Part shown: positions 1 to 12,000 of the stretch, piece by piece | Layout of the letters: each line of letters starts with the position of its first letter | Numbering within the stretch: position 1 is the stretch's first letter | Virus record (IMG/VR): IMGVR_UViG_2660238061_000007 | DNA: 12,000 nucleotides | From: a virus | Taxonomy: Duplodnaviria > Heunggongvirae > Uroviricota > Caudoviricetes | Reading direction: 5' to 3' (one strand) | Notes under the pieces: model-generated | Told to the model about the DNA's origin: nothing | Seen by the model: the letters and a program-made list of their open reading frames with translations, nothing else | Database searches by the model: none | Program-made: the position numbers and the translations under genes

Positions 1-29
1 TCATTTACTATTTTCTGTAGCGAAACTAA

Positions 30-89
30 GGTGATGCTGCCAACTTACTGATTTAGTGTATGATGGTGTTTTTGAGGTGCTCCAGTGGC
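30..89. mobile_element. IS1 terminal fragment (terminal inverted repeat plus about 60 bp), cut off by the N-gap
   Basis: Sequence GGTGATGCTGCCAACTTACTGATTTAGTGTATGATGGTGTTTTTGAGGTGCTCCAGTGGC matches the remembered IS1 end including the 23-bp terminal inverted repeat; the element is interrupted by N10 at 90-99. Confidence 0.6.
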
Positions 90-99
90 NNNNNNNNNN
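90..99. other. Assembly gap (N10); continuity across it unknown
   Basis: Run of 10 N directly after a truncated IS1 end, typical of a collapsed repeat in a draft assembly. Confidence 0.9.
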
Positions 100-261
100 T
101 ACTTTTGCGCCTCCCAGCCGGACCGGCGCTGCGGCGTAATACGCGGCAATTTCACCAATCCAGCCGGTCAGCCTTTCCCGCTGCTCCTGACTGTTCGCGC
201 CCAGAATAAAATCCATCGCTGACTGCGTATCCAGCTCACTCTCAATGGTGGCGGCATACAT
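100..261 (-). CDS. Hypothetical protein, N-terminal 54 codons only (truncated by gap)
   Basis: Minus-strand ORF starting with ATG at 261..259 (MYAATIESELDTQSAMDFILGANSQEQRERLTGWIGEIAAYYAAAPVRLGGAKV), running into the N-gap; no family recognised. Confidence 0.3.
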
Positions 262-342
262 CGCCTTTATGAAAAGACAGGAAAAAATAAAATTTAAAAA
301 CAGTACATTACGAATGCTCAGACCTATCGTTTAAAGGAGTCG

Positions 343-363
343 CAATACACACTGCAATACACG
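343..363. repeat. Terminal direct repeats GCAATACACA x2 (candidate integrase arm-type or att-associated sites, left island end)
   Basis: gcaatacacactgcaatacac here is 20/21 identical and co-oriented with gcaatacacattgcaatacac at 11035-11055 beside the integrase gene. Confidence 0.5.
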
Positions 364-699
364 ATTATTTATAAGATGAGCGGCATCCGTCATAAAGCTG
401 GTGGATGCTTTTTCTATGCATATATGCACAGTTTTAGTGGGCGTTAATGTCGATATAGGGATCCCCATATCGAGATTGGATACCTGGCTTTTTTCCGGTT
501 AACCTTTAATCAGGCTGGTGGGCTTTACCTGTTTTGTATGAGTGGTCATCATGACCATGTCATAACAAAAACCCCATATTCGTGGTTTTTCTGTGTCGGG
601 CTATTCTGTCGTTGCTGTGCTGATTTGGCTGGTGGGCTGAATCATCATTACGGCGATGCAGCTATGTAGACGTTCCGGCCTCCTCAAATTGAGGATTGT

Positions 700-830
700 G
701 GAAGAATCAATGGGTTAGTCTTACTTTCCCGACATCCCCCAATGGGGGTTTTCGAAACAATCAATAGCTTAGGCTTACTTCCCCGATTTCCTGCATTGCA
801 GGTTTTCGAAATAATCAATGGGTTAGGCCA
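700..830. repeat. About 2.5 copies of a ~54-bp tandem repeat, each copy containing a short GC-stem palindrome
   Basis: Unit GGTTTTCGAAA(C/T)AATCAAT(A/G)G(C/G)TTAGGC at 746-774 and 800-828, partial copy at 700-719; spacers TTACTT(T)CCCGA... are also related; palindromes CCCCCAATGGGGG (735-747), CCTGCATTGCAGG (789-801), GTGCAATTTTGCAC (835-848). Confidence 0.7.
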
Positions 831-1076
831 TCGTGCAATTTTGCACTTTGCCAGCCAGCGCAATGTCGCGTTATCAGTCCTCAGATGTGAGGGATGTAGC
901 CAGCTTTTCCCCCAGTGGGGGATATCCAGCACCGACGGCTTAACTGTGCGTGCCAGCACAAGGTAGCCTTGAACTACTTACTGCATCCCATCTTACAGGC
1001 CGTGCCTTCCTGCTTAACTTTTTGCAATGCAACAAGTCAGCCAGCGCAATTTTGCGTTATCGGGAATATCAGCAAG

Positions 1077-1358
1077 TTACCGCCGCAATCGTTCCGGCTT
1101 CTTCCACTGGTAAGTATTTTTCGCGCTCTCCCTCCGTTGTTGAGAACGGCGACGATATGCCAGCAACTCAAGGACTCTTGTTCGTATGTTGCGCATATCC
1201 ACGCCGTTAAGCTCAATACCGTCACGGCGCATCACCTCAGCCACTACACGCACATAATTATCTGCGGTCACGCTGTCCGGCTGCGTGGCCTGTTCGTCAT
1301 GCTGCTTGCTGATTCCACAAGCACGGCGGATTAATCGCAGTATTTCGGATTCAGTCAT
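1077..1358 (-). CDS. Hypothetical small basic protein (93 aa) downstream of terS
   Basis: Protein-like composition (MTESEILRLIRRACGISKQHDEQ...), same strand and operon position as terS; competing plus-strand ORFs are low-complexity. No confident family. Confidence 0.45.
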   Translation of the reverse strand: MTESEILRLIRRACGISKQHDEQATQPDSVTADNYVRVVAEVMRRDGIELNGVDMRNIRTRVLELLAYRRRSQQRRESAKNTYQWKKPERLRR

Positions 1359-1440
1359 AGCGTACTACGTTACTTATCTTTATTCGGCTGCAACTTATCC
1401 GGTACGTTTCCGGCAGTTTCCATCAGATAATCGGACAGCA

Positions 1441-1911
1441 TCAGCGGTATGTTTTCGTCAAGTTTTGCGCATGCGTTACAGGCTCTGATAACTTCTTTTT
1501 CAGTCCATCCAGCATAGACGGCTTCATGTCGGGAAACTTCCTTGTCATGGCAAGCGGCAGGCTGTCCATGATTGAAGAAATCTGACTCGCCAATTTTGAA
1601 AGCACGTATATACAAAACGCTGTATCAATAACGTCGCCGCGTTCGCGCTCGTTTTTAAGCTCCTGCGCCTCTGCCTGTGCTGTCAGCAATCTGATCCTGA
1701 CTCGTAGGAGTTCATCATCATCAATCTCGCCTTTGTCGTCTGTAATCTGGTTAATTGCATTGCTAACCCGATTGTCTATTACGCTGGCAACATCATAAAA
1801 CGCCTCGCGGCCTTTACGTTCAACGGGAGTCACTCCCCACTTGTCGAACGCTGTCGCACTTACACGGCAGCTTTGCGCCATGTTTTTTTTGTTCATCAGG
1901 TGCGATTTCAT
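1441..1911 (-). CDS. Small terminase subunit, lambda Nu1-like
   Basis: Translation aligns by eye with lambda Nu1: LLTAQAEAQELKNERERGDVIDTAFCIYVLSKLASQISSIMDSLPLAMTRKFPDM versus lambda LTRAQADAQELKNARDSAEVVETAFCTFVLSRIAGEIASILDGLPLSVQRRFPEL; N-terminal MNKK motif also shared. Start is ambiguous (ATG at 1923, 1911 or 1896); 1911 has the best SD (GGGGA). Lies about 130 bp downstream of a cosN. Confidence 0.9.
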   Translation of the reverse strand: MKSHLMNKKNMAQSCRVSATAFDKWGVTPVERKGREAFYDVASVIDNRVSNAINQITDDKGEIDDDELLRVRIRLLTAQAEAQELKNERERGDVIDTAFCIYVLSKLASQISSIMDSLPLAMTRKFPDMKPSMLDGLKKKLSEPVTHAQNLTKTYR

Positions 1912-2022
1912 CAATATCCCCACTTAAGTAATGTTTCAGGTTGGTGTATTGGCTTTATCTTTTCCTTTTTATTCATAGAGATAGAGCGAACAACAAAACC
2001 ACCACCAGCACCCGAAAAAGGC

Positions 2023-2061
2023 TCATAAATAGCGAAAACCCGCGAGGTCGCCGCCCCGTAG
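2023..2061 (-). other. cos: Lambda-type cos site (cosN with 12-nt cohesive end GGGCGGCGACCT)
   Basis: Minus strand reads CTACGGGGCGGCGACCTCGCGGGTTTTCGCTATTTATGA, matching the remembered lambda cos junction over about 37 nt; positioned immediately upstream of the Nu1-like gene as in lambda. Confidence 0.85.
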
Positions 2062-2112
2062 CCTACCGGATCGCCGGAAAGGACCCGCCAGCCAGAACGG
2101 GCCCTAATTTCA

Positions 2113-2496
2113 TCAACCAATCAACTTATAGCGACCATCCCGTGCATTGCGACGTACACGCTCAATCTTGAGGCATAGCGCCGCATCTGGCTTTTTTGGG
2201 ACAGGTACGCGGCAATATTCAGAAGATCGAGGAATATTGTTTATCCAGTCGATCACTTCACTTAAATACCAGGCCTTACGCCCTTCCGTAACCTGCACAC
2301 GCTCCGGGAACTCTCCACTAGCCTCAAGGTTTAGCAATGTGCGACGGCTAAGGGTAGTAAGTTCCATCACCTGATTCATATCAACAAGGCGTTCACTTAA
2401 ACGCATTTTGTCAGCAATAGCCTTTAATTCCTCTACTGCTGGATCCGGATACATCATTTCGGCAATTGGCTTAAGGTCATTGTAATGATTCTGCAT
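2113..2496 (-). CDS. AlpA/Xis-family HTH protein with N-terminal extension (127 aa)
   Basis: Central segment MELTTLSRRTLLNLEASGEFPERVQVTEGRKAWYLSEVIDWI fits the AlpA-type HTH pattern; strong SD (AGGGGGA) 4-5 nt upstream of the ATG, 11 nt after the gpD-like stop. Confidence 0.7.
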   Translation of the reverse strand: MQNHYNDLKPIAEMMYPDPAVEELKAIADKMRLSERLVDMNQVMELTTLSRRTLLNLEASGEFPERVQVTEGRKAWYLSEVIDWINNIPRSSEYCRVPVPKKPDAALCLKIERVRRNARDGRYKLIG

Positions 2497-2507
2497 TGTA
2501 TCCCCCT

Positions 2508-2849
2508 TTACACACGAGCCAGCGGCTGAACAGAAATACCTGAGCCAACAAACGCGGCAACCTTTGCCGACAGTTCTTTTACAGACTCAGGCCAGTTCAG
2601 AGCATCAACATTTAAAACACCTGTCTTATAAACCTGTGCCTGTGTTTTTTTCGCTGTGTCGATTTGTACAGCGGAAACATAAACCGCTTTACCTACGCTC
2701 GAACCATCCCATACCACCAGTGCACCTGTTGCATCTTCCTGCATCAGTGGCGTAAATGCAGGAATTACCCCTTTATTAGCTGAAAATATCCCCAGCGTAG
2801 TCACCAGTGCTTCAGTGCCAGCCATGAGTTCAGTGTAATGAGTAGCCAT
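2508..2849 (-). CDS. Head decoration protein, lambda gpD-like
   Basis: Shared motifs with lambda D by eye: TPLM, VVWDG (lambda VAWDG), YKTG (YKSG), NWPE (LWPE), AAFVGSGISV (TAFAGTAISIV); similar length (113 aa); SD GGGGGAG upstream. Confidence 0.8.
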   Translation of the reverse strand: MATHYTELMAGTEALVTTLGIFSANKGVIPAFTPLMQEDATGALVVWDGSSVGKAVYVSAVQIDTAKKTQAQVYKTGVLNVDALNWPESVKELSAKVAAFVGSGISVQPLARV

Positions 2850-2858
2850 TGCTCCCCC

Positions 2859-3905
2859 TTAGCCAATGCGAACGGTAACAAAACGATTGATGCGGGCCGG
2901 TATTGGCTGTGGTGCTGAATGTGTCTGCACATATTCAATAGCCGGATCACCAGGCACAATATAGTTTTTCGGTGCAAGTTCGGCTTTAGTCAGCCCCATT
3001 CGGATTAGCTCCGGATCCTGAATACCGCCATAGGCGACAATCCCCTGAAGAGCCGTATTGCCAAGCACCATCAAATCAGGATCAAGGAAATGTTTTTCTG
3101 TTCCGTCCTCGTCGGTATAACGCCCGCTGTAAACAACAATCGCAACATCGCCCATATACCCTTTAAAACTCACCGAATCACCAAGGTCTTTAAGGGCCGT
3201 TTCCAGTTCGGAATTAGAACCACGACGGGTATCCAAAGCCTCTTTTATCGCTCTGAATGAACGGTATTTCTTCCATACATTACCACCCATAATGATGATA
3301 TTAGTGACGCCCTCACTAAATTCTGCGTAGCTCTCAATATCATCATTTGGATCAAAAGTTTCTTTATCCTTACCTGACCACTCAGTACCGCCAGACTGAG
3401 TGATGATATTTTGTGGTTTTATATTCCAGTCCAGCTCATAACGTTCAATACCATCGCCCTCAATGATATTTTTCCCCGTTGTGATTGCCTGAACAGCAAG
3501 CCATTCAATACGTGCACGAATAGCTTTAGCCTGATTTACAATCGCCTGTTTAACTTTAATATTACGTGCCCCAAAAGCATTGTATTGCTCAGGTGATACA
3601 CCAGCAGGGCGCACAGCTAACTTATTTGGATCAATGCTGCTTTTCGGCTTCATATAGCCTGGACGAATTGTTTTTGATTCGTACCCTTCGTCACGTGAAA
3701 CTTTACTACCCACCATAGGAGAACAAAACGCTGCAATTGGGATATTTGGATCGTCGATTGTATCAAGAATAATATCGCGCGATTCAAACATTACCGAGCG
3801 AGTAAAAAACAAACTGGTAAACAACGCATTTAGTTGTTTTTGTACATCTACAGCATTAACCACCTGTACAAGCTGAGTAGGCGAATATAAATCAACCATA
3901 CGCAT
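2859..3905 (-). CDS. Major capsid protein, lambda gpE-like
   Basis: Strong similarity by eye to lambda E: NIITQSGGTEWSGKDKETFDPNDDIESYA versus NITQSGGTEWSKRDKSTYDPTDDIEAYA; DTRRGSNSELETALKDLG and GDVAIVVYSG and MVLGNT conserved. Start set at the internal Met (MRMVDLYSPTQL, like lambda MSMYTTAQLL) with SD AAGAGG; the ORF-track extension to 4112 is judged non-coding. Alternative start 3899. Confidence 0.9.
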   Translation of the reverse strand: MRMVDLYSPTQLVQVVNAVDVQKQLNALFTSLFFTRSVMFESRDIILDTIDDPNIPIAAFCSPMVGSKVSRDEGYESKTIRPGYMKPKSSIDPNKLAVRPAGVSPEQYNAFGARNIKVKQAIVNQAKAIRARIEWLAVQAITTGKNIIEGDGIERYELDWNIKPQNIITQSGGTEWSGKDKETFDPNDDIESYAEFSEGVTNIIIMGGNVWKKYRSFRAIKEALDTRRGSNSELETALKDLGDSVSFKGYMGDVAIVVYSGRYTDEDGTEKHFLDPDLMVLGNTALQGIVAYGGIQDPELIRMGLTKAELAPKNYIVPGDPAIEYVQTHSAPQPIPARINRFVTVRIG

Positions 3906-4073
3906 CCTCTTTGCATTCATTAAAAATAATTGTGGATATATGCTACCACCGATATTTGTCATGCGAACACATGCAACCGAGTGCAATGTTGTATAAAGTT
4001 TTGGGGTGACAACTTCAGTGCGGACAATTAGTGTTAATATCTTCACTCCCTTTGGTCGGGATTTATGTAGCAT

Positions 4074-4107
4074 GCCGGAAAATTTATTTTTTCCGGCCTT
4101 TTTTATT
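4074..4107. terminator. Hairpin with T-run (intrinsic-terminator-like) between ssb and the capsid gene
   Basis: GCCGGAAAA (4074-4082), loop TTTATT, TTTTCCGGC (4089-4097), followed by CTTTTTTATT on the plus strand; the minus-strand reading lacks a U-run, so the strand of action is uncertain. Confidence 0.4.
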
Positions 4108-4115
4108 GGCAATAT

Positions 4116-4565
4116 TTAAAACGGGATATCATCTCCCCATTGCTCATTATCTCCCACTGGTGGCTGGCTTCCTTGCTGATCTGCCTGTTGTTTTGCTCTG
4201 TTCAGTTCGTCAGTAGCCTGCCCCTGTTGGCCTTTTTTGCCGCCCGGTCGCGCCGTTCGCGCACTGATTACGCTGTCTGCGATAACCTGCCAGCCCCGCC
4301 GCGTTTCGCCGTTCTGGCCTGTCCACTGGCTTACCTGCATGTTACCCGCCACGCTCACCAGTTCGCCTTTGTGGTGTTTTGCCAGTGCGTCGGCCTGTCT
4401 GCCAAACGCCAGGACGGATAACCACATCGTCGCCGTTCCGTCATCTGCCTGGCTGCACGGCAGGGGAACCGCCATACTCGCCATCGCCATTTGTGTCCCT
4501 TTGCTGGTGGTCTTTAACTGCGGGTCAGCCACCAGCCGCCCGTAAGCCGCTATCTGTGCTGTCAT
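4116..4565 (-). CDS. ssb: Single-stranded DNA-binding protein (SSB)
   Basis: C-terminal acidic tip ...WGDDIPF as in E. coli SSB (DDDIPF); OB-fold region resembles SSB; Gly/Gln-rich linker. Start overlaps the upstream ORF stop (ATGA). Confidence 0.85.
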   Translation of the reverse strand: MTAQIAAYGRLVADPQLKTTSKGTQMAMASMAVPLPCSQADDGTATMWLSVLAFGRQADALAKHHKGELVSVAGNMQVSQWTGQNGETRRGWQVIADSVISARTARPGGKKGQQGQATDELNRAKQQADQQGSQPPVGDNEQWGDDIPF

Positions 4566-4876
4566 GCTGTCTGCTCTCCGGTTTTAACATTGATGGTTGT
4601 CACCTGTTCCGCTTCGGCAATCTCCCGTTCTGTCAGCGTGGCAAAGTTTGCCGCTGCTGTGGTCATGAATGCGCTTATCAGGTCGGGATGTTCCTTCGCG
4701 TATCCTGCCCGTGTGTGGTGGTCTATCGCTTTGATTGCCACCTTTAAGGAAAGCTCTGTCATGTCTAACGCTTTATATTTTGCCTGTGTTCTGTCTCTGC
4801 GAATTTTGGTCATTTGTCGCCCCTGATTCATGTTTTCGGCTGGCATGTTTATTAAGTGATTTTTATGTATGCGCAT
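4562..4876 (-). CDS. Hypothetical protein (up to 104 aa), translationally coupled to ssb
   Basis: ORF with ATGA overlap to the ssb start; no recognised family; start uncertain (internal Mets at residues 11, 16, 22). Confidence 0.45.
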   Translation of the reverse strand: MRIHKNHLINMPAENMNQGRQMTKIRRDRTQAKYKALDMTELSLKVAIKAIDHHTRAGYAKEHPDLISAFMTTAAANFATLTEREIAEAEQVTTINVKTGEQTA

Positions 4877-4925
4877 TTATTTTCACCCCCCCCTCGTTTA
4901 AAAAGTTTTTAGTTGTGCCTCCCCC

Positions 4926-5145
4926 CCTCTACCCATCTACCCGAATGCTCATCATGTCAGTAATGGCGCGGCTTTCAGCGGGTAGATAGCTTTTTGACTC
5001 CTCTACCTGCCGTCTACCCTGCTACCTGAAACTGATAAAATCAGGTAGAAGAGGTAGAGAGCTTTTATTAGCCTTCTACCTAGCCCTATACCCACTTATC
5101 ATGTTGAATAATATGCGTTTATTTTGTTCAGGTAGATGGGGTAGA
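4926..5145. repeat. ori: Iteron-type replication origin (about 11 copies of GGTAGA/TCTACC, often in tandem pairs)
   Basis: ctctacccatctaccc (4926-4942), ggtagata (4981), ctctacctgccgtctaccc (5001-5019), ggtagaagaggtagaga (5043-5059), ttctacct (5076), ggtagatggggtagatgg (5132-5149); flanked by AT-rich and poly-C tracts; immediately 3' of the primase gene. Confidence 0.7.
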
Positions 5146-5161
5146 TGGCTTTTACAAAAAA

Positions 5162-6916
5162 TTATAAAAACGCGTCGCAATCGTCTGTTGTAATTGCGTT
5201 GGTCTGCGTTACTCCCTTAACTTTTCGCGTAATATATTCATGCCCGTAAACTTTCGCCGCTGGCTTCATGGCCTTGCTGAACTCAGCCACGTTTAGCGGT
5301 TTGCTCCTGCCCGCGTATGCCATAAACGCCAGATAGACGCGGTAAAGGCTGTTCCTGGTCGTGTACTTCACTGAATCACCACCGCCACCCATCATCAGGC
5401 CGCGCGCTTCCTCCAGAAAATTCAGGAACTGGCAAAACTCAATAACCGGATCCGTCTGTTGCTTTATTGCCAGTGCTTCATCACCGTCACGCTGTTCCAG
5501 TAGTAAAGCCCGTGCCTTCTCAGGGTCGGTAAAGTTCGCCAGCAATCGGCGGATAATAACGGGGATTTCAGCCGCAATCTTTTCCGGTAGCTCCCTGTCT
5601 TTTTCGGCCTCACTGACGATATTGTCGAAACGGAAAATCACGCGACGACGTGCCACACCTCCGGCCCGTTCGGTGAATATCATCGGGTTGTTGTTGGTCG
5701 CCAGCACCACCGCCCTGATTACCGCCGTGAAACGCTTTTCATATTTCGGGTTAATTTCCACGGGGTCGCCGCCTGTGATTTTCTTGATGCCCGTTCCTTC
5801 GCCTGTATATTTCGGCTGGTCAGCCAGGACGATAAGACGACTCCCGACAACCTGCGCACGTCCACCAGCATCATCAAGCGATGTCATTTCAGCGCTTACC
5901 GTGTTCTGTTTCCCTGCCAGAAGGCTGGCTATGTGTGTGAATGTACTTTTACCGCTCCCGCCGTCTCCGGTGGCCTCAATAAACATCTGCCAGTCGTACC
6001 GGTTCGCCATAATCATGTACAGCGCGGCACATATACGCATCATCTTGCGCGGGTCTTTTCCGGCTGCGTGCTCAAGCCATTTATGAAAGTTTGGCGCGTT
6101 ATCGCGGATGTTCTCCCCTGGTGCTGGTGGCGTGTACTCAATGCCGTTGTGCGTGGTGATCCAGTTCTCCGGCGTGTGCGGGGAAAATTCCCCCGTTTTC
6201 AGGTCAAGCGCACCATTGGCGAACGGCAGCAAATCGCCAGACGGCTCGCCCATTGGTTCGGCAATAACTTTTAACGCTTCCACGGCGTTATTGATTACGC
6301 GCTTGCTGAAAGTGGCCCTGTGCTCTGAATAGATCGCCACCATTTCGCGGCTAAGTTCCATTGTGCTGACCGGACACCATACCCCGCCGCGCCATACGTG
6401 AACGATTTCACTTTCAGGATGTACGCAAACGCCATCAAAGCGATCGGCAAGCAACTGCGCGCGCTCACTGTCCGCCATCTGCGAAAGTTGCGCCTTTTGC
6501 TTTACCGGAAGCTCAATGACCAGACCATCAGAAAGATTCTGGCGTTCACGGGCCAGATATTCGCGCCAGTTCTGCACCTCCTGGCCGTGCATACCCTCAG
6601 GATAAAAATTTGCATCCTGTACGCCTGCTGCCGCCAGCTTCTGACCAATCGCCTTTATCATTACAGGCGCAAGATATCCGGCCCTGTATATGCGTGCTGA
6701 TTTTCGGCCTTCCGGCACAATTTGCAGATTATCCAGTTCGGATAGCTGCTGCTCCCCAAGCCACACAGGAGGCTCATTATCTCCGGCCATACGCGCATCA
6801 TGTTCCTGCCATTGTTTCGCGTGTGCCCAGGCATCACTACCCGCAAAAATAATGACTTCTGTTCCTTTGTGTTTTATGCCGCGTGACTGCTGTTTTACGT
6901 TCGGTGCCAGTTTCAT
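5162..6916 (-). CDS. P4-family primase/helicase (SF3 helicase-like P-loop NTPase), replication initiator
   Basis: 584-aa ORF with Walker A GDGGSGKST and a D5/P4 primase C-terminal-like region; SD GAGGT 6 nt upstream; followed by the iteron ori, the typical pri-ori layout of PICI/P4-like satellites. Confidence 0.85.
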   Translation of the reverse strand: MKLAPNVKQQSRGIKHKGTEVIIFAGSDAWAHAKQWQEHDARMAGDNEPPVWLGEQQLSELDNLQIVPEGRKSARIYRAGYLAPVMIKAIGQKLAAAGVQDANFYPEGMHGQEVQNWREYLARERQNLSDGLVIELPVKQKAQLSQMADSERAQLLADRFDGVCVHPESEIVHVWRGGVWCPVSTMELSREMVAIYSEHRATFSKRVINNAVEALKVIAEPMGEPSGDLLPFANGALDLKTGEFSPHTPENWITTHNGIEYTPPAPGENIRDNAPNFHKWLEHAAGKDPRKMMRICAALYMIMANRYDWQMFIEATGDGGSGKSTFTHIASLLAGKQNTVSAEMTSLDDAGGRAQVVGSRLIVLADQPKYTGEGTGIKKITGGDPVEINPKYEKRFTAVIRAVVLATNNNPMIFTERAGGVARRRVIFRFDNIVSEAEKDRELPEKIAAEIPVIIRRLLANFTDPEKARALLLEQRDGDEALAIKQQTDPVIEFCQFLNFLEEARGLMMGGGGDSVKYTTRNSLYRVYLAFMAYAGRSKPLNVAEFSKAMKPAAKVYGHEYITRKVKGVTQTNAITTDDCDAFL

Positions 6917-7212
6917 TTTTTACCTCTGAATCCGTTAATCATGGTTTTCATTTTCTGGATATTTCCCCACGCTTTTTCCCTGCTGATGGGCTTACTGCGG
7001 GGTGCGGCATATACCAGGGGAAAATCACGCCGGAACTGATAAACAGGCATCACGCAGTCATAGCTATACCCCTCACGGCGGTAAGTGATGCGCCGTTCTG
7101 CCACGCCTTTAATCGTTACCGTGCCGCCGTATTTATCGCGGTAAATATCGCCGTTCATAAATTCAGGTCGAGCGGGGCCGCTGGCAATAAAGCCAGAATT
7201 TTTCATTTCCAT
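6913..7212 (-). CDS. Hypothetical protein (99 aa), stop overlaps the primase start (ATGA)
   Basis: Translational coupling to the primase; SD-like GAGGAA upstream; no family recognised. Confidence 0.55.
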   Translation of the reverse strand: MEMKNSGFIASGPARPEFMNGDIYRDKYGGTVTIKGVAERRITYRREGYSYDCVMPVYQFRRDFPLVYAAPRSKPISREKAWGNIQKMKTMINGFRGKK

Positions 7213-7229
7213 ATTATTTATTCCTCGAC

Positions 7230-7451
7230 TTAACTCGACTTATTTGATAGCAGGGCACTATTTATTGCGTCATTGAGTTTTTCTGCTGATTCATCAATAA
7301 GTGACAACAGGCCATAAGCAATATTTGCATCTTCATTGTCATTTATGCAATCAAGCCACATATTTAATATTGCTTTTGCTGAATTATTTAAAGTTAATGA
7401 ACTTTCTGCACATGCTAACAATTTAAAAAAGACTTCCCGTTCTGTATTCAT
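7230..7451 (-). CDS. Hypothetical small acidic protein (73 aa) in an AT-rich block
   Basis: SD GGGGGA 4-5 nt upstream; stop of the upstream ORF directly abuts the ATG (TAAATG); local composition visibly more AT-rich than neighbours. Confidence 0.5.
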   Translation of the reverse strand: MNTEREVFFKLLACAESSLTLNNSAKAILNMWLDCINDNEDANIAYGLLSLIDESAEKLNDAINSALLSNKSS

Positions 7452-7643
7452 TTAATCCCCCACCAGCTTACTTTCTTCCTCAATCAAAAAACTAGCGACA
7501 CTTCCCGAAAGACGCGCCAGTAGGCTCGCCAGTGCGGATATATCAGCATCTGTAATTTTGTTCGGGTATACCTCAAGAAGGCGGCAAATAATTTCTGTCT
7601 GGTGCGCACGTTCAGCGGCTTCGTGTAATGTAATTTCCTGCAT
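7452..7643 (-). CDS. Hypothetical small acidic protein (63 aa)
   Basis: SD AGAGGTG upstream; start overlaps the upstream stop (TAATG); part of the coupled operon. Confidence 0.5.
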   Translation of the reverse strand: MQEITLHEAAERAHQTEIICRLLEVYPNKITDADISALASLLARLSGSVASFLIEEESKLVGD

Positions 7644-7828
7644 TAATGCACCTCTTTTAATTCATACACTGCTGAAATAATGACTTGTGATAAGCCATAT
7701 TCTGATGATTCGCTTCTCACCGCAGCAATAGCCGTCTGAACATTAACAGCCTTCACATTCTGAGCGATACCAATTGTGTGGCCTATTGGGTTAACAGCTC
7801 GGGCAAATACACGGAAGGTTTTAAGCAT
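7643..7828 (-). CDS. Hypothetical small protein (61 aa), first gene of the operon ending in the primase
   Basis: SD GGGAG 7 nt upstream of the ATG; preceded by a roughly 380-bp regulatory intergenic region. Confidence 0.5.
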   Translation of the reverse strand: MLKTFRVFARAVNPIGHTIGIAQNVKAVNVQTAIAAVRSESSEYGLSQVIISAVYELKEVH

Positions 7829-8047
7829 GACTCACTCCCTGGCGGATTTTTGCAGCGAATACAGCAACACAACCGGACGGGCAACGGCTACGCGCTTCGC
7901 GTTCCGTCCAGGCGGTTACGTGGATGATTTGAGATTCTCCGGCACTCAGTGCCAGAAAACGCCACACAAAGGCCGTTTGTGTGTGTACAAGGTGTGGTAT
8001 ATGATTTACAGCAACCATAACGGCTCCTAGTTTACGTTGTTGGTTAG

Positions 8048-8090
8048 ACGCCCCGTATGTGTTCCCAGCACTGCGGGGCGTTGCTCTTTG
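8048..8090 (+). terminator. GC-stem hairpin with downstream T-rich tract (terminator-like or regulatory structure)
   Basis: ACGCCCCG (8048-8055), 18-nt loop, CGGGGCGT (8074-8081), then TGCTCTTTGTATTTC. Confidence 0.3.
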
Positions 8091-8109
8091 TATTTCAACA
8101 ATCCTTTCG

Positions 8110-8188
8110 GTGTGTTTCATGTTATGAGCGCATGAAACACACGTCAAGGCTTTTTGTATTTCTTTTTTTGTGTATACTGAAACACACC
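8110..8188. promoter_or_regulatory. Operator/promoter region: perfect 12-bp inverted repeat plus a third half-site overlapping a -10-like TATACT
   Basis: GTGTGTTTCATG (8110-8121), 9-bp spacer, CATGAAACACAC (8131-8142); TGAAACACAC again at 8179-8188 next to TATACT (8173-8178); SD AGGAG 8 nt before the ATG at 8209. Confidence 0.6.
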
Positions 8189-8208
8189 GATGATTAGGAG
8201 TTTCAGAA

Positions 8209-8514
8209 ATGGCAACGGCTAACAAAAACGCAAAATCACAACTGACAACTGTCAGAGTCCCACTAGATGTTATGCAAGGGATGGAATCCGTTAAGCTGGA
8301 CGGTGAAAGCAATGCCGGATTTATCGTAACCGCCATGCGCGGAGAAATAGCCCGCCGCCAAGCAGAAGGCAGCGGAGAAAATCCCCTTGTGTCGTCACTG
8401 GATGCCCTGGCTAAGGTCGAACAAATCGGCATCAAAGCAGCCGAGGAGATCGGGCAACTCGTCACCGTCGCGCGTGAAGAACTCCAGCGACGCAAGGTCA
8501 AAGAGCATGAATAG
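8209..8514 (+). CDS. Putative ribbon-helix-helix DNA-binding protein (101 aa), candidate island regulator
   Basis: Excellent SD (AGGAG, 8-nt spacing); N-terminal LTTVRVPLDVMQGMESVKLDGESNAGFIVTAMRGEIARR fits a beta-strand/helix/helix RHH pattern; transcribed divergently from the small-gene/primase operon, beside palindromic operators. Confidence 0.55.
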   Translation: MATANKNAKSQLTTVRVPLDVMQGMESVKLDGESNAGFIVTAMRGEIARRQAEGSGENPLVSSLDALAKVEQIGIKAAEEIGQLVTVAREELQRRKVKEHE

Positions 8515-8571
8515 CCAATATCAGCGCCATAGTTTGAGGAACGCAGGCGCATTGCTTTACAGGACAGCACC

Positions 8572-8751
8572 ATGAGCGACACAGAATCAACCAAAACACC
8601 ATCACCAACTCGTAAGAGACGACGCAAAAATATAGCGCATGAACATGAATCAGAAAGATTCGCACCTTGTTCGTTTGCTCTTGAGAAATTCCTTAAAGAG
8701 CACAGGAAAAAGCTCTCGTTGCAAACCTTGGAACGAACCAAATCTGACTGA
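8572..8751 (+). CDS. Hypothetical small basic protein (59 aa)
   Basis: ORF below the 60-aa track cutoff, found by manual translation (MSDTESTKTPSPTRKRRRKNIAHEHE...); AGGA 7 nt upstream; followed by an intrinsic terminator. Confidence 0.35.
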   Translation: MSDTESTKTPSPTRKRRRKNIAHEHESERFAPCSFALEKFLKEHRKKLSLQTLERTKSD

Positions 8752-8817
8752 TCACATTGCCCACCAGCCGCAAATGTGGCATTGTTGGTGATGCTTTTGT
8801 TTTCCCTTGTTCCCACT

Positions 8818-8847
8818 GGCGACCCTTTTGCGGTCGCCTTTGTTTTG
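8818..8847 (+). terminator. Rho-independent terminator of the plus-strand two-gene unit
   Basis: GGCGACC (8818-8824), loop CTTTTGC, GGTCGCC (8832-8838), then TTTGTTTTG. Confidence 0.6.
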
Positions 8848-9426
8848 TCACTGAATGCGGTTACCAAAGTAAAACTCAGGCTGATATTCACGTATCAGCG
8901 TTTTTTCTTCTTCCTCCAGCTCACGCTTTTTGCGCTTACATGCCTGTAGCTCCCTCCCCTTCTCGCTGGCACTTATTTGATATTGCTCTTTACGGCGGGA
9001 AAAATCCTGTAATGCACCCCACGGGATACCATAAGTCCCCGTTTTTCTGATACCTGGTATCACATTTCTGAATACCCAGTTACTGAAACGATGAGCAAAT
9101 GTGCCAGGCGTCGTTGCTTTGCGGCTGCGGGCTATTAGTTTGTAGAAACCTGACTCAGAGATAATTCTCATATTCTGATTTCCTCCTGGGGTGTAAGTTA
9201 AATTTACTCCCTTTTCATCATCATCAAGCATCTGCAACGCCGTACGCGAATTGGTTAGTTCCAGCGCAGCACAAACATCTTTTGCAACAAACCACGGATC
9301 GCCGTTCAGATACACCACACGAACGTTCACACTATCAAAGCGCAGAACGACGAGATCACGAATATCGCAGAATTTTTTCACTGGACGAGCGTACCCCTTG
9401 CCCGTCACGGCAATATTTTTATTCAT
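8848..9426 (-). CDS. Bro-N domain protein (putative antirepressor-like)
   Basis: Bro-N hallmark segments VRVVYLNGDPWFVAKDVCAALEL, GGNQNMRIISESGFYKLIARSRK and FSNWVFRNVIPGIRKTGTY. Confidence 0.8.
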   Translation of the reverse strand: MNKNIAVTGKGYARPVKKFCDIRDLVVLRFDSVNVRVVYLNGDPWFVAKDVCAALELTNSRTALQMLDDDEKGVNLTYTPGGNQNMRIISESGFYKLIARSRKATTPGTFAHRFSNWVFRNVIPGIRKTGTYGIPWGALQDFSRRKEQYQISASEKGRELQACKRKKRELEEEEKTLIREYQPEFYFGNRIQ

Positions 9427-9444
9427 CGCGTTTTTACCTTATAG

Positions 9445-9470
9445 ACAAAAAACCCCTCGTGATGAGGGGC
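9445..9470 (-). terminator. Rho-independent terminator after alpA
   Basis: Minus strand reads GCCCCTC ATCAC GAGGGG TTTTTTGT, located between the alpA stop (9483) and the Bro-N start (9426). Confidence 0.55.
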
Positions 9471-9482
9471 ATTATTTACTGG

Positions 9483-9740
9483 TTATTGCTGTTTTGTTTT
9501 TCCAGGTTTCCATCCAGGATGCCACTCACCACGGATCCATGCCTGAACCTCTGAAAGTCGATACCCTGCAGCACGTTCACCGATCTTGATACGTCGCGGG
9601 AATTTACCTGCCTGCTCCATTTTCCAGCGTGTTGAGTTTGCCAGCGTGGTAAGTGCTATGCACTCTTTTTCACGAATGAACCGATCAATGTCCTTCATTG
9701 TGCGCAAATCGTTTTCATCAACAAGAGAATAAATTGCCAT
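9483..9740 (-). CDS. alpA: AlpA-family transcriptional regulator/excisionase-like HTH protein
   Basis: 85-aa protein with AlpA-type HTH (ALTTLANSTRWKMEQAGKFPRRIKIGERAAGYRLSEVQAWI); start 1 nt after the integrase stop, the typical int-alpA pairing of P4-like/PICI elements. Confidence 0.8.
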   Translation of the reverse strand: MAIYSLVDENDLRTMKDIDRFIREKECIALTTLANSTRWKMEQAGKFPRRIKIGERAAGYRLSEVQAWIRGEWHPGWKPGKTKQQ

Positions 9741-9741
9741 A

Positions 9742-10983
9742 TCACACCACCTCTTTATTAAGCTCGATAACGTTGTTGTTAAATCCTGCTATCGTATTAA
9801 GGTAATTAACCCACATATTAAGCACCTCAAGTTTTTTCTTTATATGCCTGCTTTTATTGTAAACACCAGCAACCCCTTTCACTTTATGACCTAAAAGAAG
9901 TTCGACAATATAAGGATCCGCCCCCATATCATTAAGCGTAGTGGAAAATGTGCGCCTGAAATCATGTATGCACCACAAGCCATTAGTATCATGACCAAGA
10001 CGCCTGCATATTCTGTTTGCAGCCCCTGTTATTGTCGCCCTTTGCAAAGCACAACCGACAACATAACCGCGATTTTTTGTTTCTGCGTAAAGATTAACGA
10101 TCCATTGTTTTATTCCGTCAGGAACAGGCCTTACTATAGCCTCCTTGTTTTTGCTGTGCTCTTTTGGGACTGTCCATACCCAGTTTTTTAAATCCCATTC
10201 GTCCCAGGTGGATAGCCTCGCCTCCTGCTGTCGGCAACCAAACACCAGGCAGATAACCATTATTCTTCGGTTATATATTGATGACAGAGTTAGCAAATTA
10301 TTACCGTAAGCATAAGACCATACATCAGCGGTTTCATTGATATTAAGAACGCGATCCCTTATACCGGATGAGCGCCCGACATAACTTACGTTAATATCTC
10401 CAAAGGGATCGCACGCGATGTATTGCCTGACGCGACAAAAACGCAACGCCTGTTTGATATCAAGAAAAATTGCACCAGACATAACAGGCGCATTTTTTTT
10501 GATCCTGTCAAAGACGGTAAGCCATGTGTGTAATTTGCACTGTTCTATAGCCATATCACCGATATAGGGGAAGATATGCTTTTCAAATCGTTTTATTAAA
10601 TATTCATGCTCTTTTCTGGCTGTTGTGGCGTGATTGTCGTACCAGTAAAACAGCGCATCCCTTACGGTCACTGGTTGCATAGTTTTTTCGGCAGCAAGTT
10701 TTATTTGCCTGCGGGGGTCCAGATTTTCAGCCAGCCATTCACGGCACTGATCACGCATGCGCCTGGCCGTTGCAAGAGACATGTCAGGATAGCGACCAAG
10801 TGTAAGCCATACCGGAGGGGATTCCCTGCCACCAAGACGATAGTAAAAAACAAAGCTGATCCCCCCAACCATGCTTACACGCACAGACAACCCGCGCCCA
10901 TCCGCTATTGTTTTTTGTTTGTCCTGCCGTTTTCCGACAAGACTCTTTAACAGTTTGTCACTGAGTTTGTTTTCAATAGCCAT
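9742..10983 (-). CDS. int: P4-type tyrosine integrase
   Basis: 413 aa; P4-family N-terminus (DKLLKSLVGKRQDKQKTIADGRGLSVRV...LGRYPDMSLATARRMRD) and catalytic-region motifs (HDFRRTF, LLGHK, Y near C-terminus); SD GAGGG upstream. Confidence 0.95.
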   Translation of the reverse strand: MAIENKLSDKLLKSLVGKRQDKQKTIADGRGLSVRVSMVGGISFVFYYRLGGRESPPVWLTLGRYPDMSLATARRMRDQCREWLAENLDPRRQIKLAAEKTMQPVTVRDALFYWYDNHATTARKEHEYLIKRFEKHIFPYIGDMAIEQCKLHTWLTVFDRIKKNAPVMSGAIFLDIKQALRFCRVRQYIACDPFGDINVSYVGRSSGIRDRVLNINETADVWSYAYGNNLLTLSSIYNRRIMVICLVFGCRQQEARLSTWDEWDLKNWVWTVPKEHSKNKEAIVRPVPDGIKQWIVNLYAETKNRGYVVGCALQRATITGAANRICRRLGHDTNGLWCIHDFRRTFSTTLNDMGADPYIVELLLGHKVKGVAGVYNKSRHIKKKLEVLNMWVNYLNTIAGFNNNVIELNKEVV

Positions 10984-11003
10984 TAAAAGCCCTCAAGAGA
11001 TTT

Positions 11004-11056
11004 GCAATACACACCCATCCCGATCGCCAATTTGCAATACACATTGCAATACACAA
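11004..11056. repeat. Three copies of TTGCAATACACA beside the int promoter (candidate integrase arm-type or att-associated sites, right island end)
   Basis: gatttgcaatacacacc (11004-11020) and gcaatacacattgcaatacac (11035-11055), co-oriented with the copies at 343-363. Confidence 0.5.
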
Positions 11057-11245
11057 AACCGCGAAAAACTGGAAGGGTGATGAACGGTCATCAAAAGCAT
11101 GGAAAACGACATTCCAGACGCAGCAAGGGTTTCAGTGGAGTTGGCGAACGATGCGGGCAACTACGGTGAGATGATAGACATAAATCGCCTTCACAATGGC
11201 GCTCTGCAGCTGCGTGTTCTGCAGCGTGTCGAGCATCTTCATCTG

Positions 11246-11255
11246 NNNNNNNNNN
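11246..11255. other. Assembly gap (N10)
   Basis: Run of 10 N. Confidence 0.9.
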
Positions 11256-11309
11256 ATTGTAATGACAACGTTTCGCGGCTATTCTTGTATTGTTTGGATG
11301 CAAGAATGG

Positions 11310-11360
11310 CCCCCGTGGTGTTGTCAGGTGCATACCTGCAACGTGCGGGGGTTTTCTCTC
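11310..11360 (+). terminator. GC-rich stem-loop followed by a T-run (terminator-like)
   Basis: CCCCCG...CAGGT GCAT ACCTG...CGGGGG followed by TTTTCTCTC. Confidence 0.4.
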
Positions 11361-11618
11361 TCCAGCAACCAATGCCACCAGGGATTAAGCCCCCGCAACA
11401 TTGCGCCTCACCGGAATCCTTCCGGCTTGACGCTGATTCTACGACTGTTTTTCTGTTCCGGAATCCGTCTCATCTTCACTCTGTGCTGCGCATTCCGCAG
11501 AATATTATCCGCTTGCAACCGTTGCATTTTTCTTACGAAAAAGGCCGCAGAGTTTCACCCCTGCGGCCTGGTCCGGGCGCAAATTGCCATTACGGCAGCC
11601 TGACGCCCGCATGACACG

Positions 11619-11726
11619 TTACTTCCGCTTATTCAGCCAGTTCACGATCATACTGGCAAGAATGCCAGCAATGACCGGAGCCGCTAAATCATGCCAGAAG
11701 GCCATGCCCAGTTCTGCGAGCGTCAT
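11619..11726 (-). CDS. ldr: Ldr-family type I toxin peptide (35 aa)
   Basis: Translation MTLAELGMAFWHDLAAPVIAGILASMIVNWLNKRK closely resembles remembered E. coli Ldr peptides (LdrD-like). The start codon abuts the N-gap, so the 5' leader and antisense Rdl region are not visible. Confidence 0.65.
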   Translation of the reverse strand: MTLAELGMAFWHDLAAPVIAGILASMIVNWLNKRK

Positions 11727-11736
11727 NNNNNNNNNN
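11727..11736. other. Assembly gap (N10)
   Basis: Run of 10 N; the FII-like reading frame does not continue across it. Confidence 0.9.
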
Positions 11737-12000
11737 GAAATTTTCCTCACCGATGGTCAGCGTGTCTCCACGCCGCAGCTGCCGCGCATCATCAGTCCGG
11801 ACAAACAGGGACGGGCTGGAGCCTTCAACGCGCACGCCCTGTCCGGCATAGCTGATATTTTCAGGGTCATCAAAAACACCACGTATCACCGCACCTGACT
11901 GCTCACCGGATGTAATGGTGGCTGACGTTCCCATGTACCCGCGTATCGTTTCATCGGCGCGGGCAATGGCAGCATCGAACAGGTTATCGAAATCAGCCAC
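11737..12000 (-). CDS. FII: Lambda FII-like head-tail joining protein, partial (first 88 codons, truncated at gap)
   Basis: Translation (M/V)ADFDNLFDAAIARADETIRGYMGTSATITSGEQSGAVIRGVFDDPENISYAGQGVRVEGSSPSLFVRTDDARQLRRGDTLTIGEENF is near-identical to remembered lambda FII; the first codon at the window edge is GTG. Confidence 0.7.

Follow-up and report, generated by a model that had tools for sequence, protein, structure and literature searches.

The roi gene of lambdoid phages encodes a DNA-binding protein of the Rha/KilAC type. In phage HK022, the Roi protein combines a Phage_pRha N-domain with a KilAC C-domain. It reportedly binds DNA at a site within its own gene that adjoins an IHF site, and this binding is said to be stabilized by IHF. 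Roi is also said to block lytic growth in IHF mutants. A passage in PMC4936722 cites the Rha proteins of phi80 and P22 as inhibiting phage growth in IHF mutants, and roi was found to be dispensable in some Stx2a phages (PMC4587872).

Here we analyzed a window of 12,000 nucleotides, which represents a Gram-negative-type phage-inducible chromosomal island from E. coli with transcription from the minus strand. Near one end of the island, we found a tandem array of three units (675-836, plus strand) that resembles the intragenic site of HK022. In both cases a palindrome is followed by an IHF core in the identical orientation, and unit 3 of the array has the HK022-type core CTGCATTGCAG. The IHF core lies 11 nt past the palindrome in HK022 and 10 nt past it here. 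Unlike the HK022 site, the array is non-coding and located outside any roi/rha open reading frame, contains one copy for each of three classes, and is carried by a satellite that does not encode a Rha-domain protein.

Other described systems share parts of this arrangement. The lambdoid cosB (R3-I1-R2-R1, bound by TerS) and the attP arms also join sites for specific proteins to IHF bends, and like the array they are located in the packaging and att-proximal part of the element. However, the palindromes of the array do not resemble the R sites of TerS, and the candidate att-arm motif of the island, GCAATACACA, is different. The E. coli datA locus (DnaA boxes plus IHF) and the P1 incA iterons are clusters of high-affinity regulator sites that, like the array, lie outside a promoter context, and the titration sites of datA work jointly with IHF. 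Whereas datA and incA titrate the initiator of their own element, the presumed ligand of the array is encoded by the helper, and several specificities are combined. Recognition of a helper regulatory protein by a satellite, diversified over helpers, is known from the late promoters of P4, which respond to P2 Ogr, and from the Stl repressors of SaPIs. Unlike in P4 and SaPIs, recognition here would operate through DNA sites copied from a helper gene rather than through a satellite promoter with a known output or a satellite protein. We found no description of the array in the papers searched on these islands, their packaging, and Roi. The module itself appears to be a known phage site, and the new part would be its occurrence as a gene-less, multi-allele tandem array on a satellite.

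Architecture of the array and its place in the island

The minus-strand genes of the island include those encoding an integrase (9742-10983), AlpA (9483-9740), a Bro-N protein (8848-9426), a D5-type primase (5162-6916), SSB (4116-4565), homologues of the lambda capsid proteins E and D (2859-4112 and 2508-2849), a second AlpA-like protein (2113-2496), a Nu1-like small-terminase/Rpp-type protein (1441-1923), and a 93-aa protein with no assigned function (1077-1358). A lambda-type cosN, AGGTCGCCGCCC, was read from the sequence at 2045-2056, and doublets of the candidate att-arm motif are located at 343-362 and 11003-11055. An island in NZ_CP031134 is near-identical to the window over the first ~4.8 kb and differs in its replication and early genes. 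That island splits the portal gene of a lambdoid prophage, which corresponds to the helper-embedded configuration described by Tommasini et al. 2023 (PMC10111431). Since the portal fragment ends at 270, positions 270-1077 form an unannotated stretch of ~800 bp at the distal island end, and the array is located within it. RefSeq annotates nothing from 270 to 1077 in an identical copy, which agrees with the statement of the initial annotation that no annotated gene explains the array. The prophage of NZ_CP031134 that hosts the island with the identical distal end has lost roi. A megablast search of 600-1100 against complete E. coli genomes detected the region at full length in 54 genomes and in part in 912.

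The array had been described as about 2.5 tandem copies of a 54-bp unit, each carrying a different palindrome. Tandem Repeats Finder called a period of 54 bp at 705-828 (2.3 copies, 80% matches), and a repeat search widened the array to three copies in register, at 675-728, 729-782, and 783-836. The array itself was thus recovered, and the count was corrected to three full units. The three-unit array is delimited by these repeat calls and by homology to roi codons ~40-57, and its plus strand has the coding-strand orientation of phage roi. Each unit is composed of CCGR-NN-T, a 13-bp palindrome, a 10-nt spacer, an IHF core, and TTAGGC-TTACTT. The palindromes are indeed distinct and are perfect 6+1+6 DNA palindromes of 13 bp, namely CCTCAAATTGAGG in unit 1 (682-694), CCCCCAATGGGGG in unit 2 (736-748), and CCTGCATTGCAGG in unit 3 (790-802). 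They differ through compensatory changes at three stem positions. If they formed hairpins, these would have a 5-bp stem and a 3-nt loop. Closure to one central base suits a DNA site bound by a dimer and goes beyond what an RNA hairpin can use.

A perfect IHF core, WATCARNNNNTTR, which had not been mentioned in the initial annotation, was found exactly 10 nt 3' of the palindrome in every unit. The cores, all on the plus strand, read AATCAATGGGTTA in unit 1 (705-717) and unit 3 (813-825) and AATCAATAGCTTA in unit 2 (759-771), those of units 2 and 3 likewise matching the consensus. Four IHF cores are located on one strand within 375 bp, where 1.1 would be expected on the two strands of the entire 12 kb. 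The units as a whole are 65-72% alike, repeat/spacer alternation is absent, and the open reading frames include no cas genes, so the earlier view that this is not a CRISPR array held.

Further related elements were found beside the array. An even palindrome, GTGCAATTTTGCAC, at 833-846 shares the core GCAATTTTGC with a palindrome at 1045-1056, from which its outer pair differs by a compensatory change, and it is not followed by an IHF core. The repeated CAGCCAGCGCAAT..GCGTTATC motif reported earlier occurs at 852-875 and again at 1038-1061, the two copies being 92% identical over 24 nt. The second of these copies overlaps a fourth module (1045-1079, plus strand), which consists of the palindrome CGCAATTTTGCG (1045-1056), 10 nt, and the IHF core TATCAGCAAGTTA (1067-1079); this core overlaps the stop codon of the minus-strand 93-aa gene. 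The copy at 852-875 (plus strand) is decayed, with a broken palindrome (GCAATGTCGC) and a truncated spacer and IHF core. The palindrome CCCCCAGTGGGGG sits at 909-921, where it had been noted as a fourth palindrome. In the repeat search it was found to belong to an inverted copy of the unit 2 palindrome and its 5' flank (TCCCCCAGTGGGGGATATC, 908-926, minus strand), and it is the only palindrome of these classes without an IHF core (the single exception among 19). BLAST searches against phages identified no counterpart for the fourth module or for other modules of the GCAATTTTGC type, and those with 826-1090 and 270-700 gave no informative match.

Similarity of the units to phage roi genes

By sequence comparison, each unit corresponds to one ~50-nt internal segment (codons ~40-57) of a different roi allele class. 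Unit 1 was found to be 96% identical over 50 nt to an internal part of a gene annotated as 'phage antirepressor KilAC domain' that is located in the nin region of an E2348/69 prophage. Unit 2 was 90.6% identical over 53 nt to roi, over the same codons, in VT2-Sakai, HK629, and numerous Stx phages. It deviates from HK629 toward a more perfect palindrome, the roi palindrome of HK629 being imperfect (CCCCCAATGGTGG) and its unit 2 counterpart perfect. The palindrome of unit 3 was found in a third roi allele class (class C) among 80 IMG/VR roi loci. Over the palindrome and spacer, unit 1 matched the class A allele of E2348/69 at 24 of 24 positions, unit 2 matched the class B allele of HK629 at 22 of 24, and unit 3 matched class C (L057) at 23 of 24, whereas a unit matched its neighboring unit at only 14-18 of 24. 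Identities over 50 nt to the corresponding phage class were 47, 43, and 39 for units 1, 2, and 3, compared with 32-37 between units. At the four unconstrained positions of the IHF core, unit 3 reads TGGG, like unit 1, while its phage allele reads TAAC.

We then searched the window for other parts of Roi. Three Roi N-domains used as tblastn queries matched the window at residues 42-57/67 alone, which are the units themselves, and Pfam detected the Rha domain in none of the island open reading frames. The array is therefore not a decayed roi gene. A roi pseudogene was rejected because the array represents residues 42-57/67 of Roi three times over and no other part of the gene. Instead, the same short stretch of roi is present in three versions, each derived from a different allele and each oriented like the roi coding strand. 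Since the units are copies from different roi variants, the island probably carries binding sites for the regulators of its helpers.

To characterize the module within phages, we analyzed its occurrence in phage genomes and roi alleles. In the 7 kb of HK022 from P to the lysis genes, the sole perfect IHF core is located inside roi, 11 nt past the palindrome CTGCATTGCAG, which occupies HK022 positions 34785-34795. This sequence occurs once in HK022 positions 1-38000 (of 40.7 kb), inside roi, and the class B palindrome likewise occurs once in the complete HK629 genome, inside roi. Its being unique to roi in the two genomes checked suggests that the site is probably autoregulatory. The palindrome is located at codons ~43-47 of phage roi. 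In a DNA-level check of 13 roi/rha alleles, it was centered at the same codon position in 11, and an IHF core followed 10-11 nt past it in 10. In the phage gene, the IHF core could simply result from conservation of the peptide I-N-x-L.

We collected and aligned 120 Rha/Roi N-domains and found that the identity of the four residues that the palindrome encodes follows that of the residues in the second HTH helix. The helix KRTIETL occurs with PQIE at the start of the wing and with CCTCAA.TTGAGG, as in unit 1. KQSIERL occurs with PPMG or PPMV and CCCCCA.TGGGGG, matching unit 2, and K[IV]SIERL with PALQ or PAMQ and CCTGCA.TGCAGG, where the alleles with KISIERL and PALQ have the palindrome of unit 3. 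A fourth helix, KRSIERL, occurs with P[AP][ML]A and GCCA.TGGC. The pairing of helix and palindrome was kept even in mosaics with an exchanged downstream wing, and the palindrome was centered at the same position in six further alleles for which DNA was retrieved. For PPLV, the palindrome CCACCA.TGGTGG was predicted from protein alone, and the DNA then showed CCACCATTGGTGG.

An AlphaFold model of the N-domain (pLDDT >90 for residues 10-100) contains a strand, helices at 14-21 and 25-37, and a beta-hairpin at 45-67. This layout is predicted to be winged-helix-like, with the variable residues on helix 25-37, the predicted recognition helix. Winged-helix proteins were the best matches of a Rha N-domain model in a Foldseek search of the PDB, none of them significant (best E = 0.055). 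The palindrome is the best candidate for an allele-specific Roi operator.

Conservation of the modules in related islands

The search was expanded to 80 IMG/VR loci containing the 93-aa gene, which yielded 43 distinct distal regions. A palindrome of >=5 bp was found 6-12 nt upstream of 68 of the 86 IHF cores in the plus orientation and of none of the 16 on the other strand. Because finding modules by way of the IHF core would be circular, palindromes were also searched first; a perfect IHF core was then located exactly 10 nt downstream in 18 of 19 distinct occurrences, against a background of 0.0017 per position. The sets of modules vary among islands and include A-B-C-G (this island), B alone, A plus G, and H-A-E-B, among others. 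Across the islands, at least 8 palindrome types were observed, and some islands have no module. Similar modules, in part with other palindromes, are present in islands adjoining clpS.

In a set of 26 distinct island and phage modules, pairing holds for 95.5% of palindrome cells, and 5 of the 6 pairs have changed on both sides. The covariation score of the palindromes was matched by 0 of 500 shuffles, the island rows having been pre-selected for >=4/6 pairs. The island modules are non-coding and reading frames are not kept; the spacer and the four free IHF positions vary, and the consensus positions are intact. The intact IHF consensus in non-coding island DNA points to selection at the DNA level. 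When six other island module types were searched by BLAST against phages, only the TTCGCCGCTGGCGAA module had a relative, a weak one (81%), within a Rha-domain 'DNA-binding protein' adjoining cro in Stx2 phages. In a thin sample of five genomes, the module class of the island was the same as the roi class of the co-resident prophage in one.

Possible roles of the array

We consider it reasonably probable that the array comprises cis-acting modules for protein binding that were captured from the roi genes of helper phages, with a multi-specificity decoy for Roi and IHF as the likeliest role. Each phage roi allele would contain its own 13-bp palindromic site within codons ~40-57 and an IHF site 10-11 nt on, and a Roi dimer would bind the palindrome, aided by the bend that IHF induces. 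The island would have retained the module alone, one for each of three specificity classes, together with a fourth module without an assigned partner and a bare palindrome. During the lytic cycle of a helper, island DNA could then bind the Roi proteins of several kinds of lambdoid phages as well as host IHF. Titration by such a decoy on a replicating element would alter both the availability of Roi and the autoregulation of roi in the helper. A protein-binding array or decoy had been proposed in the initial annotation, and the direction of the evidence agrees as far as helper-factor sites or a decoy are concerned. It does not favor sites for TerS, as cosN is ~1 kb off and cosB is located between cosN and the Nu1-like gene, or for integrase/Xis, as the candidate att-arm motif is found elsewhere.

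Titration is the most likely consequence of binding, with a helper-dependent cis switch as a close second. Titration is favored because the modules are located outside a promoter context and vary in number and class as cargo does, and because an extra bare palindrome is present and the sites are at least as perfect as those of the phages. However, negative autoregulation buffers a protein against decoys, and the titration reading is weaker for it. The main reading is also opposed by the GCAATTTTGC-type modules, for which no phage counterpart was found, by the agreement of classes in only one of the five genomes sampled, by the loss of roi from the host prophage in NZ_CP031134, and by the non-significant Foldseek matches for a winged helix. 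More tentatively, satellites in general may keep an exchangeable operator library copied from helper regulatory genes, with one module per Roi class, in order to sense or sequester regulators. This suggestion rests on the Rha/Roi recognition helix and its own site being encoded within ~60 bp and co-evolving as a self-contained specificity cassette, which likewise appears to be undescribed so far.

The same partners, helper Roi and IHF, might instead act in cis, which we regard as the leading but less likely alternative. They could form a roadblock or insulator at the 3' end of the late operon or a helper-sensing switch, in which complexes upstream of int/alpA in the excised circle would control transcription, excision, or packaging. 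The strict orientation of the modules and their position just inside the island end suit a cis role at least as well as titration. In the 43 distinct islands, the modules have one orientation relative to the late operon (68 versus 0) and are always located between the last late gene and the island end. There is also no convincing intrinsic terminator after the 93-aa gene in the late operon, and the 54-bp spacing (~5.1 helical turns) sets the units nearly in phase. Yet a promoter-like site is absent in or beside the array, the orientation could persist via gene conversion of an existing module through the conserved flanks, and the array is ~400-560 bp from the island boundary (~270), farther than the att-arm motif at 343-362. 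Its occurrence both in islands within prophage late genes and in those adjoining clpS indicates that no single flanking context is served.

It is improbable that the array is a non-functional scar of roi fragments gained by recombination with helpers, duplicated by slippage, and left to drift. Exchange of DNA between such islands and their helpers is known (Tommasini et al. 2023, PMC10111431), and the decayed module at 852-875 and the related islands without a module would fit such a history. However, the palindrome-plus-IHF segment is the only part of roi ever present, and the three classes are in exact register with perfect palindromes, that of unit 2 more so than its HK629 counterpart. In 18 of 19 occurrences, an intact IHF core follows after 10 nt although coding constraint is absent, and at least 8 types of palindrome, differing by compensatory changes, persist in the 43 islands. 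An action at the RNA level is very unlikely. Because the units run opposite to the late operon, a transcript reading through into them would be complementary to codons ~40-57 of roi mRNA from three classes, with 90-96% identity to phage alleles over ~50 nt, and could silence roi; alternatively, the region could encode a structured RNA, as the initial annotation had considered. The region folds better than shuffles, with z = -4.67 on each strand. Such equality is expected, since any set of DNA palindromes scores equally on both strands, and the 6+1+6 closure is useless to RNA. Rfam gave no match in the region, either at gathering thresholds on the whole window or at E<=1 on 250-1150. The free IHF positions of unit 3 (TGGG versus TAAC) break complementarity and are neutral for IHF, unit 2 departs from HK629 toward the more perfect palindrome, and what the islands conserve is the palindrome, the 10-nt distance, and the IHF consensus positions, not overall complementarity.

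Less likely still is binding by proteins of the island or host, for example an architectural array for IHF only, serving compaction, packaging, or excision, with the palindromes bound by the AlpA-like or Bro-N proteins of the island. In that case, the resemblance to roi would stem from targeting of the helper's roi gene by the island. Two AlpA-like HTH proteins, the Bro-N protein, and a protein with a repressor-like C-terminus are encoded by the island, the IHF cores are the most invariant part of the modules, and the GCAATTTTGC modules are those without a phage counterpart found. One island protein cannot, however, account for at least 3 unrelated half-sites in one array, and in phages the half-sites co-vary with the recognition helix of Roi.

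A 50-bp module with three predicted allele-specific ligands provides a handle on how Gram-negative phage-inducible islands perceive or manipulate their helpers. It also provides a concrete candidate for the binding site and specificity code of the Roi/Rha proteins, whose role has been obscure ever since the Rha phenotype came to light in the 1980s. If the array is a decoy, it would represent DNA-based interference or assistance between satellite and helper, unlike the protein-based mechanisms of SaPIs, PLEs, and P4.

Several other identities of the region were tried and rejected. ToxI-like repeats of a type III toxin-antitoxin system did not fit, as there is no downstream family-matched open reading frame on either strand and no Rfam match at E<=1. 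A lambda-type cosB was rejected because the array is located ~1 kb past cosN on the side of the Nu1-like gene, beyond two genes. A scan for intrinsic terminators picked none of the palindromes, and its sole call in the array was weak and on the minus strand (833-816). Dispersed REP/BIME elements of the RIB/RIP type were rejected, as the 912 E. coli genomes that gave a match had it at a median of 1 place each; the matches examined were located within islands or roi genes. Iterons of a replication origin were rejected, as the array is 4 kb from the primase gene, beside which separate short tandem repeats are located at 4924-5148. A small protein encoded by the plus-strand open reading frame 670-966 (ATG at 742) was also rejected, as it has no Pfam match and no RefSeq annotation. 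The first ATG of this frame is located inside the class B palindrome, and the later modules of a related island, L003, are in another frame.

Palindromes in phage Rha/Roi genes and in the island

We found that, in the phage genes for the DNA-binding proteins Rha and Roi, the putative recognition helix is encoded about 60 bp or less from the palindrome (phage and prophage loci L002, L005, L057, L086, L167, and L170-L175). The helix and the palindrome co-vary across many alleles. The palindrome inside each gene is presumably the site bound by the gene's own recognition helix. Some E. coli genomes were found to carry two prophages of different roi classes. In the lambdoid prophage that hosts an island in NZ_CP031134, the usual place of roi is filled by a truncated DUF1364 gene (L169 5900-6110, corresponding to NZ_CP031134 97899-98109), and this helper therefore appears to have lost roi.

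A second family of palindromes, even in length and with a TTTT centre (GTGCAATTTTGCAC, CGCAATTTTGCG, GCGCATTTTTGCGC, and CCCATTTTTGGG), was identified in the window (833-846 and 1045-1056) and in related islands (L087-L166). These palindromes are placed relative to the IHF core as in the first family, and their outer pair is changed in a compensatory way. We searched for a phage counterpart of this family and found none. Two more short palindromes, CCTCAGATGTGAGG (879-892) and TGTGCGTGCCAGCACA (945-960), lie between the modules of palindrome and IHF core and were linked to no phage sequence.

Island ends and the adjoining non-coding block

The left edge of the window bears an IS1 terminal inverted repeat (GGTGATGCTGCCAACTTACTGATTTAGTG..., 29-89), followed by a run of N (90-99) and then a fragment of a lambdoid portal gene, from its C-terminal end (100-270). 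In NZ_CP031134, the portal gene is interrupted by the same island and is otherwise intact. Close to each island end are doubled GCAATACACA motifs (343-362 and 11003-11055), which are probably integrase-arm or AlpA sites. They are similar to the 'doubled motif' that helper-embedded islands carry at distances of 81 and 132 bp from the centre of attP (Tommasini et al. 2023, PMC10111431). Immediately beyond the island's int end, the plus strand strongly matches the Rfam family of the antitoxin RNA rdlD (11292-11357; 81.7 bits, E = 2e-16), which points to a type I toxin-antitoxin locus in the flanking DNA.

A conserved non-coding block (440-660) is located between the array of 54-bp units and the att arm, containing the palindrome GATATAGGGATCCCCATATC, CCTGGCTTTTTTCCGGTTAA, and two copies of GGCTGGTGGGCT (513-524 and 627-638). 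The block is present in duplicate in the related clpS-linked island L003 (2812-2960).

Cos site, small-terminase gene, and candidate replication origin

A lambda-type cos site was identified at 2045-2056 (region 2030-2060), where the lambda cohesive end is present in reverse complement as AGGTCGCCGCCC. After it comes a Nu1-like small-terminase/Rpp-type gene (1441-1923), which is frameshifted and truncated in the window because a T run near 1490 is 1 nt shorter than in the RefSeq homologue; the window has two ORFs (1441-1923 and 1370-1615), whereas the homologue has a single 543-nt CDS. Another 1-nt difference was found near 4087. Three short tandem repeats, CCCATCTA, TAGCCCTATACC, and GGTAGATGG, occupy the gap adjoining the primase gene (4924-5148) and are likely to represent a replication origin with iterons.

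Follow-up and report, generated by a model that had tools for sequence, protein, structure and literature searches.

Capsid and decoration genes in the late zone of a probable helper-embedded satellite within an E. coli prophage portal gene

Gene content and limits of the island

The window analysed here is a stretch of 12,000 nt from virus record IMGVR_UViG_2660238061_000007. N10 spacers at 90-99, 11246-11255 and 11727-11736 indicate that it is a concatenation of draft contigs from non-contiguous DNA, with 100-11245 as the single real contig. This contig contains an island of 10.9 kb (268-11178) measured between its two att cores, rather than the ~10.7 kb estimated in the initial annotation. 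The island is laid out in four zones: int-alpA, Bro/ylcI/icd, DUF4222-primase-SSB, and a late zone of E-D-HTH-cos-terS-93aa (Table 1).

Table 1. Features of the island and of the flanking helper sequence, in window coordinates
Feature	Position	Strand	Evidence or remark
Helper portal gene (lambda gpB type), start of C-terminal half, cut by contig end	100-254	-	L001/L002 pseudogene "phage portal protein, missing N-terminus"
att core copy (AAGGCGATGTATG), junction of island end and portal C-half	255-267	-	Sole block common to both junctions
HE-PICI doubled motif (GTGTATTGCAgtGTGTATTGCg)	341-362	-	~80 bp to att core centre
Conserved 93-aa protein, final late-zone gene	1077-1358	-	PHROG 1561 1e-55, function unknown
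Nu1-type small terminase (TerS), frameshifted	1370-1912	-	PHROG 57 terminase small subunit 7e-42
cos site; cosN GGGCGGCGACCT at 2045-2056	2012-2088	-	Exact cosN
AlpA-family helix-turn-helix (HTH) protein, 127 aa	2113-2496	-	Pfam Phage_AlpA 1e-8; PHROG 2790 2e-48
gpD-family head decoration protein (D), 113 aa	2508-2849	-	Pfam HDPD 4e-15; PHROG 49 6e-26
gpE-family major capsid protein (E), 346 aa	2859-3899	-	Pfam Phage_cap_E 2e-41; PHROG major head protein 7e-90
Single-strand DNA-binding protein (SSB), replication zone	4116-4565	-	Pfam SSB 6e-16; 66% identity to EcCICFT073 SSB
P4-alpha-like primase/helicase (D5_N, DUF5906, Pox_D5)	5162-6916	-	97.8% identity to EcCICFT073 primase
DUF4222 protein	6913-7212	-	Pfam 4e-23; 72% identity to EcCICFT073 counterpart
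Small ORFs, function unknown in PHROGs	7230-8514		RefSeq annotation of L001/L002
Icd-like gene	~7821-8018	-	RefSeq annotation of L001/L002
YlcI/YnfO gene	8209-8514	+	RefSeq annotation of L001/L002
Bro-N domain protein, Bro zone	8848-9426	-	Pfam Bro-N 5e-20
AlpA regulator/excisionase	9483-9740	-	Pfam Phage_AlpA 5e-14
Tyrosine integrase	9742-10983	-	Pfam Arm-DNA-bind_3, Phage_int_M, Phage_integrase
Second HE-PICI doubled motif	11033-11054	-	~131 bp to att core centre
att core copy (AAGGCGATTTATG), junction of portal N-half and island	11179-11191	-	Shared junction block
Helper portal gene, end of N-terminal half, cut by contig end	11192-11245	-	L001/L002 mapping

The late zone encodes homologues of the lambda major capsid protein gpE and decoration protein gpD, both on the minus strand in the order E-D, flanked by ssb and the cos site with its Nu1-like terS. 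The initial annotation had called the element a phage satellite with its own gpE/gpD pair at this position, and Pfam, PHROG and PDB matches confirmed the pair. Island E aligns end to end with lambda gpE at 42% identity over its full length, with 12 gap positions in 349 columns, and is also 42% identical to E of the helper prophage. In the structure database it matched PDB 3BQW (E=2.5e-121) and lambda gpE cryo-EM chains (5e-77); 3BQW is c1499 of EcCICFT073, to which island E is 55% identical. While the gpE assignment stood, the start of the gene, first placed at 3905, is more likely 3899, because an AAGAGG ribosome-binding site lies 7 nt upstream and RefSeq uses the same start. Island D is 38% identical to both lambda gpD and helper gpD and 54% identical to EcCICFT073 c1500.

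The AlpA-family HTH gene is tightly linked downstream of D in five of five genera, at 64-98% identity. The 93-aa protein that ends the zone is 76% identical to the last gene product of EcCICFT073, also occurs in L006-L008 and L010, and has a dN/dS of 0.13-0.40. No portal, protease, scaffold, TerL or tail family was matched when the island ORFs were compared with Pfam and PHROGs, which bears out the earlier expectation that the island itself carries no portal, protease or TerL.

Location within the helper portal gene

The wider statement that nothing in the window resembles a portal is wrong. A lambda-type portal gene is represented by its two broken ends, at 100-267 and 11192-11245, and a head-tail joining gene of the lambda FII type occupies 11737-12000 (Pfam Phage_attach 1e-17). 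The longer portal fragments of L002 correspond to Pfam Phage_portal_2 positions 2-239 (N-half) and 235-354 (C-half), placing the split at positions 235-239, codon ~275. When the flanks are joined at the 8-bp core AAGGCGAT, a portal ORF of 533 aa without interruption results, and recombination at AAGGCGAT would be predicted to restore an intact 533-aa portal gene. In E. coli JNE23-011, which is 99.96% identical to window 100-11245, the island is flanked by two portal pseudogene halves within a complete lambdoid late operon. Complete genomes show helper Nu1, TerL, W, protease, D, E, FI, FII and tail genes as the surroundings of the island, and the E of this helper prophage is 99.7% identical to lambda gpE.

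This location in a lambdoid prophage portal gene, overlooked in the initial annotation, is that of the helper-embedded phage-inducible chromosomal islands (PICIs), or HE-PICIs, an arrangement published in 2022/2023 with this island type and site in the supplement (Tommasini, Mageeney & Williams 2023, PMC10111431). The att core at 255-267 and its flank are identical to the published "aaggcgat" block of Eco10269.11.B_Phage_portal_2_241. The published doubled motif is tgTGTATTGCantgTGTATTGCa, at spacings of 81+/-2 bp and 132+/-2 bp (PMC10111431), and an additional single copy of the motif is found here at 11003-11012. Since both the att core and the doubled TGTATTGC motif with its spacing agree with those published, the helper genes for TerL, portal, protease, D and E directly flank the island. 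Judged from the sequence, the integration site is the published B:Phage_portal_2:241, with the island co-oriented with the helper late operon. Eco10269.11.B_Phage_portal_2_241 and Eco14781.11.B_Phage_portal_2_241 have the same host species, ~10.9 kb size, target gene and codon, and share the att core with its flank, the motif spacing and the late-operon co-orientation; by site, att, motif and size, the sole difference from the B:Phage_portal_2:241 HE-PICIs is a 1-nt terS frameshift in our copy. We therefore consider it highly probable (about 0.9) that region 1077-4565 is the late zone of a 10.9-kb HE-PICI of the EcCICFT073 family of Gram-negative PICIs (GN-PICIs), which interrupts the portal gene of an E. 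coli prophage resembling lambda. Satellites of this kind, helper-embedded PICIs of E. coli, are already catalogued.

In complete genomes, genes for portal, protease, TerL, D and E are found a few kb or less from the island, which might suggest a capsid-forming PICI (cf-PICI) or the remnant of a decayed prophage with its remaining head genes at another location. The att mapping refutes this reading, as those head genes fall outside the att cores in an ordinary lambda late operon with a nearly lambda-identical E. Similar to cf-PICIs, the island has its own HK97-fold capsid protein and TerS, but cf-PICIs also carry TerL, portal, protease and head-tail connectors, none of which is present in the island. 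Together with the PICI layout int-alpA-Bro-primase, this makes the reading scarcely credible.

The capsid and decoration pair had been thought an undescribed configuration, which is not the case: a 2018 report on EcCICFT073, the prototype Gram-negative PICI, described capsid gene c1499 and head decoration gene c1500, with the rest of the head module absent (Fillol-Salom 2018, PMC6092414), and 21 of 29 reference GN-PICIs have a capsid gene (PMC10111431). The pair is thus standard in this satellite family and has been known since 2018. EcCICFT073 shares with the island the order capsid, decoration, small gene, packaging gene and 93-aa gene. It differs in its chromosomal location between roxA and phoQ, whereas our island is in a prophage, and in having an unrelated 137-aa gene in place of the AlpA-like HTH. 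The E-D-HTH-terS-93aa late module is also found in 11capE / E:Phage_cap_E:80 HE-PICIs, with E 98.8% identical in L006. These islands are likewise embedded in a lambdoid late gene and their integrases are of one family with ours (52-54% identity, compared with 40% to the EcCICFT073 integrase), but they interrupt the helper capsid gene E rather than the portal gene.

cos site, small terminase and predicted packaging

A 77-bp stretch at cos shares 90% identity with the helper sequence immediately preceding nohD/Nu1. Downstream, the sequence diverges from lambda cosB. Like EcCICFT073, the island is a satellite of the cos type, combining a lambda-like cosN with a cosB of its own; where EcCICFT073 encodes RppA (144 aa, binding helper TerS), the island has a 180-aa Nu1-type TerS. 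The match of TerS to Pfam Phage_Nu1 covers only the half that binds TerL, profile positions 80-162 out of 164, and the PHROG family match spans the whole length of TerS. TerS is 36% identical to helper Nu1, mostly in the C-terminal ~100 aa, and lambda Nu1 residues 100-181 are reported to contact TerL (Fillol-Salom 2019, PMC6739421).

The initial annotation was correct in placing a cos/terS unit here. Relative to the 99.96%-identical genomes, terS lacks a single nucleotide from a T-run near 1480, and this deletion splits the 180-aa TerS into ORFs 1441-1923 and 1370-1615; L001 and L002 have the intact 180-aa version. The frameshift removes the C-terminal ~41 aa, within the region equivalent to lambda Nu1 residues 100-181. 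The result may be a copy defective in packaging; alternatively, the deletion may have arisen as an error in sequencing. 11capE is stated to lack terS (PMC10111431), which indicates that packaging routes vary within the HE-PICI family.

We infer the induction, excision, packaging and helper identity of this island from its relatives 11capE/50icd and EcCICFT073. Upon induction, the composite prophage would excise and replicate, and helper late transcription would enter the island. Int and AlpA would excise the island, thereby repairing the portal gene, and its own primase would replicate it. TerS, whose DNA-binding N-terminal half is divergent and whose C-terminal half resembles the TerL-contacting part of lambda Nu1, would then bring helper TerL to the cosB of the island, beside the lambda-identical cosN. 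Helper-built heads and tails would receive concatemers of some four units (43.6 kb, by calculation 90% of the lambda length and fitting a normal lambda head).

Possible roles of the island capsid and decoration proteins

E and D were intact in all six copies compared, with dN/dS of 0.05-0.08 for E and 0.09-0.15 for D. Of 5,426 complete E. coli genomes, 395 carry the pair. In Kluyvera, Superficieibacter, Cedecea and Kosakonia, E again comes before D and the HTH gene stays linked to them, in a satellite context every time. These comparisons point to an old, satellite-specific, co-inherited lineage in five genera under strong purifying selection. This lineage, its conservation and selection, and a Nu1-type TerS, frameshifted in this copy, at the place of RppA in EcCICFT073 are the new observations made here.

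Our preferred reading, at about even odds, is that E and D are functional structural proteins, assembling alone or mixed with helper gpE/gpD on the helper portal, protease and scaffold. If so, the satellite would rely less on how much E/D the helper makes or how compatible they are, and under laboratory conditions the pair would be redundant when the helper is of the lambda type. In EcCICFT073, deletion of c1499 or c1500 left lambda interference and island transfer unchanged (PMC6092414); these no-phenotype deletions neither support nor exclude a structural role.

An interference or defence role, in which E and D poison helper or invading lambdoid capsids through mixed shells or titrate scaffold or portal, is possible but considerably less probable than a structural one. 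Helper morphogenesis is a common PICI target, the 42% identity to helper E might permit co-assembly without full compatibility, and a purpose other than transfer would account for purifying selection without a transfer phenotype. However, the EcCICFT073 deletions did not relieve lambda interference, which RppA explains (PMC6092414, PMC6739421), and co-inheritance of a cognate D with E in five of five genera is easier to reconcile with a functioning shell than with a poison subunit.

The initial annotation had proposed that E and D co-assemble with helper portal and scaffold into small capsids for the island; T=3 or T=4 shells for 10.9 kb, as with SaPIbov5 Ccm, now appear unlikely. SaPIbov5, a staphylococcal cos-type satellite, similarly has, in Ccm, a homologue of its helper's major capsid protein without a full head module. 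To our knowledge, Ccm belongs to a sequence family unrelated to island E, and SaPIbov5 has no decoration gene. Other points fit small capsids: E and D have diverged from the helper copies under selection, and by our own volume-scaling estimate a T=3 lambda-type shell would hold ~13.6 kb, of which one unit is 80%, and a T=4 shell ~21 kb, or roughly two units. There is also precedent for satellites with a lone capsid homologue in SaPIbov5 and in PmCI172, which has small heads (PMC6092414). Ccm directs small capsids and blocks the helper, but the EcCICFT073 capsid gene does neither; all packaged EcCICFT073 DNA was phage-sized, and the hypothesis failed in this prototype with its 55%-identical c1499, deletion of which, like that of c1500, was without effect (PMC6092414). 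Further, the alignment of island E to lambda gpE contains no obvious geometry-changing insertion or deletion, and a normal lambda head already accommodates four units.

PICI late zones have been proposed to acquire late genes from helpers and to hold backup copies for interrupted genes (PMC10111431), and many relatives are inserted in helper gene E, so E and D could be functionless passengers, either recently captured from a helper or kept as a backup for the disrupted gene. This is very improbable, as E and D of the surrounding helper are only 42% and 38% identical and their order is reversed; the initial annotation had taken the same reversal relative to lambda to argue against simple carry-over, and that argument is upheld. 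Nor is a closer copy present among sequenced phages, the closest match to island E in 50,697 phage records being ~42% identical. The low dN/dS and five-genus conservation imply long vertical maintenance within satellites. Since the island disrupts the portal gene and not E, a spare E is no backup here; in the E:Phage_cap_E:80 islands, which break helper E, the island's own E could substitute.

Integration in the helper portal gene

Three runs of ten N join separate draft contigs in the window, which is therefore a concatenation; continuous DNA is ruled out by these spacers together with the non-colinear match of the final segment to the lambda head-tail joining gene FII. Only positions 100-11245 form one real contig, which matches E. 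coli JNE23-011 at 99.96% identity and many other complete E. coli genomes at 98.9%. In complete genomes FII is on the opposite side of the island, and neither its start in the window nor the preceding 471-bp piece is physically next to the island. The latter, a small contig of its own that has no relation to the island, contains an rdlD antitoxin RNA (Rfam RF01813, 81.7 bits); we take a short ORF on the opposite strand (MTLAELGMAFWHDLAAPVIAGILASMIVNWLNKRK) to be an Ldr-like toxin, and the two are probably a chromosomal type I toxin-antitoxin locus. As a practical lesson, prophage-nested satellites are easily misread where draft contigs break at repeated prophage sequence.

In the complete genomes L001 and L002, the island lies inside a lambda-like prophage, the helper, in the order nohD (Nu1), TerL, W, portal N-terminal half, island, portal C-terminal half, S49 protease (gpC), D, E, FI, FII and tail genes. 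The island, with int first and a 93-aa ORF last, is on the same strand as the flanking helper late genes, and the helper E and D are 99.7% and 100% identical to lambda gpE and gpD. The portal halves match Pfam Phage_portal_2 positions 2-239 and 235-354, a split at 235-239 that is near the published site 241. The two island-portal junctions have only AAGGCGAT(T/G)TATG in common, and joining the flanks in silico at AAGGCGAT gives an uninterrupted 533-aa portal ORF colinear with the intact portal of the CFT073 prophage. The island limits in the table follow from this junction mapping and portal rebuild. The initial annotation was largely correct in what it observed but missed the position inside a lambdoid portal gene; its statement that nothing resembles a portal fails for the window, where two portal halves flank the island, and stands for the island itself.

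Helper-embedded phage-inducible chromosomal islands (HE-PICIs) were described by Tommasini, Mageeney and Williams (bioRxiv 2022; NAR Genom Bioinform 2023, PMC10111431), who reported 491 of them. The 14 sites lie in genes cognate to lambda A, B, C, E, V, T, H, L and J, all late genes, and the islands run in the direction of the late gene and bring no replacement sequence. Their attP carries the doubled motif tgTGTATTGCantgTGTATTGCa twice, 81+/-2 and 132+/-2 bp from the centre, and the supplement contains 11-kb E. coli islands named Eco....11.B_Phage_portal_2_241 with the identity block 'aaggcgat' (PMC10111431). The att core aaggcgat and its flank at the window junction are identical to this entry. 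The portal fragments overlap at the att core only, so that the target gene is disrupted without replacement sequence, as in published HE-PICIs. The two doubled motifs are at distances of ~80 and ~131 bp from the respective core centres, and five matches to tgTGTATTGCantgTGTATTGCa were found in the window against 1.06 expected by chance.

Coordinates of features in the window
Feature	Position	Strand	Remark
N10 spacers	90-99, 11246-11255, 11727-11736		contig joins
Island	268-11178		10.9 kb
Island-portal junctions	255-267, 11179-11191		att cores
Doubled tgTGTATTGCantgTGTATTGCa motif	341-362, 11033-11054
Tandem 54-nt units	675-836		three units
24-nt direct repeat	852-875, 1038-1061		186 bp apart
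93-aa ORF	1077-1358	-	PHROG 1561
terS	1370-1912	-	frameshifted
cosN	2045-2056	-	exact
AlpA-like HTH gene	2113-2496	-
D	2508-2849	-	gpD family
E	2859-3899	-	gpE family
alpA	9483-9740	-
int	9742-10983	-
ldr/rdlD fragment	11256-11726		separate contig
rdlD RNA	11292-11357	+
Ldr-like ORF (presumed)	11619-11726	-
FII, start	11737-12000		not next to island

Class membership and relation to EcCICFT073

The four published zones (Integration, Bro, Replication and Late) match the island gene for gene; int stands at one end with alpA next to it, and all named genes except ylcI are on the minus strand. The length between att cores is within the 10-20 kb of Gram-negative PICIs (GN-PICIs). Of a replication module, a primase and an SSB are present. 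The packaging functions expected of a GN-PICI are represented by a helper-type cos and a Nu1-type terS, the latter frameshifted in the window copy. Profile searches of the island ORFs against Pfam and PHROGs returned no portal, protease, scaffold, TerL, head-tail connector, tail or lysis family, leaving capsid, decoration and TerS in place of a complete head module or the set of a capsid-forming PICI (cf-PICI); on these absences the initial annotation was right. Nor did any ORF match sid, psu, delta or epsilon of P4-like satellites in the same databases, the primase alone being P4-alpha-like, and the helper context is lambdoid, unlike the P2-type helper dependence of those satellites. On these sequence features the island is an HE-PICI at B:Phage_portal_2:241, of the EcCICFT073 family, and an already known element, near-identical copies of which are annotated in RefSeq.

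EcCICFT073, the prototype GN-PICI, was located in the E. coli CFT073 genome and has the gene order of the island: int, alpA, ylcI, icd, small ORFs, DUF4222, primase, a hypothetical gene, SSB, capsid, decoration, a small gene, RppA and the 93-aa ORF. Identity to the island is 97.8% for the primase, 76% for the 93-aa ORF, 72% for DUF4222, 66% for SSB, 55% for E and 54% for D. Pairwise identity of the island integrase is 52-54% to those of gene-E-embedded islands, 40% to that of EcCICFT073 and 25% to that of a tRNA-Pro PICI. The suggestion that a satellite supplying only shell and cementing proteins was undescribed is wrong, because EcCICFT073 carries the same capsid and decoration pair and 21 of 29 reference GN-PICIs have a capsid gene (PMC10111431); the E/D pair is standard for the EcCICFT073 family. 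The discovery value is small, as the island type, the site and the capsid and decoration genes are all in the 2018-2023 literature.

The E/D pair and its possible roles

Both structural genes first recognized from sequence are real. E encodes a gpE-family major capsid protein (Pfam Phage_cap_E, 2e-41; PHROG 'major head protein', 7e-90), although its start is likely 3899, with AAGAGG 7 nt upstream, instead of the 3905 of the initial annotation. It is 42% identical to lambda gpE over the whole length, with 12 gap positions in 349 columns, and its fold is settled by matches to PDB 3BQW (2.5e-121), the sequence of which is that of the EcCICFT073 capsid protein c1499, and to the lambda gpE cryo-EM chains (5e-77). 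D encodes a gpD-family decoration protein (Pfam HDPD, 4e-15; PHROG, 6e-26) with 38% identity to lambda gpD. The placement of the pair between ssb and the cos/terS unit was also borne out, transcription running ssb, E, D, AlpA-like HTH, cos, terS and 93-aa ORF. In a scan of 900-5200, promoter-like sites were fewer than in shuffled sequences and no convincing minus-strand terminator was found between ssb and E.

Island E and D are 42% and 38% identical to their counterparts in the surrounding helper, where the gene order is reversed, and the closest phage capsid among 50,697 phage records is ~42% identical to island E. The E-D-HTH module is kept in Kluyvera, Superficieibacter, Cedecea and Kosakonia, with E 80-87% identical; the contig scan behind this comparison gave four close loci, which provide context only and are too few for phylogeny. 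All these occurrences outside E. coli have a satellite context, and in two cases the island sits in helper gene E. Of 5,426 complete E. coli genomes, 395 have the pair; the islands that carry it use several sites, among them the portal gene and capsid gene E as well as tRNA-Pro and the roxA/phoQ region. E and D are intact in all six copies compared, and dN/dS at informative distances is 0.05-0.08 for E and 0.09-0.15 for D. Judged by these comparisons, the genes are maintained by selection and the pair forms a lineage specific to satellites that was not captured recently; that E and D are functionless passengers is most improbable.

The initial annotation offered as one hypothesis that E and D co-assemble with helper portal and scaffold into small capsids, an outcome like the size redirection caused by the capsid homologue Ccm of the satellite SaPIbov5. 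By volume scaling, the capacity would be ~13.6 kb at T=3 and ~21 kb at T=4, and size arithmetic by itself does not separate the capsid models. Redirection is nevertheless very unlikely, having already failed in the closest studied relative, EcCICFT073, where packaged DNA was all phage-sized (Fillol-Salom et al., PMC6092414). In the same work, deletion of c1499 or c1500 (the decoration gene) did not restore lambda plating and left island transfer by resident prophages unchanged (PMC6092414). A role of E and D as interference or defence factors we consider rather unlikely. We favour, with a probability of about one half, a genuine structural role that lambda-type helpers make redundant.

The remaining puzzle is why strong purifying selection preserves a private gpE/gpD pair in PICIs of at least five enterobacterial genera when deleting it in the prototype had no measurable effect. 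Because the pair is so conserved and was nonetheless dispensable in the one laboratory test, E and D might with some natural helpers build distinct shells for the satellite alone, perhaps of smaller size, or chimeric shells that give transducing particles a different stability or host range. This reading is quite unlikely; if true, E and D would be a partial, two-gene step to the capsid autonomy of cf-PICIs. The role of the pair bears on the dependence of cos-type satellites on the helper shell and on possible intermediates between capsid-less and capsid-forming PICIs.

The packaging region and neighbouring late genes

The island cosN (GGGCGGCGACCT) is an exact match, and a 77-bp stretch of the island cos is 90% identical to the helper prophage cos region. 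The right flank of cosN presumably equals lambda up to '...TATTTATGA' and then diverges, so cosN would be conserved and cosB different. In the window copy, terS carries a 1-nt deletion in a T-run near 1480 (T5 against T6 in L001 and L002) that removes the C-terminal ~41 residues, and is either a real inactivating mutation in the window strain or a sequencing error. The 180-aa TerS matches Nu1 only in its C-terminal half (Pfam profile positions 80-162) and the PHROG TerS family over the whole protein; its 36% identity to helper Nu1 is mostly in the last ~100 residues. The matching part of lambda Nu1, residues 100-181, is reported to contact TerL (PMC6739421). An Rpp identity was rejected in favour of a Nu1-type TerS, as BLASTP against EcCICFT073 RppA gave nothing; PDB searches with 160-aa and 180-aa versions returned neither RppC nor lambda Nu1 N-terminal structures.

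EcCICFT073 has RppA where the island has this TerS. At the EcCICFT073 chromosomal site, an island of the same backbone (L008) carries a Nu1-type terS (8603-9145) where CFT073 has rppA (L005, 37660-38094), and for this reason the two genes look like alternative packaging-redirection cassettes. The AlpA-like HTH gene, directly upstream of cos, follows D in tight linkage in each of the five genera, at 64-98% identity, whereas CFT073-type islands have an unrelated acidic 137-aa protein in its place; candidate roles are a late regulator or a cos-binding accessory factor.

The sequence itself shows the nested architecture, a portal gene that can be restored, the cos site, a hybrid TerS and an E/D pair that is intact and under selection. 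By extrapolation from relatives, helper induction and late read-through would switch on int and alpA, and excision would repair the portal gene, after which the island would replicate. Its TerS would then bring helper TerL to the island cosB, and multimers of ~4 units (43.6 kb, 0.90 of the lambda length) would fill helper-built heads.

The 93-aa protein has no Pfam match, and its gene is conserved at the end of the late zone in every relative examined apart from those of Kluyvera, Cedecea and Kosakonia (loci L009, L011 and L012), in which it was not detected. No C4/isrK-type immunity RNA was found in the island at the Rfam gathering threshold, the sole hit being rdlD on the unrelated contig. 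A sister HE-PICI in helper gene E (L006) has two cargo genes, one of an abortive-infection family and one with a TIR domain (7411-8172 and 15747-16622); at these positions the window island shows nothing but non-coding sequence or Bro/ylcI genes. Just downstream of the 93-aa ORF is the direct repeat CAGCCAGCGCAAT(G/T)T(C/T)GCGTTATC. The tandem 54-nt units, each with its own short palindrome (CCTCCTCAAATTGAGGA, CCCCCAATGGGGG and CCTGCATTGCAGG), lie in the 0.8 kb of non-coding sequence that separates the last island gene from the att core.

Follow-up and report, generated by a model that had tools for sequence, protein, structure and literature searches.

The logic by which a satellite carries a small terminase subunit (TerS) of its own is classic for pac-type SaPIs. 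There the satellite supplies the DNA-recognition subunit and the helper phage supplies the large terminase, TerL (PMC6739421). SaPI TerS acts in headful (pac) packaging in Gram-positives. The published mechanism of E. coli cos PICIs relies instead on Rpp, not on TerS (PMC6739421). A terS homologue was noted in some Gram-negative PICIs in 2018 (PMC6092414), and the PICI model of SatelliteFinder takes the small terminase as a core marker, described as redirecting packaging (PMC10085698).

Three described systems are close to the locus analysed here. Helper-embedded PICIs (HE-PICIs) were presented as a class by Tommasini, Mageeney and Williams (NAR Genom Bioinform 2023, PMC10111431), with 491 elements at 14 sites in lambdoid late genes, the portal gene included. 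That paper gives no packaging analysis; its model element, 11capE, is said to be without terS and has 258 bp of cos in common with its helper at 90% identity. In EcCICFT073 (Fillol-Salom 2018/2019; Murialdo and Feiss 2022), the cos1-rppA region has the order MCP, decoration protein, small ORF, cos, packaging-specificity gene, 93-aa gene. Its cosQ and cosN match the helper and its cosB is private; the specificity gene encodes Rpp, a protein of 144 aa with no TerL-binding tail, which borrows helper TerS. The third system is phage N15, whose cosB contains R3-N15, GAGGTTGTTGTT, at bp 48-59 and, within terS about 200 bp distal to it, an inverted rR2 (PMC4669245). The literature searched yielded no experiment on the element described below or on its family, and no study of Gram-negative satellites of cos type that combine an N15-type TerS of their own with a conserved private cosB.

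The window, that is, the whole 12,000-nt stretch of DNA analysed, contains a satellite at 260..11191 on the minus strand, which measures 10,924 bp between the attL and attR cores and has the same orientation as the portal gene that it interrupts. The identity block AAGGCGAT is found at attL (11184..11191, minus strand), within a lambda-B-type portal gene, and again at attR (260..267, minus strand), downstream of which the portal reading frame restarts. These junctions were placed by comparison with uninterrupted portal genes. In NZ_AP045067, a segment of which is 99.955% identical to window positions 100-11245, the element likewise lies between two halves of a "phage portal protein" pseudogene, a lambda-B-type portal gene of a lambdoid prophage. 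Read along the minus strand, the genes start with integrase, AlpA-type HTH, BRO-N, small ORFs, DUF4222, primase and SSB, and continue with a capsid E homologue, a decoration D homologue, a 127-aa AlpA-family protein, cos, terS and a 93-aa ORF.

All genes named in the following are on the minus strand. The tyrosine integrase (413 aa, WP_000963723.1) is encoded at 9742..10983, and the replication zone includes a DNA primase family protein of 584 aa (5162..6916). The major capsid protein of lambda E family (2859..3899; 346 aa per annotation of relatives; Pfam Phage_cap_E, 2e-41) is followed by a 113-aa head decoration protein of lambda D family (2508..2849; Pfam HDPD, 4e-15). Next comes a second AlpA-family HTH protein of 127 aa (2113..2496; Pfam Phage_AlpA, 1e-8; HTH at residues 36-85), whose gene ends 25 nt upstream of cosQ and which occupies this place in all TerS-type satellites examined. 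The 93-aa hypothetical protein (1077..1358) is 76% identical to the product of the gene after rppA in EcCICFT073. A promoter scan of 1000-2600 gave no match above chance.

The original prediction held that the island has no large terminase gene, and indeed no TerL is encoded in it; portal, protease, tail and lysis genes are likewise missing from its gene set. The element resembles HE-PICIs (PMC10111431) in its size, in its zones (int-AlpA, Bro, primase/SSB, and a late zone with capsid E and D homologues), in its co-orientation within a lambdoid late gene (here portal B) and in its short att identity block. The split portal gene with AAGGCGAT at each junction is a feature of HE-PICI sites, and co-oriented int, alpA and primase, a size within about 10-20 kb, a late zone with capsid homologues and the lack of tail and lysis genes are features of Gram-negative PICIs and HE-PICIs. 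Own portal, protease, head-tail connectors and TerL, the set typical of cf-PICIs, are absent from the island, which has only MCP, decoration protein and TerS. Since it lacks TerL, portal, protease, tail and lysis genes, the element is neither a cf-PICI nor a prophage. A remnant of a lambdoid or N15-like prophage is ruled out by the int-AlpA-Bro-primase layout, the precise att sites, the length of 10.9 kb and the lack of tail, lysis and TerL genes. The element is thus a helper-embedded PICI-type satellite within the portal gene of a lambdoid prophage.

The window is a draft assembly in which four contigs are joined by N10 spacers (90-99, 11246-11255 and 11727-11736). The satellite contig comprises 100-11245 only, and 1-89 is without placement. 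Positions 11737-12000 match a lambdoid head-tail joining gene which, in the same helper prophage, comes about 4 kb later. An rdlD antitoxin RNA (Rfam RF01813, 81.7 bits) at 11292-11357 on the plus strand lies in 11256-11726, a small contig of unrelated sequence; it is material of a chromosomal ldr/rdl locus outside the satellite. Within the satellite, a stretch of about 810 bp between the 93-aa gene and attR is unannotated and contains three tandem 54-nt repeats (675-836), all of which include a short hairpin, as well as a pair of 24-nt repeats apart from them (852-875 and 1038-1061). These repeats may be iterons, or they may represent the attP-arm motif whose doubling Tommasini et al. mention.

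It had been noted from the letters alone that about 37 nt of the minus strand match the lambda cos junction. Alignment to lambda NC_001416 bears this out and extends it. The minus strand from 2060 to 2023 reads TACG followed by GGGCGGCGACCTCGCGGGTTTTCGCTATTTATGA, and these 38 nt (TACG and bp 1-34 of the cosN region, with the conserved CGCTATTTATGAG) are identical both to the lambda junction and to cos of the embedding lambdoid helper prophage in related E. coli genomes. By this identity the 12-nt cohesive end is predicted to be GGGCGGCGACCT (2045..2056, minus strand). An additional match was found upstream, at 2067..2088 (minus strand), where a 22-nt cosQ-type block, GCGGGTCCTTTCCGGCGATCCG, is identical to that of the helper, differs from lambda at two positions and is also kept in all satellites compared. 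Past bp +34, identity to lambda and to the helper drops to background. Exact cosN occurs once in the window; the single other match, with two mismatches, is at chance level. The predicted order of cos and then a Nu1-type gene holds as well, with the ATG of a Pfam Phage_Nu1 gene at 1911, 145 bp past the nick.

This gene, terS (1370..1911, minus strand; 180 aa in relatives), is annotated as "terminase small subunit" in RefSeq records of relatives. Its product matches Pfam Phage_Nu1 (PF07471) with 85.8 bits in the intact form and 77.9 bits for the ORF in the window (cut-off 30), the match being limited to its middle and C-terminal part (profile positions 80-162). The phage TerS closest to it in a set of 50,697 phage records is N15 gp1 (47.6% identity over residues 5-167); lambda Nu1 shows 37.8%. 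The likeness is unevenly distributed. The N-terminal 65 aa are 52% identical to N15 gp1 (8e-25), whereas similarity to the DNA-binding domain of lambda Nu1 is weak (5e-5, about 26% identity). The divergence from lambda Nu1 foreseen for this region is therefore that of an N15 gp1-type domain. The motif AFDKWGV-PVE-GRE-F-DV-SV, including the AFDKWGV recognition-helix motif, is common to satellite TerS and N15 gp1, and the linker insertion of lambda is absent. Identity to lambda Nu1 amounts to 55% in the middle region and 39% in the tail; identity of the tail to that of the helper is also about 39%, the Nu1 of the helper prophage being essentially that of lambda and its cosB lambda-like. Judged by these alignments, satellite TerS is composed of an N15-gp1-type DNA-binding domain (a predicted winged-HTH) and a Nu1-type body and tail. 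An AlphaFold2 model built from a 14-sequence alignment was too poor for fold assignment (mean pLDDT 50, below 50 over residues 1-46), and a sequence search of PDB with satellite TerS gave chance matches only.

The C-terminus of the ORF in the window had been taken as naturally shorter than that of lambda Nu1, in the part that contacts gpA in lambda. This part of the original prediction fails: the shortening is due to a private 1-nt frameshift. Over 1,201 nt, the window differs from its best relative, NZ_AP045067, at one site, a missing A in the run at 1496..1500 (minus strand), which is A5 here and A6 in relatives. Because of this missing A, the ORF stops early, at 156 aa (stop at 1441), and the 42 codons left after the frameshift run in the next frame, …EVIRACNACAKLDENIPLMLSDYLMETAGNVPDKLQPNKDK, to 1370. 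This out-of-frame part aligns with the C-terminal tails of lambda Nu1 and N15 gp1; the tail of the family aligns as …IPLMLSDYLMETAG versus …IPGLLSEYIEQSG. The run is A6 in 56/56 complete E. coli genomes carrying the 61-nt stretch, which encode the intact 180-aa protein, and members of the family, tail included, are 169-180 aa long. Intact copies are present, for example, in APEC O2-211 (NZ_CP006834) and JNE23-011 (NZ_AP045067). Programmed frameshifting at this run is ruled out, as A6 is in frame in all relatives. The same A-run frameshift was seen in P0078, a public read assembly with a different terS allele (5 amino-acid differences; out-of-frame tail LSEPVTHAQNLTKTYR), and the run is therefore slippage-prone or error-prone.

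Sequence past cosN was expected to diverge from lambda as an island-specific cosB, and it does. Lambda R3, R2 and R1 sequences are not present in the island cosB, where no repeats were found besides an R3-like and an inverted block. The R3-like element, GGTGGTGGTTTTGTTGTT (1989..2006, minus strand), covers bp 51-68 after the nick, the same position as R3 in lambda and N15. The second conserved block, AATACACCAACCTG (1937..1950, minus strand; bp 107-120), repeats part of the R3-like motif in inverted orientation and lies approximately at the position of the inverted R2 of lambda, as read from the lambda sequence. The cos regions of satellites from E. coli, Kosakonia, Superficieibacter and Citrobacter/Enterobacter were compared. 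In this alignment cosQ, cosN, CGCTATTTATGAG, bp 51-68 and bp 107-120 are conserved, the first cosB block as an invariant GGTGGTGGTKTTGTTRTT in satellites of four genera and the second in the form AATACACCMACYTG, and the stretch between the two blocks drifts. By-eye inspection of this AT-rich spacer revealed no convincing IHF consensus. Conservation of the motifs in four genera, purifying selection on terS and cohesive ends that track local lambdoid phages (see below) all speak for an island-specific site. This cosB is private to the satellite, and it is predicted to be the binding site of its TerS.

Like cosB of N15, the satellite site has a GT-rich R3 at about bp 50-60 and lacks R1 of lambda. 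Unlike in N15, the cohesive end is that of lambda, the R3 core at bp 54-59 is GGTGGT instead of GTTGTT, the inverted block is intergenic and no TerL gene follows terS. The R3-like motif matches R3-N15 at 7/12 positions in register and at 9/12 with a 9-bp shift, and an N15-style rR2 was looked for within terS and not found; N15-like specificity is for these reasons an analogy only. The satellite site is related to, but distinct from, the packaging site of N15 type. An IMG/VR contig of 4868 bp (L071) represents an N15-like phage with an N15-type TerS followed by TerL and with the cohesive end GGGCGGCAGCGT; its sequence at the R3 position, TGGTGGTTGTTGTT, is intermediate between R3-N15 and the satellite motif.

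The other point of comparison is EcCICFT073. We located this element in CFT073 and identified its RppA, which matches RppC (PDB 6HLK) at 5e-31. The arrangement around cos is like that of the satellite, with cosQ and cosN matching the helper and cosB private, and this synteny, together with the 76%-identical 93-aa gene, indicates that the same slot holds either Rpp or TerS. The two elements differ in the ORF that precedes cos: the 137-aa product in EcCICFT073 bears no relation to the 127-aa AlpA-family protein of the satellite. The specificity genes differ too, the satellite having a full Nu1-family TerS. No alignment of satellite TerS with RppA was obtained by BLASTP, hhalign gave a probability of 0.07%, and 6HLK (RppC) was not matched. 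That satellite TerS is itself an Rpp was consequently rejected: it resembles neither RppA nor RppC, and it has 169-180 aa and a Nu1-type tail, compared with 139-154 aa and no TerL-binding tail in Rpp.

A short element is nevertheless common to the two cosB types. EcCICFT073 cos1 (L021:47609-47623) contains ACCACCACC at bp 55-63, the segment for which Murialdo and Feiss report identity among four Rpp-type PICIs. TerS-type satellites keep its reverse complement, GGTGGTGGT, at bp 51-59, so that (ACC)3 of the Rpp type and (GGT)3 of the TerS type lie at nearly equal distance from the nick on opposite strands. By a rough estimate, a given 9-mer on either strand would occur by chance in a 20-bp window about once in 10,000 cases. 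The common (GGT)3/(ACC)3 nonamer hints that one packaging system may have been derived from the other.

Satellites of TerS type were found in 266 of 5,426 complete E. coli genomes (about 5%), and TerS homologues with 57-61% identity occur in Citrobacter, Enterobacter, Kosakonia and Superficieibacter. A scan of species-representative genomes gave four loci, two of them in the clade, with gene context taken from the encoding contigs. Homologues whose context was read are helper-embedded satellites located in capsid gene E, with the module MCP, D, 127-aa AlpA-like protein, cos and TerS, and no TerL; a TerL gene directly after terS, as in phages, is absent in every satellite with this TerS. In the Enterobacter/Citrobacter-type satellites (L012-L015, 10559-11916, minus strand), the 93-aa gene after terS is replaced by FRG-domain and DUF3892 genes in opposite orientation, possibly accessory or defence cargo.

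The terS gene is under purifying selection: pN is far below pS in all pairs, with constraint strongest in the N-terminal domain (pN 0.03 and pS 0.66 there between L012 and L016). The tail is the most variable part of TerS, with 28-40% identity among satellites. TerS of Superficieibacter (L009:10001-10504) is a mosaic, having an N-terminal domain of satellite type together with a middle region 81% and a tail 63% identical to lambda Nu1, which suggests domain-wise exchange, probably by recombination with a helper-type gene. Cohesive ends vary among satellite lineages. For instance, the end GGGCGGCAGCGT is found in Citrobacter satellites and in about 43 lambdoid phage contigs, which carry lambda-type Nu1, TerL and a lambda-like cosB. 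Given this sharing, cosN tracks local phages, while cosB and the DNA-binding domain of TerS stay satellite-specific.

Taken together, these features make it likely that satellite TerS binds the private cosB and recruits helper TerL for cutting and packaging of satellite concatemers. The cassette cosQ-cosN-cosB-terS would work as follows. Satellite TerS, rather than helper TerS, would recognise the private cosB, and its Nu1-type tail would bring in helper TerL (gpA). As cosQ and cosN are those of the helper itself, helper TerL should be able to nick and terminate at satellite cos. Satellite concatemers would then be cut and packaged, and helper TerS would be unable to use satellite cosB. The division of labour would be the one known from SaPIs; in a cos-type element, though, it would require cosN and cosQ compatible with the helper, and the two TerS proteins belong to unrelated families. 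The element also differs from 11capE in that its cosB is unrelated to that of the helper and TerS is present.

Work on phage terminases provides a precedent. Lambda and 21 terminases package DNA with N15 cosB at about 1e-4, and lambda gpA gives full function with a chimeric TerS that joins the N-terminus of N15 to the C-terminus of lambda (Feiss et al. 2015, PMC4669245). The same chimera also packages lambda DNA at about half efficiency (PMC4669245), and strong interference with the helper is therefore not to be assumed. What the sequences show directly is anatomy, homology, conservation, selection and genomic setting; from these features we infer DNA binding, TerL recruitment, packaging and any interference with the helper by satellite TerS. 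Four copies of the element amount to 43.7 kb and would fit a lambda-sized head; with its own capsid and decoration genes, small capsids would be another possibility.

Satellite TerS might instead act mainly in the manner of Rpp. It would associate with helper Nu1 into mixed oligomers by way of the middle domain, which is homologous in the two, and helper terminase would thereby be redirected and poisoned, with satellite TerS not serving as an independent TerS. The precedent of Rpp itself (PMC6739421) points in this direction, as do the position of terS in the rppA slot of EcCICFT073, next to the conserved 93-aa gene, and the middle (oligomerisation) region, with its 55% identity to lambda Nu1 and 81% in one lineage. 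We nonetheless regard this as unlikely, for neither sequence nor profile similarity links satellite TerS to RppA or RppC, and the family retains a full tail of TerL-binding type that Rpp does not have. Because this tail is kept, satellite TerS would need no helper TerS to reach TerL. Such action could also be additional to recruitment of TerL by satellite TerS. Another idea is that terS is a captured phage late gene with no role and that the satellite is packaged by virtue of its helper cosQ/cosN, a route that has been shown for SaPIbov5 and proposed for 11capE. Late zones of HE-PICIs do capture helper late genes (PMC10111431), and lambda transferred EcCICFT073-cos plasmids, at a reduced level, without any island protein (PMC6092414). 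A functionless terS is highly improbable all the same, as the gene is intact in 56/56 complete E. coli genomes, is under purifying selection across genera and is always accompanied by the conserved non-lambda cosB. Nor is it a recent capture, since no phage TerS in the 50,697-record collection is more than 48% identical.

A further explanation concerns this copy alone and leaves the mechanism of the family untouched: the frameshift may be real, with the tail of TerS lost and the island of this strain no longer efficiently mobilised. In that case the window copy would be without the part needed to recruit gpA and should be packaging-defective. That the missing A is the sole difference from the best relative over 1.2 kb, and that the frameshift recurs in the distinct P0078 allele, would fit a genuine deletion. 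Against it, the window is a draft assembly of N10-joined contigs, in which a homopolymer error may occur, and the frameshift allele is present in no complete genome. A dead copy is therefore possible, but we lean slightly towards an intact one.

Binding of private cosB by satellite TerS and recruitment of helper TerL could be placed in a wider frame, which we put forward tentatively and consider rather doubtful as a whole. Gram-negative cos satellites of this type would represent a second, Rpp-independent capture of the lambdoid packaging motor, and a natural counterpart of the lambda-N15 hybrid TerS of Feiss. They would combine a conserved N15-type DNA-binding domain fitted to private cosB, a fast-evolving or recombining tail fitted to the TerL of the local helper, and cosN/cosQ that are copies of those of the helper, with TerS and Rpp cassettes interchangeable at the locus.

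As a caution for annotation, a gene called "terminase small subunit" that lies within an interrupted late gene of a prophage is the mark of an embedded satellite, and the truncated terS ORF of the window is to be read as a frameshift and not as a biological feature. If the proposed mechanism is true, a helper without Nu1 should be able to package TerS-type satellites, in contrast to EcCICFT073. Two satellite solutions would then exist in one genomic slot in E. coli and its relatives, Rpp that borrows helper TerS and a private TerS. With its conserved DNA-binding domain, variable tail and one lineage with a lambda-type body and tail, the family would offer a natural series in which specificity of TerS for cosB and matching of TerS to TerL have evolved separately.

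Follow-up and report, generated by a model that had tools for sequence, protein, structure and literature searches.

The satellite and its capsid operon

The satellite lies on the minus strand of the window (the whole 12,000-nt stretch of DNA analysed) between approximately positions 270 and 11190 and is a helper-embedded PICI (HE-PICI), a class described by Tommasini et al. 2023 (PMC10111431). As read from a 99.9%-identical complete genome, it splits the portal gene of an icd-integrated lambdoid prophage. Its ends could be fixed because the doubled att-arm motif tgTGTATTGCa, which has been published for HE-PICIs (PMC10111431), is present at 11033-11053 and again at 341-361; a third copy is located at 11003-11011. 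Along the minus strand, the genes and sites follow each other as int, alpA1, a gene for a Bro-N protein, small ORFs, genes for a D5-type primase and an SSB, capE, D, alpA2, the cosQ/cosN sites, terS* and a 93-aa gene. The genes referred to below are the following:

9742-10983, minus strand: int, the integrase gene
9483-9740, minus strand: alpA1, the canonical int-adjacent AlpA gene (profile matches)
5162-6916, minus strand: gene for the D5-type primase
4116-4565, minus strand: gene for the SSB
2859-3899, minus strand: capE, lambda gpE-like major capsid gene and first gene of the operon (RefSeq start at 3899, alternative ATG at 3905)
2508-2849, minus strand: D, lambda gpD-like head decoration gene (profile matches)
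2113-2496, minus strand: alpA2, third gene of the capsid operon, encoding a 127-aa winged-HTH protein of the AlpA family (ORF, Pfam, phrog and RefSeq)
1370-1912, minus strand: terS*, N15-like small terminase gene (profile matches; 180 aa in the near-identical genome)
1077-1358, minus strand: 93-aa gene following terS*

The genes capE, D, and alpA2 form one tightly packed operon in which no genes overlap. A preliminary description of this DNA had regarded alpA2 as translationally linked to the capsid genes. The common operon is confirmed, but the stop codon of D and the ATG of alpA2 are separated by 11 nt in the window and by 6-11 nt across loci, and alpA2 has a strong Shine-Dalgarno sequence of its own, AAGGGGGA. 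The same description had placed the gene between the gpD-like gene and cosN, which is correct, as D ends at 2508 and the cos sites (see below) follow alpA2 on its other side.

About 180 related loci, most of them from close E. coli relatives, were gathered and their neighbouring genes were tabulated by tblastn. The linkage of alpA2 to the capsid genes is strict: capE-D of the type found in the window directly precedes AlpA2 in 135 of 135 loci, while capE-D of the EcCICFT073 type is followed by an unrelated 137-aa protein, X137, in 27 of 27. Part of this co-inheritance may be simple linkage, as the three genes and their putative promoter lie next to each other on the DNA. X137 matches the C-terminal part of a head-protease PHROG, which corresponds to the lambda Nu3 scaffold. 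The protein in this slot can thus be scaffold-like, and a position after capE-D does not by itself imply DNA binding.

Conservation of AlpA2

The AlpA/Xis-type HTH that had been proposed for the 127-aa ORF is borne out by database searches. AlpA2 matches the Pfam family Phage_AlpA (PF05930) with 35.3 bits at a cutoff of 21, residues 36-85 covering positions 2-51 of the 51 profile positions, and phrog_2790 with 2.2e-48 over residues 11-109; its RefSeq entry is WP_057688279.1. With regard to a small terminase identity, AlpA2 had no Phage_Nu1/TerS profile match, Phage_AlpA being its sole profile match; the Nu1-like protein at this locus is encoded by the neighbouring gene at 1370-1912.

AlpA2 is carried by 398 of 5426 complete E. 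coli genomes (7%). Orthologs of 127 aa with 50-95% identity are encoded in Enterobacter, Citrobacter, Klebsiella, Salmonella, Kosakonia, Kluyvera, Cedecea, Pluralibacter, Buttiauxella, and other genera, and this length is conserved across the genera of Enterobacteriaceae. AlpA2 is a real gene under purifying selection, with a dN/dS of 0.18 overall; by region, the ratio is approximately 0.06 for the HTH, 0.25 for the C-terminal helix, and 0.56 for residues 1-18, values that are to be read with dS being saturated. Among 1.84 billion representative proteins, the C-terminal tail was matched by three 50%-identity clusters only, and the remaining approximately 820 matches covered the HTH alone. The subfamily defined by these three clusters is confined to Enterobacterales, and no AlpA2 homologs were present among 50,697 records of cultured phages.

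Domain architecture and predicted structure

An AlphaFold2 model calculated with a 61-sequence alignment reached a pLDDT of 79.6, with values above 90 in the core. It predicts a helical hairpin (residues 4-33), a wHTH domain (36-87) with helices 40-47 and 51-60, a wing at 67-77 and a further helix at 78-86, then a linker of low prediction confidence, and finally a helix at 105-120. The solved structures nearest to this model are those of excisionases, namely 8c3t (GIsul2), RdfS, and Pukovnik Xis, and the predicted fold of AlpA2 is of the excisionase/MerR-like winged-helix class. No PDB counterparts were found for the N-terminal helices or for the C-terminal helix. This fold class does not separate a regulator from a recombination directionality factor (RDF) or from a terminase-like DNA binder.

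AlpA2 had been described as having an extra 40 residues at its N-terminus in comparison with the int-adjacent AlpA. This is true of part of the segment only: AlpA1 has 18 residues ahead of its Pfam domain that align with residues ~17-35 of AlpA2, so that about half of the stretch is shared, which leaves the first ~17 residues as the AlpA2-specific part. These residues are the least constrained stretch of the protein and are missing in relatives of 112-117 aa and in a common 114-aa variant from E. coli. The conserved extension that defines the subfamily is instead C-terminal, consisting of residues 88-127 with the predicted helix 105-120. The comparison with the int-adjacent AlpA, which had been suggested together with the description, was carried out: the HTH domains of AlpA1 and AlpA2 are 33% identical and differ in the recognition helix, which reads LSRRTLLN in AlpA2 and LANSTRWK in AlpA1.

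A phased repeat array in front of capE

In every family member, capE is preceded by approximately 230-265 nt of non-coding DNA, whatever gene is located upstream. Most of this sequence is unconserved, the exception being an array of short direct repeats together with a -10-like box. The array consists of 2-5 direct repeats of the type TTGCAY/TTATAC with a spacing of exactly 10 bp and was found in 11 lineages. In the window, it is located within the region 3906-4073 that had been flagged as a putative capsid promoter. The elements of this region are:

4074-4097, no strand assigned: GC-rich hairpin flanked by A/T runs, with the SSB/replication module on one side and the putative capE promoter on the other (sequence inspection)
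3961-3996, minus strand: proposed AlpA2 operator of 36 bp with four direct repeats, TTATAC (3996-3991), TTGCAC (3986-3981), TTGCAT (3976-3971), and TCGCAT (3966-3961)
3940-3948, minus strand: box TGGTAGCAT, an extended -10-like element assigned to the putative capE promoter; it begins 18 nt downstream of the first base of the last repeat unit

The array is specific for the capsid cassette that includes AlpA2. A two-unit pattern is present at -130 to -40 of capE in 133 of 134 loci of the AlpA2 type and in none of the 29 loci of the X137 type; elsewhere, 12 other matches occur in 1.4 Mb. A phased array of three units is found in the window at this site alone, with an expectation of 0.01 in shuffled sequences, and no such array is present in the 29.5-kb locus L180, which comprises the remainder of the helper prophage plus adjoining chromosome. 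The box TGnTAnnnT, which we infer to be a promoter element from its sequence and position, is present in 9 of the 11 lineages. The distance between array and box is 17-18, 27-28, or 37 nt across the 11 lineages, so that the helical phase between the two elements is kept. The putative capE promoter has an extended -10 element and no good -35 element, and the promoter-proximal repeat unit lies at about -33 to -28, overlapping the -35 position.

A hairpin comparable to that at 4074-4097 is located at the equivalent place in relatives and may possibly serve as a terminator that insulates the capsid operon. A sigma-54 promoter was also considered for TTGCAC-N4-TTGCAT and rejected on inspection, since position -24 lacks the GG and the spacing deviates by one.

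Candidate readers of the array

The array persists in islands with three unrelated replication modules (D5_N, AAA_25, and DUF927), which argues against a function of the repeats as replication iterons and against the replication protein as their binder, and it is kept across the integration sites portal, capE, fis, and mug-rpoD. The int-proximal regulator varies among the array-bearing islands. It is of the AlpA1 type in some of them and an unrelated HTH_17 protein in the loci L177 and L183, the latter from Pluralibacter (BLASTP E 0.76). In Buttiauxella (L002), the int-proximal protein is 18-19% identical to AlpA1, and an array remains whose repeats are the most degenerate (TTATAC x2) despite a conserved recognition helix of AlpA2. 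The AlpA2-array unit is thus independent of the type of int-proximal regulator.

It is likewise independent of the integrase type. The chromosomal islands L012, L013, and L183 at mug-rpoD have both the array and AlpA2 and lack the doubled arm motif, and the X137-type HE-PICI L142 has the arm motif and lacks the array. Recognition of the array by AlpA1 or by the arm domain of the HE-PICI integrase is disfavoured by its occurrence in islands with HTH_17 proteins and in islands without the arm motif. The recognition helix of AlpA2 (TTLSRRT), by contrast, is invariant in islands that differ in replication module, integration site, and int-proximal regulator. In a Serratia clade of fis-type PICIs, the repeat units are TTAGAC/TTGTGC and AlpA2 has SRQT in place of SRRT as well as several substitutions in the wing; this combined change of array and recognition helix is one covariation event only.

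On these comparisons, AlpA2 is the probable array-binding protein. The array and the att-arm motif tgTGTATTGCa have the common core ATTGCA, and because of this core the arm domain of Int or AlpA1 might also read the array in HE-PICIs. The shared core could reflect related specificities of the AlpA paralogs and would leave room for cross-talk between them. A helper or host factor could conceivably be the array binder as well.

The cos region

On the far side of alpA2, cosQ and cosN were identified by identity to the lambda cos sequence and by alignment with cos1 of EcCICFT073. The sites downstream of alpA2 are:

2073-2086, minus strand: cosQ, GGGTCCTTTCCGGC
2045-2056, minus strand: lambda-like cohesive end of cosN, GGGCGGCGACCT
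1937-2009, minus strand: cosB-like region of an N15-type terminase module, with GCTGGTGGTGGTTTTGTTGTTC at 1988-2009 (R3 position) and the box CAATACACCAACCTG at 1937-1951

The stop codon of alpA2 and the start of cosQ are 26 nt apart, and this spacer is unconserved between genera. The closest phage relative of TerS* is the TerS of phage N15, and the block at the R3 position, GCTGGTGGTGGTTTTGTTGTTC, resembles GGTTGTTGTTT of N15. In the window, the reading frame of terS* is disrupted at ~1495, where a T-run has lost 1 nt.

The partners on the two sides of cos assort. AlpA2 occurs together with an N15-like TerS* and an N15-type cosB in 99 loci, and in 32 loci it is present without TerS* or Rpp, approximately 30 of which have cosQ/cosN followed by a lambda-type cosB. 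X137, in turn, is combined with TerS* in 26 loci and with RppA in EcCICFT073. Because the downstream partners assort in this way, the inherited unit is capE-D-AlpA2(-cosQ), with recombination at the conserved cosN. The distance to cos can also vary, being 416-780 nt from AlpA2 in Pluralibacter and L091, and an ORF is inserted between the two in L184. Thus, the genes beyond cos are variable while AlpA2 remains fixed to capE-D, independently of the type of cosB and TerS, which argues against an accessory role of AlpA2 at cos or cosB.

A comparison of the cos loci revealed no conserved sequence near cos whose occurrence follows that of AlpA2. The conserved boxes of this region, namely the R3-like block and CAATACAC, travel with TerS* whether AlpA2 is present or not. 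The CAATACACC / GGTGTATTG box ahead of terS* was considered as an AlpA2 site and rejected, since 22 of the 26 TerS* loci without AlpA2 have it as well. The R3-like TTGTTGTT block is similar to N15 cosB. AlpA2 as an obligate partner of TerS* or as a cosB factor was rejected on the basis of the assortment and of the loci with a distant cos.

Relation to known AlpA proteins, excisionases and Rpp

In Gram-negative PICIs, one int-adjacent AlpA has been described as the master activator, and AlpA of EcCICFT073 activates transcription, including that from its own promoter (Fillol-Salom 2018, PMC6092414). Like AlpA2, this protein and AlpA1 belong to the Phage_AlpA family, have a wHTH, and originate from Gram-negative PICIs. 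AlpA2 differs from both in its location after capE-D, about 7 kb from int, and from the AlpA proteins of PICIs in general in its conserved 40-residue C-terminal tail, in the candidate operator in the capsid promoter, and in its presence even in islands that have no AlpA as their int-proximal regulator.

EcCIMP1 provides a precedent for an E. coli PICI with two AlpA-family genes; typical E. coli PICIs have one AlpA (PMC11773190). Like AlpA2, alpA_1 of EcCIMP1 is not the master regulator of its island. In contrast to alpA2, it is located at the distal end of its island and on the opposite strand, and its product resembles the Xis of the helper and can replace it (PMC11773190); EcCIMP1 also differs from the present satellite in having no capsid genes.

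The AlpA-family protein Vis of satellite P4 regulates satellite promoters and acts in excision. It is short and encoded next to the immunity/eta region, unlike AlpA2 in its capsid operon, and P4 itself has no capsid genes. An alpA homolog has been reported at the head of the P4 late-promoter transcript (PMC10111431). The HE-PICI study files Phage_AlpA under 'integration', and its text contains no discussion of a late-zone copy (PMC10111431). No description of an AlpA-family gene in a satellite capsid operon was found in the literature. The AlpA family itself is known; AlpA2 is new in its tail, its genomic position, and its candidate cognate operator.

The fold class of AlpA2 is common to excisionases and other RDFs (8c3t, RdfS, Pukovnik Xis, TorI, and lambda Xis), from which AlpA2 differs in having no association with an integrase or att site and in its extra N-terminal and C-terminal helices. 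With respect to a cognate integrase or att arm, no co-variation of AlpA2 was detected: AlpA2 occurs with and without the arm motif, and the motif occurs without AlpA2. The view that AlpA2 is not an excisionase, which had been put forward from its position, agrees with this independence of integrase type and arm motif, although its fold is that of excisionases. BldC of Streptomyces (PDB 6ama/6amk), a small MerR-like protein, is 13-18% identical to AlpA2, which indicates no sequence relationship, and has a different biology. AlpA of Pseudomonas aeruginosa is a Q-like antiterminator with an eight-helix fold, an N-terminal ring and a C-terminal HTH; its mechanism was rejected as a model for AlpA2, as this Q-like fold is unrelated and the two proteins have the name alone in common.

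Rpp proteins (RppA/RppC) of EcCICFT073-type PICIs are encoded downstream of cos in the position of terS, go together with a cognate PICI-specific cosB, and consist of an N-terminal DNA-binding domain followed by dimerisation helices (PMC6739421; PMC9026076). AlpA2 was rejected as an Rpp homolog because it has no sequence similarity to these proteins and is encoded on the other side of cos. In the comparison with RppC, AlpA2 had no PDB sequence match at E<=1, and the two cos-flanking proteins of the window gave no BLASTP alignment with their EcCICFT073 counterparts X137 and RppA. In contrast to Rpp, AlpA2 lies upstream of cos and assorts independently of the cosB type, while the slot after cos is occupied here by the N15-like TerS.

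Proposed function of AlpA2 and alternatives

The reading favoured here, held tentatively and at somewhat less than an even chance, is that AlpA2 is a dedicated transcription factor of its own capE-D-alpA2 operon that acts via the phased repeats, most likely as an activator. Several AlpA2 winged helices would bind head-to-tail on the 2-5 direct repeats, 10 bp apart. Head-to-tail multimers are the DNA-binding mode of Xis-type proteins and of BldC. Bound in a fixed helical phase with the extended -10 promoter, AlpA2 would switch on transcription of capE. Activation is favoured because the promoter has a poor -35 element and the array stands in phase with the -10 box and is shifted by whole helical turns only. 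As alpA2 is the last gene of the operon that it would control, the circuit would be a positive feedback loop, and with the activator gene in this last position an external trigger would be needed, which is postulated. Some AlpA2 may initially be made by read-through from the Q-modified late transcript of the helper, as long as the satellite is embedded, or from the early operon driven by AlpA1. After excision, AlpA2 would sustain the synthesis of capsid and decoration protein from the satellite promoter, and transcription would run on across cos into terS* wherever no terminator intervenes. Of the two roles suggested in the preliminary description, the late-module activator is therefore the one retained, on account of an array in the presumed promoter region that is inherited with AlpA2, whereas activation as the direction of control, like the feedback logic, is something we infer.

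The main alternative also assumes binding of AlpA2 to the array and differs in the sign of regulation: AlpA2 would be a negative autoregulator or repressor that holds the capsid operon low, either in lysogeny or for dosage, until it is relieved. This is rather unlikely but deserves serious consideration, as the repeat unit overlapping the -35 position is well placed for occlusion, an extended -10 promoter can work without an activator, and a regulator within its own operon is a typical arrangement for autorepression. The displacement of the array by whole turns (17-18, 27-28, or 37 nt), however, is more readily reconciled with RNA polymerase contacts on one face of the helix than with simple occlusion; constitutive autorepression of a structural operon would mean that capsid protein is made in the lysogen, and no candidate for an anti-repressor was seen. 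It is a good deal less probable that AlpA2 mainly targets genes of the helper or host, in a repression resembling that by CapR of PLE, and that another factor binds the array in front of capE. Lowering the helper versions would make sense for a satellite that supplies its own capE and D, and a PLE-encoded repressor of the helper capsid gene has been described (PMC10111431). Yet the helper sequences searched, namely the late genes on either side of the satellite in L001, the 29.5 kb of L180, and the helper flanks of approximately 160 loci, contained no phased array, and lambdoid late genes are transcribed from a single Q-dependent promoter, so that there are no gene-specific promoters to repress.

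Just as improbable as the targeting of helper genes is a function as a second RDF, be it as an excisionase paralog of the satellite, e.g., for a late block of re-integration, or as a stand-in for the Xis of the helper. The excisionase structures nearest to the model, the precedent of EcCIMP1 alpA_1 as a second AlpA supporting helper excision, and the ATTGCA core common to the capE repeats and the att-arm motif would all be compatible with it. RDFs, however, co-evolve with integrase and att, while AlpA2 is conserved across islands with differing integrases and sites, some of them without the arm motif; it is encoded in a late operon far from int, and X137-type HE-PICIs have the arm motif but no AlpA2. 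The least probable of the explanations is a packaging accessory at cos, i.e., an analogue of IHF, cosB or Rpp or a partner of the small terminase that helps or redirects the terminase. This was the second role originally considered for AlpA2 owing to its proximity to cos, and several lines of evidence speak against it. AlpA2 and TerS* are found with and without each other, the conserved cos boxes follow TerS*, the 26-nt spacer varies between genera, cos is distant or separated by an ORF in some islands, and AlpA2 has no sequence similarity to Rpp. Furthermore, the corresponding slot of EcCICFT073 contains a gene for a Nu3-scaffold-like protein, and the marker strain c1501::tetA, in which the gene in this slot is probably disrupted, still transfers.

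Regulation and recombination might also be combined in one protein. AlpA2 could act as a dual late switch that reads the ATTGCA core both at the capE array and at the att-arm repeats, which is improbable, though slightly less so than a function in recombination alone. Binding to the capE array would lock satellite capsid expression on after the satellite has left the helper late transcript, and binding to the att arms would bias recombination, for instance by preventing re-integration into the repaired helper gene; the unique C-terminal helix would contact RNA polymerase, integrase, or both. If true, AlpA2 would be a P4-Vis-like hybrid of regulator and RDF that couples capsid expression to the direction of recombination.

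Implications for capsid gene control in satellites

Gram-negative PICIs have been regarded as being under a single AlpA master activator. The present comparison defines a narrow, conserved AlpA subfamily that forms part of a capE-D capsid cassette with its own promoter array. In EcCICFT073, deletion of the capsid genes gave no clear phenotype in transfer or interference. For studying which purpose capsid and decoration proteins serve in satellites, AlpA2 offers a simple handle that consists of one protein, a 36-bp operator, and one covarying pair of variants. The free recombination of the modules flanking cos bears on the prediction of the packaging specificity of satellites. If the link between AlpA2 and the array holds, promoter, capsid genes, and regulator would constitute a portable, self-contained late-gene circuit, which would move among islands that differ in integrase, replication module, and packaging strategy.

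Exchange of modules at the cos site

Comparison of window positions 1937-2086 with the related loci L005-L172 shows that the modules flanking cos are freely exchanged, with recombination at the conserved cosQ/cosN. In these sequences, one side of cos carries either the capE-D-alpA2 operon, encoding the lambda gpE-like major capsid protein, the gpD-like decoration protein and the 127-aa AlpA-family protein AlpA2, or the cassette capE'-D'-X137, in which a 137-aa protein occupies the slot of AlpA2. The other side is made up of the N15-like small terminase TerS* with its own cosB, of the EcCICFT073 Rpp protein RppA, or of a lambda-type cosB without terS. The satellites also differ in the sequence of their cohesive ends (GGGCGGCGACCT, GGGCGTCAGGCG, and GGGCGGAAGGCG).

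The X137 cassette is represented by EcCICFT073 (locus L008):

L008 2084-2497 (NC_004431 1387083-1387496): X137, hypothetical protein of 137 aa, between the decoration gene and cos1/rppA

The gene, probably c1501, encodes a protein matching the C-terminal part of a head maturation protease PHROG (phrog_53 positions 495-567, E 1e-8). Because this match covers the region that corresponds to the lambda Nu3 scaffold, EcCICFT073 may code for a scaffold-like protein in addition to its capsid and decoration proteins.

Variants of the genes next to cos

The terS* gene is intact in the 99.9%-identical genome NZ_AP045067, where it encodes 180 aa. The window copy (1370-1923) lacks one nucleotide in a T-run at about 1495 (T5 versus T6 in NZ_AP045067), and this deletion breaks the gene into two ORFs (1441-1923 and 1370-1615). 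Either terS* is a pseudogene here, or the missing base is a sequencing error in the homopolymer.

A single metagenomic Logan contig encodes P0250, a protein of 244 aa combining the decoration domain HDPD and a Phage_AlpA domain in one chain. P0250 is a D-AlpA2 fusion, which probably arose when the D stop codon was lost or through a frameshift. The D gene of the window also contains, on the opposite strand, the two-unit pattern of the capE-promoter repeats with one mismatch (TTGCATCTTCCTGCAT, 2729-2744, plus strand). In the related loci, the 12 stray exact two-unit matches fall in a similar place, likewise on the opposite strand and about 1.2 kb beyond the start of capE. The copy inside D may be a chance occurrence or a secondary site.

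Non-coding stretches

The non-coding features of the window include:

640-1076, minus strand: repeat-rich stretch between a 93-aa gene and the satellite end
4074-4097: GC-rich hairpin bordered by runs of A and of T, separating the replication/SSB module from the capE promoter

The former contains three direct repeats that recur about every 55-60 nt (CCCATTGATTATTTCGAAAACC, GCTATTGATTGTTTCGAAAACC, and CCCATTGATTCTTCCACAATCC), and ATTGCGCTGGCTG occurs twice in it. A hairpin comparable to the latter is present at the equivalent position in all lineages inspected (L002-L014 and L183), with varying sequence; it is a candidate terminator that may shield the capsid operon from early transcription.

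Ends of the window and of the satellite

The following features mark the ends:

90-99, 11246-11255, and 11727-11736: three runs of 10 N
11292-11357: rdlD antitoxin RNA, within the stretch 11256-11726
11003-11053 region and 341-361, minus strand: doublets of the published att-arm motif of helper-embedded PICIs (HE-PICIs), tgTGTATTGCa, at both satellite ends

Collinearity with the reference genome ends at 11245. The antitoxin RNA rdlD is part of a type I toxin-antitoxin locus of the chromosome, and 11737-12000 matches the FII head-tail joining gene of the helper, which in the reference lies about 4 kb away on the other side. The right end of the window appears to be a junction introduced by assembly or scaffolding.

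The att-arm motif shares the core ATTGCA with the capE-promoter repeats. Its third copy lies directly upstream of the int start codon (ATG at 10983-10981), a position through which int might regulate its own expression.

Follow-up and report, generated by a model that had tools for sequence, protein, structure and literature searches.

Small coupled genes ahead of the primase-helicase gene of a helper-embedded PICI and their counterparts in other enterobacterial islands

Related islands and the satellite in the window

The helper-embedded PICIs (HE-PICIs) are islands of ~11 kb, inserted in late genes of lambdoid prophages, in which an int + alpA zone, a Bro-N zone, a replication zone and a late zone can be distinguished (PMC10111431); that description does not take up the small genes that separate the Bro zone from the replication zone (Tommasini, Mageeney and Williams, 2023). 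A gene in a comparable place has been studied in E. coli O157:H7 Sakai, where RgdR (ECs1581, from the prophage-like element Sp7 / O-island 51) is a basic DUF4222 protein with a pI of about 10, encoded directly 5' of the island primase gene with an ATGA overlap (Flockhart et al., 2012; PMC3378721). RgdR binds DNA without sequence specificity and changes host transcription, with LEE1 raised and motility lowered (PMC3378721), and the published literature treats it as an accessory virulence regulator. Operons with equivalent order and coupled junctions occur in other E. coli PICIs, of the EcCICFT073 type (PMC6092414), and in the satellite P4 the left operon (epsilon, orf151, cnr, alpha) likewise consists of small ORFs followed by a D5/P4-family primase-helicase gene.

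The window analysed here is the whole 12,000-nucleotide stretch of IMG/VR record IMGVR_UViG_2660238061_000007. Judged by its sequence, it holds a PICI satellite of ~11 kb inside a lambdoid portal gene, that is, a helper-embedded PICI, whereas the model element 11capE lies in a capsid gene (PMC10111431). Positions 101-11245 align at 98.9%, both junctions included, to a near-identical locus (L001) in which split portal pseudogenes flank the island, in keeping with the HE-PICI description (PMC10111431). The island measures ~10.9 kb, within the range expected of a PICI (about 10-15 kb). An inward-reading integrase gene and an AlpA-type regulator gene stand at one end; the replication zone contains the primase gene, an SSB gene (PF00436, E = 6e-16) and iterons (4932-5154); and the Bro and late zones are represented by a Bro-N protein, an E-family capsid protein, a decoration protein and TerS. 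The primase-helicase matches the Pfam families D5_N, DUF5906 and Pox_D5, as well as TIGR01613 and phrog_864 (E = 2e-175). The operon that leads into its gene is 99.9% identical in E. coli genomes, where it is annotated as DUF4222, three hypothetical proteins, Icd-like and primase. The features to which the text refers are the following (p61, p63, p73 and p99 are named by length):

4932-5154, no strand: iteron cluster, direct repeats GGGTAGATAGCTTTT in three copies plus inverted copies, 3' of the primase gene
5162-6916, minus strand: D5/P4-type primase-helicase, 584 aa, replication initiator
6913-7212, minus strand: p99, 99 aa, ATG start, DUF4222, phrog_285
7230-7451, minus strand: p73, 73 aa, ATG start, family C, phrog_2196/5796, in the slot adjoining DUF4222
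7452-7643, minus strand: p63, 63 aa, ATG start, family B, phrog_1478
7643-7828, minus strand: p61, 61 aa, ATG start, family A, phrog_3672
7821-8018, minus strand: Icd-like protein, 65 aa, first gene of the operon, NF033153
8107-8190, no strand: operator-like motif TGAAACACAC(CGA), three copies bracketing the promoter candidate, from a repeat search and direct reading
8119-8147, minus strand: candidate sigma-70-like promoter, TTGACG-17-TAACAT, 9/12 match to consensus
8209-8514, plus strand: YlcI/YnfO-family gene, 101 aa, NF041551 (E = 1.6e-17), phrog_6522
9483-9740, minus strand: HTH gene, 85 aa, AlpA-type regulator, so annotated in L001
9742-10983, minus strand: integrase, so annotated in L001

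The iteron cluster is likely the replication origin, and it lies where PICI origins have been placed (PMC6092414).

Coupling, coding status and gene order

The preliminary description of this DNA had pictured four small ORFs packed end to end, each with its own SD sequence and the last running into the primase gene through ATGA, and this picture is borne out by the junctions: p61 and p63 share one nucleotide (TAATG), p63 and p73 abut directly, p73 and p99 are separated by 17 nt, and p99 overlaps the primase gene by the 4 nt of ATGA. Its structural reading, an operon of small, translationally coupled genes leading to a satellite primase, was correct; its count of four genes was short by one, as a fifth coupled gene and its candidate promoter had been overlooked. 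This gene, which overlaps the start of p61 by 8 nt and has the SD sequence AGGAG, encodes an Icd-like protein (NCBIfam NF033153, phage_ICD_like, E = 1.2e-17; RefSeq WP_001390072.1). A purine-rich SD sequence lies 5-12 nt 5' of the start of each ORF in the operon, and the five ORFs coupled in series, each 60 aa or longer, compare with a maximum of two in 200 shuffled sequences.

The ratio pN/pS, a crude estimate made against diverged homologues, is 0.30-0.41 for the Icd-like gene, p61, p63 and p99, values that point to purifying selection on these four genes; for the p73 family it is 0.83 with pS saturated, the family being too diverged for a meaningful ratio. These values bear on the proposal that some of the ORFs are not genes at all, and that what is conserved is an RNA or DNA element, for instance a leader or immunity RNA of the kind seen in P1 c4/icd or P4 CI. 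The Icd-like ORFs of P1 and P4 are indeed tied to antisense-RNA immunity (PMC10111431), terminator-like hairpins lie within the 5' portion of the Icd-like gene, and the Icd-like gene and p61 are both 97% identical to their Sakai counterparts while their neighbours are 35-73% identical. We hold this proposal to be extremely improbable: an Rfam scan at E <= 1 returned no C4/isrK-type RNA in the window and no family in the operon, the z-score for folding is a modest -1.9, SD sequences and ATG starts are present for all of the ORFs, the best AF2 model of p61 is a confident compact fold, and the pN/pS of 0.39-0.41 for the Icd-like gene and family A, at pS values of up to 0.85-0.88, indicates constraint at the level of the protein.

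Upstream of the operon, the candidate promoter, ~100 nt 5' of the point at which the Icd-like gene starts, faces the divergent YlcI/YnfO-family gene, which carries the same annotation in E. coli CFSAN029787 and is a candidate regulator of the switch. Counting against the promoter, the same scan found two promoter-like sites in the region, fewer than the mean of 3.6 in shuffled sequence. The operator-like repeats comprise an inverted 13-nt pair with 100% complementarity (8107-8119 / 8178-8190) and a direct pair (8133-8142 / 8178-8187). On the minus strand, all terminator-like sites from the Icd-like gene through the primase gene fall within ORFs. Transcription would most likely start at the leftward promoter candidate (8147-8119) and yield one transcript that runs from the Icd-like gene through p61, p63, p73 and p99 into the primase-helicase gene, and the overlapping and abutting stop and start codons would couple its translation, so that the small proteins would be made together with the initiator.

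The same arrangement is found in Sakai Sp7, where ECs1577-ECs1582 follow the order Icd-like, A, B, C, DUF4222, replication gene, with the same coupled junctions. Identity to the Sakai proteins is 97% for the Icd-like protein (ECs1577) and for p61, 73% for p63 (ECs1579), 72% for p99 (ECs1581) and only 35% for p73 (ECs1580), whose allele here is the more AT-rich of the two. The replication gene itself differs, encoding a D5/DUF5906 primase in the present island and a DUF927 primase in Sp7, and in other islands families A and B are replaced by families E, F and X or are absent.

A comparison of conservation and synteny across related islands, which had been put forward as a check, drew on the best 80 of 236 IMG/VR matches, a sample skewed toward close relatives of p99, with the upstream families counted by reference labelling. 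In this sample a collinear array was recovered, and 54 of the 56 distinct arrays follow the order Icd-(A/X)-B-E-F-C-DUF4222. A replication gene follows DUF4222 directly in 87 of the 88 loci with enough downstream sequence, the 4-nt overlap between the two genes is present in 83/88, and the initiators comprise 74 D5 primases, 11 RepA helicases and two DUF927 primases. In the same survey (best 80 of 236 IMG/VR matches), 56 of the 58 distinct arrays contain the Icd-like gene and 29 of 58 contain family B; family C precedes DUF4222 in 46/58 and is absent from 12/58, and families A and B are each missing from about half. Given these absences, the architecture does not depend on any one of p61, p63 and p73. 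Among six E. coli loci compared, family C lies directly 5' of DUF4222 in all six.

Composition was described correctly at the outset: p63 and p73 are acidic (pI 4.66 and 4.21, against 9.4 for p61 and 10.1 for p99), and the p73 gene is AT-rich, with a GC content of 0.32 compared with about 0.41-0.53 in the neighbouring genes. The suggestion that this AT-rich block had been acquired separately does not hold, since the GC content of family C is 0.32-0.41 in every distinct allele recovered (24 of 24), and a whole family that is AT-rich gives no sign of recent separate acquisition; members of family C, moreover, occupy the slot before DUF4222 in most arrays of the survey. The idea that the position is a slot for cargo fares no better, as the accessory/immune region of PICIs maps downstream of pri and not upstream (PMC11364771). 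Rather than unknown cargo, the gene set corresponds to the operon that enterobacterial PICIs ordinarily carry ahead of their replication genes, in the order seen in Sp7. Taken together, we consider it probable that the four ORFs and the Icd-like gene form a conserved early pre-replication operon of enterobacterial PICIs, carried here by a helper-embedded island in a lambdoid portal gene.

The DUF4222 protein and its tie to the initiator

None of the four proteins had at first been assigned to a family. This has to be revised for p99, which matches Pfam DUF4222 (PF13973) over residues 16-67 with 81.3 bits (cut-off 27, E = 3.7e-23), and all four have PHROG matches (3672 for p61, 1478 for p63, 2196 for p73 and 285 for p99); it stands in the sense that the families of p61, p63 and p73 are functionally uncharacterised. 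By sequence, p99 is a member of the published RgdR/DUF4222 family (PMC3378721, PMC6092414): p99 and ECs1581, both of 99 aa, are 72% identical over their full length with no gaps, and the core (residues 21-64) is near-identical. They differ at their N- and C-terminal residues and at residues 20-22, which read NGD in p99 and RGD in RgdR. Among the 120 closest homologues of p99, NGD is the commonest variant (53) and RGD occurs in 12, so that the RGD motif marks the EHEC alleles and not the DUF4222 family. Type III secretion was reduced by an engineered construct of ECs1581 designated R20C20N (PMC3378721), which is read as having Asn at residue 20, and N is the residue that p99 carries there.

In the layout predicted for p99, a disordered N-terminus is followed by a Tudor/SH3-like beta-barrel and then by a basic C-terminal helix, and Tudor-like RNA-polymerase-interacting domains (the C-terminal domain of UvrD/PcrA, the RID of CarD/CdnL, the KOW of NusG/Spt5) are among the systems closest to DUF4222. 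The p99 model gave no match among viral structures by Foldseek at E <= 0.001, and p99 gave none by tblastn against 50,697 phage genomes. A scan of genome contigs with p99 found two loci only, in Shigella and E. albertii, and an exhaustive DUF4222 profile search gave 76 representative clusters. Three long, multi-repeat matches to the DUF4222 profile were discarded as spurious, being aRib or InlB-B repeat proteins.

The constant proximity to the initiator gene, with its 4-nt overlap (best 80 of 236 IMG/VR matches), invites the explanation that p99, perhaps in concert with p73, is dedicated to assisting replication or controlling copy number and acts on the initiator or origin itself, in the way that Cnr works with the alpha protein in P4. 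The DNA binding of RgdR (PMC3378721), the predicted iteron origin just past the primase gene and a database protein of 179 aa (P0191) in which DUF4222 is fused to a primase zinc ribbon fit with it. That lone fusion may, however, be a frameshift across the ATGA junction; P4 Cnr belongs to DUF5375, for which hhalign detected no relation to DUF4222; and RgdR strongly alters host promoters without PICI induction (PMC3378721). An identical DUF4222 protein (WP_000770163.1), moreover, precedes both a RepA-family helicase and a D5-type primase, which argues against a specific protein partner. On balance, direct action on the initiator or origin seems unlikely.

Within the pre-replication operon, the coupling of DUF4222 to any type of initiator, and the identical protein ahead of two of them, suggest instead that p99 would serve a general core function as the satellite cycle begins, whichever initiator is present, for example as a co-factor associated with DNA or RNA polymerase; the effects of RgdR on EHEC virulence would then be a side effect. 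The treatment of RgdR as an accessory virulence regulator counts against such a core role, as does the secretion phenotype of the residue-20 construct. A bolder version, which we regard as very unlikely, is that DUF4222 is a CarD/UvrD-CTD-like RNA-polymerase binder that every enterobacterial PICI makes in fixed proportion to its initiator and that reprograms early transcription, the array of A, B, C, E, F and X being satellite-specific inhibitors for host or helper takeover. If this were true, RNA-polymerase binding would also explain the effect of RgdR on the LEE1 and flagellar promoters of EHEC.

The smaller proteins and what the operon may mean

Searches with p61, p63 and p73 in Pfam, NCBIfam and PADLOC gave chance-level matches only (in Pfam, none for p61 or p63 and a sub-threshold one for p73), and a sequence search of solved structures found no significant relative of these three or of p99. 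By tblastn against the 50,697 phage genomes, p61 and p73 had no match and p63 matched only Klebsiella temperate phages. A word-indexed search with p61 and p73 returned only homologues at least 89% identical; as it overlooks known relatives of 35-70% identity present in the fetched loci, its result is not evidence of orphan status. The match to phrog_1478 has E = 2.5e-34 for p63, which is probably a helical hairpin, and that of p73 to phrog_2196 has E = 1e-28. In a comparison with Ocr/ArdA-like DNA mimics that covered amino-acid composition, each of the two was seen to contain 11 acidic and 5 basic residues. The fold predicted for p61 is beta-beta-alpha-beta. By hhalign, no relationships were detected among A, B, C, E, F, X, Icd-like and DUF4222, nor between them and P4 epsilon, Cnr, ORF151, the cI ORF or ORF88; in the comparison of A, B, C and DUF4222 with epsilon, ORF151 and Cnr, the best probability was 11.8% (DUF4222-ORF151). 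Three top profile-profile matches proved to be artefacts of over-extended ORFs.

These data also bear on the proposal that the small proteins are modular cargo placed before the replication genes for helper interference, helper sensing or anti-defence, acting as DNA mimics or as inhibitors of host or helper. The small size and acidity of p63 and p73 agree with it, as do the repertoire between Icd-like and DUF4222, in which A, B, E, F and X are present or absent according to the island, and the GC content of the array genes, poorer than that of the anchor genes. In Klebsiella temperate phages, homologues of p63 (59% identical) are encoded in the early-left operon, where genes for host takeover are usually located; the predicted p61 fold resembles the small phage inhibitors p56, T7 Gp2, Dmd and AcrIE2 at low Z (4-5); and P4 offers a precedent in epsilon, annotated as a "helper derepression protein", in an operon 5' of the primase gene. 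Nevertheless, no homology links the proteins to P4 epsilon, cnr or orf151, PADLOC gave no match for any of the four at E <= 0.1, and p61, p63 and p73 likewise lack informative Pfam or structural relatives. The collinear order is not cassette-like, with family C and DUF4222 near-constant; AT-richness belongs to family C as a whole and not to the present allele; and the PICI region for accessory and immune genes has been mapped on the other side of pri (PMC11364771). In addition, the cf-PICI EcCIEDL933, which probably carries the same operon because Sp7, its presumed Sakai equivalent, does, leaves the reproduction of its helper phage unreduced (bioRxiv 10.1101/2022.09.08.507074). We regard the cargo proposal as unlikely. 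As members of the conserved operon, p61, p63 and p73 would form a limited, collinear and individually dispensable set, and may be non-enzymatic modulators that bind proteins or nucleic acids and act on host or helper functions.

The locus is thus what normally precedes the replication gene in an E. coli PICI and not unusual cargo, and it includes the gene for RgdR, a virulence regulator already described in the literature. Its DUF4222 gene belongs to a family that is coupled to the initiator gene in nearly every locus surveyed (best 80 of 236 IMG/VR matches), across three types of initiator, and this coupling regardless of type suggests a core function in the satellite rather than the accessory virulence role usually given to RgdR. 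The families of the array appear, from the searches made, to be largely confined to satellites, family B occurring in Klebsiella temperate phages as well, and the collinear, partly dispensable array provides a short, defined list of genes for deletion analysis.

A probable early operon ahead of the primase

The reading best supported by the data is that the four small ORFs preceding the primase, named p61, p63, p73 and p99 by their length in amino acids, form with an Icd-like gene a conserved early operon of enterobacterial PICIs:

7821-8018, minus strand: Icd-like gene, 65 aa, RefSeq "host cell division inhibitor Icd-like protein" in a 99.9% identical locus
7643-7828, minus strand: p61, 61 aa, basic (pI 9.4)
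7452-7643, minus strand: p63, 63 aa, acidic (pI 4.66)
7230-7451, minus strand: p73, 73 aa, acidic (pI 4.21), GC 0.32
6913-7212, minus strand: p99, 99 aa, basic (pI 10.1)
5162-6916, minus strand: primase, 584 aa

The preliminary description of the four ORFs is borne out, down to the individual Shine-Dalgarno sequences, which are purine-rich, and the acidity of the 63- and 73-aa members; all four start with ATG, and the junctions are a 1-nt TAATG overlap (p61/p63), an abutment (p63/p73), a 17-nt gap (p73/p99) and an ATGA overlap (p99/primase). The feature was real and correctly delimited, save that its first gene was overlooked: the Icd-like gene (NCBIfam NF033153, E = 1.2e-17), which carries an AGGAG of its own and runs 8 nt past the start of p61, is masked within a 356-aa ORF in the mechanical ORF list. 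Five coupled ORFs, each 60 aa or longer, run in a chain here, whereas the longest such chain in 200 shuffled versions of the region had two. In comparison with diverged homologues, four of the five small genes have a crude pN/pS of 0.30-0.41; for the fifth, p73, the family is too divergent for the ratio to be usable.

Two features lie upstream:

8147-8119, minus strand (leftward): promoter-like TTGACG-17-TAACAT, about 100 nt upstream of the Icd-like gene
8209-8514, plus strand (divergent): YlcI/YnfO-family gene, facing the promoter-like site

The -35 and -10 elements of this candidate promoter are flanked by three copies of TGAAACACAC(CGA) at 8107-8190, of which two make up a perfect inverted repeat of 13 nt; the copies are probably an operator, either for AlpA or for the product of the divergent YlcI/YnfO-family gene. 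This region is likely the regulatory switch at which the operon begins. The 5' portion of the Icd-like ORF contains a terminator-like hairpin with a U-rich run after it, and the leader a strong GC hairpin (7963-7983, 8047-8080, minus strand). The arrangement is reminiscent of P4 eta/kil, for which read-through dependent on translation has been described, a likeness weakened by a fold z-score of only -1.9 and by an Rfam scan in which C4/isrK RNA was not found.

Families and relatives of the small proteins

It had been noted that none of the four proteins matches a recognised family, which fails for p99: it matches Pfam DUF4222 with 81.3 bits and aligns end to end with O157 Sakai ECs1581 at 72% identity. 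The latter is RgdR, a non-specific DNA-binding protein that switches on LEE1 and type III secretion and represses motility (PMC3378721). RgdR bears an RGD motif whereas the p99 allele has NGD, the most frequent variant of that tripeptide among its close homologues. The DUF4222 profile finds only 76 representative clusters in 1.84 billion proteins; in the distant clusters looked up, the named members are Escherichia, Salmonella and Serratia, with Shigella for one close homologue. One 179-aa protein, P0191, joins an N-terminal DUF4222 to a primase-helicase zinc ribbon, and could be a true fusion or the product of a frameshift at the ATGA junction.

The other three fall into PHROG families 3672 (p61), 1478 (p63) and 2196 (p73), all annotated as function unknown, and gave no significant Pfam match, no PADLOC match and no relative among solved structures; no functional study of ECs1578-1580 turned up in a text search of the literature. 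By tblastn against 50,697 phage genomes, p61, p73 and p99 had no match. Of the four, p63 alone is found in bona fide phages: temperate phages of Klebsiella, such as KPP5665-2 (L090 4001-4189), have 59% identical relatives in their early-left operon, with the repressor on one side and the excisionase/integrase on the other.

Gene order and the role of the operon

In the Sp7 element of Sakai, ECs1577-ECs1582 follow the same order as the window operon, with identities of 97 (Icd-like), 97 (p61), 73 (p63), 35 (p73) and 72% (p99). The wider sample, six annotated E. coli loci and 80 IMG/VR loci drawn with the DUF4222 profile, is biased to relatives of the query; within it, a replication gene directly follows DUF4222 in 87 of the 88 loci with enough downstream sequence, with a 4-nt overlap in 83. 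That gene is a D5-type primase (74), a RepA-family helicase (11) or a DUF927 primase (2), and a single DUF4222 protein, WP_000770163.1, is found unchanged in front of a RepA helicase as well as a D5 primase. Coupling to an initiator of any type favours a generic core role for DUF4222/RgdR, the nature of which we infer, and disfavours a partner-specific, Cnr-like one. P4 ORF151 is similarly placed, ahead of cnr and alpha; the DUF4222 core aligns with its N-terminus (L002 7440-7895) too weakly for homology (hhalign probability 11.8%, E = 0.0025).

Of the 58 distinct upstream arrays, 56 contain the Icd-like gene, 46 family C (p73), 29 family B (p63) and 25 family A (p61), with the rarer small-gene families F, E and X in 15, 14 and 5; the order Icd-(A/X)-B-E-F-C-DUF4222 is held in 54 of 56. 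By hhalign there is no relationship among these families, nor between any of them and P4 epsilon, Cnr or ORF151. The proteins p61, p63 and p73 are individually dispensable members of a collinear small-gene set. The AT-rich block had been taken as a sign that p73 was acquired separately; since family C has a GC of 0.32-0.41 in each of 24 distinct alleles, against 0.48-0.55 in the anchor genes, AT-richness is a family trait and no evidence of separate arrival.

Helper interference or anti-defence had also been proposed. It is possible that p61, p63 and p73 modulate host or helper, and the present findings give this no support. The PICI accessory/immune region sits downstream of pri (PMC11364771), and helper reproduction is not lowered by the cf-PICI EcCIEDL933 (bioRxiv 10.1101/2022.09.08.507074), which appears to be the EDL933 counterpart of Sp7.

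In other E. coli PICIs the stretch from alpA to the functional Icd-like gene contains extra, often truncated Icd-like or Ash-family pseudogenes, which suggests repeated turnover of the immunity/Bro zone:

L006 5143-5735: Icd-like/Ash-family pseudogenes
L007 4792-5799: the same
L008 5394-5873: the same

The island and its insertion site

Besides the operon and the primase, the window has genes for an integrase, an AlpA-type HTH protein, a Bro-N protein, an SSB, an E-family major capsid protein, a decoration protein, a further HTH protein and TerS. Directly downstream of the primase lie:

4932-5154: iterons

Exactly 10 N stand at each of 90-99, 11246-11255 and 11727-11736, so the window is a scaffold: contiguity with the island is limited to 101-11245, and the DNA beyond the gaps is unrelated, from elsewhere in the genome. 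The segment 11256-11726, joined to the island solely by an N gap, is a chromosomal ldr/rdlD type I toxin-antitoxin locus (Rfam rdlD, 81.7 bits, 11292-11357, plus strand), 100% identical to E. coli B/BL21-lineage chromosomes.

At 1441-4112 the island supplies a major capsid protein of the E family, a decoration protein and a small terminase of its own, without portal, protease or large terminase, a content that would place it between classical and capsid-forming PICIs. Positions 101-11245, both island junctions included, align at 98.9% with a locus of E. coli CFSAN029787, in which the island stands between the halves of a lambdoid portal gene (L001 1715-2497 and 13381-14214; window 101-296 and 11180-11245). 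Because it interrupts the portal gene, the island appears, on its sequence, to match the helper-embedded PICI class (PMC10111431), and the helper would be unable to make its portal protein before the satellite excises.

Follow-up and report, generated by a model that had tools for sequence, protein, structure and literature searches.

A candidate ribbon-helix-helix repressor with its probable operators, and a probable antisense RNA, at the replication operon of a Gram-negative phage-inducible chromosomal island

In the working model of phage-inducible chromosomal islands (PICIs), the Gram-positive islands are held by a master repressor and the Gram-negative islands are switched on by the activator AlpA. 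Does a Gram-negative island also carry a repressor? A global repressor in these islands has been described as ‘unclear’ and their difference from the Gram-positive ones as ‘a mystery’ (Fillol-Salom et al. 2018, PMC6092414), and no repressor is named in the later literature found on Gram-negative PICIs and EcCICFT073. The question is raised by a locus in a 12,000-nt stretch of viral DNA, referred to here as the window, in which a preliminary description had seen a candidate autoregulated repressor divergent from a primase operon. The analysis presented below makes it rather likely that the region is an immunity-like lock of a Gram-negative PICI, in which a ribbon-helix-helix (RHH) repressor is combined with an antisense RNA and release depends on AlpA.

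By gene content and position, the element is a helper-embedded PICI of E. coli, inserted into a lambdoid prophage at its portal gene. As in the definition of PMC10111431, which was used here, int, alpA and the primase gene, identified with Pfam, share the same orientation and lie within a prophage late gene. Positions 101-11245 of the window are 98.9% identical to a locus of APEC O2-211, where the island splits the prophage portal gene and portal parts are found on both sides. The genes follow the order integration, Bro, replication and then late genes, and, like EcCICFT073, the island carries capsid and decoration genes. A recurrent arrangement was observed among islands, namely int, alpA (sometimes bro), an RHH gene on the opposite strand, an icd-like gene, a DUF4222 gene and the primase gene. 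The prototype EcCICFT073 has the same module, with its genes listed under newer RefSeq locus tags only, and in O157 the same slot is filled by an Arc-like RHH that is unrelated to this protein, lacks annotation and is accompanied by palindromes of its own (GGTAATTACC twice). Small genes are missing or wrongly called in the current annotations of these well-studied strains, O157 and CFT073. Some part of the module matches 1210 of 5426 complete E. coli genomes (about one-fifth), and in 325 of the 1210 the match spans 80% or more of the query. The helper-embedded context, the Icd-like first gene and the probable antisense RNA had all been missed previously.

The gene on the plus strand, preceded by AGGAG 8 nt upstream of its ATG, encodes a 101-aa protein that exceeds the cut-off of the NCBIfam family NF041551 (YlcI/YnfO; 63.3 versus 30 bits over residues 9-50), and it bears the same family name in RefSeq. 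The AF2 model of the monomer displays an extended segment at residues 11-17 and helices at residues 19-28 and 35-54, with pLDDT values of 82-89 in these elements, and the protein superposes on solved RHH domains. Alignment to Arc using hhalign was in register and weak (E of 1e-3, probability of 22%), and alignment to Mnt gave no real match (E of 0.019, probability of 2.5%). The Pfam family PSK_trans_fac, which we take to belong to the RHH clan, matched 21 of 28 family members, with a best E of 0.0011 and all matches below the gathering threshold. No HTH family was found in the protein with either Pfam or NCBIfam. The long C-terminal helix of the model presumably mediates oligomerisation; the CFT073 version of the protein (NC_004431.1 1380473-1380652), a natural short form of 59 aa, lacks it. 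A full-length profile compared with PDB sequences gave a weak Hef helix-hairpin-helix-like match to the C-terminal half (E of 0.004), which was not relied on because AF2 presents this part as one continuous helix, and a profile of the N-terminal domain returned only noise against PDB sequences. The family extends across Enterobacterales. The preliminary description, which had reported a well-initiated ORF with an RHH-like N-terminus that is neither Stl nor a CI-type repressor, followed by a basic 59-aa ORF and a clean terminator, is borne out in each of these respects, the strand and two helices of the model having the right lengths and the terminator comprising a G+C hairpin and a T-run (Table 1). 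On the minus strand, no T-run follows this hairpin.

Table 1. Features of the regulatory region, in coordinates of the window.
Feature	Position	Strand	Description
65-aa Icd-like protein, first gene of leftward operon	7821..8018	-	NF033153, 63.7 bits versus cut-off of 25
Terminator-like hairpin in icd-like ORF	7963..7983	-	hairpin scan; codons ~12-19, followed by GCGTTTTCT
Candidate ~85-nt cis-antisense RNA	~8012..8096	+	two conserved hairpins; antisense to icd-like ribosome-binding site
Candidate operator O_L	8110..8142		perfect inverted half-sites over leftward promoter core
Leftward promoter P_L (predicted)	8119..8147	-	-35 TTGACG (8147-8142), 17-bp spacer, -10 TAACAT (8124-8119)
Candidate operator O_R	8154..8187		degenerate left half TTGTATTTCT and exact right half TGAAACACAC around TATACT
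P_R -10 hexamer TATACT	8173..8178	+	direct reading; would drive ylcI-like gene and orf59
101-aa YlcI/YnfO-family protein, candidate repressor	8209..8514	+	RHH residues ~9-54; C-terminal helix 59-100
59-aa basic protein (orf59)	8572..8751	+	probably co-transcribed with RHH gene
Intrinsic terminator of ylcI-like/orf59 transcript	8818..8838	+	G+C hairpin, 7 pairs, 6 of them G-C; tail TTTGTTTTGT

Upstream of this gene, the perfect inverted repeat and the third half-site at a -10-like TATACT that had been noted earlier were both recovered. The repeat consists of GTGTGTTTCATG (8110-8121) and CATGAAACACAC (8131-8142), which are 12/12 complementary across a 9-bp AT-rich spacer, and the full GTGTGTTTCATG-N9-CATGAAACACAC pattern had no match in 200 shuffles with up to three mismatches permitted. 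Three exact copies of the 10-mer TGAAACACAC occur, all inside 8110-8187, and no further copy with up to one mismatch was found in the 12-kb window; by our own arithmetic, the chance expectation for an exact 10-mer in 24 kb is about 0.02. The third copy (8178-8187) adjoins TATACT and, when lengthened to 13 nt (8178-8190), is the perfect complement of 8107-8119. A fourth, degenerate half-site matches at 7/10 positions (8154-8163), and its presence indicates that the sites form two operators rather than a palindrome and an orphan. The four sites of ~10 bp, with centres near 8114, 8137, 8158 and 8182, are spaced 21-24 bp from centre to centre, and each operator brackets one -10 hexamer of two back-to-back promoters. 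The 380-bp divergent region first proposed does contain these promoters and repeats, but it is not intergenic throughout, as the minus-strand icd-like gene occupies part of it; the true intergenic gap spans 190 bp (8019-8208).

The leftward promoter P_L, with a predicted start near 8112, reads into the operon that extends from the icd-like gene to the primase gene. It was the only sigma-70-like site detected by a two-hexamer scan of 7700-8950, and its equivalent was the only one detected in CFT073 and in island L021 (10/12 in both). The perfect palindrome overlies P_L, which is true also in CFT073 and L021, and in our reading of the tabulated islands the positions of the P_L -35 and -10 hexamers are constant. 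The -10 hexamer of P_R is kept in position as TATAAT, TATATT or TATACT in related islands. No good -35 was seen for P_R and the scan missed it; the RHH protein could be needed also to activate this promoter. Across the window, CFT073 and L021, the same scan detected neither P_R nor a promoter for the antisense RNA.

That the repeats are operators of the 101-aa protein is supported by the comparison of 16 related islands, in which the half-site sequence changes along with the predicted β-strand (Mantel r = 0.68, p = 2e-4), in contrast with the control comparison of β-strand and inter-arm spacer (r = 0.12, p = 0.18). Half-site identity amounts to 86% between islands with the same β-strand and 45% between those with different β-strands. 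Eight β-strand types, among them two closely related pairs, each have their own half-site type at fixed positions, and the promoter hexamers remain unchanged while the half-sites vary. The geometry of O_L is kept across the 16 islands with class-specific half-sites, and the O_R halves change in concert in other classes (GTGTAAGAC..GTCTTACAC in L006, TGTGATTC..GAATCACA in L014). The pairing of the LTTVRV/LFTVRV type with GTGTGTTTC is common to E. coli, Xenorhabdus, Photorhabdus and Serratia, and that of SLTARI with GTGTAAG to E. coli and Enterobacter soli, suggesting that half-sites follow the protein and not the host. In the window, LTTVRV is found at residues 11-17; QISIRI with GTGATTC is another of the types. 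The covariation would also agree with an RHH dimer whose two-stranded β-ribbon enters the major groove at repeated sites. Because the half-sites covary with the β-strand, the hexamers are fixed and the operators bracket the -10 elements, we infer with good support that the 101-aa protein represses the leftward operon and regulates its own expression, as the preliminary description had proposed for the divergent primase operon. Repression, as opposed to activation, is read solely from where the operators lie.

The repeats could in principle act as RNA instead of as protein sites, through alternative hairpins similar to seqA/seqB/seqC of P4 or to an attenuator, given that 8107-8119 pairs perfectly with either 8131-8142 or 8178-8190 and that P4-family satellites have RNA immunity (PMC10111431). 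This is extremely improbable and was rejected: a P_L start near 8112 leaves sites 2-4 outside the leftward transcript and a P_R transcript would contain site 4 only, the classes L007, L011, L016 and CFT073 have direct repeats as O_L sites, which cannot pair, the sequence of the sites varies with that of a protein segment, and no C4 or isrK matches were obtained in the window or in six related islands.

The order of the RHH gene first and a small protein second, recurring in CFT073 and O157, is that of a type II toxin-antitoxin pair, in which the RHH protein would be the autoregulating antitoxin, the 59-aa protein the toxin, and the palindromes would serve the promoter of the pair only. The 59-aa protein matches phrog_21027 (E of 5e-15) and belongs to a family of 29 clusters, all from Escherichia, with the conserved core ERFAPCxFALEKFLKE and in-frame indels; tblastn against 50,697 phage records gave no match. 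Its homologue lies 3' of the RHH gene in CFT073 and 3' of the different, Arc-like RHH gene in O157. The downstream gene is not conserved, however, since there is none in L016, L018 and L021, a 178-aa ORF in L014 and a different one in L020. The 59-aa family is confined to Escherichia in contrast to the wider range of the RHH family, and the strongest operator is on the divergent P_L rather than on the pair's own promoter. The toxin-antitoxin reading was rejected on these three grounds as highly unlikely.

On the other side of P_L, the Icd-like gene, which is annotated in RefSeq, has AGGAG 7 nt upstream of its ATG, and it shares 8 nt, its stop included, with the beginning of the next ORF (7643-7828). 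A small antisense RNA over its ribosome-binding site is probably part of the module, as suggested by alignment of the islands. In hairpin 1 (8013-8045), the stem includes the anti-start codon and the loop the anti-Shine-Dalgarno CUCC, and hairpin 2 (8047-8082) followed by a U-rich tail has the form of a terminator. RNAalifold revealed 21 pairs in this region, 8 of them with compensatory changes. Paired cells reach 98.3% with 30 G.U on the plus strand versus 88.4% with 1 G.U on the minus strand, and the MFE is -33.6 kcal/mol (z of -3.8) versus -23.6 (z of -1.6), respectively. The covariance model R1 matched each island once, and every match lay on the same strand as the RHH gene, also in CFT073 and O157, which were both outside the model-building set. 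In CFT073, the equivalent RNA would lie within NC_004431.1 1380759-1380873. Rfam searches returned no C4 (RF01695), isrK or other family at this site in the whole window (E≤1), in 7780-8260 (E≤10) or in six related islands (gathering threshold). The -10-like TATGAT at 8000-8005 is weak, without a -35 or TG extension; an extended -10 is seen in CFT073, L010 and L021 only. Within the icd-like ORF, the sequence of the terminator-like hairpin is common to L016, L018, L020 and L024 and is not present in L002-type islands; to judge from its form, it is possibly a translation-dependent attenuator.

These elements suggest a mechanism with two layers. RHH dimers, linked via the C-terminal helix, would occupy O_L and thereby cover the -35/-10 spacer and the start of P_L, turning the replication operon off, and the weaker O_R would mediate negative autoregulation of P_R. 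A constitutive antisense RNA of ~85 nt, transcribed convergently to P_L, would anneal to the ribosome-binding site of the icd-like gene and block translation of leaky transcripts, and the downstream genes would also be blocked by translational coupling, perhaps together with the internal hairpin (7983-7963). Release would come through AlpA-dependent leftward transcription from the int-alpA-bro side, not through a helper protein binding the repressor. On its way into the replication operon, the AlpA-driven transcript would cross orf59 and the RHH gene in the antisense direction and silence both by collision. Such read-through is proposed because no strong or convincing minus-strand terminator was seen on the path from alpA, although several weak terminator-like hairpins lie there.

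The preliminary description had instead placed the protein in the slot of Stl, as a candidate master switch. On an Stl-type model, the protein alone would silence the island until a helper protein, or the island's own Bro-N, binds and releases it, and the helper signal would enter at this point. The divergent slot is indeed that of Stl/Rpr, between the integration and replication sides, in Gram-positive PICIs (PMC6092414), the adjoining Bro-N has strong matches to anti-repressor PHROGs, and the operator specificity classes resemble immunity types. A helper signal acting on the RHH protein fits less well, because in EcCICFT073 the helper induces transcription of alpA, and over-expression of AlpA without phage suffices for excision and runaway replication (PMC6092414); the lock is thus not dominant, and would act downstream of AlpA or be overridden by it. 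Bro-N is an unlikely candidate for a required anti-repressor, as its gene is degenerate and unannotated in CFT073, whose island is inducible, and several islands that retain the RHH module do not have this gene. The Stl-type reading is supported in part, and a master switch on which the helper signal acts is, in our judgement, unlikely.

The RHH protein and the antisense RNA might alternatively act mainly after induction as a copy-number controller that throttles synthesis of the replication proteins while the excised island amplifies. The parts are the same as in pMV158, an RHH repressor at the promoter of a replication operon and a counter-transcript that covers the ribosome-binding site of the first gene in that operon. 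Uncontrolled replication of EcCICFT073 is toxic (PMC6092414), so that the island would benefit from a brake. The repressor gene is outside the operon that it would control, however, which leaves P_L without direct dosage feedback, and the RNA would target the icd-like gene rather than the primase gene. As the principal role, this is improbable. Such control is compatible with the AlpA-released lock preferred here, the two not being mutually exclusive.

No description of the module was found in literature on YlcI/YnfO, Icd-like antisense, PICI ribbon-helix-helix or the EcCICFT073 repressor. We tentatively propose, at somewhat less than even chances, that Gram-negative PICIs, EcCICFT073 included, carry an overlooked two-layer immunity module, in which an RHH repressor and a cis-antisense RNA gate the replication operon. 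The module would have at least eight exchangeable DNA-recognition types, which would constitute satellite ‘immunity groups’, and it would sometimes give way to an unrelated Arc-like RHH. If this is true, the recognition types would decide which islands coexist or cross-silence in one cell. The conserved repressor-operator pair between alpA and the replication genes provides a concrete, cloneable object for the repressor question, and the matched β-strand and operator variants are a natural set for studies of RHH recognition.

The region shares with Stl/Rpr of SaPIs a divergent regulator that has the integrase side on one flank and the replication module on the other, but the regulator is an RHH and not an HTH protein, and the prototype that carries the module is induced through AlpA, with no helper anti-repressor known (PMC6092414). 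The papers on EcCICFT073-type and helper-embedded PICIs (Tommasini, Mageeney and Williams 2023; Fillol-Salom et al. 2018) present the islands as unidirectional save for hypothetical genes and name AlpA as sole regulator; they give no account of the RHH gene, its operators or the antisense RNA. RNAs of the C4/isrK type are found in the same zone of some PICIs (Tommasini et al. 2023). As in immI of P1/P7 (c4 RNA, icd, ant) and P4 immunity (CI RNA, kil/eta), the early operon begins with a small Icd-like gene, whose translation start appears to be targeted by RNA. The RNA proposed here is, in contrast, cis-antisense and encoded on the opposite strand, while theirs are processed from the sense strand, the Rfam C4 and isrK models are silent in this and six related islands, and a candidate protein repressor is also present.

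By their architecture, the closest analogues would appear to be pMV158 CopG/RNAII and P22 immI, with Mnt and sar RNA. In pMV158, replication is controlled by the RHH repressor CopG and the antisense RNAII, and the replication operon of the island would likewise be subject both to transcriptional repression by an RHH protein and to a counter-transcribed candidate RNA that blocks initiation of translation. CopG lies inside the operon that it represses, however, whereas the candidate repressor described here is divergent, and the RNA would target the icd-like gene, several genes upstream of the primase gene. The P22 immI region comprises the Mnt and Arc repressors, P_ant and the sar antisense RNA. 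The island differs from it in that homology to Mnt is not detectable and the match to Arc is weak, in register; in having four sites in two operators versus one operator in P22; in an operon that starts with the Icd-like gene and contains the primase gene and no antirepressor; and in being a satellite rather than a phage. The immI-like geometry was nevertheless found here: the putative RHH repressor has a C-terminal helix, the presumed counterpart of the oligomerisation helix of Mnt, and is divergent from the controlled operon, the operator overlaps divergent promoters, and a small convergent RNA, here a candidate with strand-asymmetric covariation, covers a ribosome-binding site in that operon.

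The element displays 98.9% identity over window positions 101-11245 to an E. coli APEC O2-211 locus, where it interrupts the portal gene of a lambdoid prophage, and under the definition of Tommasini, Mageeney and Williams (2023, PMC10111431) it is a helper-embedded phage-inducible chromosomal island (PICI). Helper-embedded PICIs comprise four zones (those of integration, Bro and replication, plus a late one); in the model island of that study the non-hypothetical genes are all unidirectional, and a divergent regulator is unmentioned. On the minus strand, int, alpA and a Bro-N gene form the int side and are followed by two plus-strand ORFs, beyond which the minus strand carries icd-like, three small ORFs, DUF4222, a D5-type primase and SSB. 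The late genes, also on the minus strand, are capsid-E-like, a decoration gene, a second AlpA-like gene and terS; the second AlpA-like gene, located between the decoration gene and terS, is distant from the int-proximal alpA. Three runs of exactly ten N occur at 90-99, 11246-11255 and 11727-11736. The 98.9% match ends at 11245, and the sequence beyond 11255, which contains a match to the rdlD antitoxin RNA over its full length as well as a sok-like match below threshold, no longer matches the APEC O2-211 locus; judged from sequence, the right window end may come from a different place or a scaffold join.

The two plus-strand ORFs and the terminator behind them were found as the preliminary description has them, while its 380-bp divergent region proved wrong: a 65-aa minus-strand icd-like gene, with an 8-nt overlap between its stop and the start of the following small ORF, lies within it, leaving a real intergenic gap of 190 bp. 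Terminator-like hairpins are enriched in window 7700-8950 (10, versus 1.7 +/- 1.6 in shuffled sequence). One of them, within the icd-like reading frame, is common to comparison loci L016, L018, L020 and L024 and absent from Xenorhabdus-type islands; it could end transcription when icd-like is untranslated. Another, within the ribbon-helix-helix (RHH) ORF, would face leftward read-through from alpA/bro.

Features of the window and of comparison loci (window positions unless a locus is named)
Feature	Position	Strand	Details
Second AlpA/excisionase-like HTH gene	2113-2496	-	phrog_2790, E 2e-48
Icd-like gene, 65 aa	7821-8018	-	NCBIfam Icd-like model 63.7 bits, cut-off 25; RefSeq annotation
Terminator-like hairpin in icd-like	7963-7983	-	CACACAAA-CGGCC-TTTGTGTG, then GCGTTTTCT
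-10-like element before candidate RNA	8000-8005		TATGAT, without TG
Candidate antisense RNA	about 8012-8096	+	~85 nt
Direct repeat GCTCTTTGTATTTC / GCTTTTTGTATTTC	8083-8096 and 8149-8162		66 bp apart
Possible weak fifth half-site	8087-8096		TTGTATTTCA, 8/10
Operator O_L (proposed)	8110-8142		GTGTGTTTCATG 8110-8121, 9-bp spacer, CATGAAACACAC 8131-8142
Leftward promoter P_L	8147-8119	-	-35 TTGACG 8147-8142, 17 bp, -10 TAACAT 8124-8119
Operator O_R (proposed)	8154-8187		degenerate half-site TTGTATTTCT 8154-8163, 7/10
-10-like element of P_R	8173-8178	+	TATACT
RHH gene, 101 aa	8209-8514	+	AGGAG 8 nt upstream
Hairpin within RHH ORF	8376-8351	-
orf59, 59 aa, basic	8572-8751	+
Terminator	8818-8838	+	T-run on plus strand only
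rdlD match	11292-11357	+	RF01813, 81.7 bits
Host prophage YlcI/YnfO gene, 77 aa	L001 16448-16681		prophage flank, outside window; Pfam DUF3950, E 5e-21
Bro-N remnant, CFT073	L023 8767-9150		degenerate, unannotated
YlcI/YnfO gene, CFT073, 59 aa	L023 9474-9653
Arc-like RHH ORF, O157, 57 aa	L024 3610-3783	+	two GGTAATTACCAT palindromes directly upstream

Within the gap, the inverted repeat is exact, as had been claimed, and the full pattern was recovered in 0/200 dinucleotide-preserving shuffles with 3 mismatches permitted. The 10-mer TGAAACACAC has three exact copies, all inside 8110-8187, and no further copy in the whole 12 kb even at one mismatch. The third copy adjoins TATACT, again as described previously. 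A fourth, degenerate half-site exists upstream of TATACT, and the sites thus make up two operators, O_L and O_R, with half-sites spaced 21-24 bp centre to centre. The TTGTATTTCA sequence, 23 bp left of site 1, could on its similarity be a weak fifth half-site; it lacks conservation in related LTTVRV-type islands.

The comparison drew on related loci of further genera and on additional E. coli islands, with the conserved leftward -35 anchoring the alignment of their intergenic regions. The half-sites follow the predicted β-strand of the RHH protein, and within one island O_L and O_R change jointly.

Predicted β-strand and operator half-site across islands
β-strand	Half-site	Islands
LTTVRV / LFTVRV	GTGTGTTTC	E. 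coli, Xenorhabdus, Photorhabdus, Serratia
SLTARI	GTGTAAG	E. coli, Enterobacter soli
QISIRI	GTGATTC	L014
LKNIRI / VKNVRI	GTGTGTATTTA	L007, L011
MKNIRF	further motif	L016
QLNARF	TGGTATTCA	L018
QINARF	TGGGATTCA	L012
ALKARV	GTGTGGCCCAC	EcCICFT073

Over 16 islands, β-strand identity correlated with half-site identity (Mantel r=0.68, p=2e-4), the comparison with the inter-arm spacer giving r=0.12 (p=0.18). Half-sites share 86% identity between islands with the same strand and 45% between those with different strands; the corresponding spacer values are 59% and 52%. In the alignment table, the positions of the -35 (TTGACn) and, at 17-18 bp, of a TAnnnT -10 are constant across the listed islands. The strongest evidence for the repeats being the operators of the RHH protein is this covariation, which holds regardless of host taxon; it supports the repressor-operator pairing proposed earlier. 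It also rules out a role of the repeats in RNA pairing: the O_L sites of four classes are direct repeats, which cannot form hairpins.

The 101-aa product belongs to the YlcI/YnfO family (NCBIfam YlcI_YnfO_N, 63.3 bits, cut-off 30), with 216 homologues across Enterobacterales. Its AlphaFold2 model (mean pLDDT 79) displays an extended N-terminal segment, helices 19-28 and 35-54 and a single long helix 59-100; the proteins listed for it are TacA1 (5.3), Rv0298 (5.3), CopA_SO (5.2) and PutA (5.0). Weaker evidence comes from sequence comparison: the family aligned in register by hhalign with Arc (QFNLRWPREV / LTTVRVPLDV, E 1e-3). Matches to Pfam PSK_trans_fac were sub-threshold in 21 of 28 members, with none to a curated RHH HMM at threshold, and neither Foldseek nor sequence searches against the PDB returned anything useful. 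Across the aligned family, the C-terminal two-thirds are close to invariant, and the variable segment comprises residues 11-17, the putative DNA-reading strand. An RHH fold is likely, if unproven, and the product is probably an RHH protein. The host prophage's own YlcI/YnfO gene is divergent from nohD and adjoins a DUF1398 gene.

The sole sigma-70-like site in 7700-8950, P_L, is directed leftward, and its equivalents in CFT073 and L021 are the only promoter-like sites found there (10/12 matches each). The right arm of O_L occupies the P_L spacer next to the -35, while the left arm spans the -10 to the start site; protein bound there would keep RNA polymerase out. The -10 of P_R, which points rightward, sits between the two O_R halves. 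Negative autoregulation is plausible. P_R has no good -35 and was not picked up by the promoter scan of 7700-8950. Positive control of P_R from O_L, whose right arm is directly upstream of the P_R -35 position, is conceivable.

A conserved hairpin region, not listed in the preliminary description, is located between O_L and the start of icd-like. Folding of a 14-island alignment gave two plus-strand hairpins: the stem of the first contains the complement of the icd-like start codon and its loop an anti-Shine-Dalgarno, while the second consists of a G+C-rich stem with a U-rich tail behind it. Compensatory changes affect 8/21 pairs. The asymmetry between strands is clear: standard pairs account for 98.3% of cells on the plus strand (30 G.U) versus 88.4% on the minus strand (1 G.U). 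The minimum free energy in the window is -33.6 kcal/mol on the plus strand (z -3.8; 0/200 shuffles as stable) and -23.6 on the minus strand (z -1.6); in CFT073 it is -40.2 kcal/mol (z -6.4) on the RHH-gene strand and -24.6 (z -2.0) on the other. A covariance model built from the alignment has exactly one match per island, always on the RHH-gene strand, including L010, L021, CFT073 and O157, all outside its building set, and no match in a 49-kb prophage control. At a fixed distance before the RNA is a -10-like element, TGnTATGAT or TGnTATAAT in CFT073, L010 and L021. By its sequence, the region likely encodes a cis-antisense RNA. Rfam has no model for it, and this island group lacks the C4/isrK immunity RNAs that have been reported for some PICIs.

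The same slot is occupied in EcCICFT073 (L023, NC_004431.1), the experimental prototype of the Gram-negative PICIs, where the stretch from alpA to the Icd-like gene encodes, on the opposite strand, a YlcI/YnfO protein followed by an orf59 homologue, with class-specific operators and the RNA element. Comparison of the two sequences reveals an in-frame deletion of the long C-terminal helix; the module genes have newer RefSeq locus tags only. A Bro-N remnant lies there between alpA and the convergent cassette. The island of E. coli O157 644-PT8 (L024, NZ_CP015831.1) occupies the same chromosomal site and retains the RNA element and a 62-aa orf59 homologue (stretch 3567-4014), preceded by a different, unannotated Arc-like RHH regulator with its own palindromes (GGTAATTACC x2). 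RefSeq annotates over 3567-4014, on the opposite strand, a 594-nt 'Icd-like' pseudogene that looks like a mis-call. That the regulator is replaced by a non-orthologous one while its position stays constant speaks for a functional slot. Among 5426 complete E. coli genomes, 1210 contain part of 8040-8514, with at least 80% coverage in 325 of these. No description of an RHH/operator/antisense-RNA module was found in the literature searched.

Sequence and comparison establish the parts with their geometry, the covariation of protein and operator, strand-specific conservation of the RNA structure and conservation of the slot. We propose repression of P_L and autoregulation of P_R by the RHH protein, and that the antisense RNA blocks translation of icd-like and, by coupling, of downstream genes, to which the icd-like hairpin could add polarity. 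Fillol-Salom et al. (2018, PMC6092414) considered a global repressor in Gram-negative PICIs "unclear" and showed that AlpA is an activator whose transcription the helper induces and whose over-expression alone leads to excision and runaway replication. This published epistasis makes the earlier suggestion of a master helper-sensing switch probably incorrect, although the underlying observations and the repressor-operator pairing stand. Release would come from AlpA-dependent leftward transcription through the convergent RHH/orf59 cassette, whose terminator has its T-run on the plus strand only, into the replication operon; such release reconciles the module with AlpA epistasis. A serious alternative, with which the same binding events are compatible, is copy-number control acting mainly post-induction, as in CopG plus RNAII.

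The absence of an HTH domain bears out the earlier statement that the protein is not a recognisable Stl or CI-type repressor; it is not of that type. The region is not a C4/CI RNA system, and is unconvincing as a toxin-antitoxin pair. It is a variant of a known switch type, in an element class for which no such switch has been described. The Icd-like first gene is shared with the P1 and P4 immunity regions, and a likeness to pMV158 CopG/RNAII can also be drawn. The closest counterpart of the region by function is P22 immI, where the RHH protein Mnt, which carries an oligomerisation helix at its C-terminus, is arranged divergently to the promoter it targets and acts together with the sar antisense RNA.

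Follow-up and report, generated by a model that had tools for sequence, protein, structure and literature searches.

The class of helper-embedded PICIs (HE-PICIs), with its plan of Integration, Bro, Replication and Late zones, was described by Tommasini, Mageeney and Williams 2023 (PMC10111431), who place "Bro network" genes in the zone after Int-AlpA and who also put forward, for HE-PICIs as a whole, read-through by late transcription. The alpA gene of Gram-negative PICIs is expressed only with an active helper, after which AlpA turns on the genes downstream (PMC6092414). DNA binding is predicted for Bro-N and related N-terminal domains, as cited in PMC9043618; for the telomere phages, a review states that the function of the AntB homologue has not been elucidated, the named antirepressors of N15 being AntA and AntC (PMC4488713). 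In the literature on Gram-negative PICIs and HE-PICIs, we found no PICI Bro protein whose function had been tested.

The bro gene analyzed here belongs to the "Bro zone" of this published satellite class and is as such a known feature. New relative to PMC10111431, which does not describe them, are a conserved, family-wide Bro tail under selection, a terminator-bounded module that starts in that terminator, four reassorting cassettes, and the independence of Bro from the YlcI/operator types and from the helper immunity (CI) and Q types.

The island, its helper, and the bro gene

The window, by which we mean the whole 12,000-nucleotide stretch of the virus record IMGVR_UViG_2660238061_000007 that was analyzed, is a scaffold with runs of N at 90–99, 11246–11255, and 11727–11736, and it carries an E. 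coli HE-PICI in the portal gene of a lambdoid prophage, co-oriented with it. Colinearity with E. coli EC93 is limited to 101–11245 (98.7% identity), and in EC93 and nine other assemblies the 10.7-kb element splits a lambda-type portal gene (Phage_portal_2). Mapping to EC93 places part of the C-terminal half of the helper portal at 101–270 and the end of its N-terminal half at 11180–11245, where the scaffold gap cuts it at 11246; both halves lie on the minus strand around the island, together with left and right att repeats (342–362 and 11034–11054), which form a 21-nt direct repeat with 95% identity. The main island genes are co-oriented with the prophage late operon. The element is thus of the same class as the published HE-PICIs, which are co-oriented in a lambdoid late gene and have B:Phage_portal_2 among their sites (PMC10111431). 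The first-pass annotation had recognized neither this embedding in the helper prophage nor the published Bro zone.

The island begins with int (9742–10983, minus strand; Pfam Arm-DNA-bind_3 and Phage_integrase), an HE-PICI integrase of the portal-site type as judged from its domains and the split portal flanks, followed by alpA of the PICI activator/excisionase family (9483–9740, minus strand; Pfam Phage_AlpA, E = 5.4e-14), bro, and a convergent YlcI/YnfO-like gene with a 59-aa ORF. Then come an Icd-like gene, small ORFs, DUF4222, a D5-type primase, and SSB, and finally capsid E, a decoration protein, a second AlpA-like gene, and a Nu1-like small terminase. This order gives Int-AlpA, a Bro-network gene, primase/SSB, and late genes, the same four zones as in the published plan, with the Bro-network gene between Int/AlpA and the primase. 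Some of the Bro zones in PMC10111431 hold C4/isrK immunity RNAs, whereas none was detected in the present island when the whole window was searched with Rfam at E up to 1. The Rfam matches in the window were rdlD and a weak sok only, both outside the island.

The bro CDS occupies 8848–9426 on the minus strand, including the stop codon, as supported by the ORF list, Pfam, the RefSeq annotation, and its dN/dS. In the ORF list of the window its product is an intact 192-aa protein with an ATG start, and the identical protein in RefSeq is WP_001038675.1, annotated as a BRO-N domain-containing protein. A ribosome-binding site, AAGG, was read from the sequence at 9437–9440 (minus strand), 10 nt 5' of the ATG, and is kept as GAGGT or AAGGT in all alleles aligned. 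The gene is clearly no chance ORF, since the exact protein recurs in 6590 blocks of the assembly collection and 43 distinct E. coli-type alleles have an overall dN/dS of 0.20; by region, this ratio is 0.07 for aa 93–135 and 0.11 for the tail. With 73 of 75 alleles intact, purifying selection acts on bro over its full length, tail included.

Domain architecture and distribution of Bro

The match to the Pfam Bro-N domain (PF02498) spans aa 34–124 (9055–9327, minus strand) and profile positions 1–96 of 96, with E = 4.9e-20 and a score of 72.4 bits against a gathering cut-off of 25.6, which places the protein in this family. The first-pass annotation had reported an island-encoded Bro-N protein directly after alpA and behind a terminator hairpin, and this domain match and the GC hairpin with T-run described below both bear it out. 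As a whole, Bro matches phrog_2593, labeled "anti-repressor," with E = 3.8e-85; an NCBIfam search with the whole protein returned no matching model. Bro-N was the sole match in Pfam at E up to 0.01: ANT/KilAC, P22_AR_N/C, AntA, and Phage_ASH were not found, nor did Pfam reveal a nuclease or homing domain. Sequence and profile searches of the PDB gave noise only and no solved homologue, and the PADLOC models at E up to 0.01 matched neither Bro nor the small neighboring genes. The helper's own P22_AR_N protein, encoded in the lysis region, was considered as a relative of Bro and rejected as unrelated.

Alignment divides Bro into five parts: a basic arm, the first half of Bro-N, a variable cassette, an invariant basic segment, and a conserved tail. 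The basic N-terminal arm (aa 1–23; 9358–9426, minus strand; pI 10.2, pLDDT <50) is specific to the PICI family, poorly conserved within it, and missing from phage Bro-N homologues in the alignment. The central cassette (aa 56–92; 9151–9261, minus strand) is, according to the alignments, type I of four old types, and it is followed by ESGFYKLIARSRKATTPGTFAHRFSNWVFRNVIPGIRKTGTYGIP (aa 91–135; 9022–9156, minus strand), a very basic segment of invariant columns with a pI of 11.5. The whole protein is basic as well, with a pI of 9.7 and a net charge of +10.6, and across the family the pI ranges from 8.8 to 9.7.

The C-terminal tail (aa 136–192; 8851–9021, minus strand) is helical, conserved, and specific to the family, and has no match in Pfam or NCBIfam. 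Its last ~60 residues had been called charged and coiled-coil-like from the sequence, and this description agrees with what we find: 24 of the 57 residues are charged, the tail is predicted to be helical, and the conserved motif ASxxGRxLQxCKxxKxxLxxEExxLxxxYQP extends across genera with heptad-like spacing. The domain prediction suggested earlier for this region yielded two predicted helices, 136–156 and 160–181, at pLDDT 65–73 in an AlphaFold2 model that was built from a 40-sequence alignment and is poor as a whole (mean pLDDT 53.7). Judged by its matches, the tail is a family-specific module rather than a shared antirepressor domain, because a query with aa 126–192 against 1.84 billion representative proteins found 10 matches, nearly all of them Bro family members or fragments. 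Three E. coli alleles have a near-identical bro 3' half, for which an embedded RNA element was considered as the cause and rejected; recombination together with protein-level constraint is preferred, since other genera retain the amino-acid motif with different codons.

The nearest relatives of Bro (85–96% identity, 192–194 aa) are abundant in E. coli, Shigella, and Salmonella. A profile search extended the family of 190–200-aa proteins to Providencia, Proteus, Morganella, Erwinia, Pantoea, and Pectobacterium, and further to Yersinia, Serratia, Klebsiella, Enterobacter, Citrobacter, and Edwardsiella. At 13 loci from other species, most have an integrase upstream of bro, most have PICI replication genes downstream, and in most an AlpA-like gene lies 5' of bro, as recognized by homology or by ORF reading. 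Where the flanks of the islands from other genera could be identified, they are housekeeping genes such as folD, yicC, and acylphosphatase; these islands are therefore ordinary chromosomal PICIs. The Bro protein of 190–200 aa, tail included, is a conserved backbone gene product of Enterobacterales PICIs, and only four phage records cover at least 80% of it.

The bro module and its terminator

An intrinsic terminator lies between alpA and bro (9447–9470, minus strand), consisting of a stem-loop at 9470–9452 and a T-run, and is supported by a terminator scan, folding, and conservation. The 56-nt alpA–bro spacer contains GCCCCTCATCACGAGGGGT followed by TTTTTG and folds at −14 kcal/mol; the same scan found 16 terminator-like sites in 7600–11200 against 3.9 expected. 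In 75 of 80 IMG/VR loci the hairpin, a run of five or six T, and the ribosome-binding site are retained before bro. The stem is either CCCCTC/GAGGGG or CCCCGC/GCGGGG, a compensatory T-A to G-C change setting the two types apart, and across the 80 loci the loops are variable and at least four different, unrelated alpA 3' ends lie upstream. Two further sites are on the plus strand. The terminator of the convergent YlcI-like operon (8818–8848), GGCGACCCTTTTGCGGTCGCC then TTTGTTTTGT, abuts the bro stop codon, and the scan placed a second terminator-like hairpin in the bro 3' end (8880–8899), with a T-run derived from EEEEK codons.

Where the homology to the window begins can be seen from five E. 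coli islands whose int and alpA genes are unrelated: it starts at 9456, inside the hairpin, and ends at the bro stop codon or 100 nt past it, giving boundaries at 8847 or 8747. The bro gene of E. coli HE-PICIs recombines as a discrete module, with its start inside a conserved terminator. These sharp boundaries, the mosaic cassettes common to bro and phage Bro-N genes, and the documented swapping of Bro-network domains (PMC10111431) would fit a bro that is for the most part a selfish Bro-network cassette, subject to recombination and with a small role in the satellite life cycle. We find this highly doubtful, given the purifying selection over the full length of the gene including the tail, with nearly all alleles intact, the fixed position beside alpA across genera, and the absence of a nuclease or homing domain in Pfam searches.

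Separate control of bro had been considered probable in the first-pass annotation on account of the hairpin. The insulation from alpA by a terminator stands; a promoter belonging to bro itself does not. The homology starts in the hairpin, the distance from the hairpin to the ATG is ~25 nt and is taken up by the T-run and the ribosome-binding site, and a promoter scan found no sigma-70-like site 5' of bro on the minus strand, so that bro has no promoter of its own and is expressed only by terminator read-through. Dedicated control of antirepressor genes takes forms such as a LexA box, Arc/Mnt, or a C4-type RNA; the bro module leaves no space for a promoter, Rfam found no C4 RNA, and there is a terminator gate instead.

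At most loci of the chromosomal PICIs from other genera, bro follows closely within the alpA operon, the gaps being 8–20 nt and free of a terminator; the gate therefore cannot be essential for Bro function. The E. coli islands with the terminator carry three integrase types, for a lambda-type portal, a GpA-type terL, and an HK97-type terL site, and all of them are embedded in late operons. The terminator-bearing alleles are one E. coli lineage, and their link with embedding goes back to one evolutionary event and is not replicated.

Basal int-alpA transcripts would be expected to end at the hairpin, and in the embedded state Bro would be made only when a terminator-resistant RNA polymerase passes it. 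Gene order suggests that the likeliest source would be Q-modified late transcription of the helper, which would reach bro by way of the interrupted portal gene and int-alpA; Q antiterminators are encoded by the helpers. Such read-through would run from bro, antisense over the YlcI-like genes, into the replication and late genes, and Bro would appear late in the helper cycle. In its strongest form, this would make the alpA–bro terminator a licensing gate for Q-modified late transcription and Bro a helper- or host-directed DNA-binding factor with its specificity set by the cassettes, a combination that we regard as rather unlikely. The production of Bro, and of antisense transcripts over the YlcI-type repressor gene into the replication operon, would then signal that the helper is in its late phase. 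If true, the Q-dependent gate would be a cis-regulatory route for timing satellite genes to the late phase of the helper, and a cis-acting form of helper sensing, unlike the inducers of SaPIs, PICIs, and P4, which are known to act in trans.

Candidate targets of Bro and comparison with known systems

The YlcI/YnfO-family gene (8209–8514, plus strand; 101 aa; NCBIfam YlcI_YnfO_N, E = 1.6e-17), a candidate island repressor gene, is convergent with bro, and the 59-aa ORF lies 3' of it (8572–8751, plus strand; phrog_21027, E = 5e-15). Between this gene and the Icd-like gene (7821–8018, minus strand; NCBIfam phage_ICD_like, E = 1.2e-17, and RefSeq annotation), the first of the replication operon, repeat and promoter scans identified a control region (8110–8187) in which TGAAACACAC occurs in three exact copies, two of which form a palindrome over a promoter-like site at 8147–8119 on the minus strand.

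Across 70 loci, the repeated operator motif follows the YlcI type (GAAACACAC, GTGTTCAAC, GTCTTACAC, GTCAGCCAC, TGGAATCCA, GTGCGCACA, and others), independent of the bro allele. A 100%-identical Bro is found with GAAACACAC/ylcI101 and with GTGTTCAAC/ylcI65, and the ylcI101 set is found with Bro alleles of 80–100% identity. Since the operator motif changes with the YlcI type and not with the bro allele, Bro is not the operator-binding protein, and we rejected it as the binder of the three-operator switch of the island; that it is the cognate partner of the YlcI-like protein appears unlikely from the sequences compared. A broader role, in which Bro would antagonize or assist the switch of YlcI-type repressor and operators controlling the Icd–primase operon, could be read from the convergence of bro on the YlcI-like operon, from bro read-through being antisense to that operon, and from a three-operator layout typical of a repressor switch. 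This role is very unlikely in our view: operator motif and YlcI type covary whatever the bro allele, the YlcI-like position holds a SWIM-domain gene or no gene in some islands, and the YlcI-like gene is mostly missing from the relatives in other genera. The YlcI-type repressor/operator sets themselves look, from their sequences, like satellite immunity types, and together with the terminator-bounded module and the four cassettes they may be more useful than the bro finding itself.

The cassettes reassort as well. All four types are present in other genera too, one of them also in phiKO2 AntB, and type I is seen with all three integrase types; a tracking of cassette type with integrase type or att site was rejected on this ground.

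The same independence holds for the helpers. An identical island segment occurs in three helpers with different immunity regions, those of EC93, MS 85-1, and Q5: the CI N-terminal domains of the EC93 and MS 85-1 helpers differ and their Cro proteins are 49% identical, and the CI of the strain Q5 helper is unrelated, at 24–26% identity to the other two. A match of Bro to a helper immunity type was thus not found, an identical Bro occurring with three CI/Cro sets. An identical Bro also occurs with two unrelated Q types.

These observations bear on the proposal, made in the first-pass annotation, that Bro acts on the helper prophage repressor, that is, binds the helper CI and induces the helper or locks in its induction. 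"Antirepressor" is the name given by many sources, CI-like repressors are present in the helpers, partner specificity could reside in the variable cassette, and P4 epsilon, which acts on the C repressor of P2, provides a precedent of helper derepression from an equivalent zone, between an AlpA homologue and the primase. The name is an annotation transfer, however, and the nearest phage homologue, phiKO2 gp27/N15 AntB, has no established function. Pfam finds no ANT/KilAC, P22_AR, or Ash domain in Bro, P4 epsilon is dissimilar, and Bro is basic (pI 9.7) rather than acidic. The three CI/Cro sets beside an identical Bro, one of them unrelated, and a promoterless gene behind a terminator argue further against this proposal. 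Because alpA expression depends on an active helper (PMC6092414), Bro would come after and not before helper induction, too late to start it. A helper-repressor role for Bro is unsupported, and we consider binding of the helper CI, for instance by a broad-range antirepressor, improbable. A literature search on SPC32H Ant as a possible characterized Bro-N antirepressor gave nothing usable.

SaPI Pti proteins and PICI Rpp are the parallels for another possibility, that Bro binds a protein of the helper, such as Q or a packaging or assembly protein, as a factor of interference or hijacking. The predicted late timing of expression would suit this, the conserved helical tail could be a protein-binding surface, and bro is conserved in satellites while its full architecture is rare in phages. 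Against it, there is no evidence for a partner, an identical Bro accompanies two unrelated Q types as well as helpers that differ in terminase and portal families, and the strongly basic, invariant core suits nucleic-acid binding better; we judge such a factor to be an unlikely explanation.

Since bro and its cassettes reassort against the repressor/operator sets, the integrase types, and the CI and Q types, the target of Bro is probably none of these, neither the YlcI/operator set nor the integrase, the helper CI, or the helper Q. More likely targets are other sites on helper or host DNA, or a conserved factor. No candidate binding site for Bro was found. We tentatively propose, with less than even confidence, that Bro is a basic, probably oligomeric, nucleic-acid-binding regulator that is made with the alpA operon or, in HE-PICIs, after it and has its target outside the island's own switch. 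Nucleic acids would be bound through Bro-N and the basic segment, oligomerization would occur through the helical tail, and Bro would act as a transcription-level regulator and not as a repressor-sequestering antirepressor. Bro would be a convenient test case, being very common in E. coli and having a physically known helper for each embedded copy.

Among phage proteins, the closest Bro-N domain is that of N15 AntB/phiKO2 gp27, with 60% identity between phiKO2 gp27 and Bro over aa 35–133. AntB has a type-II-like cassette, and an icd-like gene is linked to both AntB and Bro. AntB is, however, 260 aa long, with a different C-terminal half and neither the N-terminal arm nor the PICI tail, and it is encoded downstream of icd and antA in one operon (the immA operon: C4-like RNA, icd, antA, antB).

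In P4, the stretch from the AlpA homologue Vis/ORF88 to the primase, which corresponds to this zone, contains epsilon and the Eta/Kil–CI RNA region. A tblastn search of the P4 genome with Bro gave no match better than E = 2, epsilon, Eta, and Kil being dissimilar, and Rfam found no C4/isrK-type RNA in the window. Whereas P4 eta is translationally coupled to vis (PMC10111431), here a terminator parts alpA from bro.

Two further systems are informative for the mode of action. Some members of the Listeria AriS family have an N-terminal Bro-N, but SOS inhibition, according to PMC9043618, maps to the ANT/KilAC domain, which is absent from Bro. CapR of the Vibrio PLE is, as cited in PMC10111431, a Bro-network DNA-binding repressor of the helper capsid gene; on that account of CapR, a satellite Bro-network protein acts on helper DNA, which is the mode that we favor for Bro.

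Variation at the island control region

The control region and the YlcI/YnfO-like gene (8110-8514) were compared across IMG/VR loci L072-L146. The Icd-primase operon, the replication operon of the island, diverges from this gene, and three copies of an operator-like repeat cover the promoter beside it. The type of YlcI protein and the repeat motif vary together, giving at least six motif/protein sets among the window and L072-L146. Such sets resemble immunity types of satellites, with the YlcI/YnfO-like protein as a candidate for the master repressor of the Gram-negative PICIs, which was called unclear in a 2018 ISME J paper. The co-variation could also be explained by linkage alone, because gene and operators are adjacent. 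The YlcI/YnfO-like protein may be RHH-like, a reading drawn only from sub-threshold Pfam matches to PSK_trans_fac (E about 0.02-0.03).

Mosaicism and 3' end of the bro gene

Comparison of the central Bro-N cassette (residues 56-92 of Bro; 9151-9261) among L002, L116, L141, L152 and the loci of other genera (L004-L016) revealed four old sequence types, which persist across genera and have been recombined into bro genes that are otherwise near-identical; one of the four is carried by AntB, a Bro-N protein of phage phiKO2. Within the 3' end of bro lies a hairpin (8880-8899) that has the form of a plus-strand terminator, its T-run being supplied by the EEEEK codons of the Bro tail. This hairpin may give the YlcI-like operon, which converges on bro, a second point of termination.

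Possible packaging and replication features of the island

A stretch of 66 bp (2023-2088), shortly upstream of the Nu1-like terS that the island itself carries, shares 95% identity with a segment of the helper in E. coli strain EC93 that lies about 160-220 nt ahead of nohD (small terminase); the stretch is probably the cos site common to satellite and helper. Immediately upstream of the Nu1-like terS, a second AlpA-family gene is encoded on the minus strand (2113-2496; 127 aa; Pfam Phage_AlpA); its product may regulate late functions or packaging in the island. Two 27-nt direct repeats (5041-5067 and 5128-5154; 85% identical) with flanking inverted repeats closely follow the primase gene, where PICI origins are usually located. 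Three tandem 54-nt repeats (675-836), the copies 65-72% identical to the first, are placed between the left att site and the last island ORF.

Island boundaries and related islands

The helper portal gene (101-270 and 11180-11245) is interrupted by the island, with att repeats at 342-362 and 11034-11054. Island and portal gene share their orientation, and the helper cannot produce portal protein until the satellite excises. The sequence beyond 101-11245 has no match to the EC93 locus, and the window is therefore a scaffold of separate contigs; runs of ten N are found at 90-99, 11246-11255 and 11727-11736. The contig piece right of the island holds a full-length rdlD antitoxin RNA (11292-11357, plus strand; Rfam RF01813, 81.7 bits), part of an ldr/rdl type I toxin-antitoxin locus, which has no relation to the island; a weak sok-like match (11240-11394, minus strand) overlaps it.

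The configuration of this island, co-oriented within the helper portal gene, is that of the HE-PICIs (PMC10111431). Other bro-carrying islands (IMG/VR loci L094-L103 and L141-L146) have an integrase of a third type, which shares about 49% identity with that of the window and puts them within an HK97-type large terminase gene, which is preceded by HNH and small terminase genes. The chromosomal PICIs of other genera (L004-L007, L011, L012 and L016) encode a DUF6387 protein between int and alpA and, between alpA and bro, a conserved ORF of 131-149 aa, for which no Pfam match was found in these loci; the E. coli HE-PICIs lack both genes.
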